Source: Mycobacterium helveticum (GTDB lineage: Bacteria; Actinomycetota; Actinomycetes; Mycobacteriales; Mycobacteriaceae). From it: 32,000 bases of DNA. Where the stretch lies: NCBI RefSeq assembly GCF_007714205.1, contig NZ_VMQU01000028.1, positions 1-32,000 of the forward strand, given 5' to 3'. The notes beneath the pieces are model-generated. The model was not told the origin of the DNA. It made no database searches and saw only the letters and a program-made list of their open reading frames with translations. Positions 1-32,000 of this stretch are shown here, one piece after another. Within the stretch, counting starts at the first letter, position 1. The number at the start of each line of letters is the position of its first letter. Both the position numbers and the translations under genes were made by a program.

Positions 1-1
1 G

Positions 2-334
2 AGCGGGGCCGTTCCCATCACCAGATCATCGTCAACACCAATGACGCCATCATCATCATCGAAAGTGCCGCTCAACAACTGGGAATCGCAGTCGACGACG
101 ACCTCGGCATCACCGACCGGGCAGCGCTATATTCACCACCGCCAGCGCGGATCCCACATCCTGCTCTTCGTACGCGAGACGAAAAACAACGCGTTGGGCA
201 CGTCGCCGTACGTGTTTCTCGGCCCGGCCGACTACGTCTCCCACGAAGGGGAGCGGCCGATGGCGATTACCTGGCGACTGCGCCGGCCGATGCCGATGGA
301 GGTATTTATCGCTTCGCGGGCGGCTGTTGCGTGA
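2..334 (+). CDS. C-terminal end of a DUF3427-type domain protein (partial; 5' end lies outside the window)
   Basis: The frame is open from the window edge to TGA at 332-334. The tail HILLFVRETKNNALGTSPYVFLGPADYVSHEGERPMAITWRLRRPMP matches my recollection of the conserved C-terminal block of DUF3427 proteins. Those are usually the tail of large helicase/PLD-nuclease fusion proteins. Confidence 0.55.
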   Translation, partial: SGAVPITRSSSTPMTPSSSSKVPLNNWESQSTTTSASPTGQRYIHHRQRGSHILLFVRETKNNALGTSPYVFLGPADYVSHEGERPMAITWRLRRPMPMEVFIASRAAVA

Positions 335-368
335 TAGGTGTTCCGCTGAATCCCCTCGCCCCGAGGAA

Positions 369-390
369 GATGTCGACTCAATGCGACATC
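369..390. terminator. Stem-loop between convergent genes (GATGTCG-N8-CGACATC)
   Basis: Perfect 7-bp inverted repeat with an 8-nt loop in the 65-bp gap between two convergent stop codons. There is no clear U-tract. Confidence 0.3.
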
Positions 391-399
391 GCTTCACGT

Positions 400-1473
400 T
401 CACGCCCACGACAACGGAAAGCCGATGTCGAGCCGCTCGGTCTGTTTGTATCCCGACCACGTCGGCACGCCGGCCGGCTGCACCCGATAAATGCCGCGAG
501 CCGCGGAAACCATTCGGTCGCGCTGCGTCGGCCACTGAATCTCGGATGCGATCTGTTCCAGCACCTGGCGGTCACGTTCGAGTACCCGGTCCAGGATCGA
601 CACCGCGGGCAGCGCGCCACTTTTGTCGCCGTTGCAGCGAGCACACGCCAGCACCAGATTGGCCAGGCCGTCAATACCCGCCAATGACCACGGCAGCACA
701 TGATCGACCGGGTTGTTGACCGCCAGGTGTGTATTGCAGTAGAAGCAATGCGGGCCGAAGGCCTCCTTGAATGGCGCACGTACGGCGGCCAAGGCGGTCC
801 GCTCACGACCGAACAGATGACCTGCGACATCGGGGACCTGCTCGTAGAGGAACTTGTTCATCCGCCGCACATCGTCAACCCACATGATTTCCAGCGCGGG
901 TTTGAGCAGACCCGCCAGCCGGGCAAGGCTGTGTGCTACTCCGGGTTTGAGTTCGATGGCGTCGCCGTGTGCGCGCAGCGTCGACCGCGACACGTGGTCG
1001 TGCAGGAACGAGTCGTCGTACAGGAAAGGCTCACTCGTCGATGAGCCGGGCAGTTTCTGCAGCCGGTGCAACGGCTGCTGGGCCAGGCACAACGTGATCT
1101 GGTCGATGGCGCGCTGGTAGGCTGCGGGAGCGCGCAGCCCGGCGATGTCTACCGAAACGCTTGTGCGGCTGACCCCAGCCGCCGCACGTAACGCATTGGT
1201 GGCGATCAGGATTCGTGCGCGCGGCTGTGTGGATTGGCGCAGTTCGTGGCCGTCGAATGGGCGCACCTGCTGCCAGTAGATCTCCAGCACCCGGTGGGCC
1301 AGGTCGGGAATCGGCACCGGCAGAACATCGAAGGGCCGCTCGGGCATTTTCTCGATGCAGTGGTCGAGGAGTGCCATCAACGTGGCGAGTTTGTAGGTGG
1401 CCGTGCGTAGACCCGTCTCGAGGATTGCCACCACCCGCTGTCCGAGCAGAAGCGGATCGGCCCTGTCATCCAC
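400..1473 (-). CDS. HNH endonuclease with a large unassigned N-terminal domain
   Basis: Part of ORF 400..1707. The C-terminal HNH core reads CFYCN...VDHVLPW...NLVLACARCNGDKS. The 5' part of the ORF (1474-1707) has poor codon-3 GC and overlaps the divergent gene, so the start is placed at in-frame GTG 1473. ATG 1521 is an alternative. Confidence 0.8.
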   Translation of the reverse strand: MDDRADPLLLGQRVVAILETGLRTATYKLATLMALLDHCIEKMPERPFDVLPVPIPDLAHRVLEIYWQQVRPFDGHELRQSTQPRARILIATNALRAAAGVSRTSVSVDIAGLRAPAAYQRAIDQITLCLAQQPLHRLQKLPGSSTSEPFLYDDSFLHDHVSRSTLRAHGDAIELKPGVAHSLARLAGLLKPALEIMWVDDVRRMNKFLYEQVPDVAGHLFGRERTALAAVRAPFKEAFGPHCFYCNTHLAVNNPVDHVLPWSLAGIDGLANLVLACARCNGDKSGALPAVSILDRVLERDRQVLEQIASEIQWPTQRDRMVSAARGIYRVQPAGVPTWSGYKQTERLDIGFPLSWA

Positions 1474-1543
1474 GGCGCACCCGTGTTGTCGGCCCGGTGA
1501 GGTAGAACTGCACCGACGCATTATCGCCAGCGAAAGGGGCCGC

Positions 1544-1870
1544 GTGGGCAAACTCGTCCGGGACAAGATTCCCGACATCATTCGAGCCTCCGGACGCACG
1601 CCCCGGGTCACGACGTTGGCCGCCGGTACGTACCGGACCGCCCTGCACGAGAAGCTGCGCGAAGAGGTCGACGAACTGATCGCGGCGACGACAACCGAGT
1701 CCCTCATCGAAGAGGCCGCCGACGTGCTGGAAGTGCTTCAGGCCATCGCCGCCGAGCACGGCGTCACGCTCGCGGACATCGTCGACGCCGGAGACCGCAA
1801 GCGCGCTGAGGTCGGCGGGTTCGGGAAACGGCTGTGGCTGGACGGCGTGGACCCGTATCCGGCCGGTTAG
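1544..1870 (+). CDS. MazG-like nucleoside triphosphate pyrophosphohydrolase (short, ~108 aa)
   Basis: GTG 1544 is preceded by GAAAGGGG (1532-1539). VGKLVRDKIPDIIRASG...EEAADVLEVLQAIAAEHG...KRAEVGGF resembles the short MazG / phosphoribosyl-ATP-pyrophosphohydrolase-like family. The upstream part of track ORF 1397..1870 is Arg/Ser-rich junk. Confidence 0.8.
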   Translation: MGKLVRDKIPDIIRASGRTPRVTTLAAGTYRTALHEKLREEVDELIAATTTESLIEEAADVLEVLQAIAAEHGVTLADIVDAGDRKRAEVGGFGKRLWLDGVDPYPAG

Positions 1871-1881
1871 TTTGTCCCACA

Positions 1882-3417
1882 TCAGTTGTAGGCCGTACTT
1901 CCCCCGACCGCATGCGTCGTGCTGATGAGCTTGGCGATGCAGTGGTCCCGGTCCAGTGCTTGGGCCCTGCACCACGTCAGCGGACCGGCGGAGTCGGGAA
2001 ATGCCAAACCGACCACGGTGACCCAGAAGTCGGGCGCCGAAAAGGTCGACCAGTCACCCGACCACAGCAGCCGTACGTCGGGATAGCGCTGCCTGAGGTC
2101 CAGATGCTCCTGCAGCGTCATGGTGTTGTCCCACACCACACCCTGGTCGACGACGCCCGGACGTTTGGAGCTCAGTTGCGGCACCCAATACTCGGCTAGG
2201 GTGGCGGCCACGAATGGCCGGTCCTCATCGGCGATGTGGCGCAGCCGCTGCTCGGCGTCCGGCGGCGCGGAGATGGCCGTGCTTTGGGGATAGACCGGCT
2301 GCGTGGTCGAGGACGGCTCCGACTGATAGGTGAGCACGCTGGGCGGGGTATCGGCCAGTGTCGGCGACGGGGTGTCCGGCTCCTTGTTGCGGGTGGCGAC
2401 AACTGCGATCGTCAGCACCACGACGCCGACGAGCAAAAGTGCGGCGGCAGCAATCAACACCGGCAACACGTAGTTGCCACGGCTTTGCGTCGGCGGAACC
2501 GTCGGCGGAGGAGCGTATTGGGCGTTGAAGGGTGGGTAGCTAACCGGTCCCGCCACGTATCGGGGCGCCTCCATCGTGGGCGCACCGGCCGCCGACGCTC
2601 CCGCTGCGAGGGCATGCTTGGCGGCGCGGCCCAGCGCTCCGGCACTGCCGTAACGGTCATCGGGGTGTTTGGCCATGCCGCGGGCAACGACGTCGTCGAA
2701 CGATGCCGGAACGCGGGCATTGAGTGCGCTGGGCCGCGGCGGTGGGGACGACAGATGCGCCGCGATGACCTGGGCGCTGTGGCCCGCGAACGGTTTGTGG
2801 CCCGTCAACGCCTCGTGGAGAACGCAGGCCAGCGCATAGACATCGACCGCCGGTGTTGCCTCGGAGCCCCCGAACCGTTCCGGCGCCATGTAGTCGAAGC
2901 TGCCCACCTGATAGCCCGCCATCGTCAGGTGAGTGTCGCCCCTGGTCTCGGCGATACCGAAGTCCACCAGGTAGGCGAAGTCGTCCGGCGTGACGATGAT
3001 GTTCTGTGGTTTCACGTCGCGATGGATCAGTCCTTCGGCGTGGGCGGCATCGAGCGCGGCGGCGATCTGGCCGACGATGTCGGTGGCGCGCTGCGGGTCC
3101 AGGGCGCCTCTCTTGAGCATGTCGTGCAGGGTCTGGCCCCGGACCAGCCGCATGTCGATGTAGAGGACGTTGCCGATCTCGCCCCAGTCGTGGATCGGGA
3201 TGACATGCGGCTCCTGGAGGATGGCCGCGGCACGCGATTCGCGCAGGAAACGGGCACGGAATTTCTCGTCATCGGCATACTGCTCGTTGAGCAGCTTCAA
3301 CGCGACCGTTCTGCCCTTGTCGGTGTCGTAGGCCTCGTACACCTTGCCCATGCCGCCCGTACCGAGCAGTCGGACGACCTTATACTTGCCGAACATCCCT
3401 CCGACGAGCGACTTCAC
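1882..3417 (-). CDS. Transmembrane Hanks-type serine/threonine protein kinase
   Basis: Kinase motifs GTGGMGKVY, VALK, HRDVKPQNI, DFG and APE are present. There is a Pro-rich linker and a single hydrophobic helix VLPVLIAAAALLLVGVVVLTIAVV, then a ~150-aa C-terminal extracytoplasmic domain. Confidence 0.95.
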   Translation of the reverse strand: MKSLVGGMFGKYKVVRLLGTGGMGKVYEAYDTDKGRTVALKLLNEQYADDEKFRARFLRESRAAAILQEPHVIPIHDWGEIGNVLYIDMRLVRGQTLHDMLKRGALDPQRATDIVGQIAAALDAAHAEGLIHRDVKPQNIIVTPDDFAYLVDFGIAETRGDTHLTMAGYQVGSFDYMAPERFGGSEATPAVDVYALACVLHEALTGHKPFAGHSAQVIAAHLSSPPPRPSALNARVPASFDDVVARGMAKHPDDRYGSAGALGRAAKHALAAGASAAGAPTMEAPRYVAGPVSYPPFNAQYAPPPTVPPTQSRGNYVLPVLIAAAALLLVGVVVLTIAVVATRNKEPDTPSPTLADTPPSVLTYQSEPSSTTQPVYPQSTAISAPPDAEQRLRHIADEDRPFVAATLAEYWVPQLSSKRPGVVDQGVVWDNTMTLQEHLDLRQRYPDVRLLWSGDWSTFSAPDFWVTVVGLAFPDSAGPLTWCRAQALDRDHCIAKLISTTHAVGGSTAYN

Positions 3418-3519
3418 CGCATTCCCTGCTTCCTTTCGCCACGGTCAGTATCCGACGAGACGGCGGGCGGCGCAGGTGTTTGCCGGGGAAGCCCTATCGC
3501 GGGATGCGGTGCTGGCCGG

Positions 3520-4488
3520 CTACTCCTTCGGGCAACAGCCGACGTCGCAGAGCCGATCCAGCTGTGCCAGGAATTGGTGGGCTTCGCGGTAGGCGGTGGC
3601 CGTGGACGGCTTTTGGCAGGGCATCTTGCGCAGCACTGCCGCCGCCGTCCCGAGCCGCACCAGGACATCGCCGACGTCGGCTTCCGGAATGTCCACCACG
3701 GCGCCGCGGTAGTTGCTCAAGATGCACTGGATCGCCTTCGGCAACCGCCTGGCGTCCGGGGTGATGCCGTCGGCCAACAGGTAGGGCAGCTTCCAGGTGT
3801 GGGTGTCGTTCGCGGCGCCGACATAGGCGAAGCACTGCATGGCGAGCTTGTATTTCGGGTGCAGCTCAACGGCGGCGTCGAGATTCGCATCAGAACCGAC
3901 CTCGCTGTTGCGCATTGACAGCGCCCCGAGACCCACCGGCAGATCCGGGCGGAGCCGGTAGATGCCGTGAACCGACAACCACCACAGATCATCGGGGGCT
4001 TCCTCGGTGTCAAGCTGCAGCCAGACCCGCGGGCGCAGCCCGCCACCCACGACGTCGGCCGCGTACAGCATGATCGAGTCGCTCACCGCCACGGCCTTGA
4101 CACGCTGGTCGTCGGCATAAAGGCGGGCTTGGTTCAAGGCAGCGTCGATCGCCGTCTGGCGCCCGGTCAGCCAGCCGGGCCGTTTAACCTCGAGGACCAG
4201 GTACTTCAGCCCCAGCCGGGTCAGCACGATGTCGGCCCGTTCCACCTGAGGCCGGATGTTTTCTATCGGCCAGTCCAGGACGGTGGTGAAAAGGTTCTCC
4301 AAGATGTTCTCGGCGACCTTCTCGACGGGTTGCCCGCCTCCGCCTTGTCGCAGACGTCTTCGGCGCTCGGCGGCAAACGCCGGCCACGCCGCCCGTGCAC
4401 GTTCGGCGCACTTGCGGTAGGCGGCCAGGCTGCTGACCGAGCTGTTGGTGTCTGGCTGCGGTCTCTTCATCTTCACGGCATCGGACAC
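3520..4488 (-). CDS. PD-(D/E)XK-like (HsdR N-terminal-type) nuclease-fold protein with an unassigned C-terminal domain
   Basis: ENILENLFTTVLDWP...ERADIVL...KYLVLEVKRPG gives a D...ExK core like type I restriction R-subunit N-terminal domains. GTG 4488 lies 6 nt after TACCCT (TANNNT -10-like) and has no SD, which suggests a leaderless start. ATG 4470 is an alternative. Confidence 0.7.
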   Translation of the reverse strand: MSDAVKMKRPQPDTNSSVSSLAAYRKCAERARAAWPAFAAERRRRLRQGGGGQPVEKVAENILENLFTTVLDWPIENIRPQVERADIVLTRLGLKYLVLEVKRPGWLTGRQTAIDAALNQARLYADDQRVKAVAVSDSIMLYAADVVGGGLRPRVWLQLDTEEAPDDLWWLSVHGIYRLRPDLPVGLGALSMRNSEVGSDANLDAAVELHPKYKLAMQCFAYVGAANDTHTWKLPYLLADGITPDARRLPKAIQCILSNYRGAVVDIPEADVGDVLVRLGTAAAVLRKMPCQKPSTATAYREAHQFLAQLDRLCDVGCCPKE

Positions 4489-4619
4489 GCGTCGAGGGTA
4501 TGCAGCCTGCTTCCGTCAGGAAAGTGTTTTACCAAAGTAATTGCGGCACTGCACTTCGACGACGATTCGATGCGGCGGCGCCGGTGAGGCCGTTTGCCGT
4601 CGTCGTGTGGCGCTGCGGT

Positions 4620-4808
4620 GTCTTCATCGTCCTCGACCACCACGGGCGCGCCCCGGAGGCGATCACCGAGATCGCCGGGTTGATCGCCGAGGGCAAGCTC
4701 ACCCCGCTCGAGACCGTCGTCGAGGGCTTCAAGCAGTTGCCGACGCCGATCAACATGCTCTTCGACGGCGTCAACGTCGGCAAGCTCGTCGTCAAGGTAT
4801 CGGAGTAG
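4620..4808 (+). pseudogene. Relic 3' end (last ~61 codons) of an NADP-dependent oxidoreductase paralogous to gene 6753..7766
   Basis: FIVLDHHGRAPEAITEIAGLIAEGKLTPLETVVEGFKQLPTPINMLFDGVNVGKLVVKVSE aligns colinearly with the C-terminus of the 337-aa gene at 7581-7766. There is no matching 5' part. The upstream part of track ORF 4500..4808 is unrelated. Confidence 0.85.
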
Positions 4809-5011
4809 AGCGTGCTGGCCAGCGCCAACCGCATCTCCGCTGGCGCGCCGAACGTCAACTGGTGCCGAGTCCATCAGACACGCCCGCAGCCCGTTTCGCG
4901 ACCATTGTGATGGAATTTCCAGGACGCCTCGCGATAACGCATGGTCGCAACCGCTCACCCTGGCGCGGCTGTCGGAGCGGACACAGAGAGCTGCTTGGCA
5001 CCGCCCCATTA

Positions 5012-5028
5012 GTGCTACCCTGTAGCAC
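5012..5028. promoter_or_regulatory. Operator-like palindrome GTGCTAC-cct-GTAGCAC abutting the antitoxin start; embedded TACCCT -10-like hexamer
   Basis: 7-bp arms with a 3-nt spacer, ending 1 nt before ATG 5029. TACCCT (5016-5021) lies 7 nt upstream of the ATG and there is no SD, consistent with a leaderless, autoregulated TA promoter. Confidence 0.45.
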
Positions 5029-5298
5029 ATGGAGAGGATCGGTGTCCGCGAGCTTCGGCAGAACGCCAGCCGGTATCTGGCCAAGGTCACGTCGAGCGGA
5101 GACCCCATCGAAATCACCGAGCACGGACGTCCGATCGCCCGGCTCGTCCCCATCACCGACGAGCCCTGGGCGGACATGATTGCGGCCGGGGAGATCACCC
5201 CGGCGGCGCGCGGGGGAAACGTCCGGGACGTCGAACCGATAGCGAGCGACTTTGACGCCTCGCAAGCGCTCGCCGAGCTGCGAGCCGGGGAGCGATGA
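5029..5298 (+). CDS. Type II antitoxin, Phd/YefM family
   Basis: MERIGVRELRQNASRYLAKV...PIEITEHGRPIARLVP is the typical Phd/YefM N-terminus. The stop overlaps the next start in ATGA (5295-5298). Confidence 0.9.
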   Translation: MERIGVRELRQNASRYLAKVTSSGDPIEITEHGRPIARLVPITDEPWADMIAAGEITPAARGGNVRDVEPIASDFDASQALAELRAGER

Positions 5299-5690
5299 GG
5301 GCGTACCTCGACACCTCGGCGTTGGTCAAACTCGTTGTTTCCGAACGCGAATCGGCGGCCCTGCACGCGTACCTGCGTCGGGTCGGCGACGACACGCTGT
5401 TCACCGCGGCGCTTACCCGAACCGAGCTCGTCCGCGCCGTCCTCGGCGCCGGCATCGCGGCGGTAGCCCAGGCGCGTCGCATCCTGGACGAGCTCGACAC
5501 CGTCAACCTGACCCGCGGCCTGCTTGATGCCGCCGCTGATCTTCGCCCCGCCCGCTTGCGCACGCTTGATGCAATCCACCTCGCCGCCGCCCGGCGTGCC
5601 GGTGCGGAGCTGCGCGCCGTGGTTACCTATGACAACCGTATGGCTGGCGCAGCCGCCGACCTCGGTATTCCTGTCGAAGCGCCAGTGTAG
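5295..5690 (+). CDS. vapC: PIN-domain ribonuclease toxin VapC
   Basis: YLDTSALVKL, TELVR, LDAIHLAAA and VTYD supply the conserved acidic PIN residues. The gene is translationally coupled to the upstream antitoxin. Confidence 0.9.
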   Translation: MRAYLDTSALVKLVVSERESAALHAYLRRVGDDTLFTAALTRTELVRAVLGAGIAAVAQARRILDELDTVNLTRGLLDAAADLRPARLRTLDAIHLAAARRAGAELRAVVTYDNRMAGAAADLGIPVEAPV

Positions 5691-5864
5691 AGCCCACGGC
5701 GCCGACGGAGTCCTGCGGGCGCCGACTGGCTGGCCCAATCCCTGAGATGTACGCCGCCGGTGCTGCTCGCTGGTGGTCGTCGTCGAAAAGTCTTCGGAAG
5801 ACCAGTCGGCATCAGTACTCGTCCCAAGCTCTGTGCGGGGCGTCCCATTGCATACACAGACCCA

Positions 5865-5880
5865 TGCATGTATACATGCA
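5865..5880. promoter_or_regulatory. 16-bp perfect palindrome TGCATGTATACATGCA at the start of the second antitoxin gene
   Basis: Self-complementary and locally AT-rich. A related half-site TGCATACAC lies ~18 nt upstream. It overlaps candidate starts ATG 5868 and GTG 5883. Confidence 0.45.
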
Positions 5881-6128
5881 CTGTGGCGACCAAGACGATA
5901 TCGATCGATCTCGAGGCTTACGAACGCCTTCGGACCGCTCGGCGTTCGCCGAACGAATCGTTCTCTCATGTCATCAAGCGCGCGCACTGGCGCAACGAAA
6001 CCCGCACGGCAGCAGCGCTTCTCGATGCACTCGCCGGACTGCCGACGGTGAACGACGACGTTCTCGCGCGCCTGGACGAAGCGCAGCACGCGGACACGCC
6101 GCCGGATGACCAATGGCGCTCCGGCTGA
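5868..6128 (+). CDS. vapB: VapB-type antitoxin (DUF217/COG1753-like)
   Basis: ATKTISIDLEAYERLRTARRSPNESFSHVIKRA matches the putative-antitoxin DUF217 pattern. The 5' part of track ORF 5760..6128 is junk. The start is ATG 5868 or GTG 5883. It overlaps the downstream PIN gene by 16 nt. Confidence 0.8.
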   Translation: MYTCTVATKTISIDLEAYERLRTARRSPNESFSHVIKRAHWRNETRTAAALLDALAGLPTVNDDVLARLDEAQHADTPPDDQWRSG

Positions 6129-6517
6129 GCGTCGACACCACGTTCCTGATCGACCTTCAAAGGGAACGAGTCTCCGGTGGTGACGACGGCGCCGCGCACC
6201 GTTTCCTCAAACGGTCGCCAGACGCGGAGTTGTTCCTGTCGACGATCGCGCTGGGCGAGTTCGCTGAAGGATTCGACCAAGCTGAACACCCCACCGTCGC
6301 AGCCATGCGCGAAGGACACGTAGTCGTTCCGGTAGATGATCAAACCGCGTTTGTCTACGCCAGAGTGGCACGCGAACTACGTCGCCGCGGCGAACTGATC
6401 GGCACCAACGACCTCTGGATCGGTTGCACGAGCCTACGATTAGGGATCCCGGTGGTCACCGCGAACACGGCGGATTTCCGGCGTATCGATGGGCTGGGCA
6501 TCGTGGAATACCGCTGA
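6113..6517 (+). CDS. vapC: PIN-domain ribonuclease toxin VapC
   Basis: VDTTFLIDL, ALGEF, NDLWIGCTSL and VTANTADF show PIN-domain architecture. It is paired with the upstream antitoxin. Confidence 0.9.
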   Translation: MALRLSVDTTFLIDLQRERVSGGDDGAAHRFLKRSPDAELFLSTIALGEFAEGFDQAEHPTVAAMREGHVVVPVDDQTAFVYARVARELRRRGELIGTNDLWIGCTSLRLGIPVVTANTADFRRIDGLGIVEYR

Positions 6518-6752
6518 TAGCCTGTCGCGCGCGCCGGACCTGACTCGTGCAGGCGTGAACGGCGGCTGCCGCCGGGCGACATACCACGGTTATTCGGCGC
6601 AAAGTCTTTCTGCGCAGGGTATTTCGCGTCGCGAATGATCGTATGCCTGCACCGGCGGGCCTGCGGGACAGTTTCGACCGCTGTGTACGACGAACCCATA
6701 TGGCTCGGACGGACCCCTATGGCCCGCCGACGGCGTCCGGTAGCGTGCGCTC

Positions 6753-7766
6753 ATGGCCGAACGAAACCGTCGCTTCCTTCTCCGTCAGCGCCCCACCGGG
6801 CGCGTCGACGCGGACACCTTCGAGCTCAGCGAGGAGCCGGTGCCCCAGATCGGTGACGGCGAGGCGCTGGTGCGCGTCGACTGGATCTCGCTGGACCCGA
6901 CCAACCGCATGTGGATCAACGACACCCCGACCTACCTACCGCCGGTCGGCATCGGCGAGGTCATGCGCGGGCTCGGCCTGGGCGAGGTGATCGCGTCCAA
7001 CAGCCCGGACTATCGGGTCGGCCAGATGGTGCAGGGCCTGGTCGGCTGGCAGCAGTACGCGGTCGCCTCACCGACGGCGCCGCTGATGCCGGTCGAGGTC
7101 GCCGACGGTGTCTCGCCGAGCGCCTATCTCGGCGCGCTCGGGATGACCGGGCTCACGGCGTGGGTCGGGATGCGCGACATCGGCAAGCCGAAGCCGGGGG
7201 AGACTGTCGTGGTCTCGGCCGCGGCCGGCGCGGTCGGCTCGGTCGCCGGCCAACTCGCCAAGGCCGCCGGCGCGCGCGTCGTCGGGATCGCCGGCGGCCC
7301 CGACAAGTGCAAGCTGGTGACCGAGCGGCTCGGCTTCGACGCGGCCGTCGACCACCGCGCCGACGACTGGGCCGCCCAGCTCGCCGCGGCCACGCCCGAC
7401 GGCATCGATGTCGACTTCGAAAACGTGGGCGGCGACATCATGGACGCGATCTTCGCGCGCCTCAACATCGGTGCGCGGGTGGCTCTGTGCGGCATGATCT
7501 CCGGCTACAACGCGGCCGACCCGCCGCCCGGGCCGCGCGCGTTCGGCAACCTGCTCATCCAGCGCGCGACGGTGCAGGGCTTCATCGTCCTCGACCACTT
7601 CGGGCGTGCGCCGGAGGCGATCACCGAGATCGCCGGCCTGATCGCCGAGGGCAAACTCACCCCGCTCGAGACCGTCATCGAGGGCTTCGAGCAGTTGCCC
7701 ACGGCCATCAACATGCTCTTCGACGGCAAGAATGTCGGCAAGCTCGTCGTCAAGGTCTCCGGGTAG
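6753..7766 (+). CDS. NADP-dependent oxidoreductase, medium-chain reductase family (YncB/CurA/alkenal reductase-like)
   Basis: 337 aa. Rossmann motif VVVSAAAGAVGSVAGQLAK. The N-terminal RFLLRQRPTG...F and the C-terminal GKLVVKV are typical of this family. Confidence 0.9.
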   Translation: MAERNRRFLLRQRPTGRVDADTFELSEEPVPQIGDGEALVRVDWISLDPTNRMWINDTPTYLPPVGIGEVMRGLGLGEVIASNSPDYRVGQMVQGLVGWQQYAVASPTAPLMPVEVADGVSPSAYLGALGMTGLTAWVGMRDIGKPKPGETVVVSAAAGAVGSVAGQLAKAAGARVVGIAGGPDKCKLVTERLGFDAAVDHRADDWAAQLAAATPDGIDVDFENVGGDIMDAIFARLNIGARVALCGMISGYNAADPPPGPRAFGNLLIQRATVQGFIVLDHFGRAPEAITEIAGLIAEGKLTPLETVIEGFEQLPTAINMLFDGKNVGKLVVKVSG

Positions 7767-8057
7767 AGCGCTTGGTGCGCAACAGCTCTCATCCATCCCT
7801 TGACCGGTAGGCGAGGCCTGTTCTCCTGCGTCGACGCCATCGGGGCCCTCGCAGATGTGCGCCCGCCGCGGGCACCTGATCACTTCCCGTCGATGTGGTT
7901 GACCGCCTCGCTGGTGCCGATACCGCGGTCGCGGCGCAATTCGCATGGTGGTCGGCGGCGGTGACCACTGAGACAGACGTGACGTCCTCGCCGTCGCGCC
8001 GACGAGCTCGGAATCCCCACCTTCATCAGTTCCACACGCGTGCCACTTGTGCACACC

Positions 8058-8071
8058 TGCATCTTGATGCA
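8058..8071. promoter_or_regulatory. Inverted repeat TGCATC-tt-GATGCA upstream of the third antitoxin gene
   Basis: 6-bp arms with a 2-nt spacer, 19 nt upstream of ATG 8090. It is preceded by the palindrome TGTGCACA (8048-8055). Confidence 0.35.
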
Positions 8072-8089
8072 CTGATGCTGGGTTGGGCC

Positions 8090-8281
8090 ATGCGCACCAC
8101 CGTTGACCTCCCCGACGACCTGCACAACCAGGCGTTGGCGATTGCGCGGGACACCCACCGCACGTTGAGCGAAACCGTCGCCGACCTCATTCGGCGCGGC
8201 CTCGGAGCCGGCGGGACCGCCGCAATCTCCCGAGACGCCAGGACGGGGTTGCCGCTGGTGAGTGTTGGGACGGTCGTGTGA
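8090..8281 (+). CDS. vapB: VapB antitoxin (MRTTVDLPDDLH type), apparently C-terminally truncated by a frameshift
   Basis: MRTTVDLPDDLHNQALAIARDTHRTLSETVADLIRRGL is a typical mycobacterial VapB N-terminus. After the stop at 8279-8281 another frame continues as TSEDVRSLEDEE and ends in a GTGA overlap with the toxin start. This implies a 1-nt loss or 2-nt gain near 8277-8280. Confidence 0.65.
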   Translation: MRTTVDLPDDLHNQALAIARDTHRTLSETVADLIRRGLGAGGTAAISRDARTGLPLVSVGTVV

Positions 8282-8315
8282 CTTCCGAGGACGTGCGGTC
8301 ATTGGAGGATGAGGA

Positions 8316-8551
8316 GTGACGGCGCTGCTCGACGCGAACGTGCGGTCGCGGGTTCGGTCCATCACGAGTTCTGGCCCGACAGTGTTTCTTTCGCAGACGT
8401 AGAAGTCACCGGTGTGGTCGGCCACCGACAGGTCACCGATGCCTACCTCGCCCAGCTTGCACGAATCCGCAACGGGCAGTTGGCGACTCTCGACAGCGGC
8501 CTGGCGCACCTGCACAGCGATGTGGCGGTACTCATTCCCACGCGAACCTGA
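8316..8551 (+). pseudogene. vapC: vapC (M. tuberculosis PIN family, TIGR00028-like) with an internal deletion/frameshift
   Basis: The N-terminus VTALLDANV (GTG 8316) is in one frame. The C-terminus VHHEFWPDSVSFADVEVTGVVGHRQVTDAYLAQLARIRNGQLATLDSGLAHLHSDVAVLIP is in another. Only ~75 codons remain where ~130 are expected, and the central FATCPITQG-type block is missing. Confidence 0.75.
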
Positions 8552-8553
8552 GG

Positions 8554-9747
8554 TCACAAAAACTTTGAACCAGTGCCCCCACCCAATTCGCGTGCCACCG
8601 CGTCGAATGCGCGCAACGTGTCCAACTGGAGCTGCGGGTCCCCGGAGTTCGGCTGGGTGGACAATTTCGCGGCCACCACCTCCGCGGAGCGGTTGACGTA
8701 GATCATCTGACCGCACATGCCCAGGCACAGCGCGACATTGTTGCCCGGGTAGGGAAACCACACCTGGTTGCGGTACATCCCGCCGGGCATGTCGGTGTCC
8801 TCGGGGCAGGCGGCGAACGCCGCACGTGAATCGGGCCCGCCGGCAAGGGTGTCGGCGATCCACGCCGCCGGCACCACCTGCTCGCCGGTCAACGAGGCAC
8901 CGTCGCGCACAAACAGCGACCCGAACCGGATCATGTCGGTCAGACAGGCGTTGATGCCGCCGTCGAAGATTCCCGTGCCGGCGGCGTCGACGCCGATGGT
9001 CGCGTCGCATTGCGCGCCGATGCGGCTCCACAGCAGCTCCGACATCAGTTCGGGCATCCGCTTGCCGCCGGCGGCCTCGCAGACCCAACCCAGCACATCG
9101 GTTTCGCACGAACGGTATTCGAACGGGCCGCCGTGCGCCGACTTGCGCCGCAGGGTCAGCAGGTAGTCCCGCAACGTCAACGGGAGGTCCGGCCTGGTCT
9201 GACGCTGCCACCCGATCACCTGCTCGCGCACGTGGATCTCCGCGTCCGGATCGCCGTAATCCTCAGAGAACAAGATCCCCGACCTCATGTCCAGCAGGTG
9301 GCGCACCGTCGCACCGGCGTAGCCGCACTCTGCCAGCACGCCAACGTAATCCGTGACCGGCGCGTCGACATCGAGCACACCGGCCCCGCACAGCGCGCCG
9401 ACCACGGCCGCCACCAGCGACTTGCTGATCGAGAACAGCAGATGCCGGGTCTGCGCGCCCATGCCGCCGAGGTACTCCTCGGCCACCAGCGCACCGCGGT
9501 GGGCGACGGCCCACCCGTCGGTACCGGTGCCGGCCATCACCGCGCCGACGGTGGTGGCCGTCCCGTCGGCTCCGGTCACCGCGATCTCGGCGATCGGCGC
9601 ACTGAGGGCGGGCAACGCCACGGCCGGTCCGGTCCCGCGCGAAATCACCGCGCTCGCCATGAAGTCGTCGATGTGCTGGAACGCCCAGTGCGAGTGCGGC
9701 GGTGACAGCCAGTTGTCCAGCGACAGGCCGGCCGGAACGCCGCTCAC
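8554..9747 (-). CDS. Serine hydrolase, beta-lactamase/transpeptidase-like family
   Basis: SxxK motif (FSISKSL). Start GTG 9747 overlaps the upstream stop in GTGA (9744-9747). The 5' extension of track ORF 8554..9915 is Arg/Pro junk overlapping the ATP-grasp gene. Confidence 0.85.
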   Translation of the reverse strand: MSGVPAGLSLDNWLSPPHSHWAFQHIDDFMASAVISRGTGPAVALPALSAPIAEIAVTGADGTATTVGAVMAGTGTDGWAVAHRGALVAEEYLGGMGAQTRHLLFSISKSLVAAVVGALCGAGVLDVDAPVTDYVGVLAECGYAGATVRHLLDMRSGILFSEDYGDPDAEIHVREQVIGWQRQTRPDLPLTLRDYLLTLRRKSAHGGPFEYRSCETDVLGWVCEAAGGKRMPELMSELLWSRIGAQCDATIGVDAAGTGIFDGGINACLTDMIRFGSLFVRDGASLTGEQVVPAAWIADTLAGGPDSRAAFAACPEDTDMPGGMYRNQVWFPYPGNNVALCLGMCGQMIYVNRSAEVVAAKLSTQPNSGDPQLQLDTLRAFDAVARELGGGTGSKFL

Positions 9748-11222
9748 GCTCGCGCGACGAGCCGCGAGACGATCGGCGTGGCCGGCGCCAGGGGAGTCGA
9801 GGCGAAGTGCGCCTTGAGGCCGTCGACCCAGCGCCGGCAGCGCTCGGTGAGCTGGTAGTCGTCGGTCTGCAGGTGCCCGGGAGTGACCAGCACGCCGAGT
9901 TGGGCTCCCTCGCAACGCAAGTCACCCGGCGCCGCCACCCGCATGTAGAACGCCTCGGAATCGTCGAGCAGCGTGGCCCAGTCGTTGCCCTGGCGCGCGA
10001 AGAAGACGCGCCCGTCCTGGTCGAGACGCCACACGCCGGTGCGCGGTGTCGCGGTGAACAGCTCGAGATCCGGCGAGGTCTCCGACATGATCAGCTGGCC
10101 CCACACCTCGTCCTCGCCGTAGCCCCGCTCCCAGCGCGCGTTGATTTCCTCGACGTCGAGCTCGTACTCCACGTCCATGTACTCGAGCAGATGGAACAGG
10201 AACAGCGGAATGTCGGCGTAGGCCTCGGTGGTCAGGTTCGTCATCGGGCTCGCGCCGGACAGGCGCGGGTTCACCTCGCCGAGGTAGAGCTCGTCGGAAT
10301 CCAGGTCGTGCAACAGATCCACCTCGAAGTAGCCGCGGTACCCCTCTCGGCTCAGCACGTCGCCCAGCTTGCGCACCATCTCCCGCGCGGCGTGTATCTG
10401 CGCGGGCGGCAGCACCTCGCGCCAGACGTCGTTGCCGCACCAGGCGCCCCGGTACGGGGTCAGCTCCGGGTAGCCGACGAGGCTCGTCATCGCGGGGCCG
10501 ATCACGGTGCCGTGGCGGGTCACCGTGCCCTCGATGCACACCTCGACATTGCGGATGCGCTTCATGACCTTGACTTCCGGTTGCCCCGCCACGCCGGCGG
10601 CGCAACTGTCCCAGTCGCGCTCGCCGCGCACGAAGAACGTCGCACTGCCGGCGTTGCCGTATGCCGCCTCGATGACGAGGTCGTCGCCCAGCCCGGCGCC
10701 GTGGGCCAGCGCCGACAGTTCCTCGTAGGAGCCGGCGCGCCCGATCACGTGCGGCACGCTGGGCACGCCCGCCTCGTCGGCCAGGCGCGTCATGACGACC
10801 TTGGAGCCCAGGCGATGCCGCAGCTCCGTCGGGGGATGCATGACGTTGAGGCCCGCCTCCCGCGCCAGGACCGCGGTCTCCTCGTCGAGCATGACGAAGC
10901 AGGCCTGGCCACCGGGCCCGTGGCGCGCGATGAAATCGAGCGTCTCGGGATCACGCAGCAGGTGGTTGCACACGTCCCCCATGCCGTCGAAATCGACGCG
11001 GTCGCGCCGGCGGGGCACGAACACGCGCGAATGCGCGCCCTCGAACGAGTCAAAGTAGGTGAGGTAGAAGAAGTTGCGTATCCAGCGGTCGATGCCGAGC
11101 AGGTTGAACGGGGTCGGTGAGATGAAGTACAGCGGCACGGTGTTGGTGTGAAAGAACGCGCGCACGTCCGAGAGGCAGGTCAGCGGGCCGCGCGGCCCGG
11201 GCCCGCCGGCGGGCAGGCTCAC
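9744..11222 (-). CDS. ATP-grasp domain protein (carboxylate-amine ligase-like), substrate unknown
   Basis: 492-aa ORF with good codon-3 GC. The central ATP-grasp-like blocks are LVIEAAYGNAGSATFFV and GYFEVDLL...LYLGEVNPRLSGASP. The start is GTG 11222; a downstream GTG at VRAFFH is an alternative. Confidence 0.8.
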   Translation of the reverse strand: MSLPAGGPGPRGPLTCLSDVRAFFHTNTVPLYFISPTPFNLLGIDRWIRNFFYLTYFDSFEGAHSRVFVPRRRDRVDFDGMGDVCNHLLRDPETLDFIARHGPGGQACFVMLDEETAVLAREAGLNVMHPPTELRHRLGSKVVMTRLADEAGVPSVPHVIGRAGSYEELSALAHGAGLGDDLVIEAAYGNAGSATFFVRGERDWDSCAAGVAGQPEVKVMKRIRNVEVCIEGTVTRHGTVIGPAMTSLVGYPELTPYRGAWCGNDVWREVLPPAQIHAAREMVRKLGDVLSREGYRGYFEVDLLHDLDSDELYLGEVNPRLSGASPMTNLTTEAYADIPLFLFHLLEYMDVEYELDVEEINARWERGYGEDEVWGQLIMSETSPDLELFTATPRTGVWRLDQDGRVFFARQGNDWATLLDDSEAFYMRVAAPGDLRCEGAQLGVLVTPGHLQTDDYQLTERCRRWVDGLKAHFASTPLAPATPIVSRLVARA

Positions 11223-11415
11223 GCCGGGCGCGCTGTGGTCGGGGACGCCAAGACGGCGGCTTGCTCACATGGCTGCATCCGACAAGTCTGCCCACGGGCG
11301 TGGGGAGTATCAAGCGCACCGGCGGCCGCGGCGGGACGCCGCTGCCCGCGTCGTCGCTGCCGACGCCAGGAGTAGCGTGCGACACACGCAGCGCCACGAA
11401 TGACAAGGAGAACCC

Positions 11416-12174
11416 ATGAGTCATGACGACGTGTTCGACGGCGCCATCGCCGCGGCCTCGCCGATCGAACAAACGGTCGCGGTGTTCATGCTGCACCCCG
11501 AGACGTTCGCCGAAAGCATCGCCGCCGGCTACCAGAACCCGCTCACCGGATACGTCGCCGGCCGCGGCGGAGTGCTGGGCGAGGCCACCGGCGCCACGGT
11601 CGGTTCGATCTTCGTCGCGTTCGAGCCCAACTTCCTGCGTGGCCTGTGGGAGGAGGGCGTCGCGGTGCGCGGCGCCGCCGGCGCGGCCGAGGTGTACTGG
11701 GACCAGATCGCCCGCTTCGCCCGCAAGCACCTGGCCGGTGCCGAAGGCCTGGACCGCATCGCGGCGCTGGGGGAGAAGATCATCGCGGCGGCACCGGACG
11801 CGGGCCTGCCGCTGTATGCCGGCTGGCGCACCATGCCGCTGGCCGACGACGCGGCGGCGCGGGCGCTGCAGGTCATGCAGGTTCTGCGCGAGCTGCGGGG
11901 CGGCGTGCATTTCAACGCCCTCACCATTTCCGGCATCACCCCGGTGGAAGCGCACATGCTCAACAAGGGCCATCAGTACGCGGCGATGTTCGGCTGGCCC
12001 GAGCCGTTCGCCGACGGCGCGGACAAGAAGGACCGCTACGCCGAGGTCGAGCGGGCGACCAACCGCCGGATGGCCGAGATTTTCGCGGCCGCGCTCACCC
12101 CCGACGAGGCCGACGAACTCGCCCGGCTCAGCGCCCGCGCCCTGGCGTCGCTGAAGGCCTCCGTCGCGACCTGA
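11416..12174 (+). CDS. Conserved hypothetical protein (resembles the actinobacterial SCO6745 family as I recall it)
   Basis: ATG 11416 is preceded by AAGGAG. 252 aa with coherent codon usage. The family assignment is from memory only. Confidence 0.8.
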   Translation: MSHDDVFDGAIAAASPIEQTVAVFMLHPETFAESIAAGYQNPLTGYVAGRGGVLGEATGATVGSIFVAFEPNFLRGLWEEGVAVRGAAGAAEVYWDQIARFARKHLAGAEGLDRIAALGEKIIAAAPDAGLPLYAGWRTMPLADDAAARALQVMQVLRELRGGVHFNALTISGITPVEAHMLNKGHQYAAMFGWPEPFADGADKKDRYAEVERATNRRMAEIFAAALTPDEADELARLSARALASLKASVAT

Positions 12175-12251
12175 ACCGCCGACGGAACGCGTGCCTCGCC
12201 GATGTGCAGATCCGCTACAGTCGGCTTCCCACCCGCCCAGGCGAGGCAACG

Positions 12252-13211
12252 ATGAGCGAAACGGCTGAGACCCCGATCGCGCTGAAGGGTCTGCACCCCA
12301 TTGGGCGCGGCGTGGAGCGCCCCGAACATGTCGTCGTGACCGGTGACGGCCGGGTCTTCGCCTCCGACAGGGCCTCTGCCGTCGCCGAACTCACCGGTGA
12401 GCACACCGTAAGGCGCATCGGTCGGGCCGGCGGCGAGCCGAACGGCTTCGCGCTCGACCGCGACGGCCACGTCCTGATCGCCAACTGGGGCGTGGGCGCG
12501 CTGCAGGAGCTCGACCCGGTGACCGGCGCGATCGCGACGCTGCTGGCCGACCAACTCGAGGGGCGGCCGCTGAAGTGGCTGAACTTCGTCCTGCTGGATT
12601 CCCTTGGGGCGCTGTGGTGTTCGGTGAGCACCACGGCCGACGATCTGCTCGACACCATCGCGCGTGGCACACCCGACGGGCACCTCTTCCGGGTGGCACC
12701 GGATCGCCGGTCGGCGCACGTGGTCGCCGACGCGGTGGGCTTCCCCAACTGCATGGCGCTGGATCGCGACGAGGCCTACCTGTACGTGGTCCGCACGCTG
12801 ACCGCCGACGTGGTGCGCTTCCCGATCCACGGCGAAACGCTCGGGCCCCAAGAGCGATTCGGCCCGCCGCTGGGGGACCGGCGCCCCGACGAGTTCGGCC
12901 CCGACGCCGGCCGCTTCCTGGCCGACCCGCAGGTGGGCCGCCGGTGGGGGATGGCCGACGGCTGCGCGTTCGATGCTGAGGGAAACCTCTGGGTCACACT
13001 CGTTTTGGCGAACAGGATCGTCGCGATCCGCCCGGACGGCACGGCGACCGTCGTGCTCGACAACCCCGACGGCGCGGCATTGCACGGCCCGACCAGCATC
13101 GCCTGGGGCGGACATGACATGCGCGACATCTACGTCGGCTCGATCCTGACCCCGCACGTGCTCAAGGGCAGAAGCTCGGTGCCGGGCCTGCCGATGGTCC
13201 ACCAGCGCTAG
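12252..13211 (+). CDS. SMP-30/gluconolactonase/LRE-family beta-propeller protein
   Basis: Internal ATG 12252 of track ORF 11646..13211. Motifs seen: repeated PNGFALDRDG, FPNCMALDRD and ADGCAFDAEGNLWV. The TAG stop shares the palindrome CTAG (13208-13211) with the convergent SDR gene. Confidence 0.85.
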   Translation: MSETAETPIALKGLHPIGRGVERPEHVVVTGDGRVFASDRASAVAELTGEHTVRRIGRAGGEPNGFALDRDGHVLIANWGVGALQELDPVTGAIATLLADQLEGRPLKWLNFVLLDSLGALWCSVSTTADDLLDTIARGTPDGHLFRVAPDRRSAHVVADAVGFPNCMALDRDEAYLYVVRTLTADVVRFPIHGETLGPQERFGPPLGDRRPDEFGPDAGRFLADPQVGRRWGMADGCAFDAEGNLWVTLVLANRIVAIRPDGTATVVLDNPDGAALHGPTSIAWGGHDMRDIYVGSILTPHVLKGRSSVPGLPMVHQR

Positions 13212-14056
13212 CCTGCTGATGGTCCCGGCCGCATGAAGGCCGGCATCGCCTCCTGCGGGTTGGCCGGGATCATCGATTCCGGCAGTCCCCACAGCTGCCG
13301 AATGGACGCACCGCCGTCGACGACCAGTGTCTGACCGGTGATGCGGGCGGCCAGTTCGGAGGACAGAAACAACGCGGCGTTGGCGACGTCGTGCGCGCGC
13401 GGCGCCGCCAGCGGGTTGATCCCGTTGACGGCGTACTCGCCGGGCGGCTGGTCCGCGTTGCCCGAGCCCACGTTGCCCGGCGCGACCGCGTTGGCCCGAA
13501 TGCCGTAGCGGCCCAGCTCGTCGGCGAAGGTCTTGACCAGCGAGATGACGCCGGCCTTGGCGGCGCCGTAGGCGGCGTGGTAGGTCGCCGCCGCGATGCC
13601 GTCGACCGAGGCGAGCGCCACCAGCGAGCCACCGCTGCGCTGGGCGATCATCTGCCGGGACACGGCCTGAAAGAGGTAGTAGACCTGGGTCAGGTTGTAG
13701 TGGATCGCCGCGTCCCACAGCTCGGCGGTGAAATCCTCGACCTTCGACCAGGTCGCACCGCCGATGATGTCGACGCACACGTCGACCCCGCCCAGCGCCG
13801 CGACGACGTCGTCGATCGCCCGACCGACCTGCTCGGGATCGGTCATGTCCGCGACGATCGGCACCGCCTGCCCGCCCCTGGCGACGATCTCGTCGGCGAC
13901 GCGATGCGCGCGCTGCTCGTCGATGTCGATGCAGGCCACCGACGCGCCCGCCTCGGCGAGAACAAGCGACGTGAACCAGCCGTGGCCCGCGCGCTCGGGC
14001 AGGTAACCCGCACCCGAGACCACCGCACGCTTACCGGACAGCCCGAAATCGATCAC
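13208..14056 (-). CDS. SDR-family oxidoreductase
   Basis: GKRAVVSGAG... nucleotide-binding start and catalytic YHAAYGAAK. GTG 14056 overlaps the upstream stop in GTGA (14053-14056). Confidence 0.9.
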   Translation of the reverse strand: MIDFGLSGKRAVVSGAGYLPERAGHGWFTSLVLAEAGASVACIDIDEQRAHRVADEIVARGGQAVPIVADMTDPEQVGRAIDDVVAALGGVDVCVDIIGGATWSKVEDFTAELWDAAIHYNLTQVYYLFQAVSRQMIAQRSGGSLVALASVDGIAAATYHAAYGAAKAGVISLVKTFADELGRYGIRANAVAPGNVGSGNADQPPGEYAVNGINPLAAPRAHDVANAALFLSSELAARITGQTLVVDGGASIRQLWGLPESMIPANPQEAMPAFMRPGPSAG

Positions 14057-15312
14057 GGCCGACCGGTACTGTCCCCGGCAGCGGTCCCGCCCCGCAGCGG
14101 CTCCGCGAGCTGCGCGCCCAGCCAGACGACCCCGCGGCCCAAGGCCGCGAGCACCTGGCCCGTCGTGGTCGCGGCCGCCCCCATGGCGGCCATCGCGGCA
14201 TCGAGCACGCTGGGAATGTGGAAGTCCTCCCACGTCTGAACCTGCTGATGGCGGGCCTTGGCGAAACTGTCGAGCTCCTCGCGCAGCGCGCACTGCTGCC
14301 TGGCCAGCGCGCGCACCGACGAGAAGCGGAAGCCGTCGATGGCCGACAGCTTCCCGAATCGGTCCAGCACGTCCTTGGCGTCCCGATAGATGCGCAGGTC
14401 CTCACCGAGATGACGCTCGACGAGCTCGCGGGCCTCGTCGATGGCCCGCAGCAGCTGCTCGGGTTGGGTCGACTCGATGCGCGCCAGGCTCAGGCGCTGC
14501 CACTTGTGCAGCGACTCCTCGGCGATCACCAGCAGGCTCAAGGCGTCGCCGATACGGTTGTCGTTCATCGCGTTTCGCAGCTTCTCGGCGCGCTGCTGCA
14601 CGGCCATCGTGTGGTCGAACGACGCCAGGCTGCGGGTGACGTGGTTGCGCAGTTGCTCGACGGTGACGTTGAGCGCCGGCCCCAGCGCGGCCACCGAATC
14701 CCAGTACGCGTCGGGCAGCGACCCGTACTTCGCCAGCGAGTCCACCATCCGCGTCACCGTCAGGTTGTTGCCCAGGACGTCGCCGGCGCGGTGCGCCCGG
14801 GCCACCTCGAGCACCGCCTCGACCTTGTCCTCCACGCGGCGGACGGCGTCCTCCACCTCGGCCACCGCGGACTTCAGCGCCATCTGCATGGCGATCAGCT
14901 GCGCCGACATCATCGCCTCGGGCCCGATCCCCGCCGGACGCCACTGCAGCGGCGCCAGGAGCCGGCCGTCGGCGGCGGGCGCCGTCAGCCGGAAGAAGCC
15001 GTTGCCGCCGGGGAGCAGCGCGCCGTTCTTCAGCGCGTCGAGGCTGTCGCGGTGCAGCTGCACGTACTTGCCGGTGTCGGCCAGCAGCGAGGCCAGCCCG
15101 GCCAGCCCGCTCGCCGCGTTCGCCACCGAGGCGCCGTCGATTCCGGCGACCCGCATCGCGTGCCCGGCGCTCGCGCGCAGCCGCGCCAGGTAGGACTCGA
15201 CGGCGGCGGGATCACCGCCCAGCAGCAGGGCCTCGTCGTGGAGGGCCACCACGACCTCGTCGGTCCCGGCATCAGTCACGGCCGACACGTCGGAAACCTC
15301 GGATGTGCTCAC
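14053..15312 (-). CDS. Hypothetical protein, ~419 aa, predicted mostly alpha-helical
   Basis: Long ORF with good codon-3 GC. GTG 15312 is preceded by AGGGG. I recognise no family motif. It is translationally coupled to the SDR gene. Confidence 0.75.
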   Translation of the reverse strand: MSTSEVSDVSAVTDAGTDEVVVALHDEALLLGGDPAAVESYLARLRASAGHAMRVAGIDGASVANAASGLAGLASLLADTGKYVQLHRDSLDALKNGALLPGGNGFFRLTAPAADGRLLAPLQWRPAGIGPEAMMSAQLIAMQMALKSAVAEVEDAVRRVEDKVEAVLEVARAHRAGDVLGNNLTVTRMVDSLAKYGSLPDAYWDSVAALGPALNVTVEQLRNHVTRSLASFDHTMAVQQRAEKLRNAMNDNRIGDALSLLVIAEESLHKWQRLSLARIESTQPEQLLRAIDEARELVERHLGEDLRIYRDAKDVLDRFGKLSAIDGFRFSSVRALARQQCALREELDSFAKARHQQVQTWEDFHIPSVLDAAMAAMGAAATTTGQVLAALGRGVVWLGAQLAEPLRGGTAAGDSTGRP

Positions 15313-15406
15313 GGCACCCCTAATGATCCGTCGGCATGCGATCGGGCAGGCCAAGAGTTAACAGGAACTTGTCGCTGGCAAACCCGGACATTACACCCAC
15401 GCACCA

Positions 15407-15440
15407 GGCGAACCCCCCGGTTCGCCGCCTGTTCGGCGGG
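15407..15440 (-). terminator. Two adjacent GC-rich hairpins downstream of the decarboxylase-like gene
   Basis: GGCGAACC-cccc-GGTTCGCC (15407-15426) is followed by CCGCC-tgttc-GGCGG (15425-15439), 63-96 nt after the stop at 15503. There is no U-tract, which is common in mycobacteria. Confidence 0.35.
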
Positions 15441-15502
15441 AATTCACCAGAACGCGCCGGCGGCCCAGCGCGGGCAGCGCGGGCTCGGCATCCCGCCGCG
15501 AA

Positions 15503-16492
15503 TCACGTGTCCAGCAACTCCGGCAGGAAGATCTGGTCGGGAGTCCAGCGCCGGTCCACCAGCCCCTGCTCGAACTGGTAGCGCAGGTTGGTGCCCAGCG
15601 CCATGCGGTTCGCGGCAATACCGTAGGGCCACCAGTCGGGGCCGAACTGCTGCGTGTTCCGCTCGAACAGCGCGTTCATCCACGGCGTCATGTTCTGCAC
15701 CTCGTAGACCCGCCGGCCGGCCCGGTAACGCTCGGCGGCGGCCTCTTTGGCCGCCACGAACGCGCGGTAGACCGCCCGCGCCACCGCGGGCTCGGCCGCG
15801 GCCGAATCCCGCCGGATCACGACGGTGTGCATCATCGGAAAGATCCCGGTGCGCCGGTGGTAGTCGCGCTCGACCGGCTCGAAGTCGGCAAACAGCCGCC
15901 GCACCGCCGGCGACCCGTCCAGCACGCACTGCGGCACGTTCGCGCTGAACAGCGCGTCGATCGCCCCGGCCTCGAGCATCGGGCCCAGCGCCGCGGGCGC
16001 GGCCGTGACGTCGACCCCGGCGGCGTGGGTCTGCGGGACGAAGTCGTAGGGCTCCATGGGGGTGTCGAGCCCGCCGACGAGCCAGCGGTTGTGCTCGGGC
16101 CGAAAGCCGTACTCGTCCATGAGGATTCCCTTGGCCCACACCCCGGAGTCCTGGCCGTAGATGCCCATCTCGCCGATGGTCCTGCCGACGAGATCGCCGG
16201 GCTCGCGGATCCCGCTCGCGGTGTTGACGAAGACGCACGAGTGGCGGAACACCCGGTTGGGAAAGACCGGGATCGCGATGAACGGCGAAGCGTCACCGAA
16301 GGTGCGCAGGTAGAACGTCAGCCCCAGTTCGGCCACGTCGAACTCGCGGCCGCGCATCATGCGTTGGAAGATCTCGGGGATCGTTGCGGCGGTCTCCATG
16401 GCGACGTCCACGCCGTCGACGGTGACGCTGCCGTCGAACAGCGCCGCCGTCGTCTCGTACCGGAAGCAGCCGATCTTCACGGGATTCCCCAT
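15503..16492 (-). CDS. 4,5-dihydroxyphthalate decarboxylase (PhtD)-like / periplasmic-binding-fold protein
   Basis: Internal ATG 16492 of track ORF 15503..16822. MGNPVKIGCFRYETTAALFDGSVTVDGVDV... matches the PhtD-like N-terminus as I recall it. The upstream part of the ORF is Arg/Pro junk. Confidence 0.75.
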   Translation of the reverse strand: MGNPVKIGCFRYETTAALFDGSVTVDGVDVAMETAATIPEIFQRMMRGREFDVAELGLTFYLRTFGDASPFIAIPVFPNRVFRHSCVFVNTASGIREPGDLVGRTIGEMGIYGQDSGVWAKGILMDEYGFRPEHNRWLVGGLDTPMEPYDFVPQTHAAGVDVTAAPAALGPMLEAGAIDALFSANVPQCVLDGSPAVRRLFADFEPVERDYHRRTGIFPMMHTVVIRRDSAAAEPAVARAVYRAFVAAKEAAAERYRAGRRVYEVQNMTPWMNALFERNTQQFGPDWWPYGIAANRMALGTNLRYQFEQGLVDRRWTPDQIFLPELLDT

Positions 16493-16742
16493 CAGTACCA
16501 GCCTTTCCGTGGTGGCGTTCGACCGCGGAGTGGGCGCGCACCGACGGCGCGACCCAGTCTTGCAGGAAGGTCCGCAACTTGGCGCCGGTGCGCCGGCGGG
16601 TGCCCGGGATCCACGATCAGCGACTGCACCGTGCGCAGCATGACCTCGACGAGCTCGTCGAACCTGTCGGCCTCGCTGGGGTCGGTGATGACGCGGACTT
16701 CGCGATGTTGTCCCGGTGCGGGCAAGGCGTCGCGGACCCGGC

Positions 16743-17639
16743 TCAGCGTTTGGTTCGCGGCAGCGCGGCCGCGCGTGCCGCCACCTCGTACAGGACGGCG
16801 AAGTCGGACTTGCCATGTCCATGTCCGATCGCGGTCTGGATCAGTTGGTGAGTGGTGGCCGCCACCGGCATCGGCACCTCGAGTTGCCGGGCGGCGGCCA
16901 GCCCCAGATCGAAGTCCGTGCGCACGCTTTCGGTGGTGAACGTGGGCTCGTAGTTGCGGGCGCGTATCGCCTGGCCCTGGTGTCGGATGAACGTCGATCC
17001 GAGCACGGATTCGTCGATGAAATCCAGGAAGGTCGATGGCGCCACGCCCCCCTTCTCGGCCAGGGTCGTCACCTCGGCCAGCACCTCGCCCACCATCCCC
17101 AGCAGCAGGTTGTGGCAGAGCCTGGTGAGCAGTGCGGCTTCCCCTGTGCCGCAATAGGTCACGTTGGGCGCGATCGCGCGCAGATACGGCTGGACGGTTT
17201 CGAAGGTCTTCGCCGCGCCGGACACGATGATCGAACCGTGTCCTTGGGCGATCATGCCCGCGTTGCCGCTCACCGGCGCCGACAGGAATGCGATCCCCCG
17301 CTTGGCGGCCTCGGCGCGGACCTCCGCGGCCGCCTCGGCGGACACGGTCGAACAGTCCACGACGATCCGCGGCGCCGGCTGCGCGCGGAACAAGCCCCCG
17401 GGGCCCAGCGTCACCGCAAGCAGGTCCGCCGACGACGTGACCGTCGTGAACACGATGTCGCAACGCCCCAGATCGCCGACGGCGGCGGCGCGGGTGGCGC
17501 CCAGCCCGATCAGCGGCCCGGTCTTCGGCGCCGTGCGGTTCCACACGGTCATCGTGACGCCATGGGCCAGCAGGCGAGTGGCCATCGCGCTGCCCAGTCG
17601 GCCCGTTCCGAGCCAGCCGATGTGATGATCCCCGGTCAT
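16743..17639 (-). CDS. NAD(P)-dependent dehydrogenase, 3-hydroxyisobutyrate/6-phosphogluconate dehydrogenase family
   Basis: IGWLGTGRLGSAMATRLL dinucleotide fold. ATG 17639 is preceded by GGGAG. Confidence 0.9.
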   Translation of the reverse strand: MTGDHHIGWLGTGRLGSAMATRLLAHGVTMTVWNRTAPKTGPLIGLGATRAAAVGDLGRCDIVFTTVTSSADLLAVTLGPGGLFRAQPAPRIVVDCSTVSAEAAAEVRAEAAKRGIAFLSAPVSGNAGMIAQGHGSIIVSGAAKTFETVQPYLRAIAPNVTYCGTGEAALLTRLCHNLLLGMVGEVLAEVTTLAEKGGVAPSTFLDFIDESVLGSTFIRHQGQAIRARNYEPTFTTESVRTDFDLGLAAARQLEVPMPVAATTHQLIQTAIGHGHGKSDFAVLYEVAARAAALPRTKR

Positions 17640-17821
17640 GACGCTCCCTGCGTAACAAGGGATTCCTGTTGTGGGCATGCCTCATGGGCGATCTCCTCGA
17701 CCGCGCCGCCGCAGAAATGCGGCACTCGGGCGGAGGCGGCGCGCGGGTGCCGGTGCGTGTCCTGGTGGGTGGCGGCCTCTTCGGAAATTTCGGCAAAGCT
17801 CAGCAGGCGAACGCCGGTCAT
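17636..17821 (-). CDS. Candidate small protein (61 aa), first gene of the dehydrogenase operon
   Basis: ATG 17821 is preceded by GGGGAGGGGGACG (strong SD at correct spacing). The stop overlaps the dehydrogenase start in ATGA (17636-17639). No family was recognised and codon-3 GC is only moderate. Confidence 0.45.
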   Translation of the reverse strand: MTGVRLLSFAEISEEAATHQDTHRHPRAASARVPHFCGGAVEEIAHEACPQQESLVTQGAS

Positions 17822-17843
17822 CGTCCCCCTCCCCGTACGTAAC

Positions 17844-17859
17844 GTTCACTGTACTGAAC
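17844..17859. promoter_or_regulatory. Inverted repeat GTTCA-N6-TGAAC in the divergent regulator/operon intergenic region
   Basis: Lies 23-38 nt upstream of ATG 17821, in the most AT-rich part of the 125-nt region between that ATG and the XRE-cupin regulator gene. An additional GTGAAC sits at 17928. Confidence 0.35.
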
Positions 17860-17946
17860 ACTTTGGGTAGTTTCGCTGTCAAATCCGATCGTTTATAGTC
17901 TTCGGCACGACGGTTGCGTGCACTTCGGTGAACAGGTGGAGTGCTC

Positions 17947-18612
17947 ATGGCGGACAGAAGGGCTACCGGCGCGACGCCCGCGGTGACCGAGGGCCTCGGC
18001 GGGCGGCTGCGTCAGGTCCGCACCGCGCGAAACATGTCCGTCAGGGAACTCGCGCGCCGGGCCGGATGTTCCGCCAGCCTCGTCTCCCAGGTGGAACGGG
18101 GCGTGACCGCGCCGTCGGCCAACGTGGTCTACGCGCTGGCGAACGAACTCGGCGTCGCGCTGGACACGCTGTTCGGGACGGCACCGATCGAGACCGCGGC
18201 GCCCCCGTCCGCGCCGCCCGGCGCGACCGGTTCATGGGGCCGTGCAATCGGGCCCGACGGCGCAGGCATCCTGCAAAAGGCGAACGGGCGCAACACCATC
18301 CAGCTGTCCACGGGGGTGCGCTGGGAGCGCCTCACGCCGGCCCGCGACAACCGGGTCGATTTCCTCGAGGTCGTCTACGCGCCCGGCGGCCAATCCTCCG
18401 GCAACGGCCAGGCCATCCGGCACGGTGGCCGCGAATACCTCTACGTCCTCGAGGGAGAACTCGAGGCCGTCATCGGATTCGACACGTTGCGGCTGTCGGA
18501 AGGGGATTCCCTGGCATTCGACCCCGCGACGCCGCATCACTACCGCAACCCCACGGCCGCGACCGCCCGCGCCCTGTCCGTCGTCGTCCACGACCCTCAC
18601 GCGGCGGACTGA
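17947..18612 (+). CDS. XRE-family HTH transcriptional regulator with a C-terminal cupin domain
   Basis: HTH LGGRLRQVRTARNMSVRELARRAGCSASLVSQVERG. The cupin part is HGGREYLYVLEGELE...GDSLAFD...PHHYRN. ATG 17947 is 7 nt after GGTGGAG; the track start GTG 17941 is too close to that SD. Confidence 0.9.
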   Translation: MADRRATGATPAVTEGLGGRLRQVRTARNMSVRELARRAGCSASLVSQVERGVTAPSANVVYALANELGVALDTLFGTAPIETAAPPSAPPGATGSWGRAIGPDGAGILQKANGRNTIQLSTGVRWERLTPARDNRVDFLEVVYAPGGQSSGNGQAIRHGGREYLYVLEGELEAVIGFDTLRLSEGDSLAFDPATPHHYRNPTAATARALSVVVHDPHAAD

Positions 18613-19061
18613 GTGCGCAGGTTGCGTGCGCCCCGGACATTGCGAAGACCCGAGCAGTTCACGCACCCGACGCACCCCACACAGTCGACGCAGCGCGCAC
18701 AACCCACGCAGGCGGCGCACCGCGTGCAGGCGATGCACGCCACGCACGCCACGCATTCGCGCACCAGAACGCTCAACACCGTCAGCACGCTGCCGACCAC
18801 CCCGACGCTGCCCGCGGTGCCCACGGAGCCGACCACCCCGACGCTGCCCGCGGTGCCCACGGAGCCGGCCACCCCGACGCTGCCCGCGGTGCCCGCGGAG
18901 CCGGCCACCCCGACGGCGCCCGCGGTCGCGACCGAGCCGGCCACTGCGACGGCGCCCGCGGTCGCGACCGAGCCGGCCACCGCGAGGCTGTCGCTGACGG
19001 CGATCGCGCCCGCCGTCGAGCGGTCGTCGAAAGTGACCGTCGAACCGTGCCGCACTGCCAC
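18597..19061 (-). CDS. Repeat-built hypothetical protein: (SVGTAG)-type hexads x10, a hydrophobic stretch, then (x-Cys-Val) x12 and a basic tail; start uncertain
   Basis: Minus frame of track ORF 18597..19655, downstream of the cutinase stop. The translation is ...GSTVTFDDRSTAGAIAVSDSLAVAG(SVATAGAVAVAG...SVGTAGSVGVVG)SVLTVLSVLVRECVACVACIACTRCAACVGCARCVDCVGCVGCVNCSGLRNVRGARNLRTQSAA. Both repeat periods (36 and 9 bp) are multiples of 3. G-rich codon position 1 favours this frame over the plus-strand shadow. No convincing SD or start was found; candidates are GTG 19061 or 19055, TTG 19118, or ATG 19129 with a frameshift. Confidence 0.4.
   Translation of the reverse strand: MAVRHGSTVTFDDRSTAGAIAVSDSLAVAGSVATAGAVAVAGSVATAGAVGVAGSAGTAGSVGVAGSVGTAGSVGVVGSVGTAGSVGVVGSVLTVLSVLVRECVACVACIACTRCAACVGCARCVDCVGCVGCVNCSGLRNVRGARNLRTQSAA
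18651..18758. repeat. 9-bp periodic region (12 units) encoding x-Cys-Val triplets on the minus strand
   Basis: The plus strand reads as successive ...acgcacgcc/acgcacccg-type nonamers. Minus translation: ECV ACV ACI ACT RCA ACV GCA RCV DCV GCV GCV NCS. Confidence 0.85.
18793..18972. repeat. Tandem 36-bp repeat, 5 copies, plus a sixth degenerate copy at 18973-19008
   Basis: Units start at 18793, 18829, 18865, 18901 and 18937. Units 1 and 2 are identical (ccgaccaccccgacgctgcccgcggtgcccacggag); the others differ at a few positions. Confidence 0.95.
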
Positions 19062-19159
19062 GCATTCATCATGCCAAGGTGGCCGATGATCGTCACCTCT
19101 GCGCGCGTGCGCGTCCAACGCGGCGTCATCCCATCGCCGACCGGGGCGGCCGCTGGGTG

Positions 19160-19912
19160 TCAGTTGCCGAAGCCGCCGCCGGCGGTGGCGCCGGCCACCG
19201 AGACCGGTCCCTGCGGGCCGGGGGTGCCGTTGATGCGGCTGGCGGCGAAGGCGGCGCCCCTGTCGATCATGCTGACGTCGTCGGTGTAGGTGTTGTGGGC
19301 GGCGAAGTTGAGCCCGTCGGAGCACACCGGGTCGTCTTGGACGCAGACCTTGATGGTCTTGGCCTGATACGGCGGGCCGATGGCCAGCGGCGGCTCGCCG
19401 AGGAAGTTCATGGCGCGCTCGTTGGGTGTGCCGAACAGGACGACCGAGGAGACGTGGTTGGCGACCTCGGGGCTCAGGGGTTTGGGCGCGGTGGCCGGGT
19501 CGATGCCGTCGGGCACCTGCGCGGAGGTGACGAAGCCCATGATGGCGGCGCCCTGGGAGTAGCCGCTGAGCACCATCTTGGTGTTGGGGCATTGCTGGGC
19601 CATGGAGAGCACGTGTGCCCCGGCGTCTCTGACGCCGTCGATGCCGGTGTCCCACTGGTCGCTGGCGGGGTAGTTGACCGAGTAGACGTCGAAGGACTTG
19701 CCGGCCAGGCGGGGGCGCAGGTCGTCGATGAAGGCCTGCACGGTCGGGCCGGGGCCGGGTTCCTCCCCGGTGCCGCGGGCGGCCACCACTTGAACGTCCG
19801 GGCAGCCCTGGGCGGCGGCGAACGGAACGGCGGATGTCAGGACGGAGGTGCCCAGGCCCGCCGCCGCGACGGCGGCCGGACCGAGAAAACGAGCGATGTG
19901 ACGTGTGATCAT
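19160..19912 (-). CDS. Secreted cutinase-family serine esterase
   Basis: N-terminal signal peptide, CPDVQVVAARGTGE, nucleophile elbow GYSQGA and conserved Cys pairs. Confidence 0.9.
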   Translation of the reverse strand: MITRHIARFLGPAAVAAAGLGTSVLTSAVPFAAAQGCPDVQVVAARGTGEEPGPGPTVQAFIDDLRPRLAGKSFDVYSVNYPASDQWDTGIDGVRDAGAHVLSMAQQCPNTKMVLSGYSQGAAIMGFVTSAQVPDGIDPATAPKPLSPEVANHVSSVVLFGTPNERAMNFLGEPPLAIGPPYQAKTIKVCVQDDPVCSDGLNFAAHNTYTDDVSMIDRGAAFAASRINGTPGPQGPVSVAGATAGGGFGN

Positions 19913-20258
19913 GCGGCTATACTCCCGATGCGGACGGATCTCAAACCTACGAATTACCCGACCTATCTATTTGTGCACAGGATCGCCGAATCCGCAACCG
20001 GCATGCGCAAATTGGACTTCGCGGCGCCGGTCGGTCGGACGCGCATCGGGCCTCCCCCCGGGGCGCCGCGGGGCACCGAAACTCTTGCCGAGCAACGGTT
20101 TTCTCGGCGCGCGGGGTTCGGCCATGGTCAACCGCCCAGATTGCGTGGCGCCGTGTCCGGTTCGGCGGCCCGGTTCGGCGTCACCGGAGAATCGGCACGG
20201 CCCGCGGGTGGGTCCCGACGCGGGGCGCCGTGTCGGTGGGCCGGCGTACGTTCGCGCC

Positions 20259-20585
20259 ATGAGTGCTTCCAGGTCGGGCTCGGGCGGCGGGTTCGGTGGC
20301 TTCGTGGCGGTGCTGGTGCTGATCGCGATCATCATCAAGCTGATTTGGTGGATCCTCGCGACGATCGCCCTGGCGGGGTTGTTCTTCCTCCTACGCGCCG
20401 TGGTGCGCTGGTACGGCAGGCGTGCGGCCGCGCGCGCGCGACGGCGACGGGGGCTGGCGGCGCGCGCCGATCAGCAACACAACTGGGTGCTGCGCGGCGA
20501 CGACCGCGGCATCTACGGCCCCGAGGGTGCCGCGCTCATGCACGATCTGTTCCCGGCAAGGCGGCCGCTGCGGAGGCCGCCGTGA
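20259..20585 (+). CDS. Small membrane protein (two hydrophobic helices, Arg-rich tail)
   Basis: Internal ATG 20259 of track ORF 19905..20585. Sequence: MSASRSGSGGGFGGFVAVLVLIAIIIKLIWWILATIALAGLFFLLRAVV. The stop overlaps the next start in GTGA (20582-20585). Confidence 0.65.
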   Translation: MSASRSGSGGGFGGFVAVLVLIAIIIKLIWWILATIALAGLFFLLRAVVRWYGRRAAARARRRRGLAARADQQHNWVLRGDDRGIYGPEGAALMHDLFPARRPLRRPP

Positions 20586-21373
20586 CCCGGTTCGGTTGCT
20601 ACCATCGCGCGGTGAGTGATGGGACCGCACGCGTCCGGCCGGTTTTGCGGCGCGACCTGCTCAGATGCGCGGGGGTGGCGTCGGTCGCCATCGGTCTCGC
20701 CGCGTTGGCCCGCGTCCCCCGCGCGGCCGCCGCCGGCTCCGGGGTCGTCTTCCTCGACGCGGGCCACAACGCCATCAGCGACGCGTCGATGGCCCGGCAG
20801 GTGCCCAACGGCCGGGGCAGCACCAAACCGTGCAACACCTCGGGCACCGCGACTGCCGACGGCTACCCCGAGCACGCGTTCAACTGGGCCGTCGTCACGC
20901 TGGTCGGTCAGTCGCTGAATCAGCAGGGGATTCGCACCCAGCTGTCCCGCGACGGCGACGACGGCGTCGGGCCCTGCATCGACCAGCGTGCGAACCTGGC
21001 CAACGCGGCGCGACCCGAGGCGATCGTGAGCATCCACGCCGACGGCGGTCCGCCGTCGGGGTCGGGATTCCATGTCAACTACTCCAGCCCGCCGTTGAAC
21101 GAGGTCCAGGCCGTCCCCGCCGTCCGGCTGGCCCACGCGATGCGCGATGCGTTGGTGCAGTGGGGTTTTCGCCCGGCCACCTACATCGGCTCCGACGGTC
21201 TTTACGGCCGCGACGACCTGGCCGGTCTCAACCTCGCCGAATACCCGGCGGTCCTGGTCGAACTGGGCAACATGAAAAACGTGGACGACGCGACGCGGAT
21301 GCAAAGCCCCAACGGCCGGGCCGGGTACGCCGCCGCCGTCACCGCGGGGATTGTCGCGTTCCTGAACTCCTAG
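20582..21373 (+). CDS. N-acetylmuramoyl-L-alanine amidase (Amidase_3 family), exported
   Basis: The 3' part of track ORF 19079..21373. RRDLLRCAGVASVAIGLAALA is a signal (Tat-like RR). Zn-ligand blocks are VFLDAGHNA, IVSIHADGG and LVELGNMKN. The start is GTG 20582; GTG 20612 is an alternative. Confidence 0.85.
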   Translation: MTRFGCYHRAVSDGTARVRPVLRRDLLRCAGVASVAIGLAALARVPRAAAAGSGVVFLDAGHNAISDASMARQVPNGRGSTKPCNTSGTATADGYPEHAFNWAVVTLVGQSLNQQGIRTQLSRDGDDGVGPCIDQRANLANAARPEAIVSIHADGGPPSGSGFHVNYSSPPLNEVQAVPAVRLAHAMRDALVQWGFRPATYIGSDGLYGRDDLAGLNLAEYPAVLVELGNMKNVDDATRMQSPNGRAGYAAAVTAGIVAFLNS

Positions 21374-21395
21374 ACCGCGGTGCGCCGGCGCCGAA

Positions 21396-22292
21396 TCACT
21401 TCGCCGCATCGAGGAATTCGTTCACCGCGTCGGCGAACTCGACGGGGCGGTCGCGCACGAGCCAGTGGCCGCATGGGGCGAGGACGCGCAGCTGCCCGTG
21501 AGGGACCGCTTGCGACGCCCGAATCGAATCCGCCACCGGCACGAGCTTGTCGTCGCGGCCCGCGAGCATCAGCGTCTCCGCTTCGATTTGCGGCAGCTTC
21601 GCCATGAGCGACAAATTGGCGGGGTCGGCGAACGCCCATCGCTGCGTGGCCGCAAACGCTTCGCCGGCACGCGGGCGCTTGCCACTGACGACGACTGCGT
21701 CGATCAGACCGTCGGTCAGCGCGGCCGCGTTCGTCATGCCCAGACCGGCGCGCAATTGCAGGCGAATGAGCCCGCGGCCCAGGCTTACCGAGAGACGGTA
21801 CATTCGCCTCTGCAGCGCGGGGTGACGGACGAGCCACTCGACCGTGCGCATGAACCTGAACCTGTCGGTGATGCCGCCCGGGTTGATCGCGAGGATACGG
21901 CGCACCACGCCGGGGTGGTCGATGGCGACGGCCAGGGTGATCCAGCCCCCGAGCGACAACCCTCCGAGATCGACCCGGTCGAAGCCGTGGCCGCGGATCA
22001 GCTCGGCGACCCACTCGCCGTACCAGGGGACGGAAAAGGGCGAATCAGAAGGGAATTCGCTGTCGCCGTAGCCGGGCAGGTCCGGGGCGATGACCCGCCG
22101 GCGCCGCCCCAGGGACACCAGCGCCGAACCGTAGGACACCAGCGCCGAGTCGAGGCCGCCGCCGTGCAGCAGGATCAGGGGCGTGACGCCGTTGCCCGGG
22201 TCGACCTCGAAGACCCGCGTGCGGATACCTCGAACGTCGATGTCACGCGCGTTGATCCCGGCGGGAACCCGCACAGACCGGGCACCGGTCAC
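21396..22292 (-). CDS. Alpha/beta-fold hydrolase
   Basis: LILLHGGG oxyanion region and nucleophile elbow GLSLGG. GTG 22292 is preceded by GGGAGGG. Confidence 0.9.
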   Translation of the reverse strand: MTGARSVRVPAGINARDIDVRGIRTRVFEVDPGNGVTPLILLHGGGLDSALVSYGSALVSLGRRRRVIAPDLPGYGDSEFPSDSPFSVPWYGEWVAELIRGHGFDRVDLGGLSLGGWITLAVAIDHPGVVRRILAINPGGITDRFRFMRTVEWLVRHPALQRRMYRLSVSLGRGLIRLQLRAGLGMTNAAALTDGLIDAVVVSGKRPRAGEAFAATQRWAFADPANLSLMAKLPQIEAETLMLAGRDDKLVPVADSIRASQAVPHGQLRVLAPCGHWLVRDRPVEFADAVNEFLDAAK

Positions 22293-22373
22293 CGGACCCT
22301 CCCGACTCGACGATGGGGCGTATCAGGCTCACACCGGGCGCGGTGCGCACCAGGGGCGGCGTCATCGTGACCG

Positions 22374-23414
22374 TCACGCCGACGTCTCGTCTTGCCCGCT
22401 GGGCAGGTCGCCCACCGGGCACTCGGCGACGCCGATGGTGTCGCGGGTGATCGACTCCACGTTCTCCTGGGCTTTCTTCGGGTCGTTCACCCAGAGTTTG
22501 TAGAAGTCGAACGGGCACTCGGCGACGCCCTTGTCGCCCTCGCCGGCCGCGTGCACACCGGTGTAGCCGCGATGCAACAGCTTGAACAGGTGGTTCTGCG
22601 ATTGCCCGGTGCGCCGCGCGTCGCGGATCGCCGAGATGGACAGCTGCGCATACTGGATGCCGTACTCCTCGGTCCCGGTTTCACCCAGGGTGCGGCCGTC
22701 GAATCCGACGATCGCGGAATGCCCGAAATAGCTGTAGACGCCGTCGAATCCGGCCGCATTGGCGACGGCGACGTAGACGTTGTTGGCCCAGGCCATCGCC
22801 TTGGACATCAACACCGTCTGCTCGGCGGCGGGATACATGTAGCCCTGCGAGCGGACGATGAGCTCGGCGCCTTTCATCGCGCAGTCACGCCAGATCTCGG
22901 GGTAATTGCCGTCGTCGCAAACGATCAGCGACACCAGGATCCCTTTCGGGCCCTCGACCGCGTAGGTGTCGGACCCCGGATACCACGGCTCGATCGGATT
23001 CCACGGAATGATCTTGCGGTATTTCTGCACGATCTCACCGCGGTCGTTCATCAGGATGAGGGCGTTGTACGGCGGTTTGTGGGGATGTTCCTCGTGCTGT
23101 TCGCCGGTCAGCGAGAACACCCCCCACGTCTTGGCGGCCCGGCACGCCTCGGCGAAGATCTGCGTCATGGGGCCGGGGACGGTGGTGGCGGTCGCGTACA
23201 TCTCCGCCTCGTCGTACATGATGCCCTGGGTCGAGTACTCCGGGAAGGCGATCAGATCCATCCCGGGCAGGCCCCGCTTGACGCCCACCACCATGTCGGC
23301 GATGCGCTGCGCGTTGGCGAGGACCTCGTCGACGGTGTGCAGTCGCGGCATCTTGTAGTTGACCACGGCGACACCGACGGTATCCGGACTCGACGAGATG
23401 TCTCCGTGCCTCAT
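22374..23414 (-). CDS. amiE: Aliphatic amidase (acylamide amidohydrolase), nitrilase superfamily
   Basis: [26 protein letters not shown]...FPEYS...KYRKIIPW...[25 protein letters not shown] is nearly colinear with Pseudomonas aeruginosa AmiE as I recall it. The E-K-C triad context is present. Confidence 0.95.
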
Positions 23415-23466
23415 GCTGGATCGATCCTCTCGGCGACTCGCGTTGGCGCGCGGCGAAACCGCTAAT

Positions 23467-23501
23467 TTACCACCAAGAGCAATAGTTGCATAAGGTGGTA
23501 A
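23467..23501. promoter_or_regulatory. Inverted repeat TTACCACC-N19-GGTGGTAA in the AT-rich region upstream of amiE
   Basis: 8-bp perfect arms, 53-87 nt upstream of amiE ATG 23414. It could be an operator or, on the amiE leader RNA, an 8-bp stem with a 19-nt loop. Confidence 0.4.
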
Positions 23502-23530
23502 TTGTCCCGGAAACTGGCTTTGAGAACGGA

Positions 23531-23600
23531 ATTCCCAGGGTTTGATTTCCAGGGTTTGATTTCCGGGGTTTGATTCCCGGGGTTTAACTCCCAGGGTTTG
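23531..23600. repeat. Tandem 14-bp repeat x5 (consensus ATTYCCRGGGTTTG), intergenic
   Basis: The units are attcccagggtttg / atttccagggtttg / atttccggggtttg / attcccggggttta / actcccagggtttg. The period is not a multiple of 3. The array lies between divergent amiE and the K+ channel gene. Confidence 0.95.
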
Positions 23601-23710
23601 TCGGTCGCGTCAGGCGGACCGGCCGTGGGCCGGGCCGAGTCGGTGTAGCGCCGCGAAACTCGGGAACACTGGGAAGCCGGCAGCGATCAGGAGTTCGGAG
23701 GGCCGTCCGC

Positions 23711-24514
23711 GTGGGTGAGCGAAGCATCAAGCAGACACGAGACGAAAGCTGGCAACGCGTCACCGAGTTGCCGTTGGCCTTGGTCGCCATCGCCTTCATC
23801 GCCCTGTACTCGGTACAAGTGCTGGGCCACCTCGGGCACGCGGGGAGGCACATCCTGTGGATGTCGAGCTGGGTCTCCTGGTGTCTTTTCGTCGGCGACT
23901 ACCTGGTCCGCCTCAAACTGGCGTCCGACAAGCGGCACTGGTTCGTCCATCACCCGTTCGACCTGCTGGTCGTCGTGCTCCCACTGATGGGACCGCTGCT
24001 GCTCCTGCGACTGGCCGTGCTGGCCGGGGCGTTGCAGAAGGCCGTCGGTATGGCGGTGCGCGGCCGCATCCTCACGTACACCGTCACGGGTGTGTGCCTG
24101 CTGATCTATGTGTCGTCGCTGGCCGTCCTCGACTTCGAACGCGACCACCTCGGAGCCAGGATCACGTCGTTCGGCAAGGCGTTGTGGTGGGCCGTCACCA
24201 CCGTGACCACCGTCGGCTACGGCGACCTGTACCCCGTCACCGTCCCCGGCCGGCTGGTTGCGGTGATGCTGATGATCGGCGGCATCACCCTGGTGGGCGT
24301 GGTCACCGCGTCGCTGGCCTCGTGGATCGTCGAGCGGGTGTCGGAGACCGACACCGCGAACCGGGCGACCTCGTCCGCCGAAATCGCCGAGCTGCGCCAC
24401 GAAGTTCGCCGGCTGGCCGAACAGCTACGGCGAGTCGCCGAGCACGCCGAACTGGAGTCGCAGCGGTCGTTGACGGCTACCGGAGGAGCTGGCCGATGGT
24501 CGTCACGACGATGA
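23711..24514 (+). CDS. Potassium channel family protein (ion-transport family, TVGYGD selectivity filter)
   Basis: TTVTTVGYGDLYP filter, multiple TM helices and a C-terminal coiled-coil-like tail. GTG 23711 is 8 nt after GGAGGG. Confidence 0.9.
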   Translation: MGERSIKQTRDESWQRVTELPLALVAIAFIALYSVQVLGHLGHAGRHILWMSSWVSWCLFVGDYLVRLKLASDKRHWFVHHPFDLLVVVLPLMGPLLLLRLAVLAGALQKAVGMAVRGRILTYTVTGVCLLIYVSSLAVLDFERDHLGARITSFGKALWWAVTTVTTVGYGDLYPVTVPGRLVAVMLMIGGITLVGVVTASLASWIVERVSETDTANRATSSAEIAELRHEVRRLAEQLRRVAEHAELESQRSLTATGGAGRWSSRR

Positions 24515-24803
24515 GCAGCAGCGAGGCCACCCCGATGACGTAGATCGGCCGCCGGGCGGTGATCCTGGTGCCGATCGGCCGCTGCAGTATCCGCTGGCGC
24601 CGAACCGCGATGCAGTAGGTGAGCAACGCCACCGCACCGGCCAGCACCGCCGGGATCACCCCCGCCGGCCCGAGCGGGCCGTGCAAATTCCTGATCATCA
24701 GCAGCGCGCCGTTGACCAGGAACGCGAACGAGGTGCGCGACCAGGACAGCGCCGTCCGCTCCGCCTGAAGCCCGCGGTCGGAGGGGGCCGGTGCGTCACT
24801 CAA
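24477..24803 (-). CDS. DUF202 (YidH-like) membrane protein
   Basis: [17 protein letters not shown] motif. TTG 24803 overlaps the upstream stop (TTGA). There is a 38-nt convergent overlap with the channel gene. Confidence 0.75.
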
Positions 24804-25174
24804 GCCAGTACCGCCTTGGCGATGACCAGCCCGAGCGCGACGAGCCCGACCAGGCTGAGGCCCACCGCGAGGTACATCGGCGAGGGGTGACGGGGCAAGG
24901 GGTCGCCGTGGCGCATGGCCCGGTCCGCTTGCTGCCAGCGCAGCAACCCCATGCCGCTGGTGAGGATGGCCAGCACCGCGAGGCCCACGCCCAGCCCGCG
25001 GCGTGCGCCGGGAACGGTCAGCTCCGGAACCAGTTGCACCAGTGCGACGGCGGCGGCGAGTAACCCCAGTGCGGTCCGCTGCCAGGCCAGGAACGTCCGT
25101 TCGTTGGCGAAGGTGAACCGGTAGTCGGGTTCTTCCCGTCCGGCGCTGTCGGCGTCATCGGCCACGAGGCACAT
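24800..25174 (-). CDS. DUF202 (YidH-like) membrane protein
   Basis: [18 protein letters not shown] motif and three hydrophobic helices. ATG 25174. Confidence 0.8.
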
Positions 25175-25180
25175 CGTAGA

Positions 25181-25876
25181 TTGGTGCCCGTGGTGCGGGC
25201 GTTGCTGTTCGACGTGCAGGGAACGGCGACGGATTTCTTTTCCACGCTCTGCGAGGAGGCGCGGCGGATCAGCCCCGCCCCGGGCGTCGACTGGCCGGAC
25301 GTGGTGCGCCGATGGCGCGCCGGCTACTTTGCCGCCCTAAAGGACGCGCGTGCTCACCACAACGGGTGGCTGTCGGTGCACTCGGTGTATCGCGGCGCTC
25401 TCGACGATGTGCTGGAGGACGGCGTTCTGTCGGTTGCCCAGCGCGACGAGCTCACGCTGGCCTGGCAGCGCCTGCGGCCGTGGCCGGACGTGGTGCCCGG
25501 GCTGACGCGGCTGAAGACCGCGTTCACGTTGGCGACGCTGTCGAACACCGACGTGTCGGCGCTGGTCAACATCTCCAAGCGGGCCGGGCTGCCCTGGGAT
25601 GCGGTCTTCGCCGCGGAGATGGCCGGGGTGTTCAAACCCGACCCGGCGATCTACCGCATGGCCGGCACCTATCTGGGGCTCGAACCGGCCGAGATCATGA
25701 TGGTGGCGAGCCACAAGTACGACCTGCGCGCCGCGGCGGCTCTGGGGTTCGGCACCGCATTTGTCGCGCGACCGCTGGAATTCGGGCCCGGCGGGGCAGC
25801 CGACGTGGCCTACTCCGCGGAGTTCGACGTCAACGCCTCCGACTTCCTCGACCTCGCCGAGCAACTCGGCTGCTGA
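25181..25876 (+). CDS. HAD-superfamily hydrolase, haloacid dehalogenase type II-like
   Basis: ALLFDVQGT (DxxGT motif I), LATLSN (motif II) and FKPDP. The start is uncertain among TTG 25181 and GTG 25184, 25190 and 25193. Confidence 0.85.
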
Positions 25877-25881
25877 ACGTT

Positions 25882-26385
25882 TCAGCGGTGCACGGACCCG
25901 GTGAGCGATTGGCCGTCGGCGCCCTGCAGCAGGCAGATGACGGTGCTGGGGGTGGGGTCGGCGCCGGTGCGGTCCTGGTTGGAGTCGATCAGGTAGGTGA
26001 TGGTGTAGGGCCCGCCGTCGCCGGGCCGGCCGGTGTACGGCCCGAGTCCGGCGGCGCAGTCCCGGTTGGCGACGGTGGCGACGGCACTGTCGACGGCCAT
26101 CGGGGCCCTCAGGTAGACCTCGGCCAGATGCGCCGTGCCGCAGTCGACGACGGTGACGGTCACCCGGCTCAGGTCAGCCGGCGGCAGGTCGGACACGCAG
26201 TCGCCGACCTCGAGGTCGATCCACTTCTCGGTCCGCGAGCCGTGCGGCGGCGGGGCCGCGGTGACCATCTCGGCGGCCGGAGCGGGCGGTGGTGCGGCCG
26301 TCGGGCGGGCCTGGACGCCGTTCGTGGCGCAGGCCGTCAGGGTCGTGGCTGCGGCCAGTCCGCACACCGCATGCAGGCTTCGCAC
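25882..26385 (-). CDS. Lipoprotein with a septum-formation-like domain
   Basis: Signal peptide with lipobox LTAC ([19 protein letters not shown]), a Pro-rich linker, and a GDC...[11 protein letters not shown]...C..C pattern. Confidence 0.8.
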
Positions 26386-26513
26386 GCCGTGCAGTGTAGG
26401 TCAGGTGAAGGCGCAGGGCCCGGTGTTTGTCGGCGCCCGATCCGGCTTTGTCGACGACATCGACAGCAGGCCGCGCACGCAGCGCGCGGCGACCAGCCAG
26501 TTCACCGGCCACT

Positions 26514-26914
26514 TCATGTCCAGCCCCCCGGCAGCTGTCTGACCATGGTCGGCGTGTCGAAGTAAATGCGTTCGCAGACAAGCGTTTCGGACTCGTCGAA
26601 AACGAGATAGGCGGTCATGCGCACCCGGAACCTGCCGTCGGTCGGCGGAACCTTGCCCAGGTGGCCGCGATGGGTACCCGTCAGCCAGAACTCGACGACC
26701 ACCGCGTCGGCGCTGTGCCGTAGCGCGGTGATCCCGGGAAACGCGGTGCGGGTGTCGGCGGAGTAGGCGCGCACCGCCCGTCGCCGTCGTGGACGACCAG
26801 TTGCGGGAGCAGCTCGTAGCGCGGATGCGGGAACGTCGACAGCACGTCGTCCCGGGCATAACGGACCTCGTCGCGGAAGTGGTCGAGCACGAATTTCTGG
26901 CGCGCGGCCCGCAC
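26514..26914 (-). pseudogene. SnoaL-like/ester-cyclase (NTF2-fold) gene interrupted by a frameshift
   Basis: The N-terminal half VRAARQKFVLDHFRDEVRYARDDVLSTFPHPRYELLPQLVVHDGDG (GTG 26914) and the C-terminal half AVRAYSADTRTAFPGITALRHSADAVVVEFWLTGTHRGHLGKVPPTDGRFRVRMTAYLVFDE...ERIYFD lie in different frames. They join near 26774-26782. Confidence 0.65.
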
Positions 26915-26948
26915 CTCGGGCGCGGGGAACGCGGGGCTGCTCGCGCAG

Positions 26949-27803
26949 TCAGGGTGACGGCTCGAGCGGCGGGCCGACGATCGCCCGGCTGTGCTCTCCG
27001 TGCACGCCGACCGGCACATCACCCATCAAGGAGACGCGGTGCAGGAGCCGCTGCTGGCCGTCGTAGTCGGCCACGGCGCGGTGCTGGGTCGCCCGGTTGT
27101 CCCAGATCGCCACGTCGCCCGGTTGCCAGTCCCAGCGAATACTGTTCTCGGGCAGCGTAATTCGCCGCTGCATCAACTCCAGCAGCACGTTCGACTCGTG
27201 ATCGTCGAGGCCGACGAGGCCGCGTGCGAAGCTGCCCGCCACCAGGGTGCGTTCACCGGTGTCCGGGTGGACCCGCACCAGCGGATGCTCGGTGTGATAC
27301 TCCGGCTTGCCGGTTCGGTTGGTGTGCACCACCCACAGGTCCCCGGCGAGCCGCCTGAGCGGTTCGGGCAGTGCCGCGTACGCCGCCGCGGTGCAGGTCC
27401 ACAGCGTCGACCCCCCGTACGGGGGCATGGTGACCGCGCGCAGCATCTCCACCCCGGGGTAGTTCGTGGCGAACGTGAGGTCGCTGTGCCAGCGGTTGTC
27501 GTAGCCGTACCGGGAGTCGACCCGATGAACGAGCGGCGCATTCCGCAGCGGGTAATACCCCGTCGACGGGTGGCCGGCCAGCATGAACGACAGGGGATCG
27601 CCCAGCAGTCGGGCGAACGCGACCTGACCGGCGTCGTCGAGGTGGTCCTGGCCGCGGAAGAAGATCACCTTGTGTTCCAGCAGGGCGCGGTAGATCTGCT
27701 CGGCCATCTCCGCCCCGAGGTCACCGCCGAGGCGCACGCCCTCGATGCAGAGGCCGATGTGGCTGCTCAGCTTCCTCACGGTCGGCGGCGTCGTTGCGGG
27801 CAT
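26949..27803 (-). CDS. TauD/TfdA-family Fe(II)/2-oxoglutarate dioxygenase (alkyl-sulfatase AtsK/Rv3406-like)
   Basis: WHSDLTF (HxD iron ligands), TLW, and [10 protein letters not shown] near the C-terminus. The N-terminus resembles M. tuberculosis Rv3406 as I recall it. Confidence 0.85.
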
Positions 27804-27833
27804 GGCCTCCGAGCCTATAGCCGGGGCGGGTCG

Positions 27834-29129
27834 TCACCTCGGGGGAGTCCAGGCCACGGGCAGGTTCTTGATGCCGTGGATGAACTGCGACAGCAGGCGC
27901 GCGGGTTCGTCCGTCGCCACGATGTCGGGTATCTCGCGGCGCAACTCGTCGAAGACCACCCTGATCTCGCGGCGGGCCAGGTTGGCGCCCAGGCAGAAGT
28001 GCGCGCCGCCGCCGCCGAACCCGAGGTGCGGGTTGGGGGTGCGCGCCACGTCGAACAGCCAGGGGTTGCCGAACGTGGACTCGTCGCGATTGGCCGAGTT
28101 GTACCACAGCGCGACCTTGTCGCCTTCCTTCATCTTGGTGCCGCGCAGCTTGTAGTCGCGGGTCAGGGTGCGCCGCATGTAGACCACCGGCGAGGCCCAG
28201 CGCACGATCTCCTCGACGGCGGTGGGTGTGAGGCGGTCGAAGTCGGCCCACCACCGGTCGCGCTCGGCGGGGTAGCGGGACAGGGCCGCCACCCCGTGGC
28301 TGATCGCGTTGCGCGTCGTCTCGTTGCCCGCCACCACCAACAGGATGAAGAACGACGCGATCTCGGCCGACGTCAGCCGTTCGCCGTCGACCTCGGCCTC
28401 CACCAGGCTCGTCGTGAGGTCGTCGTGGGGGTTGGCGCGGCGGTCCTCGGCCAGCGCGCTGGCGTAGGCGCCGATGTCCATCGAAACCCGGAGAAACTCG
28501 TCGAAGTCGGTGGACAGATCGGGGTCGCCGAACCCGAGAATGACGTTGGTCCAGTGGAAGACCCGCTGGTGGTCTTCCTCGGGGATGCCCATCATGTCGC
28601 AGATCACCTGCAACGGCAGGGGCCCGGCGAGTTCGGTGACCAGCTCGGCCTGCCCGTCCGGATGGTCGGCGATCAGCGCGGCAACCAGCCGGCGGGCCCG
28701 CTCGCGCACCGACGCCTCGATGCGCGCCACCACTTTCGGGGTGAAGGCCCGGCTCACGATCGAACGCAGCCGCTGATGCCGCGGATCGTCGAGCACGATC
28801 ATCGAGCCGAAGTATTCGGAGATCTCCGGCAACTGGTCGCCGATCGTGATGCCGCCCGCCGAGCTGAAGATCTCCGGATGGCGGCTGGCGAAATGAACGT
28901 CGTCGTGCCTGGTCAGCGCCCAGTACCCGCTACCCCCCTCGAACCCCTCGTACTCGATCGCGGGCCAGAACGAGATCGGGTCCTCGCGGCGCAGGGTAGC
29001 GAAGGCGCCGTCGCGGAAGTCGTCGTCGCGGCCCCAGAACTCCAGCGACTGGAGATGAATGTCGGCCAATGGGATCTCGGGCGGCGGCGCCCCGTTCGCA
29101 CGCGTCGCGATGCCCGTCTCGAGGCTCAC
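27834..29129 (-). CDS. cyp124: Cytochrome P450, CYP124-like (methyl-branched lipid omega-hydroxylase family)
   Basis: Heme loop FGGGGAHFCLGANLARREI, plus ETTRN. It is close to colinear with M. tuberculosis CYP124 as I recall it. GTG 29129 sits 6 nt after AAGGAG, whereas the track ATG 29135 directly abuts that SD. Confidence 0.85.
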   Translation of the reverse strand: MSLETGIATRANGAPPPEIPLADIHLQSLEFWGRDDDFRDGAFATLRREDPISFWPAIEYEGFEGGSGYWALTRHDDVHFASRHPEIFSSAGGITIGDQLPEISEYFGSMIVLDDPRHQRLRSIVSRAFTPKVVARIEASVRERARRLVAALIADHPDGQAELVTELAGPLPLQVICDMMGIPEEDHQRVFHWTNVILGFGDPDLSTDFDEFLRVSMDIGAYASALAEDRRANPHDDLTTSLVEAEVDGERLTSAEIASFFILLVVAGNETTRNAISHGVAALSRYPAERDRWWADFDRLTPTAVEEIVRWASPVVYMRRTLTRDYKLRGTKMKEGDKVALWYNSANRDESTFGNPWLFDVARTPNPHLGFGGGGAHFCLGANLARREIRVVFDELRREIPDIVATDEPARLLSQFIHGIKNLPVAWTPPR

Positions 29130-29374
29130 CTGCATCTCCTTCGCCGTTGAAGTGGTGGGGGAGAGCCTAATCCGTTCGAACCGCCGGCGGGAGTGTTACG
29201 TGCGCCCGGCGCGGTCAGTGCGTGCCGACGGTCCTGCCGCCCGCCGACTGTGCGTCGCTCACCACGTTGCGGTCGAGCAGGATCCGGCAGTGCATCGGTC
29301 CGGGCCCCTGCGCGCTCAGGACGAGCACCTCGCCGCCGAAGCCCCTGAACTGGGTCGACCAGGGCAGTGCGGCG

Positions 29375-30565
29375 TCAGCGTCGGGCGGCGGCGCCGAGCA
29401 GCACCACGGCGAACACCGCGCCGACCGAACCGGAGATCAGCAACGGCAGCCGGCCGTCGGCGCCCCACAGGTAGCCGGCCCACAGTCCCGCCGCGAGCAC
29501 CGCGAACCCGCTGAGGCCCTGGAACAGCCCCTGGGCGTTGGACTGCAGCCCACCCCCGACAAGCGTTGAGATCCATGCCTTCCCGACCCCGTCGTAGCAG
29601 GCGGTGAACAACCCGTACACGACGATCAGACCCCACGCGGTCGCCGGGTCCGTGGTGATGCCCAGACCCAGATAGCCGACGGCGAAGAACACCAGCCCCA
29701 CCCCGTAGGTCACCGGCCGGCCGAAGCGGTCCGCGAGCACACCGGCCGGCAAGCTTGCCAGCGCGTACACCGCGTTGTAGCCGACGTAGGCCAAGATGAC
29801 ACCGACGACCGAAAAGCCGATCTCCTTCAGCCGCAACAACAACAGCGCGTCGGGGAAGTTGACGACGCTGAACGCGACCAGGAACCAGACCACTTCCCAG
29901 TAGCGGCCGGGCAGCTGCCGCGCGCCGGCGAAGATCGAGTGCCGGACCGCGCGCGCCACGTCCCGCGGTCGTTCGCGCACCCAGGCGATCAGCAGGACGC
30001 TGAGCACCGCGGGGACCACCGCCAGGTAGAGCACCGGGCCGATCCGGTGGTCGAACAGCTCATAGCCGGCCAGGCCGAGCAGCGGACCGATGACCGCGCC
30101 GAGCGTGTCCATCGTCCGGTGAAACCCGAACACCCGCCCGCGCTGGGCCGGCTCGATGCCGTCGACCAGGAGGGCGTCGCGCACCGCGCCGCGCAGCCCC
30201 TTGCCCAACCGGTCGACCACCCGCCCGACCAGCACCCCGGGCCACGCCCCGGCGGCCGCGACGATGAGCTTGCCCAACGCCGCCATGCCGTAACCGGTCG
30301 CGATCAGGGGGCGGCGGGCGAACCGGTCGCCCAGCGGACCGGACACGACCTTGGTGAGCGACGCCGCGCCCTCCGCCGCGCCCTCCACCGCCCCGACCAC
30401 CGACGGCGGCGCACCCAGCACGGTCGTCAGATAGATCGGCAACAGCGGGTAGAGCAGCTCGCTGGCAGAGTCTTGCAGCAGCGACACCAGCGACAGCACC
30501 CACACGTTCTTGGTGAGCCAGGCCGGCTTCGTCGCCCGTTGCACGTGCCAGATGCTAGCTGTCAC
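29375..30565 (-). CDS. MFS transporter
   Basis: About 12 hydrophobic helices and a GPLGDRFARRP-type MFS loop motif. The start is GTG 30565 or 30544. The 5' part of track ORF 29375..30640 is not membrane-like. Confidence 0.85.
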   Translation of the reverse strand: MTASIWHVQRATKPAWLTKNVWVLSLVSLLQDSASELLYPLLPIYLTTVLGAPPSVVGAVEGAAEGAASLTKVVSGPLGDRFARRPLIATGYGMAALGKLIVAAAGAWPGVLVGRVVDRLGKGLRGAVRDALLVDGIEPAQRGRVFGFHRTMDTLGAVIGPLLGLAGYELFDHRIGPVLYLAVVPAVLSVLLIAWVRERPRDVARAVRHSIFAGARQLPGRYWEVVWFLVAFSVVNFPDALLLLRLKEIGFSVVGVILAYVGYNAVYALASLPAGVLADRFGRPVTYGVGLVFFAVGYLGLGITTDPATAWGLIVVYGLFTACYDGVGKAWISTLVGGGLQSNAQGLFQGLSGFAVLAAGLWAGYLWGADGRLPLLISGSVGAVFAVVLLGAAARR

Positions 30566-30621
30566 CGGTGCCGCGCGCTTAGTGTGTGAAGCCGGGCAGG
30601 GGCCGTGACAGGAAGGTGAAC

Positions 30622-31707
30622 ATGTCGGAGCGCGGGTCAAAGCGTGTGGTGGTTTGGGGCACCGGGTTCGTCGGCAAGATGGTGATCGCCGAGATCGTCA
30701 AACACCCGGCGTTCGAGTTGGTGGGCGTCGGCGTCAGCAACCCCGACAAGGTCGGGCGCGACGTCGGCGAGATCTGTGGGTTGCCCGAGCCGGTCGGCGT
30801 CGTCGCCACCGACGACGTCGACGCCCTGATCGGCCTCAAACCCGACGCGCTGGTGCACTACGGCCCGACGGCGATGCACGCCAAGGACAACATCGCGCTG
30901 ATTACCCGGTTCCTGCGGGCCGGCATCGACGTGTGCTCGACCGCGATGACCCCGTGGGTCTGGCCGAGCATGTCGCTGAACCCGCCGCAGTGGATCGAGC
31001 CGATCACGCAGGCCTGCGAGCTGGGTGGGTCGTCGTGCTTCACCACCGGCATCGACCCCGGGTTCGCCAACGACCTGTTCCCCATGACGCTGATGGGCCT
31101 GTGCTCCGAGGTGCGGCGGGTGCGCGCCTCAGAACTGCTCGATTACACCAACTACGAAGGCGACTACGAAGTCGAGATGGGCATCGGCCGCGAGCCCGAA
31201 TACAGCCCGATGCTGGAGAACCCCGACGTGCTGATCTTCGCGTGGGGCGCCACCGTCCCGATGATCGCGCACGCCGCCGGCATCATGCTCGACGAGATGA
31301 CCACCACCTGGGACAAGTGGGTGACCCCGACCGAGCGCACCACGATCAAGGGCGTCATCAAACCCGGGCACGTCGCCGCCGTGCGATTCACCATCAACGG
31401 AATCTATAAGGGCGAGAAGAGGATTCAGCTCGAACACGTCAATCGCATCGGCCGCGACGCCGCCCCGGACTGGCCGTCCGGTCACGACGACGACGTTTAC
31501 CGGGTGGACATCGAGGGGACGCCGAGCATCTTCCAGGAGACGGCGTTCCGGTTCACCGACGGTTCGGGCCGGGACGCGGCCACGGCCGGTTGCCTGGCCA
31601 CCGGGATGCGGGCCCTGCACGCGGTTCCCGCGGTCAACGAGTTGCGGCCGGGCTGGGTCACGCCGCTGGACCTGCCGCTGATCGCGGGGGTCGGGAACAT
31701 TCGCTGA
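30622..31707 (+). CDS. NAD(P)-binding dihydrodipicolinate-reductase-like / amine-dehydrogenase-family protein
   Basis: ATG 30622 is preceded by GGAAGG. The Rossmann start is RVVVWGTGFVGKMV. Overall it resembles DapB-N-domain family proteins. Confidence 0.8.
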   Translation: MSERGSKRVVVWGTGFVGKMVIAEIVKHPAFELVGVGVSNPDKVGRDVGEICGLPEPVGVVATDDVDALIGLKPDALVHYGPTAMHAKDNIALITRFLRAGIDVCSTAMTPWVWPSMSLNPPQWIEPITQACELGGSSCFTTGIDPGFANDLFPMTLMGLCSEVRRVRASELLDYTNYEGDYEVEMGIGREPEYSPMLENPDVLIFAWGATVPMIAHAAGIMLDEMTTTWDKWVTPTERTTIKGVIKPGHVAAVRFTINGIYKGEKRIQLEHVNRIGRDAAPDWPSGHDDDVYRVDIEGTPSIFQETAFRFTDGSGRDAATAGCLATGMRALHAVPAVNELRPGWVTPLDLPLIAGVGNIR

Positions 31708-31869
31708 CTCCCCGCGCGTAACACAGCTCACGCATCGCGGGCGCCCGGACAGGCGACATGTTCCGGCGGCACAATCACGCTCAGCGCCGGACGAGGGGGC
31801 GTGTTGTCGATCGGCGCGACCATACTCTCGGCGGCGCGATTGGAAAGCCTTTGCGGTGCAGCGCGTTTC

Positions 31870-32000
31870 TCAGGCCGGCTTCGGGTAGCTCACGCCCGTC
31901 AGCCGTTCGGACAGCTCCCACAGCCGTCGGCAGTCGGCGTCGGCGCGGGCGCGGGCGGGGACGTGGGCCGGCTTCACGCCGCCGCCGGCGGCCTCCAGGA
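31870..32000 (-). CDS. C-terminal end of an SDR-type oxidoreductase (partial; 5' end lies outside the window)
   Basis: My own translation of the minus strand gives ...LEAAGGGVKPAHVPARARADADCRRLWELSERLTGVSYPKPA* with nearly all codon-3 G/C. RLWELSE.LTGV is a typical retinol-dehydrogenase-like SDR tail. It is too short to appear in the ORF track. Confidence 0.5.
   Translation of the reverse strand, partial: LEAAGGGVKPAHVPARARADADCRRLWELSERLTGVSYPKPA

Follow-up and report, generated by a model that had tools for sequence, protein, structure and literature searches.

A minus-strand gene of Mycobacterium helveticum belongs to a conserved, mostly unannotated actinobacterial family with cysteine at every third residue

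Does the short repetitive stretch between a cutinase gene and the 3' end of an XRE-cupin regulator gene in Mycobacterium helveticum encode a protein, and if so, what would a run of cysteines at every third residue be for? We addressed this question in a window of 32,000 nucleotides (contig NZ_VMQU01000028.1, positions 1 to 32,000, forward strand), in which an earlier note had suspected coding on the minus strand. The minus-strand frame contained both a 36-bp array and twelve Cys codons spaced 9 nt apart. The features of the locus were as follows.

18597-19061, minus strand: repeat-protein coding sequence, 154 aa, from GTG 19061-19059 to TGA 18599-18597, based on the open reading frame, GC content, homologues and dN/dS.
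18597-18612, convergent 3'/3' overlap: 16 nt shared by the repeat-protein gene and the XRE-cupin regulator gene (17941-18612, plus strand).
18613-19089, plus strand: antisense shadow ORF, Pro/Thr/His-rich, 158 aa, open here, with GC1 < GC2 and dN/dS 0.48.
19062-19077, minus strand: upstream motif TTGGCATGATGAATGC, related to (C)TGACATGMTGA of some orthologues.

The 16-nt overlap with the regulator 3' end (18597-18612) and the open Pro/Thr-rich frame on the plus strand (18613-19089) had both been described in the earlier note and were recovered here. Comparison of codon-position GC for the two strands, which the note had proposed, showed values of 0.70/0.66/0.91 for the Cys frame. GC1 exceeded GC2 in the minus frame only, matching the neighbouring genes, whereas the plus strand showed GC1 < GC2, unlike all of them. 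The Cys frame was open in 86 of 86 homologous loci, and any other frame in 16-56 of 86. The Cys frame had a dN/dS of 0.22, the Pro/Thr shadow frame one of 0.48, and the remaining frames 1.2-1.8. Conservative V/I/L and G/A exchanges together with invariant Cys were seen in the minus frame only, and the Cys codons of the family were divided between TGC (421) and TGT (115). The suspicion of minus-strand coding was borne out by these results, and 18597-19061 is almost certainly a protein-coding gene under purifying selection.

It is extremely improbable that the plus-strand Pro/Thr-rich ORF is instead the real gene and the Cys frame its shadow, even though this ORF is open, has a GTG one base past the regulator stop codon, and shares the high-GC third codon position that is common to the frames of both strands. 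The non-Cys frames, the shadow frame among them, were interrupted by stops in at least 30 of the 86 homologous loci and the antisense frames in at least 38. The codon-position GC, the higher dN/dS and the restriction of conservative exchanges and invariant Cys to the minus frame also count against this ORF, and the shadow ORF is not the coding frame. A second alternative is that the region is a non-coding MIRU/VNTR-like intergenic repeat, with the open frame a by-product of GC-rich periodicity. Its location between two genes, the near-identical 36-bp units, the lack of a detectable Shine-Dalgarno (SD) sequence, consensus promoter and terminator, and the rarity with which the gene is called would all suit such a repeat. 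However, the family is conserved at the protein level with 50-80% identity over two classes, Cys codons change synonymously with a dN/dS of 0.22, indels always comprise whole hexads, and the non-repetitive tail is conserved. An Rfam scan of 17800-20100 returned no match, terminal inverted repeats were absent, and we consider the non-coding alternative very improbable.

The candidate starts listed in the earlier note (GTG 19061, GTG 19055 and TTG 19118) were all in frame. The note had found no convincing start, but the start is assigned to GTG 19061 since the closest orthologues (L009, L011, L016 and L022) carry ATG at the homologous 'MAV/MAI' position. An SD sequence was indeed absent, as the note had said, and a leaderless mRNA would fit this. 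Some orthologues carry the motif (C)TGACATGMTGA 7-12 nt before the start codon, and CTGACA/TGACAT was enriched about 11-fold (13-14 of 83 upstream regions), independently of the reading frame. Judged from sequence only, the upstream motif may be the extended -10 element of a leaderless transcript; a scan for sigma-70 consensus promoters and terminators gave no match.

The protein was built from period-3 repeats throughout, with S, T or V and later Cys at every third residue, followed by a hydrophobic and then a small residue. Its parts were as follows.

18990-19061, minus strand: N-terminal segment, residues 1-24, MAVRHGSTVTFDDRSTAGAIAVSD, short, acidic and variable between clades.
18792-18989, minus strand: hexad region, residues 25-90, about 5.5 units of 36 bp / 12 aa, free of charged residues.
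18756-18791, minus strand: hydrophobic linker, residues 91-102, SVLTVLSVLVRE, which holds the period-3 register from the hexads to the Cys array.
18654-18755, minus strand: Cys array, residues 103-136, 12 Cys at every third residue, based on invariant columns, a pattern search, phrog_15341 and AF2.
18600-18653, minus strand: basic tail, residues 137-154, SGLRNVRGARNLRTQSAA, conserved, with G-L-R invariant or nearly so.

The translation confirmed the order of hydrophobic stretch, Cys run and basic tail that had been proposed. An N-terminus of the form 'MAV.W(D/E)S...' was common to the closest mycobacterial orthologues only, and no signal peptide was found in the repeat protein, which leaves the earlier idea of an envelope protein without support. 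The predicted 36-bp tandem array was recovered by Tandem Repeats Finder (TRF; 18792-18990, period 36, 5.5 copies, 90% matches, score 265), and a separate repeat search gave 6 copies at 36-nt spacing, with two units at 18792-18882 that were 98-100% identical. The hexad consensus of the family was S(96%)-[V/A/I]-[A/G]-[T/V]-[A/V]-G(76%). T and V alternated at hexad position 4 in 89% of adjacent hexads, so the family-wide unit is one of 12 residues, S-φ-a-T-a-G-S-φ-a-V-a-G. Hexads were thus present as the note had said, but about 12 rather than ten were recognisable in the window protein, each being half of the true unit. Across 86 loci the number of hexads per locus ranged from 4 to 18. The variation in repeat copy number that had been anticipated therefore occurs between species, in whole hexads, and the frame is kept.

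A pattern of twelve TGY codons, each exactly 9 nt from the next, gave a single match, at 18654-18755 on the minus strand, and was found in 0 of 100 dinucleotide-preserving shuffles; a 5-Cys sub-pattern was likewise never seen in such shuffles. The reported 9-bp periodicity held for the twelve Cys codons as a codon periodicity, but not as a clean DNA tandem repeat, and TRF showed short 9-bp patches only. Similarly, the twelve proposed x-Cys-Val triplets held for the 12 Cys at every third residue, but just seven of the twelve Cys of the window protein were followed by Val. Over the family the triplet consensus was C(100%)-[V/I/L/T]-[G/A/D/R/N], array lengths were discrete at 10-12 Cys triplets, and charged positions were fixed in C-R-R-C / C-T-R-C and in the D-C-x-D-C region. 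Where homologues have C-Y-N-C, encoding Cys-Tyr as TGC-TAC would put a TAG in the shadow frame, as read back from the protein sequences. The C-terminal residue was Ala in 77% of family members. The repeat protein had a GRAVY of +0.96 and 76 consecutive uncharged residues, and its Kyte-Doolittle maximum over 19 residues (2.25) fell at residues 92-110, across the linker and into the array. Such GRAVY and Kyte-Doolittle values suit a membrane or aggregating protein just as well as the structural model proposed below.

Homologues were collected from species-representative genomes, where at least 174 loci in two classes were confirmed by tblastn among 600 pattern matches. The carriers were Mycobacterium, Mycolicibacterium, Pseudonocardia, Actinomycetospora and Acidimicrobiia. 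Their common architecture was an acidic N-terminus, variable 12-residue units, a hydrophobic linker, 10-12 invariant C-φ-small triplets and an Ala-terminated basic tail. Hexads, Cxx array and basic tail lay in a single frame in 86 of 86 loci, as expected of a new family. The homology search suggested earlier found no Pfam or NCBIfam family that covers the protein; in the two databases there was one marginal match to Collagen and sub-threshold matches to collagen-like adhesins or HxsA4. Few copies of the family had been called as proteins and the gene was mostly skipped by gene callers. An exact look-up in a collection of 15 billion proteins returned 0 of 10 Cys-frame proteins and 0 of 6 overlapping antisense ORFs. 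Searches of plasmids by tblastn with the C-terminal part and of phages by tblastn with a phage-type Cxx protein gave no match, and a scan of viral contigs gave distant Cxx arrays only, with no family members. Literature on periodic-Cys proteins in mycobacteria yielded nothing relevant except Haft 2009.

The genomic context of the family was examined for possible partners. One orthologous locus retained the cutinase gene directly upstream, and a Mycolicibacterium clade has kept its synteny, a sign of vertical inheritance. Clustering of ORFs within ±8 kb of 87 loci showed no shared neighbour, and six metagenome contigs showed no conserved partner. Across several orders, 65 non-redundant loci supplied 123 immediate neighbours, which were spread over 166 Pfam families, with the Acyl-CoA dehydrogenase, C-terminal domain as the commonest (6 occurrences). 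With no conserved partner by contigs, ORF clustering or neighbour Pfam families, guilt by association fails for this gene. Resolvase and IS110 genes adjoined one locus. A mobile element was considered and rejected; terminal inverted repeats were absent and synteny was kept in the clade. The repeat-protein gene is a stand-alone gene in a conserved, mostly unannotated Actinomycetota family.

We tentatively read the product as a β-solenoid with a cysteine core, metal-bound or cross-linked, and hold this model with somewhat less than even confidence. The chain would fold as a narrow rod with about 12 residues per turn and with every third residue facing the core, so that the final three turns would each carry four Cys. 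Coordinated metal (Zn, Cu, Fe or Fe-S), or else S-S or thioether bridges, would stabilise the thiol ladder, and the hydrophobic outside (V/I/A/G, with 76 uncharged residues) may drive membrane association or self-assembly. The array would then be a structural or ligand-binding module, and not a peptide core for chemical rewriting.

In AF2 models the array reached a pLDDT of 82-88. A β-bridge fell on each third residue, the longer strand segments recurred at 12-residue intervals, and all of this was observed with or without the hexads. Overall pLDDT was 65-70 and pTM 0.38-0.53, from shallow alignments, and AF2 is prone to building solenoids from any repeat. Foldseek gave no significant match (best E 0.79 and 3.1), and its weak lists contained mainly β-solenoids, among them the Tenebrio antifreeze protein 1l1i. 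The antifreeze protein of Tenebrio molitor is a very narrow solenoid whose core is packed with Cys and small residues, one at each third position. The arrangement of inward Cys at four per turn was deduced from the DSSP pattern of the models and from this antifreeze geometry. A module is further supported by constraint at all three triplet positions, by the discrete array lengths and fixed charges, by the unbroken register from the hexads into the array, and by the 12-residue unit that T/V alternation gives the whole family. Against the model, disulfides are hard to keep in a cytoplasmic protein without a signal peptide, and no metal-homeostasis gene was linked to the repeat-protein gene.

Arrays of the same kind were also found outside the family. 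The window protein matched phrog_15341 with an E of 5.4e-6, residues 102-138 aligning to profile positions 44-83 of 276; since the match is confined to these residues, it indicates a shared module and not family membership. Cxx arrays ending in C-x-G-L occurred inside multidomain phage proteins, such as one with a ClpP-like protease, the array and a Mu-like prophage protein I, and in these arrays Cys alone was constant and both non-Cys positions were polar. The occurrence of the arrays within multidomain proteins favours a folded module.

The hydrophobicity of the protein could also be read as that of a membrane-embedded or self-aggregating protein, possibly derived from phage (toxin- or holin-like, a glycine-zipper oligomer or a functional amyloid), with Cys cross-linking the oligomers. 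We judge this unlikely. It would account for the GRAVY of +0.96, the 76 uncharged residues, the Kyte-Doolittle maximum of 2.25 and the basic C-terminal tail, and it would suit the variable context and the apparent promoter (a candidate) of the gene's own. However, R/E, R, R and D interrupt the most hydrophobic stretch, and the strict period of 3/12 and the all-β AF2 models fit β-structure and not transmembrane helices. A phage origin is suggested by the resemblance of the hexads to repeats of phage tail-fibre and collagen-like minor-tail proteins, by the phrog_15341-like array and by the resolvase and IS110 genes beside one locus. Against it, the tail-fibre likeness is compositional, no family members were found on viral contigs or plasmids, and the synteny in the Mycolicibacterium clade points to vertical inheritance.

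The main alternative that we weighed is a RiPP precursor, in which distant enzymes would turn a Cys-Xaa-Xaa core into thiazol(in)es or thioethers and the basic tail would serve as a follower or recognition sequence. Heterocycloanthracin precursors, which are defined by Cys at every third residue, were overlooked by gene finders and lie about 1.3 Mb from the maturation operon in Bacillus anthracis (PMC2674419). They offer a precedent for a Cys-Xaa-Xaa repeat encoded by an uncalled gene with a remote operon, and the gene studied here is likewise a small, low-complexity one that mostly goes uncalled. The conservation of Ser in the hexads (96%) and of Cys in the array (100%) is as would be seen for residues undergoing chemistry, and distant phage-type Cxx proteins matched TIGR03601 below threshold (17-21 bits against a cut-off of 35). 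In contrast, the window protein did not match TIGR03601 even at E ≤ 1. No N-terminal leader was conserved, the array and the tail being the conserved parts, and array lengths were discrete with constrained inter-Cys residues in place of free tripeptide indels or variable filler. The protein, with its 154 aa and a repeat region of 70 residues, is far above typical precursor size, homologous arrays sit within multidomain phage proteins, and Ser and Cys counts were uncorrelated (r = 0.03). No RiPP enzyme occurred among the 25 neighbour families most often seen at 65 loci, all with 2 or more members, or within ±10 kb in the window. Such missing neighbours are no bar to a RiPP, as heterocycloanthracin precursors are also far from their enzymes, and we regard a RiPP precursor as an improbable but serious alternative. 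Lanthionine-type Ser/Cys pairing was rejected as a stoichiometric model on the same correlation (r = 0.03).

A bolder and quite unlikely extension of the solenoid model is that the Cxx array is an unrecognised minimal fold, with 12 residues per turn and a four-Cys core, that would thread a stack of metal ions or Fe-S as a 'wire' shared by actinobacterial chromosomes and phage proteins, fused in Actinomycetota to a length-variable solenoid that inserts into membranes or forms filaments. A similarly novel outcome would be a new RiPP class in which unlinked enzymes install about 12 azoles or thioethers on a precursor of some 150 aa. Hundreds of actinobacterial genomes, those of environmental mycobacteria included, carry the gene, and no family-database model represents it. 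With 10-12 Cys at exact three-residue spacing, invariant over two classes, the pattern is among the most regular cysteine patterns known. The function of the array, once found (metal-thiolate core, cross-linked rod or modified peptide), would explain a widespread 'dark' module, and may add a principle by which minimal β-solenoids or metal-binding peptides could be designed. The case also shows that annotation systematically loses small, low-complexity, high-GC genes.

We compared the protein with known systems of similar periodicity. The CxxCxxC spacing recalls 4Fe-4S ferredoxins (e.g. PsaC), DnaJ CxxCxGxG and bacterial metallothioneins, and the local C-[IV]-[GAD]-C-x-x-C is the ferredoxin cluster-binding motif. 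A sequence search of the PDB gave PsaC motifs only (CIGCTQC and CVGCKRC), at a non-significant E of about 8. Unlike a 4Fe-4S ferredoxin, whose motif is C-x2-C-x2-C-x3-C-P, the window protein has no C-x-x-x-C-P ending, no Fer4 Pfam match and a far longer Cys run. Collagen-like and tail-fibre Gly-X-Y proteins share with it a Gly or Ala at every third position over about 130 residues. Pfam Collagen (PF01391) matched the window protein marginally (28.1 bits against a cut-off of 27.2), and the tail-fibre PHROG matches, at about 1e-7, were compositional. However, proline is absent, half of the 'Gly' positions are Ala and Pro makes up only 0.2% of the hexad region in the family, and a collagen helix is therefore unlikely.

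The likeness to hexapeptide β-helix repeats raised in the earlier note extends to the six-residue period with aliphatic and small residues at fixed positions, and Hexapep acyltransferases dominate the weak Foldseek list of the full-length model. It does not extend to PF00132 itself ([LIV]-[GAED]-X2-[STAV]-X, 18-residue coils), for which there was no match at E ≤ 1; the unit here has 12 residues, and the repeat-protein locus has no acyltransferase context. The Tenebrio antifreeze protein (PDB 1l1i; TCTxSxxCxxAx, with a disulfide core) shares the 12-residue unit and was present in both weak Foldseek lists, with a structural match that was not significant (E 2.4-3.9, TM 0.10-0.25). That protein is secreted and eukaryotic, each of its coils has two Cys, and it binds ice through a Thr-x-Thr face, whereas the window protein would have four Cys per coil in the model and a hydrophobic exterior, and has no signal peptide.

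The earlier note knew of no described family with a Cys-every-third-residue run, but both heterocycloanthracin precursors (PMC2674419) and phrog_15341 have such arrays. The heterocycloanthracin/sonorensin family (TIGR03601) resembles the window protein in a C-terminal set of about 12-13 Cys mostly at every third residue (12 exact here) and in low-complexity, uncalled genes that may lie away from partner genes. Heterocycloanthracins are Bacillus peptides of 88 aa. Their N-terminal leader is conserved, the filler reads Cys-Gly-Gly or Cys-Trp-Ser, tripeptide indels are frequent, and their genomic co-occurrence with a sagBCD-like operon has been demonstrated (PMC2674419). In contrast, the window protein has no leader homology, and it has hydrophobic filler, fixed array lengths, a 70-residue hexad region and a basic tail; cyclodehydratase, dehydrogenase and docking-scaffold genes are not adjacent to its gene. 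The phage proteins of phrog_15341 come from low- or mid-GC hosts and differ in their polar filler (T/D/N/K/E), in their N- and C-terminal domains, and in lacking the hexad region and the basic G-L-R...A tail, but the arrays of both kinds are capped in the same way, by a C-x-G-L / L-R-G type of ending.

The window, with a G+C content of about 68.6%, holds two periodic stretches between the XRE-cupin regulator gene and the cutinase gene, and the minus-strand frame is open across both. Tandem Repeats Finder, a codon-pattern search, shuffles and translation confirmed this description, which had been made in the earlier note.

17941-18612, plus strand: XRE-cupin regulator gene (Pfam)
18792-18990: 36-bp array, 5.5 copies, 90% matches, score 265 (Tandem Repeats Finder)
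19160-19912, minus strand: cutinase gene (Pfam)

A repeat search of the window showed six repeat units at 36-nt spacing in the hexad array and no terminal inverted repeats at the gene; no Rfam match was found in this region. The two linker-proximal 36-bp units (18792-18882) are mutually 98-100% identical, in contrast to the diverged units (78-91%) that lie further upstream in the gene. This difference suggests that slippage may recently have duplicated the linker-proximal end. Twelve TGY codons at exact 9-nt spacing gave a single match (18654-18755, minus strand) and none in 100 dinucleotide-preserving shuffles, and the five-codon version likewise never occurred by chance. The hexads proved to be repeats as proposed, but about 12 rather than 10 were recognisable; Cys does recur at every third residue, but Val follows it in only seven of the 12 triplets. 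The in-frame GTG and TTG start candidates and the 16-nt overlap with the 3' end of the regulator gene were as previously stated.

Three independent tests favoured the minus-strand (Cys) frame as coding. G+C at codon positions 1/2/3 was 0.72/0.65/0.87 in this frame, with GC1 above GC2 in the same order as in the neighbouring genes (about 0.66-0.72/0.50-0.56/0.86-0.92), and the order was reversed in the antisense frame with the same third position (0.65/0.71/0.87). The hexads, linker, Cys array and tail lay in a single open frame at 86 of 86 homologous loci despite a hexad number of 4-18, while each other frame was stop-free in just 16-56 of the 86. Nei-Gojobori dN/dS (43 sequences, 165 aligned nucleotides) was 0.22 in the Cys frame, against 0.48 in the antisense Pro/Thr-rich shadow frame and 1.2-1.8 in the four remaining frames. 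Both types of Cys codon were used in this alignment (TGC 421, TGT 115), and the TGC-TAC Cys-Tyr pair of C-Y-N-C homologues would create a TAG in the shadow frame. The shadow frame is indeed open in the window, as had been noted, but codon-position G+C, frame conservation and substitution pattern all argue against its being a real gene, which is extremely improbable; the same three results make non-coding repeat DNA hardly any more credible.

The closest orthologues (loci L009, L011, L016, and L022) start with ATG at 'MAV/MAI..W(D/E)S'. These ATG codons align with the window GTG 19061 (MAVRHGS...), which gives a product of 154 aa. No Shine-Dalgarno sequence was visible upstream of GTG 19061. 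A DNA motif was found next to the start.

19062-19077, minus strand: motif (C)TGACATGMTGA, window version TTGGCATGATGAAT, in some loci 7-12 nt ahead of the start codon

The motif (C)TGACATG(A/C)TGA occurred in 13-14 of 83 upstream regions (about 11-fold enriched); besides the window, it stands directly before the start codon in L013, L015, L018, L019, L022, L023, and L047. It sits at varying positions with respect to the reading frame and is therefore conserved as DNA. Leaderless mRNAs are common in mycobacteria, and the motif resembles an extended -10 element and may be one placed for such an mRNA; it could alternatively be an operator. A consensus promoter scan of the region gave no match.

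The initial protein search returned 15 unnamed proteins with a common architecture and non-homologous, over-called N-termini. A scan of species representatives (one genome per species) gave at least 600 pattern matches, at least 174 of them confirmed by tblastn, and 80 were kept. Carriers were Mycobacterium, Mycolicibacterium, Pseudonocardia, Actinomycetospora, and Acidimicrobiia including Ilumatobacteraceae and Desertimonas. The family N-terminus is short, variable and acidic, without a signal peptide. The hexads follow the consensus S(96%)-[V/A/I]-[A/G]-[T/V]-[A/V]-G(76%), with T and V alternating in 89% of adjacent hexads, so that the true repeat unit is 12 residues. A hydrophobic linker joins them to a Cys array of 10-12 triplets, C(100%)-[V/I/L/T]-[G/A/D/R/N], with fixed charged positions (C-R-R-C, D-C-x-D-C), and the basic tail reads N-C-S-G-L-R-N-A-V-G-L-R-D-V-H-A or G-C-V-G-L-R-G-A-V-G-Q-R-G-V-R-A. 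The period-3 register (S/T/V or C, hydrophobic, small) is continuous from the first hexad into the tail. The window protein has a GRAVY of +0.96, and no charged residue at positions 25-100, and its hydropathy peaks over the linker at 2.25.

18600-18605, minus strand: C-terminal residues of the window protein, compared with the C-termini of L001-L087

Ala is C-terminal in 77% of family members (-AA in 29 of 84, -HA in 15, -RA in 14). Ala-Ala recalls ssrA-type ClpXP degrons and, speculatively, proteolysis may hold the protein level low.

In Pfam-A and NCBIfam no model fitted the window protein, the only matches being a marginal one to Collagen and sub-threshold ones to collagen-like adhesins. 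Searching 5.8 billion clusters with a profile built on the C-terminal part yielded just 39 proteins. Almost all were fragments from metagenomes, and a single one bore an NCBI name, 'hypothetical protein, partial'. HMMER over 1.84 billion representatives gave 208 matches at E<=1e-3 and 33 at E<=1e-10, and ten carefully delimited proteins (window and isolate genomes) were absent from a 15-billion-protein collection. The gene is therefore mostly uncalled, though present in many RefSeq genomes. Where it was called, N-termini were over-extended into neighbouring genes, and the call for P0013 (L004:9708-10439) shifts frame mid-gene, after the hexads. Such mis-handling touches most isolate genomes among L008-L087. 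The family is without description in Pfam, NCBIfam or the searchable literature.

The gene stands alone, without a conserved partner. Six metagenome contigs had no neighbour in common, and clustering of plausible ORFs within ±8 kb at 87 loci recovered nothing but the gene and its antisense shadow, the next-ranked cluster being a paralogue-rich SDR family (19 loci, scattered positions). The 123 immediate neighbours of 65 non-redundant loci fell into 166 Pfam families, the commonest, Acyl-CoA dehydrogenase (C-terminal domain), in six. Only ordinary enzymes, transporters and regulators lie within ±10 kb in the window. Synteny holds over short distances: cutinase (82% identity) is directly upstream in L012, matching the window; L010 and the window have an amidase and an α/β-hydrolase in common, and ten Mycolicibacterium loci share downstream MmpS/MmpL genes. 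Searches of plasmids and viral contigs turned up no family member.

Several side observations were made on these surroundings. On the metagenome contig of L006 (6759-7331, 754-1785) the homologue sits some 0.6 kb downstream of resolvase genes, with IS110-type transposase genes about 6 kb away, an association seen at no other locus. Long open frames across cutinase and neighbouring genes (19079-21373, plus strand, 764 aa; 18597-19655, minus strand, 352 aa) are spurious, artefacts of the kind usual in high-GC DNA; in its C-terminal part the sequence of the former looks like an N-acetylmuramoyl-L-alanine amidase, and L010 shares that part at 79% identity. Two adjacent DUF202 genes (24477-25174, minus strand) beside a potassium-channel-like gene (23711-24514, plus strand) are unrelated to the gene.

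Below family level, the profile picked up (Cxx)n arrays of low-GC bacteria and phages, likewise ending C-x-G-L or L-R-G. These belong to PHROG phrog_15341 (P0087 at 1e-39), which the window protein's Cys array matched at 5.4e-6; no Pfam model covers them. P0049 and P0035 are located among phage genes, P0086 fuses a ClpP-like protease, a Cxx array and a Mu-like prophage protein I, and P0067 and P0069 carry multiple arrays set between other segments. Weak matches also fell on Cxx arrays of giant-virus MAG contigs. Further arrays ending in C-x-G-L or L-R-G were:

P0070: Cxx-array protein
L088:8001-8264: Cxx array
L089:6014-6298: Cxx array

Non-Cys positions are polar (T/D/N/K/E) in phrog_15341-type arrays, whereas the actinobacterial family has hydrophobic and small residues there. 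Because Cys alone is constant across both groups, the sequences suggest that Cys may form the core or ligands of a folded module whose other positions face the environment.

Cys-Xaa-Xaa arrays are also the defining feature of heterocycloanthracins, which can be encoded at a great distance from their enzymes (PMC2674419), and on this ground the product might be a RiPP precursor. We consider this unlikely. The window protein is large and shows neither leader homology nor a TIGR03601 match, array filler and length are constrained, and the module is also found inside multidomain phage proteins. No YcaO, lanthipeptide or radical-SAM family, and no linked enzyme, was among the 25 most frequent neighbour families listed (each with at least two members) for 65 diverse loci. 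Ser and Cys counts were uncorrelated, which argues against stoichiometric lanthionine pairing.

The evidence shows that the gene is real, conserved and stand-alone, and that it encodes a period-3/12 repeat protein whose Cys block is invariant. AlphaFold2 on the full length (22 sequences; pLDDT 64.9, pTM 0.38) placed the hexads in a 12-residue strand pattern and gave the Cys array (pLDDT 85-88) a β-bridge at every third residue, that following each Cys. The C-terminal 70 residues (18 sequences; pLDDT 70.2, pTM 0.53) gave the same pattern, with longer strand segments 12 residues apart. Foldseek found no significant match in the PDB (best E 0.79 and 3.1 for the two models); both weak lists held mainly β-solenoids (hexapeptide acyltransferases, pentapeptide-repeat proteins, tailspikes, ice-binding proteins, and the Tenebrio antifreeze protein 1l1i). 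A PDB sequence search returned only ferredoxin-type motifs of PsaC (CIGCTQC, CVGCKRC) at E of about 8. The predicted structural model is only moderately confident. We tentatively infer, at somewhat less than an even chance, a narrow β-solenoid rod with a cysteine core in its C-terminal turns. Bound metal or cross-links would stabilise this core. With its hydrophobic exterior the rod would tend to associate with membranes or to self-assemble, and slippage of the repeats would change its length. A membrane-active or amyloid-like hydrophobic protein, a reading that overlaps the solenoid model, is rather improbable.

The striking Cys pattern is kept across two classes in a gene that is widespread yet unannotated, and it is directly testable. 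The Tenebrio antifreeze protein is a helix of 12 residues per turn with inward residues at every third position (Cys, Ser, Cys, Ala); on this geometry the window protein might place four Cys per turn in its core over three turns. We place the window protein with the periodic-Cys repeat proteins and β-solenoid-like repeats. An uncharacterised phage family is related to its Cys array, and Cys-Xaa-Xaa repeats as a concept have a precedent in Bacillus RiPPs.
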